The notes under the pieces: model-generated
What the model saw: only the letters and a program-made list of their open reading frames with translations
Told to the model about the DNA's origin: nothing
The model's database searches: none
From: Antedon mediterranea
Lineage: Eukaryota; Animalia; Echinodermata
DNA: 64,000 nucleotides
Direction: 5' to 3'
Assembly (NCBI RefSeq): GCF_964355755.1
Contig: NC_092674.1
Coordinates: forward strand, 4,402,001 to 4,466,000
Program-made: the position numbers and the translations under genes
Part shown: one piece after another, positions 1 to 64,000 of the stretch
Position numbering within the stretch: position 1 is the stretch's first letter
Layout of the letters: the number at the start of each line of letters is the position of its first letter

Positions 1-1548
1 TCTATAGTTAACACATTGTTGGGAATAGGGTGTTCTACTGGACACACTAAATAAGCCTGCAATGTCAAAACTGACTGATTACAATTACTAAAGTTCTTCT
101 CTATACGTATTATATTGATGCTAGAAATGAGTAATGGTTAGTTAAAGATGCAGAATCTAACCCAAAGGCATCGTAAAGAGCAGAGACTGAGTCGGTTTTG
201 AATGAAGAAGATCGCTGAAAATCAATAACGATAATGAATATGTTGACGTGAATGCCAATGGTAATTAGTCTATGGGCATGCATTTCAAGGCACGTAATCA
301 AAAAAGTTGTCATGCGCTTATTTGTGGGTGGTGTCGTGCAAAAAAAAGGAATATAAATTAAATAATAAGTAAATTAATTTAAACTGTATTCTAATCTGAA
401 AAAAAGTCGTGCAAGCAGGAACTATTGTACATTGCAAACAGAGTACTGTACATTGTGTGTCATAGTTCATAGTTCATAGTTCATGTGCATACGGTAGTTC
501 ATATGTATACAGTTAGAATTATAACGTACAGTATATTTAAATACACTGATTACTTTTCATTGGCAATACTAACTTAATATATACTGTATATACTATAATA
601 TACTGTATAGTGTTAGTTATAAAACCATGATATGATAAATTGATAGTGATACTATGTATGAAATGAATGAAGTTATGCAATGCAATATGCATATTATTAA
701 GAACAGATCTAGAATTTTTTAATTGAATTTATTTGTCCATCCACCAGCAATTAACTATTATTAAACCTTGTTTTAATACACCATCAAACTTTATGTGACA
801 AAAAATGTGATATGCCCATATATGGACATGATGATGTAATCATTACAAAAAAATGATACCATATTTGGGCATATCACTACCATATTTGGCCATATCACTA
901 CCAAATTTGGGCACATCACACTTTCTTTGTCAAACTAGTTTGATAGTGTAGACAGAGCTTTAAAAAGAAGATGAGACTGAAGTTTTCATCGATTATTTAA
1001 AGTTTTTTTATGTTGTCAAATTGTATGCTATTTGATTTACAGTATAAGAGGTTAAAGGTTACTGCTGCGATGCGATTTATTAATATTATTAGGCTAAACT
1101 AATTAAACAAGAGAGAGTGCATGTCTACGGTTGAGTAAGCTCGTTGACGAGGTAGTCAATATAAAGATGTCATTACCTACCTACAATGCAGTAGGTGTGA
1201 AATATAAGAGAAAGTCTACAGCTACTGTACAGTAGTGTTGTAAGTAGCTGCATACAGTTCACATACTGTCAAATATCGGCAATGGGGTTTAATTTTTTTT
1301 AAGACGTTAGTAGGGTACAGTACTACCCATCAATACAGTATGTCATACCTCATGGAAGTGAACTCCCACATTGAAGAAATTTGGGTCAGTGGTTTTACCG
1401 GATTACCAAATTATAATTTATAGGGGGCTGGCACAAAATACATCTTAAACTTGAGGATAAATTCCACCTGGGTGCTTTTACCTGTATATGCTCAAGAGAG
1501 GTTTCCACTGAATAGTAGACTCCCCAACCTCCAAAAAGTATTATTTAC

Positions 1549-4500
1549 CTGTGAACAGAAGGAAATATCACAGAATCTTTTTGCCATCACAGCCGTTTTC
1601 TTTCCTGGACTGATCAACGTTAAGGTTTCCTTGCCAATCTGGAACAACATGGTTCGATTCTGTGGATTGTGTTTACGCATCAACATCGTGGCGATACTTA
1701 ACTGTCTGTCAAAGTTCGGGACGCTTCCACGTTTTACAGGCACGTAGTGCCGAGCAGAACAATTACTAGCATCGCTGTTTGACCGCGGAATATCAAATTC
1801 TTCACATTCACTGTCCGTTTTATTTGAATCTAGGGATTCTGAACTGGTATTTCTTGAGAGCACAGGTACATTCATGTCAGCTACATTTTCTAGATCGTCA
1901 AACGATTGTGATTTCTTTCTCTCGCCGACGCTATTCGACCTCGATCTTGATTGGTCTCCTGTCGAGTAGTGTCGACGCCGCCTATCAATGTAGTCCTCAA
2001 TTTCATAATCTTTAAATTTACTGATAGCTTCGTCGATAAGTGATGGTGGTGCTTTCTTGTGCGATACGCTGACCCTTCCACAGTATAACACTTCATAGCT
2101 ATTACTGTTATCTACAATAGAGTCGGTATAAAATGGCAGTTCTTTTAACTGTGGGCTGTCGCTTTGATTGTACGATTTTCCTTCGACACTTTTTGCTGCT
2201 TCACGTATAGTTGAGTGGATTGTGCTCACCTAGGAAAGAAAAAGGAAGAGAATTTTAGTTTCACTGTTTAATTCAAGAAGTTTATAACAGTTAATTTAGT
2301 GCATGACTTTTAACTTTATTTATTCATTACTTAAAGTTATTTAGAGTATGTCTAAATATTTAATCTTTTCTACTGTAGCTACCATTTTGGATCCTTTTTT
2401 TTTTGTCTGGCTGTCTTAAAGTTTCCTTGTATATTATATTTTAAAATAATAGTAAAAGCCCAAATATGGTAGTTTACATTTTTATAGGCCTACTTTTTAA
2501 AACCCATTATTAATATTAATACTTTTTATAGTCTTTGGCTATATTTTGTAATTTTATACCTGAATAAAATTTTCTTTACAAATATACTTTGACAATAAAA
2601 ATTATAATTTTTTACATGAAATTTTATTGCGACAATTGACACAACCATAAATTTCTCGGTTCAATATCCACTGAAGCGTGAACTAATTATTTGCACTGTA
2701 CACAGACTGTAGTGTTGTTAGTACTTTAATAGGAGGCACCACTTTACTAATACTAACCTGTAATGCCACATATCAAAAACTTTGACCCCTATATTGTATT
2801 GACCTTAATAATATGGATAGTTAAATAGATACAGTACTCCCAAATGTCAACATAAGATAATTTCAAAATTATAGATAATAATGGATTGAAATGGTTCTCA
2901 TAGTATTTTATAGAGTGTATACTGTATGTTAGTAGTAGCGGTACTTGAACTCTTTGGATGCACCAATTGGGTGAAAAATGAGATCATTTAATTGCAGGGG
3001 TTTTTTTTTCGAAACTAGATGTATTGATTTTGTATCTTGTCTATATATTTATTTTTTAGAACGCACCAGGTATGAACGTTGTAAAGGTGTAGCTTCAATA
3101 TTATTATAGATGTAAGCTTTAATGATCAAAATAAAGTACTACACTTCATATTTGACTTTCACAGTTAAGGGTACTCTAGGGTTTAAATTTTACACCAATA
3201 AACACCAGCGTTCTCGCCAGGAATCGGCTAAAGCTCTGTCTACACTATTAAACTTTATGTGACAAAAACATGTGATGTACCCATGGACATCATGTCGTCC
3301 TACCCACTACCATAAATTCGTGTATCACTACAACAATATTTGGGCAAACTTTTTGTTGTCAAACTACAGTAGTTTGATAGTGTAGACAGGGCTTAAATAA
3401 AGTTCAAAGTATTATTCTGCTTCAATAGTAAATGCATTTTAGAATTATAAATATTAAAGATCATTAATATTAGAGTCTCTTTGATATATACCTTTAAATT
3501 GTTTATATTTATTATTTATATCAATAACATGCATAGAGCAGACAGTCTTTATGTATAAGATTTAGACCATGGAGGAAGAATAGTAAAAACCATTGTACTG
3601 TAGTCCTCCACTAGTACTCTATGAGTCATGGTGTTTTTTGGCCTTCCCACATAGGTAGACAGGTCTAAAATGATCAATACAGGAATTATGAGATAACAGT
3701 AATAGCTTTGTATTACCTGAATATTCAATTTCATATCTTGAAAGCTCTAGGTTAAATAACACTAGTGATTTTACAATGATGCAACATAATACAAGATTGT
3801 TTCCAGACATTTTTTAACCAAAATGGACATGGTAATAATGTGAAGCGCTTACAGGCTTGTGCTTTAAAAGCTATAAGATCGACATATTGTTTTTTATTAA
3901 TATAAATTCTTGACAAAATATGATATGAAATACAGCAATTGTTTAAAAATAAAACATCATTCTTGAAAAGAAATGATAAGTGGGTTTGCAGACAATTAAC
4001 GAATGATTTTTTTTTCTTCAGGTTTTAAATGTAAAAATAAAAATTAACTCCCTATACAAATGATATGGTCTGAATTGAATGTTAATAAAATTACTATTAA
4101 TTAATTTTACAGTACATCCAATGCTATCCTCATCTGTTACCTATTGTATACTGAATCTAGCACTTTAATACCATGATAGGATTTTATGTTCATTGCGTGG
4201 TGAATATTAAGAGCAAATTTCGAAATGTCATACAGTAATATGACATTAACATCACACACCATTTACTTTGTAGAAATTGACATTTTGCTTCCAACGTCAC
4301 AATACAGCCAACGACGACACAGCTAGCTATATAATTCTTATTTCTGAATTGAGTAAATTATCATAAAACCATTAAGTATTGGTTTTATTGTGTTTCAAGC
4401 AATGTACTGAATTTGAAAAGATAGTTTTATCAATATTAAAAGTATTGTAGCACAAGAATGTCCATATCATTTTAATCTACAGTATTATAAACTTATAATG

Positions 4501-6010
4501 CCAATGAATTTTAAATACTGTACCAAATAGCTTTGTATAGTAAAGTATCACTATCATGGTACTGTATAGCAGGGCTGCATTAAACAACAGTAGATAATTA
4601 TGAAATATTATATTCTCTCATGTTCAATGTACTGTTCAATGTATTGTATGCATATTAAATATCATTAATAATTTATTTGTTATCAATATCATTATCAGTC
4701 TTATTTTTTGTCAGCAGAGCTATAAACTGTATCTTAATAATTTTAATTTATATCACTTTGAACAATTAAATTATTACAAAATAGTTGGACTGCATCGTAA
4801 ATTTTATGTTTAATATTACTGTATTATGATGTTATAAAATAAACCAATGGGTATTTCCTGGCAACCATATTTAGATGTTTTATCGTAATAATCAATCAAA
4901 ATGAATCATCACATACTCTGACGCATTTTAAACAAACAGCACGAATCAAAAATGTGAAAACAGACACAGAATAAATATTTGTCATAGGGAACATTATGAC
5001 AAATGTCTTCTGTGGCAAGATGTTTATTTTAAATATTTCAAAAAATGACAGAAAATTAATTATGGATATTAAAATCATAACATTTGATTATCTCAAGGGT
5101 ACAGGAAAAATTGTCTTGGTCTCCAAGTAGGCCTAGAATTCATTTGTTTATGTTTTAATAAAGAGCCAGTTTTTTTTTAAATTTAAAATGGTAGCATCAA
5201 TTAATGCTGATGACTATACAAAGAAAAAAACTAAAACATTAAAAAAATTGCCCTCTCTCCACTAAATAAAATTTATTCAGAGGTTAACGCTTAAAAACAA
5301 GAATATATATTTATAGTGCCTAGTAGAATACCACCGGTTTGTTTTTTACTTGAAAGTGTGTTGAATAAAAACAGAATGAAAATTTATCAAAAATTTTTTT
5401 AAATGACATTAAAAACAATTAGGCCTAGCCTAGGCCTATAAATAATTTTGTATTCTTTAATTTTAGTACTTACCAATTCTAAATTTTCTACTTTAAAAAC
5501 AAAACACGTAAACGGTTTATCGCTTTCCCGTCTCCATAAATAACTGAAATATTGTTTGTCAATACCTCTACAAAACCTGCCAATGCCTTGCAAATGATGG
5601 CAGAAGGCAGTCTTCCCTGTTCTGTTCACAATTCCTTTTACTGTTTGATGGCAAACTTCAAGTGTTATCGGTTCCTCTTTTCCCTGTGCAACATGCTTCA
5701 CTTCGGCAACAATCCATGGCAAAAGTGGTTGAGTAATTCTTTTATCAAGAACAGAACAACCCAATAACATTAAATTAAAACGTTTAAATGAAGAATCTAA
5801 TTCGCTATTTTCGGTAAGCATGGTTCGATTTGTACCTGCCGCATCTTTTAGGTGCTCCTCCGGGGAAGAGTCAGGGCGACGAGCGTTTGTGGTGGTGCTT
5901 GTCAGTGGTGATTCGCTATCGCTGGGGCTTGAGTCTCGACAATTCACTCCGCTATCTTCCTCTGCTTGTTGTTCACTATAATTACGACAACTGTCATTGA
6001 AAGAGTTCAT
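1549..6010 (-). CDS. TBC1D1: TBC1 domain family member 1/4 (AS160-like Rab-GAP), 5' part: two N-terminal PTB-domain exons; gene continues off the left edge
   Basis: Exon 6010-5474 (ATG, 179 codons, TTG|GTAAGT) has 'LGCSVLDKRITQPLLPWIVAEV' (PTB1). Exon 2229-1549 (tag|GTG ... CAG|GTAAAT) has 'EVLYCGRVSVSHKKAPPSLIDEAISKF' and 'NRTMLFQIG...LISP...FCDISFCSQ' (PTB2). Both are typical of TBC1D1/TBC1D4; probably co-orthologous to the two vertebrate paralogs. Confidence 0.9.
3232..3393. mobile_element. Harbinger-type MITE family A copy
   Basis: taa|AGCTCTGTCTACAC…GTGTAGACAGGGCT|taa. Confidence 0.85.
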
Positions 6011-7373
6011 CGTGAAATACCTGTTTTACAAATAAGGATTTCCGTTTTAGAAAATCCACTCCGACATTTCTGGCAGGCTATAAAACAATTTTACGGATGT
6101 CTCAAGACTCATATGAATGAAAACGCTAGCTAAAAACACATTGCGGATGGTTGGAATCAGCTGCTCCGCCGTCGTGCAGAAGTCAGCCTGGCAGCGCAAT
6201 ACTCGTGCGCAAACGAGAAGGATAAGGATCTACGAGAGAGAGATTTGTATTGAAATATAGAGGGTGCTGTTTCCAAACTACATTTGAACGTAAAGTACGT
6301 ACGTCGTCTTTAGGATTAGGGTGCATTAAAAATATATATAAAAATGTGAATAAAAAGATAACAATACTCTAAAGTAAACAGTAACCTAACTGAGAAATTC
6401 CTCCATGCTACTATCACCCCTTTTCTTTACAATTAAGTAACTATCCATTTCATACCTTTAAAAGTGGCAATTTTCGTTGCTCTTGGTATTGATGAAATAA
6501 AATAAAATCAAGTTTAAGTTCAAATGTATTAGTGTCAAACAAATGTAATTTAAATTTGTATTCCAAAAAAATACAAATAACAAAAAAAGTACAATAACAA
6601 TATTAAAATACTTTATGTAAAAATTGAAAAACGTAGCGCCGGGGGCCGATTACATTATCACTATTAAAAGATTAGCATATATATGGTAAGTTCTATGTTT
6701 TGTAATGAAATGATGATTTAAGCATTTCCATTATATAAGAATAGCTCAAAAACGCAAAAGTCATTACAATTTTCATATGAAATGTAACAGTTACTTTAAA
6801 AAAACCGAAGAGATGATTTTTCTAAAATGACGGATGACTTTGTTGTTTTGATTATCATAAAAACGACAAAGTCATTATTATTGTAGATAGCCTAGCAATC
6901 CAATAATAAGTTATGTCTATTGTTATTGTATAGTTTTATCATTTTTTTAAGTTGACGAAATAAATGAAATAAAATGATGAACAGAAATTAAGCCTATATT
7001 ATAATAAATGAATATTAATGCATATAACTACAAAGTACGAAACCCACATAATGAAATTTTCATCAATTGGCAAATCACTTCATATTTTTCCAACATCAAT
7101 TCAACAACGACCAATACTATAATATAAATTTAAGCCTATATGATATTGATACAATAAGACTAACTTTACAAAAATGATTATTATAACATTCCACATTATA
7201 ATAATTATTATTATGAATATTTAGCATATGTTATGAGGGCGCTATTTAAAGTATACAAGTTTTACCGATTTCAATTTTCGACACACGAGCGAGAAGAGCC
7301 AGCCTACAGAGTGTGGTCATTTCCTGACAGTTTATCTCGGCATAAAACTGCTTCATAAAAGCCTAGGCCTAAA
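6011..7373. promoter_or_regulatory. Divergent intergenic region TBC1D1/4 - UCH
   Basis: Start codons on opposite strands about 1.36 kb apart, with CpG-richer patches near 6140-6310 and 7280-7370. Confidence 0.6.
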
Positions 7374-10300
7374 ATGTCTCAACCACCACAAAAATCACGC
7401 TGGCTACCACTAGAATCAAACCCAGATGTGAGTATTTCATGTTAAATTTGTATATAGTATTATGAATTTGAACAATTTTAATAACTCAACTGTATATTAC
7501 GATTATTCTCGAAGACGTAATTTCGTCACTGTTTTTTTTTTTATTTTGACGGTGTTGAGTTATCATAATTTATAACATAACACCACACCTAAACACAATT
7601 TTTTTCTTTTTTAAAATAATATAATACATAATAAAGTATTTGCCAATATACAGTGTGACATTTTTTCTTTATTTCTCTTTTCAGGTAATGAACAAAGTAA
7701 GTTGACACTATTTTAAAAAACTGAACTTCCAAGATAAACTTAAATAAACTTAAATAAACTGCCATCATTGATGTAATCACAATTTTGTTTTACCATTTTA
7801 GAGTCATTTTTCAGTTCTGAGAGACGGCACGGCTACTAGGCCTATTACTAATTATATAATAAAGTTTCGGTGGTTCTATAATTATGATAAAATTGAACTT
7901 TTAGTTTTAGATTCTACGCAGTCTGGAAGCATAATAGGCCCAGGTGGCCTTACGCCAGATCTGATCTACGCTTAGGCGTACTACTACACTGGAGTATGCA
8001 CAGTAATATAAAATACCTAGGTTATATACCTCTATTATGAAACACTGTAACAAATAAGTATATAGTGTAATTGGATCTAATAATATCTTTTAATTGCTAG
8101 TTTGCTCAGAAACTGGGTATGCCAAAAGAGTGGCAGTACGTTGACATCTACAGCTTGGACTTACTCGACATTGTACCCAAACCAGTAGCTGCTGTTCTTA
8201 TTCTCTTTCCAATTAGTAAGAAGGTAAAAACTAAATTTAAAACTCCTATTATATCGGTGTCAGGAATTCTACTGTGTTTCAGAGGAGTTATACTGTATTT
8301 AGAAAAACTACCTTCGTTTCTGTATGATATGTAATCTAAACTTCATTTTTATTGACTATGCCAAAATTATTTTACTGCAGTTACTGCAGTAACTATATTT
8401 TGTGCTCTTTAACATGCAATTATTTTGCAAGGTTTTGTTGGTGTAATATTTTTATTTCAGTGACTTGACTCTCAAACTTAAAAAAAATGTAGTTATTTGC
8501 AGTATATTCTCCTGTAATATATTTATTAATTAAATTTTACTTGTAGTATGAAGATTTCTGTAAAGAAGAACAGACCAAAATTAAGCAGGATGGCCAGGAA
8601 GTTAGCCCAAACTTGATGTTTATTAAGCAGACTATCGGCAATGCTTGTGGAACCATTGCGTTACTTCACTCGATCGCCAATAACACTGAAAAGATGCAGC
8701 TAAGTAAGGCATCTTTTAATTGATACCATTTCCATGCAAATAAACTCTCCAAATAAATATGCCTTACTAAAGCTCTGTCTACACTATCAAACTAGTAAAT
8801 GTGAGATGTGCCAAAATATTGTAGTGATAAGCCCAAATACTGTATGGTAGTGATATCCCCAAATATGGTAGTGATATGACATCATCATGTCCATATATGG
8901 GCACATCACATTTTTTTTAAACAAGCATAAAGTTTGATAGTGTAGACAGAGCTTAAGTGATAAGTTAAAGTTTGATCTCCAATATTCCATTAATTCTGCA
9001 TGTATTTTTTAAAAGCATAATAATCACACATGTTGAATGTGGTTATTGAAAAAATATAAATGTTGACATTATTATTGTTTTTTCCTATCTTTTTCAGGTG
9101 GATTTTTAAGCAATTTTATTGAAAAAACAAAGTCAATGACTCCAGAAGAAAGAGCAAGTTTTCTGGAGAGTGATGAGGGCCTTTGTGCCGCCCATGAAGA
9201 AAGTGCTCAAGAAGGACAAACTGAGGTAAGTAGGTCTATATTCTCATTCGTACAACCTCCCCCAACCCCCCATAAAAGGAAATAGAAAGATTTGTATTGA
9301 CTAATAGTACCAGTAGATTTAAGGTTGTAAATTGATAATGTTATTTTTTGCAACTAACTTGTTTAATAATTGGCAGTGAATGATCATCTAAAATTTAAGT
9401 GTGTCAAATTGACCTCACACATTGTGTGATATGGTTATAATTTCTATCAGTCTGGAAAAAGAGACTACTACCCTTAATATTAACTAAGACATGAACATCT
9501 GGAAAATGAGACTACTATACTATTACCAACCTGAATATTACCTAAGATATGGAAAATGAGACTATTATTACTAGATATTAGTAAATATGGATATCTGGGC
9601 TTATAATTGAACATATTTGTATTCACTTTATATTTCAAAATGTTCTTTTTTTTGGAGACATTCTTTTATTATGATTGTAAAATGGTAGAAAGTTAAAACC
9701 GTTTTCACAGCCCCCACCTCGTGAAGAACATACTGAACTACACTTTCTAACCCTGGTCTCCAAAGACGGGTACATTTACGAGATGGATGGCCGTAAACAG
9801 CACCCAGTTAATCATGGTCCGACCACCGACGAAGGTTTCCTGCAGGTATGGCGCCCTCCCAATATCCGTGCTTCATCATGCATGTTTTTGGTTCTTTTTT
9901 TTTTTTTGGTTCTACCCCGCTTTGGTTGTGTAGGCACGGGACGAAGAAGTTAATTTACATTTTATATCATTGGTCCATATGGACGGTCATCTGTATGAAA
10001 TGGACGGTAGGAAACCTAATCCCATTAATCATGGAAAATCAAGCAAAGAAACGCTACTTGAGGTAATCATTTGACATTTAATACATAGTGCCCTCTTTAC
10101 ACTAACATAACAATTATAGCATTATGCTTGGTTATTAAAATATGTTTATTTATAAATCTCTGTATAAAAGGCTCAAATCCTAGCTCTGCCACTGTATCGG
10201 GATTTGTATTCATAGCCGAAAAGTAGTTACTATCACTTTATAAGGGTAGAGAAAGTTTTATTTCTGATGTTAGCATTCAATTCAAAAAATGTTATACAAA

Positions 10301-11663
10301 TATGAATGTTTATGAGTGTAATGGTACAAATAATGGCATGAGGTGAATAATGAAAGGTTATATATCAACGAGGTATCAAATCCTGATACAACATTTATTT
10401 AAAAAGCAATAGTATAAACAAAATATTTTTGAAAACGCGAAAAAAAATTTTTTCGTACACAAAAAAGTACTATTGAACGACCTTTCAATAGTGCATACTA
10501 GCATGTGACCTACAATCGTCTAATCAAATGACAGGAATTTATTTAGGTGTTAACGTCAACGTTAGTAATATTGATGAGTAATTGTAGCCTAACTTATGTA
10601 TTTCTATATTTACCATTATACTATTGTGGGTCGTTCTCAGTTAAAAAAATAAATATCCTATTATGCTTTTATTTTAGTTCTTCATCTTCCTTTGTCTTGC
10701 AAATAGTACCATGAACAAATTTATTTTGCATGTCCACACCATATATCCATTATAAATCCATATTCATATAATTATGATTATGTTTCTTTATAACACACCT
10801 ACTGTATTTGTATCAATGATTTTGGATCAAATTTCGTGCATTGTTTTCTCCCATCTCAACGATTGATTCACATGGCCTAACCTTCGACATTTGATTCAAG
10901 ATGGTACAGTAGGTGGCTGATTGATTGAAAAGGTTATATAAGAACAGTAAGAGTGTTTTGCATTCGTTGAATGGGGGAAATATTTTGAAAGCTTGATAAT
11001 CTAACAGGATGCTGAGCTCCTGAGATCAAAGGGTACTCTTGGTATTTGTTGCAGCCAGACATAAAGCGTGGTTCCCACTAACGACGCAAGACAAGGACGT
11101 AACGCAACGCAAGTGAATTGACCAATCACAAGCGATGGCTTATTCGCTTGTTTCTTTCTTTCTTTATTTACCCATAAATATAAATTATAAACATTGTAAT
11201 ATACAAATAATAATAATTATATCAAGGGATATTGATTGCTAACTGTCTATAAACTTCGCTTGTTATTGGTTAAAACGCTTGCGTTGCGTTTACGTCCTTG
11301 CGTTACGTTCTAGTGGGAACCAATCTTATGATCAAAGAACTGTTACAAGTTCCTATCTTGGCAAGGCGAGCTCAGTCTCCTGTTGTTAGATTGCCTTGTT
11401 TCTATTCCATATGTGTTCTTTTCCTAGTGTGTTCCTCTCTTCAGAGAGAGGGGCTAATGTTGGTTTATCCAGGTAAGCGACACCACTGTTGATTTGTGCA
11501 ATTATGTTGTTGCAGTAGAATAATGTTAACATGGTCTCTTATGTTTTTAAAACATATATTTCAAATCCAGGATGCTGCCGCTGTGTGCCAACAATTTATG
11601 AATCGTGATAAAGCTGAACTACGGTTTACTCTGATAGCCTTGTCAAAGAACCCGGATTTGTAA
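7374..11663 (+). CDS. UCHL3: Ubiquitin C-terminal hydrolase, peptidase C12 (UCHL1/UCHL3 co-ortholog), about 231-233 aa
   Basis: Exons: 7374-7427 ([18 protein letters not shown]), 7685-7696 (VMNK), 8101-8223, 8547-8703 ([10 protein letters not shown], catalytic Cys), 9098-9225 ([12 protein letters not shown]), then 9711-9845 or 9934-10062 (HF...YEMDGRK, catalytic His/Asp), and 11571-11663 ([13 protein letters not shown]...RFTLIAL..*). All introns are GT-AG and the phases join. Confidence 0.95.
7685..7696 (+). CDS. UCHL3: 12-nt microexon of the UCH gene (VMNK)
   Basis: ttctcttttcag|GTAATGAACAAA|gtaagt. Needed to restore the ESNPD-VMNK-FAQKLG N-terminus, with phase 0 on both sides. Confidence 0.9.
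8771..8953. mobile_element. PIF/Harbinger-type MITE, family A (representative copy; about 25 copies in the window)
   Basis: TIR AGCTCTGTCTACACTATCAAACT, flanked by TAA on both sides (3-bp TWA TSD), with internal 'atatcactaccatatttgg' repeats. Other full or partial copies near 770, 3232, 11793, 14085, 15689, 16028, 16520, 19112, 19489, 19811, 21105, 21779-22268, 25813, 30745, 33298, 35650, 35998, 38311, 42475, 42791, 43348, 44410, 55440 and 61820. Confidence 0.85.
9711..9845 (+). CDS. UCHL3: UCH alternative exon 6a ([45 protein letters not shown])
   Basis: ttttcacag|...CAG|gtatgg, 135 nt, phase 0-0, open frame, catalytic H (LHF) and D (EMDGRK). Confidence 0.9.
9934..10062 (+). CDS. UCHL3: UCH alternative exon 6b ([43 protein letters not shown])
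   Basis: Long poly-T tract ...ttgtgtag|...GAG|gtaatc, 129 nt, phase 0-0, open frame, homologous to 6a with intact catalytic H and D. Confidence 0.88.
11064..11327. mobile_element. Harbinger-like MITE family B nested in another MITE
   Basis: TIR AGCGTGGTTCCCACTA…TAGTGGGAACCAATCT with internal ACGCA repeats. Relatives at about 36470-36668 and 61292-61430. Confidence 0.75.
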
Positions 11664-11792
11664 GATCACCAAGTTGAAAGCGAGAACTTGACGCTAACGA
11701 ATCACCTGACTGAAGATATCCAATCGCAGACTGTACTTGTCTTCTACCTAGCAATTGGTGTGTACGCCCCTTCCTTATAAGCTAAAGTTTAA

Positions 11793-11967
11793 AGCTCTGT
11801 CTACACTATCAAACTAGTTTGACATAATATTGTGATGTGCCCAAATATGGTAGTGATATGTTTAAATAGGGTAGTGATATCAGCGAGGTATACCTCCCTG
11901 GTGATATGACATCATATGGGCACATTACATTTTTTGTCGCATAAAGTTTGATAGTGTGGACAGAGCT
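11793..11967. mobile_element. Harbinger-type MITE family A copy in the UCH 3'UTR
   Basis: Same TIRs, 130 nt after the stop codon. Confidence 0.8.
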
Positions 11968-13670
11968 AAAGATAGGACTGGCATTTAGACTATGTCCTGA
12001 AAGGTTATGAGATAAACTGGTTCAATGTTCACTCTTAAAGCACAAGTAATTATATCATATTTAAATGACATTTAGCACCGATAATGCTTGTGGAGTCTGC
12101 AAAATTTAACCATGTTATGCCAAATAAATGTGTATTTCTTGTGGAATGTGTTAAAATGTCATCTGAAGTAATAATGTTATGCTATTCTGAAGGTAGTAAA
12201 TATTTGGCACAGTAAATGTGAATTAAACTTATGAAAAGCATAATTCAATTCACAAAATATAAAATCTTTTTGAGAGGTACTGCTTTAAAACTCCCCATAT
12301 TTAGCTAGATTAAAAAACAGTAAATTAACCAAATTAAACAGTAAAATGTCATTACAGTACACATTTTTGCATTGTAAAATTATTGTGGTTGTGCCTGTAT
12401 TCAAATTCTGTGATAAAAGTGTTCAGTATATTAATTGGTTATTTTAGCCAATTATCTGAATTAATAAATTTGTCCAATATCATACAGAGGCAACGCTGTA
12501 ATACAATGTCACATGTGTATCACATGTTACACATTTTTCATAGGCATAACCATGATACAGGTGGCTCATATGATACATACTGTATGTGACACTGTATTAC
12601 AGAATTAGCATATGATACTGGGAGGAATGATGCCACATGTGGTAGATGCAGTACCTAGAGAATTTTTTTCTATGCAGTATACTTGAGTATAAATACTGTT
12701 TCTGTTAAAAAAAGTATGAGTTATAACTTTAAAATACAGTATATCAAGTTTATGACAACAAAATGTATTATTATTTTATATATGAATCAATGTGGTGATA
12801 TCTGGTTAAAATATTGCTGAAAGCAAAGTTTCAAGAATTGTATAGAAAATGTATGCATTGTTCATTAAATATTGCATTGTAAACAGAAATATTTTGTTGA
12901 TTGAAAATTTAGGGTTCATTGATCATTGCATAATAATCAAGTCATTTATTTGAATTTCATTTCAATTACAACACTACAAAATAATTTAGCCACTATTTCA
13001 GGAAGGAAACTCCACTGCAAAGAAAACCGCCTTTGACCTGAACATGTATTGTTTCAAATAAAAACAATTAAAGTGACATTTCTACAGAACAGACATACAT
13101 TTTGAACCATAGTAAGGTATCTTTGTGCTTTCCAAAAACCATCATTTACCCTCTATAATTGTATTTTTTTAAATGATTGCATATTTACATTAGTCTAAAT
13201 ATTTCAAATTTAATAATGATAAAATAGTCTTATAAATAAACAAATGCATTTTTTTTTAAATATTCGAAATTATTAAAATTTTAAATGCATAACTTTTAAT
13301 TTCATTACATAAAATTATTGCACATATGATATTTTGTTATTACATTAAAAAATGTATCAAATTCATTGCATCTGCAGTTTTGATAGATACAAAGGTGTCC
13401 TAACGTACAGTATCCTATATGCACCATAATGCATACAACATACCTGTAAAATTTTAAATTATAAAACCACCACATCCCCTCTATAAAATAAATTAAAATA
13501 GGGATAGTGTATTAGTAGCAATTTCAATATTTTACACCAACCACTCTGCCAATAGCAACAACAGAAGTTCGTCTTAAAAAATGTCATTAATTTGCGCTAC
13601 TTAACGATGATCTGACTGACAATATTTCCATTTTATAAAAAGGTTGTAAAAAAGGTAATAAGTTTGATGC

Positions 13671-16475
13671 TTAATCATAATGGGTTAAAATGTCCTTAGT
13701 GCATCCAACTCGAACGTCTCTATCAGCGAAATGGTACGTTACGAGCGAATGAAAGATTATATTGGAGACCACTACGACGTATTCACAGAGAGCAAACATT
13801 GTATACACTAAAAAGAGAAAAAAAAAGTATTAATATGAGATAAAAATTGGAATTTTTACAAACAATGTTGCATACATAATTAGGAAAATTCAGATAGAGA
13901 GGAGAATTTACTCAATTGCCAAATTTGTATGTAATTTGTATCTGGTAAATACATTTTTTGGAATATTTGCAAAATATTTGTTATCATTTGGGATTTGAAC
14001 CCACAACTACCAGATTAATAGACTGGTGTTCATATCTGTAGACCACCAACATGTGTTTGATCTATTTCATTTTGAAATATGCCTCACTGTCTACACTAAC
14101 TTCATGTGACAACAAAATTTGATGTGCCCATATATGTACATGATGATATCACTACCATATTTGGTATATCACTGCCATATTTGGGCACATCACACTTTTT
14201 TGTCAAAGACTAAATACACAAAGCAGAGTGTTTTTGTAAAGAACAAATCTTAGGCCATTGATTCTTACCTCCAGCCTCACAATATCGGTTGTGTCGTAAA
14301 AAGAAGTAAACAGCTATCAGGCAGCTTAATATATCAAGAGCAAATACACTCATTTTAGAGTATAATGTCCTCTTTTCCTGCAATAATAAACAAAAGGGTA
14401 TAAACATAGCTATATAATGGAGAAACATGTAATAAATTCAAGCTATCAAATTTCTACCGCAGTTTCCTGGTAGCCTCAACAATTAATAACAGTATAGTTG
14501 GTGTTCACTCCTTTTTATGTTGAATTGATTTTAAACTATGTTATGTGAACTTAAAAAGAAATAATTGATTAAAATGTATATCATATTATTAAATAAAATT
14601 AAAATTAATAATTAATTAAAATAAATACTTACACTGATGATATTCTCAGAGTCGGAATATTTGATATATTTCTTATACATGACGCATATACAGAGCATAA
14701 ATAGCATAGACGATGCTTGGAACACTAAAAAGAGCATTTCATGCACCTCTGAAAATAAATAAAAAATAAATTTACAATTTTAAGTTAATTTCTTGTTTGG
14801 TCAAGGATATTTTGATTTAAATAACATTAAAAATATGTGTACAGTACCTTTCAATTCTCTAGATGATATATAAGTTAACCCAATCAACGATAAGTTTTCC
14901 AAAACTTCAAAAAATATACACAAAATGCATAGAAACTTGTATCTTGCATTGGCTCTGGAGTAGTTGTAGAAATACATAAAGTGCATGAAGGCTAAAGCAA
15001 GACGTGTAGGGCTGCAGAGTGCAATCGCTATCCTCCACACGTAACACGATGGTTCGATAGATATAGCTGCACTCACTGATGGAAGGTAGTTTGCGACCTA
15101 TTAGCATAAAAAAAATGTTTAATTTTTAAATACCGGTAGGGAGATTGATAACATTTAATTTTAAAGATATATTGTCTTCATGAAAAACTATTAAACACAT
15201 TTTTGTTATTGATTTTAATGTCACAATATTCACTTTGACCAAAAACTGGATGGAAATAAAAAATGATTTACCTAAAAAAAATGTAATTTAAAGCAAAGAA
15301 TGCTTAAATTGTCTGTCAGAAAATGAATTTTTGGTTAAAATTAATTATTTTTGAAATAATTTTTTTTTCTACAGAAGTGAATAACTTTATTAAAACTGCA
15401 AAATGGTCTATTAAAAGTCTGATTTTAGTAATCTTCAGTTTTCATATTTTTGGGGGAAAATACATCTTTAATATTTTAATAGTCTGTCAAAAATAGCAGT
15501 TCATAATAGGGGGATCTGGTTGTGGTCATGTTATGTGGCTTACTAAAGCATCAATAGTACAAGGGTTGGGCCAAAATCGATGTAGCATTTTACATAAAAT
15601 TTAGTGAGGGGGGAGGGAGAACATCATACTTCAGGGTGGGCCTAGCCAGTTTTATCAATTTAACTAGTGAAAATAAATTGCAATGTCAAGCTCTCACTAT
15701 TGAACTTTATGTGACAAAAAAATGTGATATGCCTAAACATGATGATGTCATACCACATACCACATATGGGCACATCACTACCATATTTGGGCACACAAAC
15801 TGTCAAACTAGTTTGATAGTGTAGACAGAGCTTAAGTCATTTAAATTCCCAAAGAATGAAATGAATCAATATACAACAATAAAAGTTCCAGGTTAAAGGC
15901 AACCAAAACAATGGAAAAGGTTTTTTGAATAATTCATTACAGTTCATATTGGTGAAAAGGACTAGAAATATTATAGAACTTCTTCTGTGTACTTGATCTC
16001 ACAATTGTTCACATCAATTAACGTTTAAGCTCTGTCTACACTATTAAACTAGTTTGACAGGTTGTGTGCCCAAAACAACTGTGATGCACCGAAATATAGT
16101 AGTGATATGACATCATCATGTCCTTATATGTGCACATCACATTTTGTTGTCACATAAAGTTTGATAGTGTAGACAGAACTTTACAGAAGAGAAGGATTAA
16201 CCTATTATATAGGTGCCTTTGTAGATAGAAAAGAATGGGCTAGTTATACTGTAGTACTGTAACCCATCTGAATAAACAAATTGTAGAGTTATGTTATTTT
16301 TTTTGCCATTCACTTTTACCTTACAATGTGTTCCTATTGCACTTTCGTAGTTGTACACCATCGCTAACCAAATAGAAAGAAAGAAGCTGACGAGCATAGT
16401 TGCTGAAGTTGCGACTATTACAGTTTTTATCGACAATATAACAATACCGTTACTTTGCTGTTTCACCCTCAACAT
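13671..16475 (-). CDS. PGAP2: Post-GPI attachment to proteins factor 2 (Frag1/DRAM/Sfk1 family)
   Basis: Exons: 16475-16320 (…THCK), 15097-14848 (VANYLPSVSAAI…YVWRIAIAL…ENLSLIGLTYISSRE), 14748-14633 (EVHEMLFLVF), 14377-14269 (YFFLRHNRYCEAG) and 13807-13671 (VYTMFALCEYVVVVSNIIFH…*). Probable upstream UTR exons have donors near 16706 and 17975. Confidence 0.92.
15165..15467. mobile_element. TTAA-flanked MITE, Kolobok-like
   Basis: ttaa|AGATATATTG…AAAATACATCT|ttaa. Homologous to 20264-20590, with a decayed inverted copy at about 59330-59520. Confidence 0.75.
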
Positions 16476-17292
16476 CTTCACTCTGAAAGGAGAAGTTAAA
16501 GTTTGCTCTGTCTCCTCTAAAGCTCTGACTACACTATCAAACTAGTGTGATGTTCCTAAATATGGTAGTGATATTCCCAAATATAGTAGTGAATATGACA
16601 TCATCATGTCCATATATGTACACACATATTTTTTGTCACATAAAGTTTTCTAGTGAAGACAGAGTTTAGAAAAAAATCTACATTCAAATGATATTATGCG
16701 ACCTACCTTGTTTTTTTACAATCCTGTCACACTTGAGAAATTTTTTAGCTGCATAAAATGTATTGTTTACGTATTTTATGAAACCCTATCAAACAATGTA
16801 ACAATTGGCGCATAAGATTGTAATTTCATTTTATGGATATAGTTACCGTCCATTATAACAGAGTACTCTTTCAAATGCTAAGTACATACTCAACGCGGTT
16901 TGCGTTATTCAAGTTTACCATTCCATAGAAGAATTTTTCATTGAGCACAAAACAATTTGGCACAATTAATTATATATGGTTATTTGTACATTACATTATT
17001 ATTTAAAAAGTACTATACTGAAAATGCAATCCAGTCCAAAAAAAACTAACTAAAAAATAATGAAGATAAATATTTATTTGTAGATGTATTACCTACTCTC
17101 CATCCCTTTTCCAATTTTACTTTTTCAAATATAACGTGGCTATTTTATATTTTATATGGCCCAAAGAAGTTTAGTTGATCTGGCCTCCTGTGGTCAATAA
17201 GTTAACTGAACTAAAAATTTAAAAAAAAATGTTGCATCCTCCCCTGTTTATTTACTGTAATATTAATTAGCATTTTAATGTAATTGTGAGTG

Positions 17293-17575
17293 GGTGAGTG
17301 AGTGGCCGAGCGGTTAAGACAGTGGAACCGTAATTACGTAGCCATAAAATTGGCAGGAGTTCGAGGCTCACTCACTTCTGGTGGTAGAACGAGTCTTCTC
17401 GGATAAGGACTATAAACCGTAGGTCCAGTGTACACATCTAGCTCGTGTGCACTTTAAATAACCTAGTACATCTTTCGAGACGAGTAGGGGTTACCCCAGC
17501 CACTGATCATCAACTGGGCCCTCTGGGAGACCAGTCTTTGACTGAAGAGGTTAACTTACCCAGTATAAATATATA
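17293..17575 (+). mobile_element. tRNA-derived SINE with Deu/Nin-type central domain
   Basis: A box TGGCCGAGCGGTTAAG, B box GTTCGAG, then TCGGATAAGGACTATAAACCGTAGGTCC…GAGTAGGGGTTACCCC. Second copy at about 62024-62300 and a minus-strand fragment at about 58915-58965. Confidence 0.8.
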
Positions 17576-19111
17576 TTTCAATCAATTGTGTTGTTTGAAT
17601 AAAATCGTCCATGATATAAAAAATAATAAAGTCAATACTCAGTATAGCCAATACCACCAAATATACTCTTACATTTGTTTTAATGACTGTACTATTAATT
17701 ATAAATGCAACCTGCATTACCGCATAATGAGGCCATAAATGAATAAATCATCGAGTACAGTGAGAATAAAGCAATACATGATTAGCAATTAGCAATTCAA
17801 TATCAAATCAACGGTATCTCTCAGCATGGATACGCCGAGGCCGGTGCAGCCAGCCATGTTCTCACCACAGCCAGCTAAGCGCGCTGCTAATTATTGGTAC
17901 CAGACCGAGAAGCTGTTCTCATTGCTCTCGTCGTATCATCTCTCATAAAATCATAAAGGTAGCCATTTTACTCACCTTAGTACTCAATTATATATGGAAC
18001 AGCAAGTAGTTTTAACGTTGTATGACTAGAACAGTTTCTACCGGCATATAGTACATGAATATTTAATATGAATAAGCATACTATCAAACTGCAGTACTCT
18101 AACTCACAAAGTCACAGATAAATCAATAACATAAAACGGTCACGCATAACTGAGCACGGATAGTTTCATTGTTTACCTGCTGATAAGGGGAACTCCCTTT
18201 GAGGTGTTGCGTCATAACGGAACCTGGTTTTTTTCCTAGGCAGGACAATTTTGCACGCTTTGAAGCCATTGGAGCACAATGTGCACTAACCGAAAATAGT
18301 ATGCACGAATTCACGTGTATAACAATTTCTTTTATTGGACGCTCAAATTCATATTTCATAATAGTAAACCTATGCTACATATGAAAAGACAATTACACAA
18401 AACATGTAGGCCTATGATATTATGTTTATTATGTTCACAAATTTGATTTGGCTTTCAATATAATATGTGAAATGAATGAATTCAACCTATTAAAATAATT
18501 ATTTGAAACACAAGAATTTGATTCAAACCTCAATTTACTATTTGATAGTATTTGACTATAATATTAAAACAAAAATAAAATATTAATTCCCAAATTACTT
18601 TATTTTAGATAAATTGCACCTGAATGATAAAGAAAATAATAATGCTATAAGAAATTACTCACAAACATGGAATACAATGAACTATAGTACTAATGACTGA
18701 TTGATGAATACAAGTAACAAATAGCAACAAACTGATTCTCGAACTGAACCATTTCAATAATACAAGCATGGTACTGTACCTCTAAACCACTAACAATACT
18801 GTGTGGTAATTTAGTAACACATCAGCAAGAACTATCACTTAGTGTAATATAATTTCCAATATTCATGACTTTTGGTACTATTTGCATTTTGTGCATATTT
18901 AAGTTAATTTGCATATTATAAGTGCATTTGCATATGCAGGAGATACAAGACTAGTGTAATTTAAATATTCATTTAACAATAAAGTACATCCTTATGTAAG
19001 TACAAAGTATAAAGAAATAGCTAAAAGAAGTGCAGAACATGAACACTGAGATTAAAACATGTAGCTATGAAATAATGTTCATTTCCTAGTATTTACTGCC
19101 ATTTTGTATAA

Positions 19112-19251
19112 AGCTCTGTGTACACGATCAAACTAGTTTGACAACAAAACTGTGATGTGCCCAAATATGGTAGTGATATGACATCATCATGTCTATATAT
19201 GGGCACATCACATTTTTTTAACCACATAAGTTTGATAGTGTAGACAGAGCT
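19112..19251. mobile_element. Harbinger-type MITE family A copy in the NFXL1 3'UTR
   Basis: Same TIRs with TAA flanks, 22 nt past the stop codon. Confidence 0.85.
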
Positions 19252-19273
19252 TAATAAGTGTGAAATATAAAAT

Positions 19274-22200
19274 TTACATCTGCATAAGATAAAGACTAAA
19301 CAGCAACGCCAACGCTAAGACAATGCCAATTGGCAAATATTTGTTCTTCCACCATGGGGTCATCTCAAGCTCTTCCATTTTTCTTCGTCTATGTTTCTTG
19401 CCTTTGTTCATCACTCGATTATATTCTTCTTCATCTCGCTAAAATAGTAAAGAATAAATTATATTCAAATAAACAATCAATATTCTAAAGCTCTGTCTAC
19501 ACTATCAAACTACTTTGACAAAAAAAGTGTAATGTGCCCAAATATGGTAGTGATATGACACCATCATGTCCATTATGGGCACATCATATTTGTTGTCACA
19601 TAAAGTTTGATAGTGTAGACAGAGCTTAAGCAAATATATGAGCAATATATGTAAAATATAATGTAGAGGTACATTATCAGTGAGTAGCAGAAGATTTGTA
19701 CCTACACCCAGTGGCATAACAGCTATGAGCACTCACTGGCTAAACCCAGGGGATCTGAGCAGATACCAGAGGAAACAAACAATATGTTGAAAAATGCTGA
19801 ACACATCTAAAGCTTGGTCTACACTATCAAATTTTATGTGACACAAAAAATGTGATGTGCCATATATGACATGATGATGTCATATTCGGGCCCATCACAA
19901 TTTTTTTGTCAAACTAGTTTGATAGTGTAGACAGAGCTTAAGGCTTCCAGTCTAGCAGGGCCACTTGAGGGTTTCAGAACAAGGGGCCACTTCCTACACA
20001 CTAAGCCTCTATTTCTAATTCTTTATTCGTTTAATATTACAATTACCATTTGTTGTCGTTGTTTTTCCATTTCTTTCTTCAATTCCTCCTCTTCTCTCAG
20101 TTTTTTCTGTTTTTCAAGCACTTCTCTACAGTGGTCATCACACTCTAATCTTGCTTCTTTGGATTCAACGAGCGGACATGGAAAATTCTTTAAAAAACAA
20201 ATTAATTAAATTATTATTAAAAACTAATTATTATAAAAATATTTAAAAAGAAAAAACATTTAAAGATATATTGTTCCCCTGAAAAAATAGTTTTTAACAT
20301 TTTTTTTAATATGCCATTTTAATGTCACTTTGACCAAAAATTACATGGGAAACAAATTATTCACCTGAAAAAATTAAAAAATGCAAAAAATAGTCAATTG
20401 AAGTTTTAACCAAACACCAAAAATTGAAAAAAAATGTCATTGAATATGTCTGTTTAGAGTGAAATTAAAATTTGTGATTGTTTTTTTAAATATGGAAGTG
20501 AATAACTTCAATAAAACAGCAAAATTGGCCTATTTAAAGTCTGATTTTATAAATCTTTATTTTCTCATGATGTTGGAGGAAAATACATCTTTAAATGTCC
20601 TTGTTTCCATAGTTATCTGAAAGACATATCTACACAAAAATAATATTCACCTTTTTTCGTCTCTTGCATGGACATTTAAGAGGCTTCTTTCCGGTACATT
20701 CAGTTGGGAGAGCACAGTCACCACTATGGCATTGTTTACTGCATAGATGGCCACAAGACATCATTTCAGGGCATGGCCCTTTGCAGGACTGCTTCTCATC
20801 TCTTTCAACTTTAGAAGCATTTGTCCACTCACTAGCACAAACATAAGAAAACATTATATAATATTTAAAAGAAAAACTGTGCCCACCTATGTAAACCTTC
20901 TGATGGTTATAGATTCCATATAAAAAGTAATTGTAAACAATTTAATATGAATGTGACATTTTCAAACATCATGCAGAAAACATAGCTGACCCATATAGTC
21001 CCCAAATCATATTTTCTTATAATTATATTTTGCATACAAATTATAGTAAAGTATAAATACACAATGCATTTTAAAGTTTTTTTTTTATAGTGTTGCATTC
21101 TAAAACTCTGTCTACACTATCAAACGTTGTGAAAAAAAGTGTGATGTGGTAGTGATATGACATGATCGTGTCTATATATGGGCACATAACATTTTGTTGT
21201 CACATGAAGTTTGATAGTGTAGACAGAACTTTAGAGTACAACACTATCAAACACCATGCAAACATTGATAAAGAAACTGGCACCATGGATAACAGATGAA
21301 AATCTACGTACCTACAATTAACATAGACCAACATGTTACGACAGTGACATCTCATCTTGTTACTCTTCTCACAAGTTGGACATAACATTTTGTTGTCACA
21401 TGAAGTTTGATAGTGTAGACAGAGCTTTAGAGTACAACACTATCAAACACCATGCAAACATTGATAAAGAAACTGGCACCATGGATAACAGATGAAAATC
21501 TACGTACCTACAATTAACATAGACCAACATGTTACGACAGTGACATCTCATCTTGTTACTCTTCTCACAAGTTGGACATGGCGTTGAATGACACGGCATC
21601 CTGCACTTATGAGGGCAGTCTTGTGGTCGTGGCTTCGAACATTTCTCTTCACATGGCATACATTCAGATCCTGCCTGAAAAATATTATTGCTATTTACTA
21701 TGAATTCTAGTCTAAGTCTGTTGATCTAGTACCATTTAGAAACCTGTTAAAATTGTATGTGCTGTCTACATTCTGACAGCTCTGTCTACACTATTAAACT
21801 AGTTTGACAAAAAAAGTGTGATATGCCCAAATATGGTAGTGATATGACATCATCGTGTCCACATATGGGCACATCAAATTGTTTGTGACATAAGTCTACA
21901 CTACCAAACTTTATGGGACAACGAAAATGTGATATGCCCAAATATGGTAGTGACATCGTTATTGAGTCACTTTAAGTCACTACTCAAAACTCACCTTTTC
22001 TGATTTTTTTCTACAGCGCCATGAGCAATGAATGTTGGAATGGCGCTATATAAATCGAACGATTGATTGATTGATTGATTGATATGACATCATGTCCATA
22101 TACTGTACACCAAATTTGTTGTGACATAAGTCTACACTATCAAACTTTAGGTGACAACATACACTATAAAATATATGGACATGATGTCATATCACTACCA

Positions 22201-25200
22201 TATTTAAGCATATTATCACTACCATCAAACTTTTTTTGTCAAACTAGCTTGATAATGTGGACAGAGCTATAAAAGGAAAACTAGAAACCTTACAAAAAAC
22301 AATACGATCGTAGACTTACTGTATCCTCATTTATTGCACCAGTTACAATGTGACATTCCAATTGACAATAATGATTGCCACATGGTAAAAACCGGTTACA
22401 TGTCCTCTTACAAGAAAACCTTCCAGACCGTGAACAGGGTAGTTGCTGTGTCTGAAATATGAATGAATATAGAAATAGGTTATTGTAATAGAATTTCTTT
22501 GAGACACCTCTATTCAAGGGACAGCCTTATTGAAGGCGAAAGTTTCAAGTCATGAAACAAGTAACTAGTAATATATGTTTTAACAGTCAACCTAGATTCA
22601 GGGGACACCTCGATCAAGGGGACACATCTATAAAGGGGACACATCTATAAAGGGGACACCTGGATTCAGGGGACACCTCTATTAAGGGGACACTCTGTTG
22701 GGTCCTGAAGGTGTCCCCTTAATAGAGCTTTTACTGTAGTTGAATGCTACAAAATTTTTATCAGTATATAACATTTAAAGACCACTAACCATTTCCCAAT
22801 CTGTGACTTGTGGTAAAATATGCGCATTGTTGCAGTTAAAATTTTATATGTATTATATTTTATAAAACAGTTTTAAAATAGAACAATATTTCCTACCTCA
22901 TGTAATCCAAAGCATTGTATTGGTACAGGATACATGCAGGGTGGACATGGGAAGGCTACCTGCTTGAACTGTACTTCAGGTTGCTTCTCCCATGGGCCAG
23001 CAGGCCGGGGCTAGGGAAACAAATGGTTAGATAAAGTAGTCGATATAACTTAAATATTAAACAATACTACTATTATGTAAATTAAATAACATAAATAACT
23101 GAATACCAAAGAATGTTACCCTTTGTTCCACATGTTTTACCGTGACATCATCATGACATGCAGCTGGACAAGAGTGACCACAAGTTAGTTGATTGTTACA
23201 CAGCTGTCTACAAGGTGGACACCGGCCAAAGTGACAATGATGTCGCTCCCGTTTGACATGGTGACAGTTTGGAGGTGTGCTAAAAATAAAAGAAAAGTAT
23301 TGTGTTTACTTTAGTATTGTCAATATTTCATTTTGTACTTTTATCAAATATACCAAATTATTTAAAGTCCTTTACCTGCACGGCTGTTTACAGCGTGGTG
23401 GTTTTGTGGCTCGATCCATACCACAGCGAACTTTCAGAACTGTCTGGTTGCAGTTACATGAGATTTTGGATATTTCACGACAGGGATAACATAGGCCTGT
23501 AATAATAAGAAAACTCCTATTCTCAAACAGCATTGTGTTGTGAAGTTTACCCTCTAGTAGTTTAATAATATCTCTATGGGTTTACCCACCTTTGTGACAC
23601 TTGGCTAAACATTTATGATTTCTACAAGTGAGGTTGCGTCCACAAGGCTGCTCACACGGCGGACAATGGTTGTCACAACACTTCCGTTTACACTGATGGC
23701 GGCCACAATTTCGAACCACTGAGCATTTGACATCGCACAGAAACGTTTTAGCACAAGGAACAGACTTCTCTTTATGGCCACAGCGACATTTCTTTACCGT
23801 CATTTGGCGACACTGTATACAGAAATTTTTAAAAGGCACAATTGAAACGCTAAACATTTCTAATATCTGAAATTTAATCGGATTTCAATCTAAAATTGTA
23901 AAGAGAATTTATTTTGAGGTTAATTTTAATAACCTATTAGGGGTCCTCGACAGGAATGATGCTCACCCAGGTTTATGCAAAAACAACAAAACTCACACAA
24001 AGAACCTGGTGAAATCATTCCTAAGCAAGTTTCTTTGTCAGATAGGCGAATGTTTCGAGACACTAATACAACTATATAGGATTTAACTCAAAATTCATTT
24101 TATACAGTAGAGCCTCTATTCAGGGAAACTTCTTTGTATAATGAATGGGAGAGGGAAAATATCTATCACTACGACTAACCAGTATTCAGAGGACACCTTC
24201 AATAAGGGGACAGGGTTATCTCCTTAATAAGGGGACAGGTTTATCTCCTTAATAGTGTACTACTGTACTCACATCTTCACATGGTCCTTTATGACATCTT
24301 GAAGTACATGTATGCAGACCACATTCAAGAAGTTGATTACATGTATCACCACATGTAGGTACATCTTCTGTACAAGGTAATTGATACTCTGTAATATAAA
24401 TGATATTTGAAGGAAAGAGTAAGTTAATGAATGTGGTGGAGGAAGGAAATGACAGACTGCTGCCAATAAATCTTGCTGGAGGAAAGAAATGATAGACTAC
24501 TGCCACTAAATCTTGCTGGAGGAAAGCAATGACAGACTGCTGCCACTAAATCTTTCTGGAGGAAAGCAATGACAGACTGCTGCCAAGAAATCTTGCTGGA
24601 GGAAATAAATGACAGACTGCTGCCAATAAATCTTGCTGGAGGAAAGCAATGACAGACTGCTGCAATGAATCTTACTTGTTTTTCCACAAGGACATGATCT
24701 GTTGTCAGCTCTTGGGCAGCTTTCACAGTCCCCTTTGTGGCAGACTTCCTCGCAGGTGTGGTTACCGCAAGAGAGCAATTTTCCACATACTCTGGTACAC
24801 TGCCACTCTAAGGCATCGCATGACTTAAGAGCAACGGATCGACCACACTGACACGAACACCGACTCTGACGTGGACACGGTGGGCACTCTCCTAAAAAAA
24901 AAATATAATTTGTTAGTTGAAAGTTAAATATGGACAAAGAATATGCACAGAAAAGTAATAAAAGCAGTAATATTTTCGTTGGCTTTCACACTGGTAAAAG
25001 GCTATTATCAACTGCTTATTTGGTTTTTAAATATCGTATGCCCTAAAATATGTTGACATCAGTGTCAAGGGCATATTAAAAGAATTACTGACCTGCATGG
25101 CAAAGAGTATCACATGTGTGACCACATTGTAATTTAGTGGCACATTTTTTACCACATGACCATTGTCTTGCAGAGCAACGCTTCTGAGTTGGCGGTTCAC

Positions 25201-28200
25201 GGCCACAGAAACAAGATGTACGCACTGTCTTTGGACACGGAGGGCAAGCACCTGTAAATATATAGGTTTTATGCAATAGTTACAACAGAGTTGGTTTCAA
25301 ACCCTGTCACATGTCAGGATTTTTCCTAATGACAAAACATCTGCACTCCCAAAGACTTGTAATAGACTTTGTTTGTAGATCATCTTGTGTATAAGTTTGT
25401 CATGTGAACGGGATTGCCACCTTTAAGAAGGATAGTGAATGAATTCGCTTTATGGTTATGGCAATTTGCCTTAAAATATATAAACAAAACAAATAAAATC
25501 CTTGTTTATCGAACAGCAAACACATGATTTAACAGTTACAGCATGGGAATCACAAAATAAGAAGAAAGAAAAAGTAAAAAAATATTACCTGGATGGCACA
25601 ACAGTAGACACTGGTGATCGCAAAGCGGTAGAAGTGGTTTACTACATGTCTGTCCACACGTGTGAGGGGTCAGCCATGGGTCAGGCCTGGGGTCAACTTC
25701 CTTTCCACAGTGACAAACATAACGTGATGGACACTCAGAGTCTTTGTACTCATATCGACAATTGGGACTGCAAAACAAAATTAGGATCATTTTTTTTGTC
25801 ACTACTGGGTAAAGCTCTGTCTACAATATCAAACTATTTTTACAAAAAATGTGATGTGCCCAAATATTGTAGTGATACCCATGTCCATATATGGGCACAT
25901 TTGTTTTTTCACATAAACTTTGATATTACTGCTGCAAATGTCTAGCTAATAGAAAATTCCATATTTGGCACATTCTTGTGCTTAATGTCCTGTAATACAC
26001 TAGCATGCTTTAAGGTATGTTCACACTGAGCCCGGATTCCGGTCCTGTGGCCAGAGAAAAATTAGTGCTAGTTACGATTTCCGAGTGCTGCATTCACATA
26101 CGCATATTATTATGCTGAATGTCCTGCAATACAGCATTCTTTAGTGTTTTAAAATCAATATTAATCTATAATTTGTGTTAACGTCACCTACCAATGCCAT
26201 AACTTCTCTGCTTCTGGAAAGTTCTCTTCCGAAAGAAAATTCTTTTGAACTGAGCCCTCTCTTGCCCACTTTTGAATGCATTGCAGATGGAGAATACAGT
26301 AACAAGTTTTACAGTACCAAATCTATTTTAAAAAAAACACATATATTCAAGAATTGGATTTTCAAAATGTCTCTATTATGGATGCAGAAAATAAAGCTTA
26401 AATACATAAATAAATGCTAGGGACACTTTCCCCATGAAACAGGCAACGTATGTTTTAACACTACAGTCAACACCGGGGATCACCCCTATTAATGGGACAT
26501 TGTTGGGCCTTGGAGGTGTACCCTTAACAGAGGTTCAGTTCTACTGTATGTGTCTGATGCAAGATGATATTAAATAAATAATACTAAAAGCACTAATGTG
26601 CCATACTGTATATCCAATAAAACTATGATATTAAAAATGTGTACAATTGTAAAAAATCAGTTCATTATGACAGGTAAAATACAAATTTAGAAATAGGACC
26701 AATCCTACCTGTTCTTCTCTTTTAACACTTTCAATACAAATTAGGCAAACTGATTTGTCGTTTTGATTCCCATGAAATTGTTGTTTCTGAGTTGCTCCTA
26801 CAGAGAAAAAGTAAATATAATACATGTAAATTTTTAAATGACTACAGTAGCAGAGGCTCATTGGCGAAACCAGAGCATTAGCAGCCCAAATGCCTCCTAG
26901 GTTAAGGGTCTTTTACACTTGTTCCAGTAAAATTCCAGCACCGGTAAATCAAATCGAACGTCAATGCTTTGTTTTCACTCGGCCACGTGCACATCATTTT
27001 AGCGCATCACTGTAAGTGGCAACACATCTTAATTTTTTTAAACAAATAATTGAACAGCAATATTAATGTTTTTAATGCAAAATAAAGTAGAAAAAAGTAT
27101 TACCTAGGCCCAGTTGTTTGTTGTAATTTTTATATGTAGCCTCCTGAATAACATCATAATTATCCTCATCATCATCTTCAGAAGAGTCGCAATGTTTTTG
27201 TACATTCTGTACGGCTTCTCTCGTTTTTTCTGTATTAACATGGCGGTTCAATCCTCCAACGGCTAGTGGTGTTCCATTCCTTTTGTCTGAAACACCAAAT
27301 ATAATTATAATTATTTAAATATGAAGTACAATAATTGTTAGGTATCAGTCAAGTAATAATCTATCAAATGGGGCCTTGCAATCATGGTAAAACAACAAAC
27401 ATTTTTTTTTAAGAAAAACAGATTTTTAAAGTTTGGATAAAAATCATTAAGACAATAATTATTCACATTGGTTTTTACTAAGCAGTGCCTCAGTAGCACC
27501 CAGTATTTTGATTTGATTTTATTCGATTTCAACATAAGATTACAAGACAATATGAATACAAACAAATGTACAAGCAAATACATTAAATAAGAAACCAAGG
27601 ATAGCCTATAAAGTCTAAAGAAAAATAAACTTCATTCCAATGGGGTCCTTTAAAAACAGCATAGACAAAACAGTATATATGTTATGCGCGATTTGAACGA
27701 TTTGCGCAATTTCAAATTGCGCAATCAAGAAAATCTTTGCGCAATTTTAAATTGCGCTGCACAATTTGTAAATTGCGCAAGATAGTTCTTGCGCAATATG
27801 ACACCTTTGCGCAATTTGAAAACGAACTGTAAATAGTTCAAGATAGTTCTAGGCCTAGGCAGAGGAGTTTAAAATTTAGTATTTTATTATAAATAAATAA
27901 GACCATTTCAATGAAGATAATGTTTAATATTCACTTTTTAAGTTTTTAATATTAGTTTAAGCTAGGCCATGTAACCTAGTCAGTATCAGTAGTCCAGACC
28001 CTAGCTAGGCTAGAGTAGTATAGCCGGCCACCCGCGCCGCGCCCGCCTGGTGGAACACCACCGCTTCGTTTTCCTTCGTCGGTTCTTCGACGGTATGCTA
28101 ACTTATAACAATATTTGCACTACTAAAATAAGGAAATGCGATATTTATCTTTAATTTTGAATCATTCTTAGAAATTACTATAAAAATATGGGTGTGCATG

Positions 28201-28535
28201 ATTTCACAATCTGTCGAAAAACCTTGCGCAATTTGCAGATTACATGCGCAATTTAATACGTTGCTTGCGCAATTTGAAACACATGTTTCAATTCAAATTG
28301 CGCAAGGATTTTTTTTGCGCAATTTCAAATTGCGCAAATCGTTCAAATCGCGCATAACATATACATACAAATCAAACATGCATCACAGAATGACAACTGG
28401 TACTGTACCTTTGTGGGGATGGTCTCCAAAGGCAGTACTTATGTTATTTGCGGTCACATTTGTATCCCTAGACCTTCCTCTGCCACGTCCAGCCTTTCCA
28501 CGGCCCAGAAAAGAATAGGTTGATGGGTCAGTCAT
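19274..28535 (-). CDS. NFXL1: NF-X1-type zinc finger protein NFXL1 (RING, NF-X1 repeats, coiled coil, C-terminal TM)
   Basis: Exons: 28535-28409, 27286-27104, 26797-26709, 26322-26192, 25767-25589, 25251-25093, 24891-24676, 24388-24273, 23812-23590, 23496-23376, 23279-23120, 23010-22897, 22451-22320, 21674-21508, 20831-20651, 20187-20047, 19438-19274. RING 'CLICIESVK…[19 protein letters not shown]…WHCPNCR', '[13 protein letters not shown]', repeated CGxHxCxxxCHxGxC. The hydrophobic tail '[19 protein letters not shown]' and absence of an R3H domain favour NFXL1 over NFX1. Confidence 0.95.
20264..20590. mobile_element. TTAA-flanked MITE, Kolobok-like
   Basis: ttaa|AGATATATTGTTCCCC…GGAAAATACATCT|ttaa. 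Confidence 0.78.
21185..21577. repeat. Recent 196-bp tandem duplication covering the 3' half of an NFXL1 exon and its donor site
   Basis: 21185-21380 and 21381-21577 are near identical (one visible substitution). Explains the twin ORFs at 21200 and 21396. Confidence 0.9.
22012..22082 (+). mobile_element. L2/SINE-type 3' tail inserted in a MITE cluster
   Basis: AGCGCCAT…ATGGCGCT stem, ATATAAAT, then a (GATT)n tail. Confidence 0.55.
22485..22739. mobile_element. Tc1/pogo-like MITE with internal AGGGGACAC repeats
   Basis: Ends …GTGTCCCCTTAATAGAG…TACTGTA. Relatives at about 24102-24250, 26462-26548, 38815-38857 and 59843-59870. Confidence 0.65.
24430..24672. repeat. Intronic minisatellite, about 40-bp unit x6
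   Basis: Unit aaatcttgctggaggaaagcaatgacagactgctgccact, starting at an NFXL1 donor site. Confidence 0.9.
27680..28359. mobile_element. Long-TIR non-autonomous element with TGT…ACA ends and TATA flanks (Ginger-like, tentative)
   Basis: tata|TGTTATGCGCGATTTGAACGATTTGCGCAATTT…AAATTGCGCAAATCGTTCAAATCGCGCATAACA|tata. Confidence 0.75.
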
Positions 28536-29091
28536 CTTTATCTGGTGATAGGAACAGTTGTTTGTCTAGTATTATATCACACAGTAGTGCAGTATACTGT
28601 ACCTTATTAGCATGTTATTGCATTATAGATTCTATATTAAATAAAATATTGATGTTTTTTATATTTTACAATAATCTAATCATTATGTTAATCAAAATTA
28701 AGAGTCATAATTAATCATGGAGGTACAAAATAAATGTATTTATTTTCATTATTTATTTATTACCTCCATGCATGCAGCACAGTACAGATGATTGGTCCTC
28801 TCTTTTAATACTCTACACACTACTGTACTCAGGCTAGACTACTCACTCAGGCCGCAGGCTGATCGACTCTCTAGGCTACTGTATACTTTATGCTAGGCCT
28901 ATTATAGGCCTGTAGGCCTAGCTAGGCTAGGCCCTAGAGCTAGTAGTAGGCCCACTACACAAACATACAGCTCAGCAGACTGCTGACGCTGGCTGCTATT
29001 CTATTAAATTTGTTTACAAATAATTATATCATAGATTAGGCCCTACTCATATATTACTAACAAAATTACTATTTATTTATTAAATAACCAC

Positions 29092-29631
29092 CTGTTTTCA
29101 TAGAAGCAAGAAAATACCAGCATTGCCATTATGTTGACGTTTGACAACGAAATGAATGAGAAAAAAAGAAAGTGAACGACCGGGAACAGTTTATGAGTTA
29201 CGCCCTCATTACAAAATATTTTTCATTTTCCAATTTTGGTTTTTCCATGATTTTTCTTTTAAAATTCGTCATCGGTGTAGCGAAGAAGCCTGTAATGACT
29301 TTATAAAACATTATGGGATAAACTACTATGTTTGAATGTTCTAGTGCATCCTAGAAACTTGTCTAAAAACTAATAATTCAAGTCGGTGTGAGGGTTAGTC
29401 TCTTCAGTGCCGTTATGTATACATTAGAAAGATAATGACTTGATGTTTAGAACCAGTGTGGATAAAAAGTGCCTGGACGTAAAAATATGATTAACCTTTG
29501 ACCTTCTCCATCCGACTTCCCTTCCTTTCAGGAGTAAACGTTTGTATATTTCCTAGATAATTGTCATTTTATCTGTTTATAAACATGTTTCATGATTGTA
29601 AATGAAATAATACCATAATTCATAATTTCGT
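29092..29631. promoter_or_regulatory. Putative bidirectional promoter NFXL1 - UBE3A
   Basis: Minus-strand donor (CAG|GTGGTT, 29092) of a probable NFXL1 5'UTR exon lies about 540 bp from the first UBE3A ATG. Confidence 0.6.
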
Positions 29632-32600
29632 ATGAATCCACTAGAGTCAAATTCTGACAGTAGCTTGGGAGCAGCGGCCCAAGAAAGGTAAGGTAAAATC
29701 CCACCCACAGCAACAACACAACAACACTACAGTCAGTCAGTTTCACACACAGCAGAGAAGCTCAGCCACCCAGCCCAGTTTGCTGGAATTGCTGGTGCCT
29801 CCACCTTACTTTATCCTCCTCTTCTAGTCTAATCGCATTTCTTTAGCAACTGGGCCTAGCATTTTTTGAAATGGTTTTATTTTTTATTTTGTAGTACTGT
29901 AAAATCTATAAAATCAACGACACAAGAAACTGGTGAAGAGATGTAAGTTAGCCTAATTTTTTAAAACTTCATATTAATTTATATATATTTATAGGCTAGC
30001 CTAGGCCTATCCTATATATATATATGCATATACAAAATAAAAAGAAATATACCTAGGGCCTAGGCCTTTTTTATATATAGACTGACACATAATTAACTAT
30101 TTTATTAGAGATATGGCATAAAAATAACAAATGAATGTTGGTATTATTATGTATAGTAGGGCCATGATGGTTTTATTTTATAAAACTTTTCCTTTTCTAG
30201 AGCATTGCTTTAATTTTTGATTCTGTTTAATCGTTTTAATGTTCATTCATGTTCTTTAGGAAGCGAGCTGCACAGCATTTAATCGAACGCTACTTTTACC
30301 AACTGGTTCAGGGTTGTGGTAATGTTGAGTGTACAAATGAACACTGCGCATCCAATTGTAAGCAGGCTAAGATATCCAGCAACGAAGCTGCAGTTAAAGC
30401 TATTGAACTGGTCAAGATGAAAGCCAAACTGTGTGATTCTTGTCCTACCAAGCAAAGAAAAAAGTACAAACTAGCATCAACAGCAAGCAGCGCAGCTAGT
30501 GTAGCCCCAGATCAGCCGGACAAACCCCAAGAACAATCTACAACCAAAGACAAACAAGCTAGTGAAAAAGGTAAGTTGGTTTTTGTTTTTGTTCACAGAA
30601 ATTATGGATTATTTTTAGCAAATTCATATCTTTGATTATATTACTTAAATTCAGTCTATTTTTACAACAAAATTCATACAGTTTAATGCTGTAGTTAATA
30701 ATTATTGTTCTTATGTTGGAGAAAACTTACAAGCAAAGCTTTAAAGCTCTGTCTACACTATCAAAGTTTATGTGACAAAATTTGCCCATATATGGATATG
30801 ATGATGTCATATTACTACCATATTTGGGTATATCACTACCATATTTACCCACATCACACTTTTTTGTCAAACTAGTTTGATAGTGTAGACAGAGCTTAAG
30901 ATTAGTTATATACAATTATTTCTCTTTGTAATATGTATAATAGTAAGTTTGTTTTCTTTTGCAGTTGCAGCTAAAGTTAGTTTTGTTACTGAAGAAATTA
31001 TAACAGAAAAAATAAACATATTAAAAGAAAGCAAGTCGGCAAGTCCATTAGTTCGTTTAATTGGCAGTGTATTCTCAGATTGGCAGGCTTTAAACCGAAG
31101 CTTCTTGAAAAGGAAACCGCTTACAAAAGAGGAGAAAAGCGCTTTAAGCGAGGACAAGGACAAAGATACTGATGAATGCGACGCTGCTTCTTGTAGCTAC
31201 AGTAGACAAAGTAGTGAACTGGATGAACCTTCAGAATTAGACCTTGATGCTCTCAAGCGCGTATACACTGCTTTACAAAGTTGTGAACAACCTAATATAA
31301 TTAACGCATTGCAAAATGCAATTGATTCGCTTGCTTCCACCGTGGAGATGGAAGCCAGATGGAACTACGATCTTAAGGACAAACCAGAGATGTTGAACTT
31401 CATTTTGATCATCATGGAGAATCCAATGCTGCAGAGTCCGGAGTTCCTGGATTTATCACTGCCACGGTTTTGTAAAGCGGTCGCCTCTTTACCGCTCGCT
31501 GCTCAGGCTAACCTTGTCAATAAGTATTCAAAGTTTTCGCCCGAAAATCTAAAGACAAAACTTGATACGCTACAGCAACTTGTAACGTACAAGGCCATCA
31601 CAGGAACTTTTCGTAATATTCAACAAATGCATGTGAATGATGACTCCGCGATTACTAATGCGACAAAGTTTATGCGTATTATCTATTATGCGAGTATTCT
31701 TGGTGGTACTTTAGATGTATCGTCCTATAAAGCAACCCCGGATGAAGAAACCGACTGGCGCGACATGCTTGGTGCAGTCGGACCAGAAAATAAAGATCGT
31801 AAAGTACCGGTCCGGGACGAACTCGAAAAAGCACTTGGCATCGATGTACTTACGAGTACTAAGCCACTTATTCCATTTTCCGAATTTTACAATGAACCGC
31901 TTAACGAGCAACTTGAGGTCGATCATGATTTCACGCATTTTAAAAATCATGATCCCGATAAGTTTTCATTTCTCAACTTCCCGTTCATTTTGTTGCCGGC
32001 CACTAAGAATCAAGGCTTGTTTTACGACAACAGAATACGCATGTTTAACGAGCGCAGGATGACGGTATTGCATAGTTTAGTACAAGGAGATCAGTTCAAT
32101 CCTTATCTTAAATTGAAAGTTAGACGTGATCATGTCGTAGATGACGCTCTAGTGAGGGTGAGTTTTAATGTACATTCGCTTGATAGCCTTGTTTGATTTT
32201 AATTCCCGCTTTACCTTAAGGCTAATTTACACAGACGAGTGGTAACGGTAAACGGAAAACCGCATAGCTTGGCCCACATAGAATCTGTATCTATCCTAGG
32301 TAGAAACCACCTGTCTGCTCCATGTTGTGTGTAAATGATCATAAAGAATAACATAGATTCTATATTTTTATTACCGTTTACCGCTCGTCTGTTTAACGTA
32401 AGTCTATTATTCTTAATGGAATGTTCCATTTTTCTCAAAGTCATAGCAATAAGCCAAATATTAATGGCTTATTTTGGTTTATTCAAGTGAGTAACTATTG
32501 ATTTTATTCTGTAATTCTGAACTGAATATTAACGCAATTTTTGTAAATTACAGTTGGAGCTGATCGCAATGGACAATCCAGGAGATTTGAAGAAACAGTT

Positions 32601-35600
32601 GTTTGTGGAGTTTCAAGGAGAGCAAGGTGTCGATGAGGGCGGTGTTTCTAAAGAGTTTTTTCAGTTGGTTATACAAGAAATCTTTAATCCTGACATAGGT
32701 AATTTTCAGGTTGTTGTCACCTCAATTGGCATCATTTTTTTATTTATTAAGAAAATATATGTATTATTTGTGGAAAATTAATAAACAACAAAAACAACTT
32801 TTTTTCCTGTGAATACTGTTTCGGCGAGCTCTCATATGGGAGTTTCAAAGTGCTGGAGAATGGAGCAGTGTAAATGGTTCCTCTGCTTTTCTTTATTTGG
32901 TTAATAGGATATTTTATGGATAATTTTTGTGTGTAAAGTGCTTAGAAATATTGTATTAGGCACTAAGACTACCATTATTATTATTTGTTATCACTGTTAG
33001 TCATCATCATTCATTTTTTTATGACAGGTATGTTTGTGGAAAATGAAGAAAACAAAACGTATTGGTTCAATACAATGAGTTTTGAATCTGATCGACAGTT
33101 CACTTTAATTGGTGTTGTGCTAGGCTTAGCAATCTACAACAACATTATTCTAAACGTCCAGTTTCCCATGACGCTCTATCGCAAGCTTTTGGGAAAGCGT
33201 GCTACATTTAACGACATGTTAGAATGTAAACCAGTAAGTCAAACTGCATTTTGGATTCTACTCTTTTGCATTAATAATGGATTCACGTCCAGTCTTAAGC
33301 TCTGTCTACACTATCAAACTTTATGTGACAAAAAAATTGTGATGGATGATGTCATATCACTACCATATTTTGGTACATCACACTTCTTTTGTAATATACT
33401 GTAATTCTATACAACACTCCACACAGAGATAAAACTCCCCAGGTATTTTTATATTCCATTTGAGTTCATTACATTTTTATTCTAGAGCTTATAAATATTG
33501 AAACTTAATGAATTGAATGAATCTTTCCTCCTCATGAATATTCATATCCTTCCTCATAAATATTTATATCCTTTCTCCTCATAAATATTCATATCCTTCC
33601 TTCTCATGAATATTCATATCTTTCCTCGTGAATAGTAATAAATTATATCGCACTTGTTAAGATAGCCATGTTTTTTATGTTTATCTGGGTTATTATTTCA
33701 TAAACAATAATATTTATATCTTATATTTTGTGACAGGTTCTGTACAACAGTATGAAATCCTTGTTAGAATATGAAGGGAATGTGGAGGAGGATTTTATGC
33801 AGACATTCAGCGTTGGTATGAGCGACGTATTTGGTGGTTCCAAGAGACAAAAATTGAAAGAGGATGGAGATAAGATACCATTAACTAATGACAATAGACA
33901 GGTAAAAGAAACTGGTATTGTTTTTTTGTCCTATTTAATGGGATGTTAAGACCTGTGCACATATAGTGCATGTTAAAGAATGTAAGACCAACTCATTCAG
34001 TGTCGTACTACGAGGCCCGATGAAATGTCTTAACTCGTCGGTGCTGTCCGAGTTGACCTGTACACTATTCGGAAAAATAGGACATCATCTTCCGGTGTGC
34101 TGATCTAGTAGGCGCTGCACTGCTAGCTTCCGTGGGGGCGTGGAGGGCCTAATCCGAATTTCCAGTTAAGCTTGACTAAATCGAATATATACCTTTAACT
34201 GCTGGTAGAATGGACCATGGATGTAATTTATATACAGGTGGTCAACTATATTTAAAAGAGCTTACTTTGAACTAGTGATAAATAGAGATAGGGTATTAAT
34301 AGATATTACTTTTAATTCATATATTAAATTTCATTTTCAGGAGTTTGTTGATCTGTATGCAGACTTCATCTTGAACAGGTCAGTTAGCAAACAATTTCAG
34401 GCTTTTAAACGTGGTTTTGATATGGTCACCGATGAAAGCCCTCTCAAGATATGGTTTAGACCAGAGGAGGTTGAGCTGTTGGTTTGCGGTAACAAGGTAA
34501 TTCTAATTATACATATTAGGGCACAAATGTCAAACTAGTTTGATAGTCTAGACAAGGTTTAAGAGCAGTTTCATGCTCAACTCCGTATCTCTAGGAGTTT
34601 AGTAAGTTTTTCAGTACCTTAAAGACCCCTTCCCTGCAAAAACGTAGGGAAGGGGGCTTTAAGCAAGGATTGTCATAGCTTAAGGCACAGGAAATAAAAG
34701 AACAATTTACCTCAGTAATTTTTTTTTTTTTATCAGCCCCACAATTAAAAACCTTGTATTTTGGATACAAAATTAATTTACTCATTCAAGTATAGGATAC
34801 GATTGTTGAAATTATACGATTGTTTTCTAGTATTTTGATTTTGAATCGTTGGAGGGTTCTACAGAATACGACGGTGGATACAGTAACACAACGCCTGTGA
34901 TCAAGTAAGTGTTACCATACATTGCACATCTCTTACAGAGCCATGCTGCTCATAGGCCCAGTGGCCACTTTATTTATTTATCTATCTAACTTTGTTTTAT
35001 GAAAGTAGATCTTACAGCTGTGCGAATCCAATTTTGTGGGAGACCTTTGGAGATTTCACAGGGGACCTCTGTGAAATTTCTGGATAAAAACACTGATGAG
35101 AGGCCTGTTTTTGTTCCAAGTTGTCCCGATTTCGTACTGCGCGCATGTATTGCCCTGATTTAAACTGACCTATAATAGTAATCAAATAGCGCGCACAGGT
35201 ACGCTTTCTTTCCGAGATTTCTCCGGGTTCGCGTATGCATGGGAAAACGTGTAATACATCAGGAGATCAAACCTGGTTTGTTGTTGTTACAAGTCGTAAC
35301 AATTTATGCAGATGTGAAAAGGATATTACGGTAATTAATAGTATTAATTGTTTTATAGATATTTTTGGGAAGTAGTAAATGCGTTCTCAGACGAACAGAA
35401 GAAGCAGTTACTGATGTTTACAACTGGTAGTGATCGAGTCCCTGTTGGTGGTCTTGCCAAGTTGCGATTAATCATAGCAAAAAATGGTCCCGACTCGAAC
35501 AGGTAAGAATGACTTATAGTTCTATTTCAACTATATAGATGTTGAAAAACAGTTTCTTTGCATAATTTGGATAAATGGAATTCACTACGAGATGAGATGA

Positions 35601-36318
35601 TCTCTGTACCTAGTGTAAAGTTATTCTTATTATAAAGAAACTCAACACTACTACACTATCAAACTTTATGTGACAAAAAAATGTGATGTGCCCGTATATG
35701 GACATGATGATGATGTCATACCACTCCCATATTTGAGAATATCACAACCATATTTAGGCACATCACAATTTTTGATAGTGTAGACAGAGCTCATGAAATA
35801 AAGGGTCAATTTAATATCAAGTATAGCTCATACGATACATGTATAGGTTTATTTAGTTAAGTTTATGTACAATTCAGTATGTCTTAGATCCTAGTCTCAT
35901 CATGTACAGAAAGTAGTCTTGTATCCAAATAGAAGTCTTATATCTGGCCAAGCAGTTTTAAGGCCAAGCACAGTCTCACGTTCCGGTAGTAGTCTAAAGC
36001 TCTGTTTACACTATCAACCTAGTTTGACAAAAAAAGTGTGATGTACCCAAATATGGTAGTGATATGCCCAAATACGGTAGTGATACAACATTTTTTGTCA
36101 CATAAGTTTGATAGTGTAGACAGAGCTTAATATACCAGTAGTGGTCTTTAATTGGAACCAATACCCCTATAATAAAATGGTTATATTTTGTTGACAGACT
36201 ACCAACAGCCCACACCTGCTTCAATGTTCTTTTACTACCAGAATATGCAACCAGAGAGAAACTAAAGGACCGTCTCGTCAAAGCGATCACACATGCCAAG
36301 GGTTTCGGTATGCTGTAA
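29632..36318 (+). CDS. UBE3A: HECT E3 ubiquitin ligase UBE3A/E6AP
   Basis: Exons: 29632-29687 and 29895-29942 (putative N-extension, lower confidence), 30260-30570 (AZUL: [31 protein letters not shown]), 30965-32157, 32554-32698, 33028-33233, 33737-33901, 34341-34496, 34831-34904, 35359-35502 and 36198-36318 ([17 protein letters not shown]…AKGFGML*, catalytic Cys and E6AP-type C-terminus). Confidence 0.96.
30745..30896. mobile_element. Harbinger-type MITE family A copy
   Basis: taa|AGCTCTGTCTACACTATCAAA…TTTGATAGTGTAGACAGAGCT|taa. Confidence 0.88.
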
Positions 36319-37789
36319 GTGAATGTAATTATTAACCAATTATATATTGGTATGTTACAAACTGTCCAAAACAGGATTTTTTTATGGTAGCCAGCCCTGA
36401 CTGATTTTTGTTATGCACATGTGAGGCTGGTCTATTTATAGCCTTAAATGTACCTACTGTTTATAGCCTAAGCTCGATTCCCACTAGCGACACAACATAT
36501 GCAATGTAAGAAAGTGCCCTTCCAATAATTGTGTTTGCACCCAACTGCGTGAAATCAAACCTGTGATGTTTGCAGCACTGTTGCGTCGTCGGTTTCCACT
36601 TGTGATTACGCAATACAGCACTTTGCGTCAAAACTTTGATGCACTGCATCGCTAGTGAAACCACGCTTGTGCAGTAGATGACATAGCCAGATTTGACTTG
36701 AATTTGACTTAAATACTCATATAATTGGTTTGGCTAATAAGTGACCATATGGCTTATTATTGGACATGCAGACAAACTAACGATCTAAGGTACTCTTTAA
36801 TAATCTCCTATATTGCTTCTTGTTGACTTGGTGTATTCATTCGGGAGCTTTCGATTTAAAAAAAACCCTAGGAAGAAGTTTGGTCACAGTTTTGGTGCGG
36901 TATCAATGTGTAGGTCAAAGGTCATCACAAATAGAAAGCTTCCTATTTCCATTTATTGGTACTTTAATTCACAACCTAATTGGTAGATAAAGTCACTAAC
37001 CGCTTTTGATAAACAGCCTCACTGGTACTTAGTTATAATAAATTCAATAATTCAAATAAAATTCACTGAAGAAATGGAAGGTGTGACCGAAAAGAGGTGA
37101 ACGAAAGAATGAAGAGGTGACCGAAAGAATGAAGAGGTGACCGATAGAATGAAGAGGTGACCGAAAGTAATGTATAATTACAGTAAAGTGTATAAAATTG
37201 GGAAAATAGTGAAAAATGAAAATAAACAAATTTTTTTTCATTTTTTTCAAATAAAATATTTAAAATGCCACCTTTACAATAAAAACGTACTTTTGATGCA
37301 TTAATAAAAAAAAATTAAGTTTGAGCATATTGATATTGGTTTTTATTGTAGAGATCTAGATTTGTTATTTAAAGTGAAGCATAAGCAGCATAGTTACTAT
37401 TATACAATTTAATATAGTAGATTACATTTAATATTATTGTAATATTTATTATTTGAAAAAAAACCAAAATTGATGATTTAGGACATAGTTGACAGACTTT
37501 GGATATACTATTTTCAAGTTGAGAAAATAACTATCTAACATGTAGATTTCTTTCTATGGTTTTCTAACAACTTGTATTTTAAATTTGACCCACTGTTAAT
37601 CTCAATTTGACCCACTGTTAATCTCACACAGCGTAGGCCAAATAGATAGGATCTACATGTTAGAATTCAATTAAAGGTATTTTACACACAGCTTTTGGTC
37701 GTCCCGACAGACCATATGTAAAATGTAGGTCCTACTGTGTTGAATGCAAGATGGGAAATGAACAATATATCTTCCCTTATATGGTACCA

Positions 37790-38075
37790 TATAAGCCTTA
37801 TATGGTTAGATGATTATCATCTTTCCTTATATGGTTAGATGATTATCATCTTTCCTTATATGGTTAGATGATTATCATCTTTCCTTATATGGTAAGAAGA
37901 TTATCATCTTTCCTTATATGGTAAGATGATTATCATCTTTCCTTATATGGTAAGATGATTATCATCTTTCCTTATATGGTTAGATGATTATCATCTTTCT
38001 TTATATGGTAAGAAGATTATCATCTTTCCTTATATGGTTAGATGATTATCATCTTTCTTTATATGGTTAGATGAT
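37790..38075. repeat. 29-bp minisatellite, about 9.5 copies, in the probable UBE3A 3'UTR
   Basis: Unit cttatatggttagatgattatcatctttc. Confidence 0.92.
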
Positions 38076-38310
38076 GATATGCACATTGTAATATAAATTT
38101 CTTTTACTAAAAAAATATCGAAGTTGGCTGATTTTACCTGAACTACTAGAGGACTGTTGTATTTATTTCAATAATTTGGTATACATATAATATACTCACA
38201 ATTAATAGTATAAAGCAAAGTTCAAATAAAACTGATATATATATAAACAAAATTACTTTCTAAGTTATTTTTGTCTTATTTGCAATATTTAAAATCACTA
38301 AAACTCCTAA

Positions 38311-38437
38311 AGCTCTGTCTACACTATCAAACTTCATGTGACAAAAAAAATGTGATGTGGACAGGATGTCATATCACTACCATATTTTGGCACATCACAC
38401 TTTTTTGTCAAACTAGTTTGATAGTGTAGGCAGAGCT
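38311..38437. mobile_element. Harbinger-type MITE family A copy
   Basis: Same TIRs, TAA TSD. Confidence 0.85.
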
Positions 38438-38499
38438 TAATGGACCCAACAACATATTAATAATGGTGTTACTGGAATAGGGGTTGACTACTGTCATAT

Positions 38500-38770
38500 C
38501 AATAAGAGATTGCTGGATACAATTAATCATAACGCACTTAGCTTCTTCGGTCATAAAGACGAGAAAAAAACAACTGTCTTGAGAAGGTGATCATACAGGG
38601 GAAAATTGATTCAAGGAAACCAGGTCGACCAAAAGCAAGATAGATAGACGGAACTTAGGCTCTTGTTGGACATCCTCTATCAGTTGTTTACCAACTAGCT
38701 GCTGATCTTAACCAGTGGTATGCTTTCATGAGAGTCACAAACTGTCAGACATGACAGATACATACCAAAC
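38500..38770 (+). mobile_element. RTE-clade LINE 3' remnant
   Basis: Degenerate translation 'LSFFGH…NCLEKVIIQGKIDSRKPGRPKAR*ID' resembles the RTE ORF C-terminus. Confidence 0.7.
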
Positions 38771-39044
38771 CAACTGTCATATATATTGGCCCTTGTTTGT
38801 TTTATATGGGAAAATGTCCCCTCAATAGAGTTGTCCAAAAGGAGATGTTCTACTGTATACTTACTCTACATCATTATTCTTAAAGGCAGGTGAATATGAC
38901 AGTTGGAACTCCTATGCAACTCACTGCTTTCATCCTAGCATGTACTTCCCCAATATTAAGTTAGGAGTACAAATAACTTTATTCAACAAGATGCTCAGTT
39001 ATTTTAAAACAATACTAATTTATAATTACTATACGTCTTGCTTG

Positions 39045-42000
39045 CTACGTATCTTTGTCAAGTAATTCTCTCAGTATTGTTATTGCAAGTTGAGCTTGAA
39101 TTTTTCGCCCCGTCTTCTTCTGAATAATACCCATCAATCTATTTATAGCTGCCTTATTTCCAGCTCTGTATATCTTTACCTAAACAAATAGATATTAAAG
39201 ATGATGAATTTTTCAGTTAAAAAATAACTTTCTAACTGACACCTGTCTTTCAACTATCTAACTGACATCTAACTGTCTGTCAACTATCTAACTTGCATCT
39301 AACTACCTGTCAACTATCTAACTGGCAACTAACTGCCTGTAAACTATCTAACTGGCATCTAACTGCCTGTCAACTTTCTAACTTGCATCTAACTAATAAT
39401 ATATTTCCAATAGAAATTCAATGCAAACTATACAAATCACTTATGGCTCCTCATCTTGAGTATTGCCATGTTGTTTGGGGACGTTCAAATATAACTCAAA
39501 GTAAAACACTACAAGTTCTTCAAAATCGCGCAGCAAAAGTTATTACAAACAAATCTCAAACCGACTCTAGTACTCAAGCTCTACAAAGTCTAAATTGGAT
39601 GAACTTAGATGAAAGATTATATGTAAATGAAGCTATTGTTATGTTTAAGATTATGAACAACCTTGCACCTCCATATTTATTAAATAAGTTCAATATCAAA
39701 AACAATTACTATAATATTAGAACTAAGCCAAATTTAATAGTACCAAAACCAAAAACAAACAAACATTATCATATAGAGGTGCCAAGGTTTGGAATGAGCT
39801 ACATGAAGATATTAAAAATGTGAACTCTGTCTCTCTTTTTAAGAAACTGTTAACTGCTAATTTCATGTAGCTTTATTTAAATGTAGTGTATTATTTAATT
39901 TTATAGTTAGTAAGTGTATCCTTGTTTTTTTATCTGCTTTTGTTTTTTGCTTCTGTAATTGTTTTATTATTTGATTTGATATCTACTTTTTACATTTATT
40001 ATTGTTGGTGTTTTCCTTTGAGCACGGTCTTACTGAAAAACAACTTTTAGTTGAGTTAAGTATCCGTGATTAAATAAAGCTTATTATTATTATTATTAAC
40101 TGCCTGTCAACTATCTAACAGCCTGTCAACTATCTAACTGGCTTCTATCTAACTGACTGTAAACTATCTAACTGGCATCTAACTACTTGTCAACTATCTA
40201 ACTGGCATCTAACTGACTGTCAACTATTTAACTAGCAACTAACTGACTGACAACTAACTGACTGACAACTAACTACCTGTCAACTATCTAACTGGTATCT
40301 AACTACCTGTAAACTATCTGACTGGCATCTAACTGACTGTCAACTATCTAACTGGTATCTAACTACCTGTAAACTATCTGACTGGCATCTAACTGACTGT
40401 CAACTATCTAACTGGCATCTAACTCCCCTGTCAACTATCTAACTGGTATCTAACTGCCTGTCAACTATCTAACTGGCATCTAACTGACTGTCAACTATTT
40501 AACTAGCAACCAACTGACTGACAACTAACTACCTGTCAACTATCTAACTGGTATCTAACTACCTGTAAACTATCTGACTGGCATCTAACTGACTGTCAAC
40601 TATCTAACTGGTATCTAACTACCTGTAAACTATCTGACTGGCATCTAACTGACTGTCAACTATCTAACTGGCATCTAACTCCCCTGTCAACTATCTAACT
40701 GGTATCTAACTGCCTGTCAACTATCTAACCGGCATCTAACTGCCTGTCAACTATCTAACTGGCATCTAACTGCCTGTCAACTATCTAACTGGCATCTAAC
40801 TGCCTGTCAACTATCTAACTGGCATCTAACTGCCTGTCAACTATCTAACTGGCATCTAAACTCCCCTGTCAACTATCTAACTGGCATCTAACTGCCTGTC
40901 AACTATCTAACTGGCATCTAACTGCCTGTCAACTATCTAACTGGCAACTAACTGCCTGTCAACTATCTAACTGGCATCTAACTGCCTGTCAACTATCTAA
41001 CTGGCATCTAACTGCCTGTCAACTATCTAACTGGCATCTAACTGCCTGTCAACTATCTAACTGGCATCTAAACTCCCCTGTCAACTATCTAACTGGCATC
41101 TAACTGCCTGTCAACTATCTAACTGGCATCTAACTGCCTGTCAACTATCTAACTGGCATCTAAACTCCCCTGTCAACTATCTAACTGGCATCTAACCACC
41201 TGTCAACTACCTAACTGGCATCTAACTGCCTGTCAACTATCTAACTGGCATCTAACTGCCTGTCAACTATCTAACTGGCATCTAACTGCCTGTCAACTAT
41301 CTAACTGGCATCTAACTACCTGTAAACTATCTAACTGGCATCTAAACTCCCCTGTCAACTATCTAACTGGCATCTAACTGCCTGTCAACTATCTAACTGG
41401 CATCTAACTGCCTGTCAACTATCTAACTGGCATCTAAACTCCCCTGTCAACTATCTACAGTAACTGGCATCTAACCACCTGTCAACTATCTAACTGGCAT
41501 CTAACTGCCTGTCAACTATCTAACTGGCATCTAACTGCCTGTCAACTATCTAACTGGCATCTAACTGCCTGTCAACCCTCAACTACAAATTTCCACTTTA
41601 CCGGTTCTGGATTTTCTTGGATTACTTCTCTACATAATTCTTCCAATGCACTTCTATCTGTGATTTGTTTCCAGTTATTTTCTTCAATAATCTAACAAGA
41701 AAGTAAAGGTGGGTTATTATCAAAATTAACTAAATTTTGGGTTCTGCTATAGCACATCCATCTAAATTACAATATTAAATTTACACTCATTGAACACTCT
41801 TGGATACTATGTACTGTAATTAATCAGGATTGGCATTTTAATTAAATTCAAAAGACATTTATTTTCGTCCAACAGACAATACGTCAAATAAAAACAGTAG
41901 TAACAGATTGAGATTATTGAAAAAAGTAATGGACGAAGGCAGGATCCCAAAAAGATGAAAAGGTTGTGGCGGGATTGCCTTGACGAATTAATAATTAACA

Positions 42001-45000
42001 GACTTAAGTCCCTGTAGGGTATTCAAAATAGCTGGTGAAAAAATGAATATAGCCACGGAAACAGTAAACAGTAATACATACATGATTAACTGATCTTGAA
42101 TCTCCTTCTACTTTGAGACTCAGTAGTAGTTTCGCAATATCAGCTGACACAACGCCATCTGAGACACTTTGAACAACATCAACAAAGTCATTCGGGCTAA
42201 GAGAACTGAAGAAAAAACGAACAAAACAAAATCATTTAATTTTGAAAATAGCCTTTGAACGTTTTAGCAGATTTACAAATGTTGGTACAGTGAGTATTTT
42301 TGTAGGCTTACCATTCTAGAATGCTAACCTCACTCTGATTCAAAATCGTCAACACTTCGTTTATAAGCCAGTCAGCTACACGTTTTGTTTCCAAGTTATT
42401 TTCAGTAGACATGACTTTCTCAAAGAAAATGGCCAGTTCTTGTTCACTCTGTAAAATTTATCATAAAAAACGTTTCCTGTCTACACTATCAAACTTTGTG
42501 ACATAAAAAATGTGATGTGCCCATATATGGACATGATGATGTTATATCACTACCATATTTGAGCATATCACCACCATTGGGCAAGTACATCACACTTTTT
42601 TTTGTCAAACTAGTTTGACACTGTAGACAGAGCTTTACAAGTACAATTGACTTCTGACCAATTCTACTAGTGCAAAATCAAGTTTACAATGGTTTGGCTC
42701 ATTGGTAACTGTTCTGAAGACTATACAGTATATGGCAACCGCAGAGATTCTTAGGCTACCTAGGCACTTTCAAGGATATTCCAGATATAAAGGTCTGTCT
42801 ACACAATCAAACTAGTTTGACAAAAAATGTGTGATGTGCCCAAATATGGTAGTGATATGACATGATCATCATCATGTCCAAGACACTTCTGGATATTCCA
42901 GATATAAAGCTCTGCCTACAGATTTATTGAAAAATAAATTGGCATACCACTAATACTACTGCACTTCGCCAACTGATTTCATATTGCTCTTGGAATCTTA
43001 ACCTTTTAGCTTCTGGCAGCTCTGGTACAGCTCTTTCTATGTCATTTATGTTAATTGCATTTGATGGGTTCTCTGATTCTCCTATAGTTTCATCATCATA
43101 CACTACCAATGGTGGAAGATTTGGTTCGGGCATGAAACGATAATCTAAATTTGTTTCTTTTATTCGCATAGATACAGTTTTCCTTTAAAAAAAGCGGATT
43201 TTTTTATGAATAGTGAAAAATTATCATTATTTTATTTTTTATATACATTTTTTTTTAGAAGAGATCATATTATTATCTAAAAACTCTATAAAATGGAAAT
43301 CAATGCATCAAATAGTACATTTGCCATCTCATTACAAAAGTTCTTAAGCTCCATCTACACTATCAAACTGTATGTAATGATGAAATTATGATGTCATATC
43401 ACTACCATATTTGGTCATATCACTATCATATTTGGGCACATCACACCTTTTTTGTTACATCAAGTTTGAGTGTGTAGACAGAGTCCTATAATGCATAGGT
43501 AAACGGTGCATTTAAGAAAAACTGTTGTGCGGGGAAAATATGCTGTCAAAAGTCATTTTGTCTCACCCTGTCTTAACATCAAAAAACCTAGTGTCTGCAA
43601 CAACTTTTTTGCCTTTCTCCAGTAAACTGATCTGTCGTTTGATTTCATAATCTGTAAGAAGAAATAATCATTTCAATAATAGAAATATTGTACAGACAGT
43701 ATTAAGTCTTTAGGCTGAGACTTCGGGCTATAGAGCTTCATTGTCTCTTTAGAAGGCCCAGACGTTTTTCATCAAACGAATAAATGAAATAAAAAGTCAA
43801 GCAACAATACTGGTTACATAATCATTAAGAAACAAACCTATAGCATTTTTAACATTTCGTATGCTACCAATATTTTTCACCTCAGCCCGAGTCCCAAATG
43901 GCTGTCCTGGTAAATTCACGGAAATGTTGGCATCTACACGAAAAGACCCCTCTGAAAATTAAGAATTATGAAAAAATATGGAATATATAGTACTGTAATT
44001 ACGGTATATAAATCCAAAGGCAAATTGCTGAAAAAATGACAATGCTGTGGGTATCAGAGGCTGGATCTCAATGGTGATGCAAATAAAATAAGCACTGAAA
44101 AAAATGACAATGCTGTGGGTACCAGTGGCTGGATCTCAATGGAGATGCAAAATAAAATAAGCACTGACAAAATGACAATGCAGTGGTTATCAGCGGCTGG
44201 ATCTCAATGGAGATACAAAATAAAATATGCGCCGAAAAAATGATCCTCTAGCATACCTTCCATTTTAGCATCACAGGTGTTGATCGTCTGCAAGATGAGC
44301 TGAAGTTCTCGTACCATGGCCGCTGCTTCTTGGCCATTATGCAAGTTAGGCTCTGTTACAATCTCCATTAATCCCACACCTATTATTACACCAAAAAAAA
44401 AACATATTTGTGTATATCACTACCATATTTGGGCACATCAAACTTTTTTCTCAAACTAGTTTGATAGTTTAGACAGAGCTTAAGGAGAGCCTCAAAGATG
44501 AAGAAGTTTTACATGCACAAAAGGGGTTAAAAAACACTTTATAACCTGCTCGATTAAGATCAACCAAAGTCTGTCTGTTGTCCTCATCATGCAAACTCTT
44601 TCCACTGTCTTGCTCTATCTGAATCTGTTTGACATTTACAGTTTTTTGTACTGGTATTTTGTCAGTGATGTTGATAGGAAATCGCAATTTCCCATTCACA
44701 GCGATTGGTACTCGATTTTGTGTTATCTGATAACCAGTCTAAAAAAATTAACAAAATATCCTTTTAAGCTTAACTATGGTAGTTTTAGCATATTTTTCAT
44801 CACTTTTTCTGTTTGAAAAGGGCGTTTGTTCAAACCTTCGAACCTCTTTGGCTACAGCGTTATGTATGTACTTAACTATAAACCACTTACAGGCAAATCG
44901 GCATAATAGTAATGCTTTCTATCAAAGAACGAACGTTTGTTGATTTTACACGACAAAGCAAACGCTGTACATATTGCAGCTTCAACGCAGCGTCTATTTA

Positions 45001-48000
45001 GTACCTAGAAAAAAAAAATCATCATTATTATTATTAATATCATTTAGTCGTAGAGAGTCAGGTATTGGAAGAGGTAAAGGTTTACTGGTACATAGAATAG
45101 CATGTATAATTCCGTATATCCTCGGGTATAATCCAACTTCTGGTATAATCCCACCACCTACTTTATGTCTGATTTCACAAACAGGCATATCCCCGGGTAT
45201 AGTCCCAGTATTGACTTTTGGTCAGAAAGTAGGCCTCTCTCTACCAGTTCAGATGAGTTTTTACAAGAAATGCTTACAAATCGATATTGTTTTTGTGAAC
45301 CAGGTTTTTCCCAGGTATGGTCCCACTCCCACAGAATATACGGTAAGGGTATATTAAAAGAAATTTAGGTTTCTTTTTAGCGGACTTACTGGTAAAGTTC
45401 CAGGCAATGCTGCATCAAATACGGCCACTTGAGAATTTGGTGGCACCATGAACTTTGTTCCTGCACCAGAGAACAACTTAGATTGTGCATTGATCTGTGC
45501 ATGAATTTCAAGTCCAACAATGCTTTCCCATCTAGATGAGCAATCCTGCTGACTAAATCTGCAAAAATGGTAATGGTAACAAAAAAGAGGTTTTTTTAAA
45601 ACATAAAATGATAAAATATTATATTTATTAAATATTACACTTTCTTTATTCGCCGTGGTTAGGATTCCGGCACCGGAACTCAACTGCCCAGCGTTAAGGA
45701 ATCCGACACGCTATTGCGCATGCCCAGATCGAGGTAATCGGCGACTCTATACTTCAACAGCGATGGATCATTTCATAGCTACTAGCCTAGATGCCTATAA
45801 TACGGGATCCACTAATCTAGGCTAGGGCTACCAGTTAGACGTGACCAGTGGGGCCTATTTATTTTGTAATTAAAAAGTGGTTGCTTCATTCATATTATAA
45901 ACTTCATATCATTATGAATTATATAATTACATGACTAGTTTATGATTTTTCATAACGCATTACAGGGCCGTAGCCAGGATCTGTCAAGGGGGGGTTCGGA
46001 CACTAAGTATTTGGGTCACTGTCCCACTGTCACTGTGTTTCCCTTGTGGCCCGGGCAACAGCCTTAATTTCATACTAAATGTTGTTTCTGCCACTAAATT
46101 GAAATTGAGTTCCATTTCATTGTATACCATCCGGACACGGAACTTGATAGGCTTAGTCATAAAGTAGTTACAGAGTTGCAGGGCATTTTATCATTGTTGA
46201 ATGTTTTGATATTAGCCTAATTGTTAAAACGACCTTCACAACCAAAATATTTCTTTGTAATAAAATCTATTTTAAATGGAACGCTACAAAAATAATCCAC
46301 TGCTTTATCAGAGCATGCATACCTAATAACCAGACAAGAACATGTCTTTATTACACTTTACTATCAATCTATTTTCATATCACGCAATCCATTTTTCAAC
46401 AATACAGTAGTATAATAACATTTTGATTGAATAGTGAGGGATTAGTTACAGTTTGACTTTGGTAAACAATTGGTAATTTACTGAAAATCCAAAATGAACT
46501 TGTGTTATAATACAAAAAAAATTATTCAATCAAAGAAACGCTTTACTACACATGAGAAATAGATGTCGGTCGATAAACTTCTGACGACGACTAAAACAAC
46601 GACAATCAGCTAAATGTTAGTAATTTTATTTCATCTCTGGCTTGTTACATTTTTCATGACACATTACCGGACTTCCCCCTCCTCTCGCAATGAACGACAG
46701 TACAGATCCTCCCTATCTAGGCTCGTGTATGTAGCATACTATTATTCACAAATTACGCACGCATAGCAGTGTTACTAGAACCATCACAGATTACCTCTAA
46801 TGGATCAATCATTCACACATGATTTAAAAAATTCATCGACAAACGAAATATAGCCTATATTCATTCCTTTTAAATATTAGGCATATTGCCAAGGCTAATA
46901 ATCGATTTGTCCATAATTATTGCGTTTTGCCGGGGGTTTTCCATAATCTAAGGCCAATTTTTAGGCCAAATCATAATTGTGCGTATAGTGTTGTATTTCC
47001 GATGCGTGTAGTACCCTATTTATCTTCATTTCCGTACGTTCGTCGTAAATAGGCCGAGTTTCCGTAGTAATTTATAGACGTTCCAAAATTTGAACCGTGT
47101 TATACCGGTGACAGAGCAAAGTTTGCTTCTTTCTGCAAATTTCCTACCATTATTTTCTTTGTTTTATTTGGAGTGTGGTTTAAAACAATACTTTTGTAAA
47201 GTTTATAGTGGATAAATGAAAATGAATTTTTGGAAAATGTGGTTTTAACATCTGACTTTATTTAGCATTTTTAAATGAATTAAAATTCCAAATTATACAA
47301 TTTAACCTTTTGCTCAATATATTTATAGCAACTGCTTCATATTTTTTGTACAACTTTTTAAAATTATTAATTGATAATTAATTTACATTAATTGAGTACA
47401 GTTATTAGAATGTATTACCGTACCAAAAGTACCTTAATCGGAGACTTCCCCGCGACGTTTGCATTGAACGGAAAAAAATTTATCATAAATTTACGTGCGA
47501 GAGTACTATTTGCGGCCATCTAGGGGTGTCATTTAACAATTTGCTTGCTCAAATACTCAGTGTCTACAGCCCTGGAGTCTTTGGGCAACCCTCTTAAAAT
47601 AGTCCTGCGACCGCCCCTGATAGCTCTATCTATATTTATTTACAGCAATTTGTTGAGGAAACTAAATATATCAATGTAAATAGGTGGTATTGATACAGTT
47701 GAGTAGGCCTACGTATCGGCTGGTGGTCTAGAAAAAAATAATCGAATGCCATAGGCCTAATGTAAACTACAGTACATGATACCATAGATATTATAGTGTA
47801 ATAATTATATTAAATTCACTATAATCCTCTATGATGATGATACACTATACTTCATAGCCACACATAAATATTGTAGGTAACCGCAGCGTTCCATTTTTTG
47901 ATGTACGTCGGAAGGCTATATACTTTATGCATGCTGACTGCCAGTGATCGAAACAATAGGTACGCGGTTGTCTAGCGGTGTTCTTTGTACAATTAGTTCG

Positions 48001-49060
48001 TGCCCAAGCTCGCATCAATATCATGTTACATCCTGGGACCAAAAATTCGTATTATTTTTCAGGTGAAAATCGGCAACCAATTCATTTGGTATGAGTTATT
48101 CACGAACGAGTTTACAAATTTTTCAATTTACAAACAACCTTTTGTATTGTGGGGCACGTATTTGGAGGATTTTCAGAGATGAGGGTGTGGTGAGGTATTG
48201 TGGATGTCGGGGATAGGGGTTCGCAGTCGGTTAAGGGGGGGGGGGGGGGTGTCGCTGTAAAGGGGGGTTCGCCCGAACCAAAAACCCCCCTGGCTACGGG
48301 CCTGCATTATACTGTACGGTACATAACAACATGCAATCACAAGTTGATTTGTTGACGGCAACAACCGCGTGGATGTGAAAAAACTGTTCGGGAAGTCAGG
48401 GTCGCAACGCTAAAAACAGCATTACGATTCTTAGATGATAGATACTGATACTTATTAATATCATTATGATTATTTTAACGCGTGGCGTAGTATTATTTTA
48501 ATTATTAATTCATTCATGTATGGCATAGGCCAAGTTTCATCCATCGCTCTCTCGCTCGCGCAACGACTATCTAGGCTACAGTAAATCCCTATAACACTCC
48601 GACTCTCGGCGGTGGTGTGGTGTGTGTGGCACTATTAGCGCAAGCTATAATTCACTTCCCAGAGCTCTGGGCATGCGCAATAGCGTGTCGGATTCCCTAA
48701 CGGTGGGCAGTTGAGTTCCGGTGCCGGATTCCTAACCACGGCGTTCTTTATTACAGTACAAAATTACATTAAACCGGCACTTGAGTCACGTACTGGTGAA
48801 TACCTGTTCCTGGGTAATATCGATGACAACAAACAAACACGAGAGCAACCAAAATAGGTGCAAGTAGGTCCAGCTAGCCTAGCCTATAGCACGCCCGCTC
48901 TCCCTGCCGCATCTGACCCGTCGATAATTATTGCCTAGACTAGAGTAGTGCTAGGTAGAATTAGGCCTAGCTTTTGACTACCTCACCTTCTTGCTATTTG
49001 AATGTATACGAGTTTCTCGATGATTTGTCTGTTAACGTAGGACCATTGTTTACAAATCAT
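39045..49060 (-). CDS. GATB: Mitochondrial glutamyl-tRNA(Gln) amidotransferase subunit B (PET112)
   Basis: Exons: 49060-48987 (MICKQW…IARR, presequence-like, phase 2), 45558-45390 (VGLEIHAQI…KLFS…LPGTLP), 45004-44891 ([12 protein letters not shown]), 44738-44546 (GYQITQ…[10 protein letters not shown]…VDLNRA), 44379-44257, 43951-43838 (RVDANIS…RAEVKNI), 43651-43567, 43182-42948 ([12 protein letters not shown]), 42448-42312, 42205-42082, 41691-41602 and 39179-39045. Confidence 0.95.
39225..41580. repeat. 30-bp satellite array in the last GATB intron, split by a LINE fragment
   Basis: Unit ctatctaactggcatctaactgcctgtcaa, at about 39225-39394 and 40098-41580. Confidence 0.95.
39395..40097 (+). 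mobile_element. 5'-truncated L2/CR1-type LINE
   Basis: '[18 protein letters not shown]…[13 protein letters not shown]…LNWMNL…[13 protein letters not shown]' is a post-RT C-terminus. Ends with AATAAA + (ATT)n and a short AACT duplication at the flanks. Confidence 0.85.
44028..44240. repeat. About 68-bp tandem repeat x3 in a GATB intron
   Basis: Unit ctgaaaaaatgacaatgctgtgggtatcagaggctggatctcaatggtgatgcaaataaaataagca. A partial monomer occurs at about 54730-54772. Confidence 0.85.
45111..45344. mobile_element. pogo/Tigger-like MITE
   Basis: Inverted ends ccgtatatcct…agaatatacgg|ta. Confidence 0.55.
45651..48743. mobile_element. Non-autonomous Mutator-like element (about 77-bp TIRs, 9-bp TSD)
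   Basis: TTCTTTATT|CGCCGTGGTTAGGA…GCGCATGCCCAGA … TCTGGGCATGCGC…TCCTAACCACGGCG|TTCTTTATT. Confidence 0.88.
45963..48304. mobile_element. hAT-like element with 5-bp TSD (hAT5-type), nested in the Mutator-like element
   Basis: CATTA|CAGGGCCGTAGCCAGG…CCTGGCTACGGGCCTG|CATTA, with G-rich subterminal repeats and no long ORF. Confidence 0.78.
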
Positions 49061-49214
49061 AGTTATTCATGAACATACTTATTGGTTAAGATCTCGAAAA
49101 ACAAAAAAAGTTTTTACAAAACAATTCCACGTGTTTATTGGTTATGTTACACTCCACTGATTTTCAACTTCTAAAGGTCAGGGGTTGGATTTTTATTTTC
49201 GCCAGGTACTGAAA
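49061..49214. promoter_or_regulatory. Compact bidirectional promoter GATB - PGM2
   Basis: 154 bp between the two inferred ATGs. Contains two ATTGG (reverse CCAAT) boxes, a CACGTG E-box at about 49128 and TCTCGA. Confidence 0.7.
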
Positions 49215-50204
49215 ATGGCGTTTGATTTCGGGGACACTGTGTTAAATGAGCAGGTAAATCTGTGGTTACAATGGGATAAGGTAATGTTATGGCAATGAAA
49301 GCCTTCTTTATAATTTCAGTTGGATAGATCTGTTTGCAAATCCAACATTATTTCCAATACAATAGAGCCAAGATTGTCTAGGGCCAGGCCTAACCAGAGA
49401 GTAGGCCGAGCGCGCTGTATGAATGGCGGCCATGCATGAAGTATATGAATCGTAGCCGTACACCCATACCATACGTAGGCTATGTATTTGTACGCTAGCC
49501 TGCTTTTTTTGGGTAACCGCCGGGCTTCTTGATGGCACTTGTTACCTATTACGTTTGACCACCTCTCTTGTTGGATTGATTCGATGTGGACGCCCGTCCA
49601 GCTGTAGTAATAAATAATAGTATTAAATAATTAATAATACTAAATAGTAAATAGTAACATTCAGGAATATAAAATAAACCGGACTCATTGACAATTGACC
49701 AGTCCATTTTCATTTTACTTACTTACTTACTTAAGAATTCTGGATTTATAATCATCACAAGGCCAGCCTAGTATTAGTAACTTACATTGTGTTGTGATCT
49801 TAGTTAATTATTTTCTGTGCTGATTATCTGATAAATAGATAACATGTGACATAATAACAGCTCATGACCAAAAAAATGTTTAAAATTATTGTTTCTTCTA
49901 ATGCGAAAGTTTTAGATTTCTAGGTTTCAGTTAGCCAATCTATATGAATAAAGTATTTGAAAATTAACATTTCGAAAAAAGAAAAAAAAAACAACTGTTT
50001 GTGTTAATTAATTGTGCAATACCTACAATAGTAGCATGTATTATATTAAACTCAGTCAAAGCGTCAAATCCCAACTTAGGCTTATTTATTAATAAATTAA
50101 AATGTTATTTTAAGCAAAATATTTCCTTTTATTCTTTTACAACTATCGGCCATTAATCCACGAAAAATTGAAACTTCATTTGATATCTGTGATAATAACA
50201 ACAG

Positions 50205-50235
<31 letters not shown>

Positions 50236-53200
50236 AATAAAAATAATAATGTCTAGGGTAACTTTTGTATAGATATTTTGTACTTTTTAATCTTCACGTT
50301 GTTTTTAATGTTGTAATTTTGTATTTTATTGTTGGATGATTATGTTTTGCTTTGGAGACCCACTTGATAGTTTGATTTAGTTCGCTTTTCGGAATCCTGT
50401 CTCTCTCTTTTGTTTGTTATTTTTTTGTTATAACTATGTGAGACGAAATAAATGAAATGAAAAAAAAGAAAAATGTTCTGCTGCAGTAAAAGTATTTATA
50501 CTGTAACATGCTGGTATATATATTTTGTCATTAAAAGTGAAACATATGGAGGAGTCATATGCTGAACTTTAAATTTGATTCTTCTAGTTAAAGTACTAAA
50601 TATTCATTGTAAACAGATGTTGTAACCAACACATATGTGTACAGCCAAATCAAAACCAGGCATTTGTCGTAAATGTGACATTTTGAGTTTTCAAGATATT
50701 TGTACAGAGCACATAATTTGCTTTAAAATACTGAAAAAATTATTCAATTTGGTCAAGTATTTTTAGAGTTATGATACAATAAGTAAAGAAATACAAGTAA
50801 GAATTCATTTTTATTAAGCAGTGAAAAATGCATTCAAAGATAAACAATAGTTCAAACAGGAAGTTTAAATGTGCTGGCAGACAGCGACTCATGTTCACCT
50901 TGACAACGCTAACTTCTAGTATACCTATGACTTTGAAATTTAGCACAAATGTAACTAATACATCTTTCTATAATCATTGAAATTTTCAAAGAAATCCAGT
51001 AACATTAACATTGTCAAATGAGACTTCAAATAACAACATACGTTAGTAAACTTTTTTTTACTAAACTTATGTTATGTGTGAGGCTTGTAATAACTATAAA
51101 TAAGTACTATTAATAAAGTGACAATAAAAATACAACACATAGAAATGAACCAAAATTAATGATACACAGACAGTTGATTGTGTTTGATGTGTTTAAATTT
51201 ATTTACAATTGGTACACTTTAAATTATAAAATTTTGGTCATTTTAGGCTGCGTATTACAACAACAGTATTATCATCTTTTGCGCCGGGTCATTTAAATAC
51301 ATACATATTTTTCGATACAATTATTTCACGGTTTTATTCAGGGTTACGTTGCATAATAGAATACATGTGTCATGTATCATCAGAATCAAAGTCATTTTTG
51401 TAAAGTTATATTAAGCACCGTATCACCATTATTGGAGTTCTTTGAGAAGAGAAAGTAGCAACAGCATCACCACCACTGTCAAAACTATTGGTATTACATT
51501 ACAGTATACCAATCAAGATCTGAAAACAGAATGAAAAATTAAATTAAACTTTTTTAAACACATTTAAAAATCATTTTTTTTTGGGCTAGGCCTAGACCAA
51601 GGTATGCTAGGTGGTTTTACTAGGCTAACTTGAAGTACTAAGCTGGCATACAGTTCATCTCTTATCTTATGCCTAGGCTAGGCCTAATATTTTGATCAAA
51701 AGTGTTTCTGTGTTCACCAAACTGAGTGTGTCGCGCTAGAAAGTCATTTCGTACTTTCTAACCTCTTGTTGTTTATGATTCGCTAGTGAAGCCAATATTT
51801 CTACTTTTCATATTATATAAATCATTAAACTATTCTATGTTGTTTTATTATTATCTAGGATGCATAAATAGCAAGTATGAATTAATGTTGAATGTTTTTT
51901 ACAGTAAGAAAGTTTTGTTAAAACCTTACCGCTTCCTCAGTGTACTTTGAATAACTGTTAAAGGCAAATTTAACGCTTCAATGACTTGAGCCACTCTGTT
52001 AGCCAATCAAATTGCCTGTTTCAGGATTCCGTAGCAACAAGACTGGTTTGCTTATACCAAAAGGTTATTAAAGAATGTGTTTGATTGGCTATACTATTAT
52101 TTTACATGACCTACAACCTTTATCTTTGGAAAGATTTTTTCACGAGCTTTCTAAAAATACCACACATTAAAGGGGGGTTCCGGGTTTAAAATGAATAGTA
52201 AAAAATGTAAAATATATTTGTTTGTCTCTTGAACGGTAAAAGTTTCAATTTATATAAGCGCCCAGTGAAGCAGAACGAAGGCTGTGAAATGAGGCCAGAT
52301 TACAAGTGCAGCTACGGCAAAATCACACTGTGGTTACAGAATAGCAAATTCGTGAAATGGTCAATCTTCCGACGACTCGTTATCATTAACCATATCAATT
52401 ACTTTTGTAAAATTATACTTATCTGATGTAATTTTAGTCGGTCTTCCCATTTATAAAGTCAATTTTCTATGAAAATCCATCAAAACAGTGAAAAATTAGA
52501 TAAGTTTGCACTTTACGTTTGCCGATTTTCGCACTGACTTAGGGAAAGCCTTCAAAATCAATGAAGCGTAACGTATACATTCCTGCTGAGCGAGGAGAGC
52601 GAGACGACGATACACGTGCTCTCTCCTCCCATGCCTGGCATCGTCACGTGATAAGCAGATACAGTATACAATACCAAACTGGTCGGGTCGAGTATACCCC
52701 GTCTATAATCACAACATGAACGATGTACAGTATTTGATTGAAGGTCGACTCAACCTACCGGAATGGTATAGATAATATAGCTCGAATGAGAGAGTTGGAA
52801 TATTTGTAAACATAAGTACAGTATTGCTAATTTTAACAAGTGTAGCCTATAGTAAAAGGCCTGGTAGTATCAATTCGCATAGGGTCTACTACACTAGCTA
52901 GCTCAATTTTAACTGGGCCGGATCGGCTAGGCTAGGCTAGGTCTCCTTCCTACTACCGGTCTACTTGCTTGATGCAGTATCCGCTTTTTTGGAGAGTAGA
53001 CTAGGCCTACTTATTAGACGATCGGGACACCATACGTGCGGACGGCGATCGGACCTTGTTTTGCCTCAATATTTACAGCCGATTTTTGTAGAACGTTTTA
53101 GGTTTAGATTGTTTAGGAGTTTGGTTGATAGGATGGGTTTGGAATCCACTGAGTTTTGTTATTGATGGGCCAATCGTTTAGTAATAGGCTAGCTAGGCCC

Positions 53201-56200
53201 ATGAATGATGGCCCCAATGTTTTAACGTAGCCATCGTGGCATGGAATCCCTAGTCAGAAATGGCTCTCACCCCGGCATGAATAAAATGATTTAGGCTAGG
53301 CCTAGCCTAGTACGTGAAGCCGATATACGATCTGTACTATTAATTCGAGGTATAAAAATAGTATAATTTATGACTCCGTAATCTGTACTAAATTTTGTAT
53401 TTCATTAAATGTCAAATAAATATATGCTACTACTGTTATTATTACACTTTAGGCCTAGCTTAGCAAATCTACAAAAAATGTATTTAACAATGATCGGGTG
53501 GTCGTCGTTTGACAGAGGAGAGAGAACACAACGTACAAGCTTGACGTCGCGAGTTTGGAATCCACTGATGACGTGATTTTGTGAATATCTCATGAATATC
53601 TCATGAATATTAATGAGCTTCCTTAAGCTGCTGAAAAACAGATTTTCCATGAATTTACCCTAAAATGTATATGAAATTTAATTTTTTTAATTTCTCGTTA
53701 TTACTTCTTCATTCTGACATGTCTATATTGTTATAATATTTTTTATTTAATAAATAAACGATATTTAAAATCAATTTTAAACCCAGAATCCCCCTTTAAG
53801 GGGTCTTCTCATAATCAAAGATGTAAAAGTTGGTTAGAAATAGACACAAATTACAGAATAGAACTTGATTTTTTCACCAAAGACGAAAAAGGGGGTCTCA
53901 TTAAAATGTTATTTTCATTGATTTATACTTATAATTTCTTTAAAATACATAGATTTTTGGAATCTACGGTAAATTTTCTGTAAGATTATTTAAAAAACTA
54001 AAAATGGTCAAGATATAGGTTTTACACATTCAGAAGCATTTTACAGAAATCCCTTGCTGCCGACAAACGCCTGGTTTTGGTTTGGCGGTACACATATAAC
54101 TACAGTACATGACAATTGAGTATGTTTAACCAGGGATGAATTATTTGGATTCCTCCATATAGTTCAACCAAGGCAATCTAACAGCATGATGCTGAGCTCC
54201 GGAGATCAAAGGGTTTATCTGTGGCTGCGACACGTTCAGTTCCACGGCCTTTAACAGACACTGCGCCATGGAAAATATGTCCATAGTACAGTACTGTTAG
54301 TATTTGTCGCAGCCAGACATAAGATCAAAGGACTGTTATGAGTTCTTGCCACTTGGCAAGCTCAGTGTCCTGTTGTTAAATTGCCTTGGTTCAACTTTCC
54401 CTAAAACAGTCTCTCCCAAAACTTATTTGCTCTGTATAAAGTGCATTATGTAAAAGCAGTACACTTTATCTATTTATTCACAATATTTCATCATCAATCA
54501 ATCAATCTTTATTTTCCATCATAACAAACATAAAAAAATACAATTTAAGATGGAGGATGTACAATCAGTACATAATTGGTTTTTCCTTGGGGTTGTGAGT
54601 ACAATAACTAATTATTATATCAATTAAGTTCTTTGATAAATTAATTATCAATTAACACATATAAATTCTCATACTTTCCTCATTTATGTAATACATATTT
54701 TTATTCAGTATTTAATTAAATTATAAATCAAAAGGCAAATTACTCGAAAAAATGACAATGATGTGGGTATCATTCTCTACACTGAAATTTCATTTTATAG
54801 AACGAAAATACAAGGAAAACTATATCTGATTTGGCTGATTGTAAAAACACAGATGAACTCCACAAACTGTTTGACAAAAGGATCGCTTTTGGTACCGCTG
54901 GTAAGTAAAAGGAATGTAACAATGGTTGATTGAGGTTTCATAAACAACACATTTGAATCTTAACAACACACCACATCAGTTTATTTACCTTAGGCCTCCA
55001 TAGAGCAAAGTTTTGTTTCTTTGAACTATACCCTCATGACCACTGTGCATTCTTCTTTTTTAAAATTGATGGTTGATTTATTTAGCTATAAAACAGTCTG
55101 CCCTATGACCTGGGATATTTATAACTAATGGAAAGGTGAATGTAAAATAATAAATAAACAATAACAATGTAACGAAATAAGATGTAGGTATATTCTGGAA
55201 ATATATTTTTAGTGTTTCATTTTAATTCCTTATATTGAACATAATCAATCAATTGCATTTACCATAAAATAATTTGTTCAATTTAGGATTACGTGCGGCC
55301 ATGGGTGCTGGATTTGCCCGAATGAATGATTTGACCATTATTCAGACAACACAGGTCAGTATTTAAATAAGTCTGATTTATTTACATAATCCTAATTAAT
55401 TGCGTAAATTGCACATATGTATTGTACACTGGAAAAATGTTTTATGTGATATGGACACAATGATGTAATATCACTACCATATTTGGGCACATCACACTTT
55501 TTTTGTTAAACTAGTTTGATAGTGTAGACAGAACTTTACACTTTGTTTAGTCCCAAATGTGTAACTTCCCTTAATAGTTCTAATGTATTCTAATATGACT
55601 TCCGGTATTCATGTTTTAATTTTTACCCCAGGGACTGGTAAAACATGCAATTGAAGCTGTGCCAGATTGCAAGAGTCGTGGAGTGGTAGTTGGCTTTGAC
55701 TCAAGACATAACAGTTCCAGGTAAAATATTTTTCGTGCCTAACTTACCGGGATAAACCGACTATAGTCTGTGCTTTGCCAAGGGAGGGATACAAAGAGAT
55801 AAAAGTTTATTGAGTACCCCTCTGCAACAATGGACTATTCCACCAACAGGTTTTTTATAGTCGTGGCAGTTATATAATAAGTGAAGTTTGATTTTATCAC
55901 CGTATAGATTTGCCAAATTGACGGTGTCCATCTTGTTGCAAGAGGGAGTAAAAGTTTATTACTTTTCATCTATTGTACCAACACCATATGTGGTAAGCTT
56001 TATATTTGAAATATCAAACAAAATAAGTGTAATCCAGAGTTCATACGTGTCATTGAAAATCTGGAAAATCATTGAATTTCACTAAATATTTTCCAAAACT
56101 GGAAAGTCATGAACAATTTGGTTTTCATTAAAAGGTTATGGAAAGTCACGTATACATGAAAAAAAAAATATGATTTTTATTAGACAACATTTATACAATC

Positions 56201-59200
56201 TTTTCACTATGACAAAAGCTGTTAAAATATTTGTGAGATTTTGGCTTAAAAGATCATGAAAAATCATTAAAATTAACTCTATATAAAAAAAATACTGTTT
56301 TTTAAAGACTAGTAGAAGATATTGTGTACTCACATCCACGTCAAATGGTGATAATGGGAAATTAAGTGTTCCGAGAGCCTTTTTAATTTAAAAGTTAGCC
56401 AGAGCCTTTTTCGATAGGCTATAAATAGAAAGTTACCGAACATTACGAGCGACGCGAGTTCTGACTTCCGTATTTTATAGGCTGTCTAAATTTCCTTTTT
56501 AACTCGTTTATATTAAATTATATTGCTGTTTAATTGATTTCTGTGTATTAGGAACATTTATATTAAACAAAAACCACAACAGTACCAATTTTTGTTGATT
56601 ATGGATTCATTTATTTGAATTCTAAGATAAACGTCTAAGCCAAGTGTAAGCGTAAACAAAGCGAGTCATACGATGAAAACAAGAAAGTGAAAACTAACTA
56701 GTTTGTTAAAATAGTTAACATTAATTTGGAATTTTTAAATGAAATTCTGAAAACGGTATAATATAGTCTTATATGTATTTTTTAAGATTTCCAAAAATAA
56801 GCTTGGTGTTATTTTTCAAACAAATTCTATAAGGAGTTGAATATAGGTCTGTTTTAAGCGAAAGCACGTTGCGCGTAGGCCTAGGGAGATGCGGCAGGGC
56901 TGGAATAATCGTTTTCTTAGGCGAAGAGAATGAGGGAAGATGCGCTTCATCATTGGCACCTCGATTGTTATTCTTGTTAAGTGGCTGATTCATAATCTTA
57001 AAATATGAGGACAAAGGGCTTATAAATTTTGAAATAAAGTGTTGAACTTTCATTTTTCTTAAAATTATTAGTGGGTGGGGGGGACTGTCTGCAAGCTAGG
57101 CCTGGACTGTTTAAATTTGTAAAATACTATAAAATCAATACATTCTTGGGGCTAAATAATTAATGACATTTCACGATTCCCTTCTTTTTATTCTAATAAT
57201 GGAGCAATAAATGAAATACACACCATTTAACATAAAACCTTTAATATTATCACAAATTAGACAAATTAACATCTTTTGTACTAGGCCTAGGCCTTTTTCT
57301 ATTTATATTTATAATGATTATTTATTGCCGATTTGGAAATCACATTTAAACTTTATAACAAGTACCACACAACAACAAACCTCCGCTTGAACCTTTATAT
57401 AAGTAAATTAGGAAAATATCAAGTTTTTAAAAATTAAATGTCCTTTGGCAATAAAAATCCCTAGATATCCATAAAATTACTGTATGTGTTGTTTCACATA
57501 TGCCGGTAAATTAATGAGAAATTGTTGTTGATTAATGCTATTTCTATTGTATTGAAGTATGCAGACACCATAAGAACATTCCTCTGTGATCTGTAAAAAA
57601 AAAAACAACATTAAATTAATAATAATCATTATTTAGTTATATTTGTAATCATTTATTTTTATTTCCTTAGGCCTAGGCCTATAAATACGCGCGCCCGACA
57701 ATGAACACGCGCCAACAATACACGCACTACTCCACTATAATAACAGGCTAAAGCCTAGTAGTAAACTAGGCCTAGACTATATTGATTTTTAAATAAAATA
57801 AAAGAGGCTTTGTAAAGTTTTATGATTAAAAACATCTTTCCTATATATTATATAACGTTCTTATTATTTTAAAAAGCAACATTTTTAATCTTATGGTGTA
57901 AAAAAATGACTTTAGCTACAACCATGTGTTCCATTTTCAGCAGTAAAATAACCAAAAAGGCACATGTTTAAGCAGCCATTAAAAAAAAATAAAAAATAAC
58001 ACCAACGAGATTTTTTTATTAACTACTATTGAAAAATTAAATATCCAGAAAATATAAAACCCACCTTCTCAAAAAATTAGGTTGTTTTATTACAGCCTCA
58101 ACAAATTAGACGAAATTTTAACATTCGAATACCCTAAAATTGTTTAAAAAACATCGGTGTAATTCACCCTTGTTTGACACAGATATAATGGCTTTGTCGA
58201 TAAAAAAACAATATCACGTGGTTCGTAGATGCTGTGTCAAAGGTTTTCATGAATTATTCATTAGTAAATAAAACAAAAAGTTTCAATTGGCCAGTTTGCA
58301 AAAACTTAATATTTATTTTTAAAAACAAAGTTGCTTCCGGGTAATTGTTCACACTGTCTCGGGTGCAAAAATGATTCGCTGCCGATAGAGGGCTCACTAC
58401 TTTTTTTCCCTGGTGAATTGAATGTGTACTGCAACTGCAAAAATCAACCGAATTTGGCCGGTAACAGAAATAATTCCATTTCAATCTATCTCTAATTAAA
58501 GTAAAAATTAGTTATATATATTTTTTCCTAGCCTTATACTGTGAAGAAATACCAGTGTGCAGCTGGTATAATGATAACAGCTTCCCACAATCCTAAAGAA
58601 GACAACGGCTACAAAGTGTACTGGCAAAATGGTGCTCAGGTATGATAACATGATTCTGGTGCCTTTGTTAAACACTGCGTTGGACACAGAATGGATATTA
58701 GGAGGGTTAGCCTAGCCTACTGTAGTCTAGACTAGATATGGTGCTAGAAAGTTCTCTGTACCAGTCTACGTCTTATTATTATTATTTAATTATTTAACCT
58801 TATTTATAGAGGGTGACCCGAAACAGCCTATGCTGATAATCAAGGGGCCCTCATGATAAGTTATGATAACTGTCTTGTGTGTGACAGTGACTGTGTGTAT
58901 ACTAGTATACTGTGAGGTAACCCCTACTCGTCTTTAAAGATGTTCGAGGTTCTTTAAAGTGCACATTATCTACCAAGCCGAATTATAAACTTACTACCTA
59001 CTCACAAAACATCAATAAAACATTAAAATACTGTTTGACAGTTATTCATTTTAATTTGTTAATTGGTGGATGCTATTAAGGCCAAGTTTAATTAGTTAAT
59101 CTCAATGTAATAGCTGTATTGCAAAGATATTGGATATCCTAATTTTCCTCAACCCTATGAAAATCCTAGATTAATGAAAGCAAAATTAGTCACACAATTA

Positions 59201-62200
59201 TAATGAATTTAGCCTCAACTAAAAATCAAGCAGAAATGGCGTCTTTTTTATTTACATATTGATCTAAATATTAATAGAGTTACCAATTTTCATTGAAATG
59301 AAGAATATTAATGGAGAATTATTGCAGTTAAAAATGTTTTGTCTCCCAAAAACATGAAAAATGAAGATTAATTAAATCAGTCTTTGAATAATCACTTCCA
59401 TAGAAAAAAAATACTTGTTTTCATTTATAAAATTTCAGGTAAATACATCTAATTTTTGGACAAAGTGGATAACTATTAATAATGTGACATTAAAATGGTA
59501 TACTTAACAAAAAAAATTGTGAATAATTCATCTTAACTGTTATTAACATTATAAGAGTGTCCCAAAGGAGGGGTTCTATTACAACTTTACAAAACAGATA
59601 GATATATTTCCTTTTATCATAGCTCTGTATTAACTCTATCTTTAATAATTTTTTTTAGATTACATCACCAACTGATAAAAACATAGCAAATCTAATAGAA
59701 TCAAATCTTGAACCATGGAGCAGTTCATGGGATACATCTATCATGTCAACCAGCTCACTACTGGAGTGTCCTTTAGATGACATCAACAACCTGTATATGA
59801 AAGATATCCAGCAGTATTGTATATACAGGTTAGTAGATATATTAGAACACTCTATTATGGTAACACCTTCGGACCTAACACGTGTATGTATACAGGACCA
59901 ACATCTTTAAGTCTCATCCATAAAGTATCTTGCCTAAATTCAAATTCAAATTCATTCACCTCCCTTAGGAGAAACATAGAATAAACTGTACAGTAAAATA
60001 AAACACATCTGAATAAAGATTCACACGAATCATAAAAAGAAAATCAAAATGGTTTTAACAAATTAAATAAAGTGTCAAAATCATTGTGAAAAAGGGCAGA
60101 CTTAACGCTATCACAGATACCATGATTGACGCAATCCACAAATTTATACATTTTTGAAAGATTATGGTGGTATGTACTATTAATGACAATATTACAAATA
60201 GAAAAGTCATTGCTTTGTATGTTATCAATTAGGTGGTTTTTTACATGTTCTAAATTGCTATTAAATAGATGTGAGTAAAATGACCTAGATCTGGAATCAC
60301 TAATAAATATCTTGTAAAAATAAGCACAGACAGCCCATGAACCAATTCCTCTCACATGTTAATCCGATACCCCTTCCAGTATGCCACTATACTTATAAAG
60401 TGGTCCATATCGTCAGAATAATATATTCTTCTCTCAGACTTGACCTCTGTATCTAAGTTTGACAGAAATAGATACAGAGGTCAAGTCTGTATCTATTCCA
60501 TTGTTTGAAAGAAGTAACTGTAAACTGTTTAAACAAACATTAATGTATACATAGTAAATGTTTCACTTGAAAATTCGTAGGAATGTCATACATATGTTTC
60601 AAAAGATGTAAAAACCAAACTTTTACTTTAATATTTTCAGGGATATTAACAAGTCATCACAAGTAAAATTTACATACACGCCAATGCATGGTGTAGGCCT
60701 TCAGTATGCACAGAAGGCGTTCAAAGCCTTTGATCTTTCACCTTTCATAGCTGTCCCACAGCAGGTAATCCATGAATTTGTATTAGGGTTTTGCTGTGTT
60801 AATTGTAGGTTGGTTAGATCTGTATGTAATATTCCATCCCTTGATAAAGACCTACTGTATGGTAGAGCACGTTTTTGATCATATTTTCAAATAAATTGTT
60901 GAAAATTAACTACTGTGCATTGCCTACTTAAAAAAATATATCTATAGTTCCTTCTTTATGTATCACTTTACCTTATCAGAAAAACATATTTTTTTCTAGT
61001 CTGAACCAGATCCGGAATTTCCCACCGTAAAATTCCCAAATCCAGAGGAAGGCAAGAGTGCATTGCACCTGGCCATGCAGACTGCCCGCGACAATGGCTG
61101 TAAAATAATCCTTGCAAATGACCCCGATGCTGACCGGATAGCGATGGCAGAGTGGGAACCAAAAGGGACGGTTAAACAGACAGAGATTTGGAAGGTATTC
61201 ACAGGGAATGAGACTGGTGCTCTACTAGGCTGGTGGGCTTACCATTGTTACAAACAGAAAAACAATCATAGTAAGTACATTTCTTCCCTACAGCTTGGTT
61301 CCCACTAGGACGCAACGCAAGGATGTAAACACAACGTAGGCGAGTTGACCAATGACAAGCGACAGTTCGAATAATCCATCGCTTGTGATTGGTCAACTCA
61401 CTTACGTTGGGCCTCTAGTGGGAACCAAATATTACCCTTTTTTATACAGGGCCAAATCCACCAGTATGGTATGCTTGGGTTGAACATAACCTATTTTTAA
61501 CAGACCTCCACCCCAATATTACTTCCAATCATTTTTCATGTATAAGTTATTGAAGAATAACATATACTATAAGACTGCTAAAATATACATATTTTAGCCT
61601 CAGTCGTACCTATTTATTTGATCAAACGCCCCGCTTGTAATAAATGCCTCCTCCGAATAAATGCCCTGAGACCTTTATTTATTTTTTCGAATAAACGTCC
61701 CGCCACATGCATATACACACAATATTGTATTACAACACATTTCTATTATTACTTTGTAGTAGAATTTATTATTGACATGATCTACAATTTACCAAGAATT
61801 TTGTTGTATTTTTGATATCACATTTTGTTGTCACATAAACTTTGATAGTGTAGACAGATCTATAATGTTAAACAACATCAATCATTTTAAGGTGAATCAG
61901 ACAAGTCTGTTTACATGTTAGCAAGCACCGTGTCATCTAAGATTTTAAGATCAATCGGAAACAAAGAAGGATTTAAATTTGAGGTAAGCCTACAAACAAT
62001 TATTATTGTATTTTATCGATTCGAGTGGCCAAGCGGTTAAGACAGGGGTGCCGCAAACCATACCTATACAATCGGCCCAGGTTCAAGTCACTTCTCAACC
62101 AATGTTCTGGTGGTAGAACAAGTCTTCTCAGATAAGGAATTAAAACTAGAGGTCCGATGTACACATCTGTGCACTCTAAAGAACCCAGTTCATCTTTCAC

Positions 62201-63422
62201 AAGAGTAGAGGGTTAACCCGGTAACTGGTATATTCAGCCCCTGTCGTTGTGGACAGATGAACAGGCGCTGTTTAGTGGCAGCACCAGAAATTTGCCATTC
62301 ACACCTGTGCACAATTAAGCCCAGTTAGGCTGCAAGTCACAAGTTATTCTCCTACATTCTGTATGTGTTTTTATTTGGGTAGATTTTCCTATCAGCTCTT
62401 TTAAATGAATCGTAATGTATATATATTTTGTAGGAGACGTTAACAGGTTTCAAATGGATGGGTAATCGGTCATATCAGTTACAAGAAGAGGGACATACAG
62501 TATTGTTTGCATTTGAAGAGGCTATTGGTATGTATCATTAATTTCAATCTATTAATATTTGATCATTCATTCAATTACTTCCATTTATTGTTATTTGCAT
62601 ATAAAATATACATAGAAATTATGTTTGCTCTGAGATATACAAAAACAGATAAATAAAAAACAAAAACAATTACAAAGTGTCACATCACTCTCGTACAGTA
62701 TACTGACAACAAGCATTCAGTGCCCGAATGGCGGCTGGATAAAATCTGTTACGAAACCTATTCGTACGAGAGATGATGGACCGGTAACGTCTACCTTTAC
62801 GTAACACCTCAAATTCATTATGCATGGGATGAGTAGAATCTTGCAATATAGAATGTGTTTTGTTAATTAATCGATTTTCAAAAACGTATTCCAATGATAT
62901 GTGATGCATACTTAACACGTCAAAAAGCAATTGTAGGCTTTTACATTAAAGAATAGTACCCATGTTTTATGAGTTTTCTTAGATTGAGGCTTAGACCAAC
63001 TTAACTATCTGTATCTGTATATAACAGCTCAAATGTACATTATACTAACAGCCCTTGTCTTTTTAAAATTGTAGGTGTGCTACAAATTGCACTCCTCAAT
63101 ACATTCAGGGGTTCTGTAGGTGTGCTGTTTGTATTTTGGTGTGTAGAAGTTTACCAAATTTAAGCATGTTGTGAATCACACTCCTTAAGGGCTGTTTAGG
63201 AGTGTGTTAGGTGAGTGATCGCACTCGCTCACCTTAAAAGAAAAGGCCTGTCCTAAATTTCTTTTCAAATATTGTTTATTTTATTTTTCTAGGGTTCATG
63301 TTTGGTTCTAACGTGCTAGATAAAGATGGTATCAGTGCGTGTGCAATTCTTGCAGAGATGGCATGCTATCTGGCCACTAAAGGTGTAACAATGAAGGATA
63401 AACTATATGAAATATATAAAGA
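49215..63422 (+). CDS. PGM2: Phosphoglucomutase-2/phosphopentomutase (PGM2/PGM2L1 family); 3' end lies beyond the window
   Basis: Exons: 49215-49280 (…WLQWDK), 54801-54900 (FGTA), 55287-55354 (GLRAAMG), 55632-55720, 55908-55992, 58532-58639 (TASHNP, catalytic Ser), 59659-59828, 60641-60764 (YTPMHGVG), 61000-61270 (PNPEEG, DPDADR metal loop), 61892-61983, 62434-62527 (TGFKW…FEEAI) and 63293-63422 (DKDGISA). Confidence 0.96.
52171..53795. mobile_element. Kolobok-like non-autonomous DNA transposon in PGM2 intron 1
   Basis: TTAA|AGGGGGGTTCCGGGTTTAAAAT…ATTTTAAACCCAGAATCCCCCT|TTAA. Confidence 0.82.
54166..54391. mobile_element. MITE family C (TIR AACCAAGGCAATCTAACA)
   Basis: Inverted termini aaccaaggcaatctaaca…tgttaaattgccttggtt. 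A second copy at about 10997-11400 is interrupted by the family B element. Confidence 0.7.
59937..60355 (-). mobile_element. LINE 3' remnant
   Basis: ORF ending 'LFNLLKPF*', then a short UTR and a (GAATTT)n tail on the minus strand. Confidence 0.55.
62024..62300 (+). mobile_element. tRNA-derived Deu/Nin-type SINE, second copy
   Basis: GAGTGGCCAAGCGGTTAAGAC…GGTTCAAG…GATAAGGAATTAAAACTAGAGGTCC…AAAGAACCC…AAGAGTAGAGGGTTAACCCGG; collinear with the 17293 copy. Confidence 0.8.
62560..62960 (-). mobile_element. Rex1/Babar-like LINE 3' remnant
   Basis: '[45 protein letters not shown]', then AATAAA and a (GAAT)n tail. Confidence 0.8.
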
Positions 63423-63444
63423 GTAAGTTTCTACTGTACAAATT

Positions 63445-64000
63445 GTGTCTCCTAAATAGAGGTTGTGTCTCCTAAATAGAGGTTGTGTCTCCTAAATAGA
63501 GGTTGTGTCTCCTAAATAGAGGTTGTGTCCCCTAAATAGAGGTTGTGTCCCCTTAATAGTTGTGTCTCCTAAATAGAGGTTGCGTCTCCTAAATAGAGGT
63601 TGTGTCTCCTAAATAGAAGTTGTGTCTCCTAAATAGAGGTTGTGTCTCCTAAATAGAGATTGTGTCCCCTTAATAGTTGTGTCTCCTAAATAGAGGTTGT
63701 GTCCCCTAAATAGAGGTTGTGTCTCCTAAATAGAGGTTGTCTCTCCTAAATAGAGGTTGTGTCCCCTAAATAGAGGTTGTATCTCCTAAATAGAGGTTGT
63801 GTCTCCTAAATAGAGGTTGTGTCTCCTAAATAGAGGTTGTGTCTCCTAAATAGAGGTTGTGTCTCCTAAATAGAGGTTGTGTCCCCTTAATAGTTGTGTC
63901 TCCTAAATAGAGGTTGCGTCTCCTAAATAGAGGTTGTGTGTCCTAAATAGAAGTTGTGTCTCCTAAATAGAGGTTGTGTCTCCTAAATAGAGGTTGTGTC
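63445..64000. repeat. 20-bp minisatellite (with 17-bp variants), runs off the window
   Basis: Unit tgtctcctaaatagaggttg. Confidence 0.95.

Follow-up and report, generated by a model that had tools for sequence, protein, structure and literature searches.

Tandem, alternatively used exons for the catalytic His and Asp of a UCHL3-like deubiquitinase in the crinoid Antedon mediterranea

Transcripts of the UCHL3-like deubiquitinase gene of the crinoid Antedon mediterranea appear to take either of two tandem, homologous exons, 6a and 6b, each of which encodes the end of the crossover loop together with the catalytic His and Asp. The account that we consider probable is that the two exons are swapped for one another, that a branch point lying too near the 6a donor likely blocks their joining, and that the two predicted active enzymes likely differ. 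The gene lies on the plus strand of a window of 64,000 nucleotides (contig NC_092674.1, positions 4,402,001 to 4,466,000), the whole stretch of DNA analysed here, and its paired exons had been singled out in a sequence-only reading as one gene with two active sites.

Gene structure and exon usage

An eight-exon model drawn from window coordinates, with GT-AG introns throughout, reproduces letter for letter the RefSeq proteins X1 (XP_071949446.1, with 6a, 233 aa), X2 (with 6b, 231 aa) and X3 (XP_071949448.1, with 6a but without exon 2, 229 aa). Its parts are as follows.

7374..7427, plus strand: coding exon 1, ATG to donor (RefSeq-matching exon model)
7685..7696, plus strand: exon 2, 12 nt, left out of isoform X3 (RefSeq-matching exon model)
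8101..8223, plus strand: exon 3 (exon model)
8547..8703, plus strand: exon 4, encoding the oxyanion Gln and the catalytic Cys (codon 8646-8648) that both forms share (exon model, alignment)
9098..9225, plus strand: exon 5, whose end encodes the first part of the crossover loop; the donor at 9226 serves both 6a and 6b (exon model, joints)
9711..9845, plus strand: exon 6a, 135 nt, 45 aa, the apparently derived copy with the longer loop (joints, RefSeq)
9741-9743 and 9786-9788, plus strand: catalytic His and Asp codons of 6a
9934..10062, plus strand: exon 6b, 129 nt, 43 aa, the apparently conventional copy with a loop 2 aa shorter (joints, RefSeq)
9958-9960 and 10003-10005, plus strand: catalytic His and Asp codons of 6b
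11571..11663, plus strand: exon 7, common acceptor and coding part through the stop codon (exon model, joints)

Exons 6a and 6b are homologous neighbors in phase 0 with AG and GT on either side, as the sequence-only reading had proposed; the translations it gave (45 and 43 aa) are exact, and its junction coordinates (9225, 9711, 9845, 9934, 10062 and 11571) are correct. Each exon alone scores above the 27-bit Pfam cut-off for Peptidase_C12 (43 bits for 6a, 50.9 for 6b), so neither match is due to chance, and the whole isoforms reach 229.9 (6a) and 236.9 bits (6b). The catalytic His and Asp, said earlier to be kept in both exons, are seen in both translations and in alignments of 55 sequences, where Q91, C97, H169/H167 and D184/D182 (6a/6b numbering) are invariant. 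To speak of two active sites is apt insofar as each copy brings its own His and Asp, but both forms have the catalytic Cys and most of the fold in common, and their triad residues do not differ. Elsewhere in the gene, isoforms lacking the same four residues of exon 2 are also annotated in sea urchins, a sea cucumber, amphioxus, crustaceans and corals, and skipping of this 12-nt micro-exon may be ancient.

The stretch is contained in five sequencing runs, none of them on record as RNA. Splicing is read from the assembled contigs of one run (X1 in our labeling, distinct from the isoform of that name), which was taken for RNA by guess and treated as such because its contigs contain GT..AG joints. 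Over positions 9000-10150 these contigs hold the joints 9225>9711 (exon 5 to 6a, depth 106.6) and 9225>9934 (exon 5 to 6b, depth 231.7), both GT..AG, together with an unspliced intron contig (depth 11.8), contig depth being a poor measure of expression. The loose ends that follow 6a and 6b both read as the start of exon 7. All four single-exon junctions named in the earlier junction check (5>6a, 5>6b, 6a>7 and 6b>7) are thus present, and the isoforms annotated in two species likewise show both duplicated exons in use. The fifth junction, 6a>6b, is absent from the contigs of this run, whose assembly drops rare variants. Since the 6a contig runs continuously into exon 7 and the 6b contig continuously from exon 5, we infer that no abundant competing junction exists; low-level double inclusion is compatible with one run seen at contig level. 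A protein of 276 aa with both exons, from either crinoid, does not occur among the 120 matches listed in a search of 125-401 aa. In that one run, then, each transcript seen takes a single exon, as the proposal of exclusive use had it.

Three further, DNA-like runs from one sample each cover both exons in a single contig of 1384 nt with 0 differences, so the duplication is no artefact of assembly. RefSeq contains 6a and 6b isoforms in two crinoid genera (Antedon mediterranea and Anneissia japonica), models that may derive from the same reads as our RNA-like run.

The surroundings of the gene are also of some interest. A PTB-domain gene (PID match, E 1.5e-4) at 1495-6025 on the minus strand stands head to head with it; we take this neighbor to resemble TBC1D1/TBC1D4, and TBC1D4 is a close neighbor of human UCHL3, which suggests an old microsynteny of UCHL3 and a TBC1D1/TBC1D4-like gene. 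Very high-copy short repeats at about 8770-8960, 11060-11370 and 11790-11940 occupy UCHL3 introns and the sequence just past the stop codon; with inverted ends and a summed contig depth thousands of times the background, they look like MITEs. A tandem array of units of about 27 nt (39266-41692) reads as open frames of a repeated peptide. Other genes noted over 14800-62000 are listed here.

About 15 kb, minus strand: Frag1/PGAP2-like gene
About 20-27 kb, minus strand: Cys-rich gene, presumably NFXL1-like; no Pfam match for the piece tested
From about 30 kb, plus strand: UBE3A (AZUL and HECT)
About 43-46 kb, minus strand: GatB
About 60-61 kb, plus strand: phosphoglucomutase

The 6a-6b intron and the probable enforcement of exclusivity

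Both exons are multiples of three nucleotides, and a transcript that included them together would stay in frame, free of stops, and encode 276 aa. Since joint inclusion neither shifts the frame nor adds a stop, decay cannot enforce exclusivity, and exclusion through nonsense-mediated decay is ruled out. A different explanation is offered by the short intron between the two exons.

9846..9933, plus strand: 6a-6b intron, 88 nt, GT-AG, with no internal AG, an A-poor 3' part and a long U tract
9872..9876, plus strand: predicted 6b branch point, the sole yUnAy match (motif prediction)

The predicted branch A, at 9875, is 30 nt away from the 6a donor, with 59 nt separating it from the 6b acceptor; the As at 9878 and 9914 are weaker candidates. 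Branch points less than 50 nt from a donor fall under the reported criterion for steric interference (PMC5740500), a mechanism also described in PMC4165533. Since the only consensus branch point of this 88-nt intron is so close to the donor, joining of 6a to 6b is probably prevented by steric exclusion at the predicted site. The arrangement resembles that of alpha-tropomyosin, where a short donor-to-branch distance accompanies exons that are multiples of three (PMC5740500, PMC4165533), but the Antedon branch point is known only as a prediction. The motif itself is an imperfect guide in Antedon, as intron 1 has no yUnAy 15-100 nt from its acceptor.

The composition of the intron is unusual within the gene. 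Its GC content is 43%, against 23-33% in the six other introns, and its last 50 nt hold 2 As where the others have 12-20 (binomial P = 1e-6). Of 1735 YAG sites on the plus strand no other is of this kind, and of 2040 on the minus strand none is, but most YAG sites are not splice sites and the comparison with the six introns is the fairer one.

A less probable course, to which we would give perhaps a quarter of our belief, is that exclusivity is real but is imposed by a repressor on the U-rich tract or by a competing RNA structure, the branch point then lying at a usual distance. The A at 9914, 20 nt from the acceptor, would be so placed, in a weak context, and is accompanied by the long pyrimidine tract; PTB-type control is moreover reported for other exon pairs (PMC3060452). 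The depletion of A and the missing AG, on the other hand, suit a distant branch point. RNA structure is an unlikely enforcer: the region of the intron folds worse than its shuffles (z = +1.64), and the only inverted repeats in 9200-10200 are short (10-22 nt), none of them touching the 6a-6b intron.

Two predicted forms of the enzyme

AlphaFold models of the 6a and 6b isoforms (pLDDT 93.4 and 92.0) place the end of the preceding helix at residue 153 and the start of the strand bearing the catalytic His at 168 (6a) or 166 (6b), predicting crossover loops of 14 and 12 residues. In a fold search, the best match of the 6b model was UCHL3-UbVME (1xd3; TM 0.92, 58% identity). The stretch from EGQ to the catalytic HF, counted earlier as 12 aa with 6a and 10 aa with 6b, has these lengths in the translations. 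A count of 12 was found in 250 of 264 homologues, a set rich in fish and in isoforms, and a count of 10 in four, namely both 6b isoforms and two others, with nine lacking the motif and one parsing error. Twelve is thus the norm of the family and 6b carries a deletion. In two UCHL3-like proteins (P0113 and P0119) the loop lacks 2 aa just where it does in 6b, apparently through an independent deletion. Among 71 scorable distant representatives, counts of 9-11 occur in 29, and their recurrence in many homologues indicates that loop length drifts.

Exon 6a departs from the family in another way. Across 252 homologues, its T at His-3 is found in 4% and its E at His-2 in 2%, while L at His+2 and Q at His+19 are present in about 0%. 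These rare residues, which flank the His and follow the Asp-Gly-Arg motif, are kept in both crinoids. Judged by its residues, 6a is the more derived copy, and 6b the conventional one with a 2-aa deletion.

Loop length is reported to set substrate range in this family, with 11 residues in UCHL1 and 14 in UCHL3, and cleavage of K48 diubiquitin is reported to need more than 14 (PMC4822132, PMC12278803, PMC10816476, PMC9501053, PMC5665613). Both forms are predicted to be catalytically competent, given the intact triad and the UCHL3 fold. Since both loops are at or below the 14-residue limit, the substrates of both would be small ubiquitin or NEDD8 adducts and precursors, not chains. The loops of 14 and 12 residues, with about 12 fixed substitutions by the His and after the Asp, suggest that the isoforms likely differ in how fast they turn over substrate or in how large a leaving group they tolerate: 6b would give a tighter, otherwise conventional enzyme and 6a a remodelled one. 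A real difference in activity is somewhat better than an even prospect.

Against such a difference stands the reading, rather unlikely in our estimate, that the exons are truly exclusive and the enzymes nearly equivalent, in which case the pair would owe its retention to regulation, stability, oxidation sensitivity or partner binding and not to substrate range. The triad and core motifs are indeed identical, and neither predicted loop exceeds 14 residues, which places both under the reported threshold for diubiquitin cleavage. A loop of 12 residues need not be restrictive, because Leishmania DUB16, with such a loop, is reported to process Ub-L40 about as fast as UCHL3 does and to cleave some diubiquitins at a slow rate (bioRxiv 10.1101/2025.02.28.640783). 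Substitutions between human tandem exons are also reported as mostly conservative (PMC9741552). What near-equivalence leaves unexplained is that 6a has fixed family-rare residues beside the His and after the Asp in both crinoids.

A bolder proposal, put forward in the sequence-only reading, was that splicing recreates the vertebrate split, with 6a as the UCHL3 type and 6b as an analogue of UCHL1, here a slow, tight, neuron-type enzyme. We regard it as improbable. The values it gave for the EGQ-to-HF stretch of the human enzymes, 12 in UCHL3 and 9 in UCHL1, are right by PDB alignments, and the 10 of 6b, one above human UCHL1, equals that of six UCHL1-signature representatives. UCHL1 is reported to be specific to jawed vertebrates (PMC7542113), so invertebrates would have no UCHL1 gene for that job. 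In loop length the analogy may hold, but in sequence it is not supported, as 6b is nearer to UCHL3. It scores 65 bits to human UCHL3 and 50 to UCHL1 (6a reaches 46 to UCHL3), is UCHL1-like at 1-2 and UCHL3-like at 3-4 of six diagnostic sites, and has mean identities, out of 40, of 26.5-27.0 to the UCHL3 type versus 20.8-23.6 to the UCHL1 type, measured against 11 UCHL1-signature and 11 vertebrate UCHL3-type sequences. It also lacks the loop Cys of UCHL1 and the Phe before the His, and the greater depth of 6b in the one run counts weakly against a specialized role of this kind. Nor can 6a be called the UCHL3-like copy by sequence, 6a being the more derived and 6b the conventional one.

The comparison with the vertebrate enzymes can be stated for each in turn. 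Human UCHL3 (1UCH, 1XD3) shares the fold and the Cys-His-Asp triad, and its EGQ-to-HF stretch has the length seen with 6a, but it possesses a single copy of the segment. Vertebrate UCHL1 (PDB 2ETL) comes close to 6b in its short loop (human 9, UCHL1-signature representatives 9-10, 6b 10) but is the product of gene duplication, and its diagnostic residues are mostly missing from 6b. An intron interrupts the human UCHL3 gene at the catalytic Asp, within the segment that forms a single exon in Antedon.

Age of the pair, parallels and meaning

The crinoid Anneissia japonica has the same two forms, its isoform X1 being of the 6a type and its X2 of the 6b type with the identical 2-aa deletion. Between the two genera, 37 of 45 residues agree in 6a and 36 of 43 in 6b (82-84%), compared with 121/150 in the shared N-terminal part and 23/30 in the other shared part. 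The copies 6a and 6b agree with each other at only 20-22 of 43 positions (about 50%), and 12 positions, one of them at the edge of the gap, are fixed differences between the two types. Synonymous sites are saturated between 6a and 6b of the window (pS = 0.84, pN = 0.30). From these identities and this saturation it follows that each copy is under as much constraint as the other parts of the enzyme and that the duplication is older than the split of Antedon and Anneissia, for which no date was found in the open literature. The earlier suggestion of an old duplication under selection is borne out to this extent.

Exon trees (37 segments, 45 columns) group each type across species, and place 6a with a sponge and 6b with a hemichordate instead of as sisters; an AU test of crinoid 6a and 6b as one clade gave p = 0.04 under LG+G4 and 0.07 under a mixture model, but 45 columns are unable to date the duplication. 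A Met common to 6a and 6b is rare in the family (11 of 252 homologues), and it favors, as far as residues can tell, an origin within echinoderms. A pre-bilaterian age was considered and is unsupported, given that shared Met.

A swap in this segment was absent from the annotated isoform clusters of Strongylocentrotus, Lytechinus, Apostichopus, Ptychodera and Branchiostoma, and likewise no within-species swap appeared in those of Nematostella, Oscarella and three crustacean genera; an isoform less than 90% identical would sit in another cluster, and the clusters include no named sea star or brittle star. Among the best 150 representatives found with 6b as query, no UCH protein carries two copies of the segment: 149 have one stretch and one repeat protein has six.

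That one copy is a decaying pseudo-exon or an artefact of assembly or annotation is barely credible and largely refuted: only the dependence on one RNA-like run speaks for it, while single DNA-like contigs from three runs of one sample cross both exons, both are spliced in the RNA-like run, and each is kept at 82-84% in a second genus while synonymous sites between the copies are saturated.

Corals offer what may be a second case. All 7 of the 7 equal-length isoform pairs compared, taken from the public annotation of Acropora palmata, A. millepora, A. muricata, another Acropora and Porites harrisoni (P0015/P0148, P0145/P0156, P0146/P0151, P0147/P0158, P0149/P0150, P0154/P0157 and P0246/P0250), differ only from Asp+2 to the end of the exon-6 segment. 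At the residue that corresponds to human UCHL1 Arg178 (Asp176+2), one form has Arg and the other Thr; R178Q is reported to raise UCHL1 activity to 400% (PMC10816476, PMC7542113). Porites lutea has both forms, Montipora the Thr form only, and Pocillopora, Orbicella and Oculina the Arg form only. As in crinoids, the isoforms are identical except within the exon-6 segment; unlike in crinoids, the swap begins only after the catalytic Asp and leaves the loop untouched. Because these boundaries differ from those of the crinoid exon, a separate duplication, with a mutually exclusive exon pair deduced here from proteins, is likely. Tentatively, the His/Asp segment of the ancestral UCHL1/L3 enzyme might then be a hot spot at which splice-encoded switches of activity arise repeatedly, acting through loop length and the His flanks in crinoids and through the residue at the Arg178 position in corals.

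As a class, the mechanism is well known. PKM1/2 is another enzyme with homologous mutually exclusive exons. In KHK-A/C, CAMK2D, ACOX1 and ATE1, as here, a tandem duplicated exon is reported to exchange one homologous stretch next to the active site for another; the closest case is KHK, whose catalytic Arg is part of the exchanged region and is retained by both forms, and convergent origin of tandem-exon events in unrelated lineages is documented (PMC9741552). Unlike these cases, Antedon swaps two of the three triad residues and the gating loop together, with a change of length. The supplement of a human tandem-exon catalogue (PMC8373072) has 0 matches for UCHL1, UCHL3, UCHL5 or USP, against 5 for the control KHK. 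The sequence-only reading knew of no description of such a pair, and the open literature yielded none for any UCH gene with exons that are duplicated or mutually exclusive; both isoforms are already present, uncommented, in the automated RefSeq annotation. No paper on mutually exclusive splicing in crinoids was found in the open literature, and invertebrate exon catalogues in subscription papers or bioRxiv supplements could contain a description. Within these searches, no other deubiquitinase has a mutually exclusive catalytic exon, and the Antedon pair would be the first.

What UCHL1 and UCHL3 naturally act on, and what purpose their difference in loop length serves, is reported as still open (PMC12278803). 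In the crinoid gene, selection has preserved the loop and catalytic strand in two versions while the rest of the protein is the same, a clean natural experiment that could take the place of engineered loop swaps, and the short intron between the exons may be an invertebrate example of steric exclusion, with a sequence signature of unusual clarity. If the hot-spot reading were true, a single invertebrate locus would yield kinetically distinct UCHs, much as vertebrates do with separate UCHL1 and UCHL3 genes, and the two crinoid isoforms would form a naturally matched pair on which the effect of loop length alone could be tested. The coral pairs suggest that this segment became switchable on two occasions, an argument that tuning of UCH activity may have been repeatedly useful.
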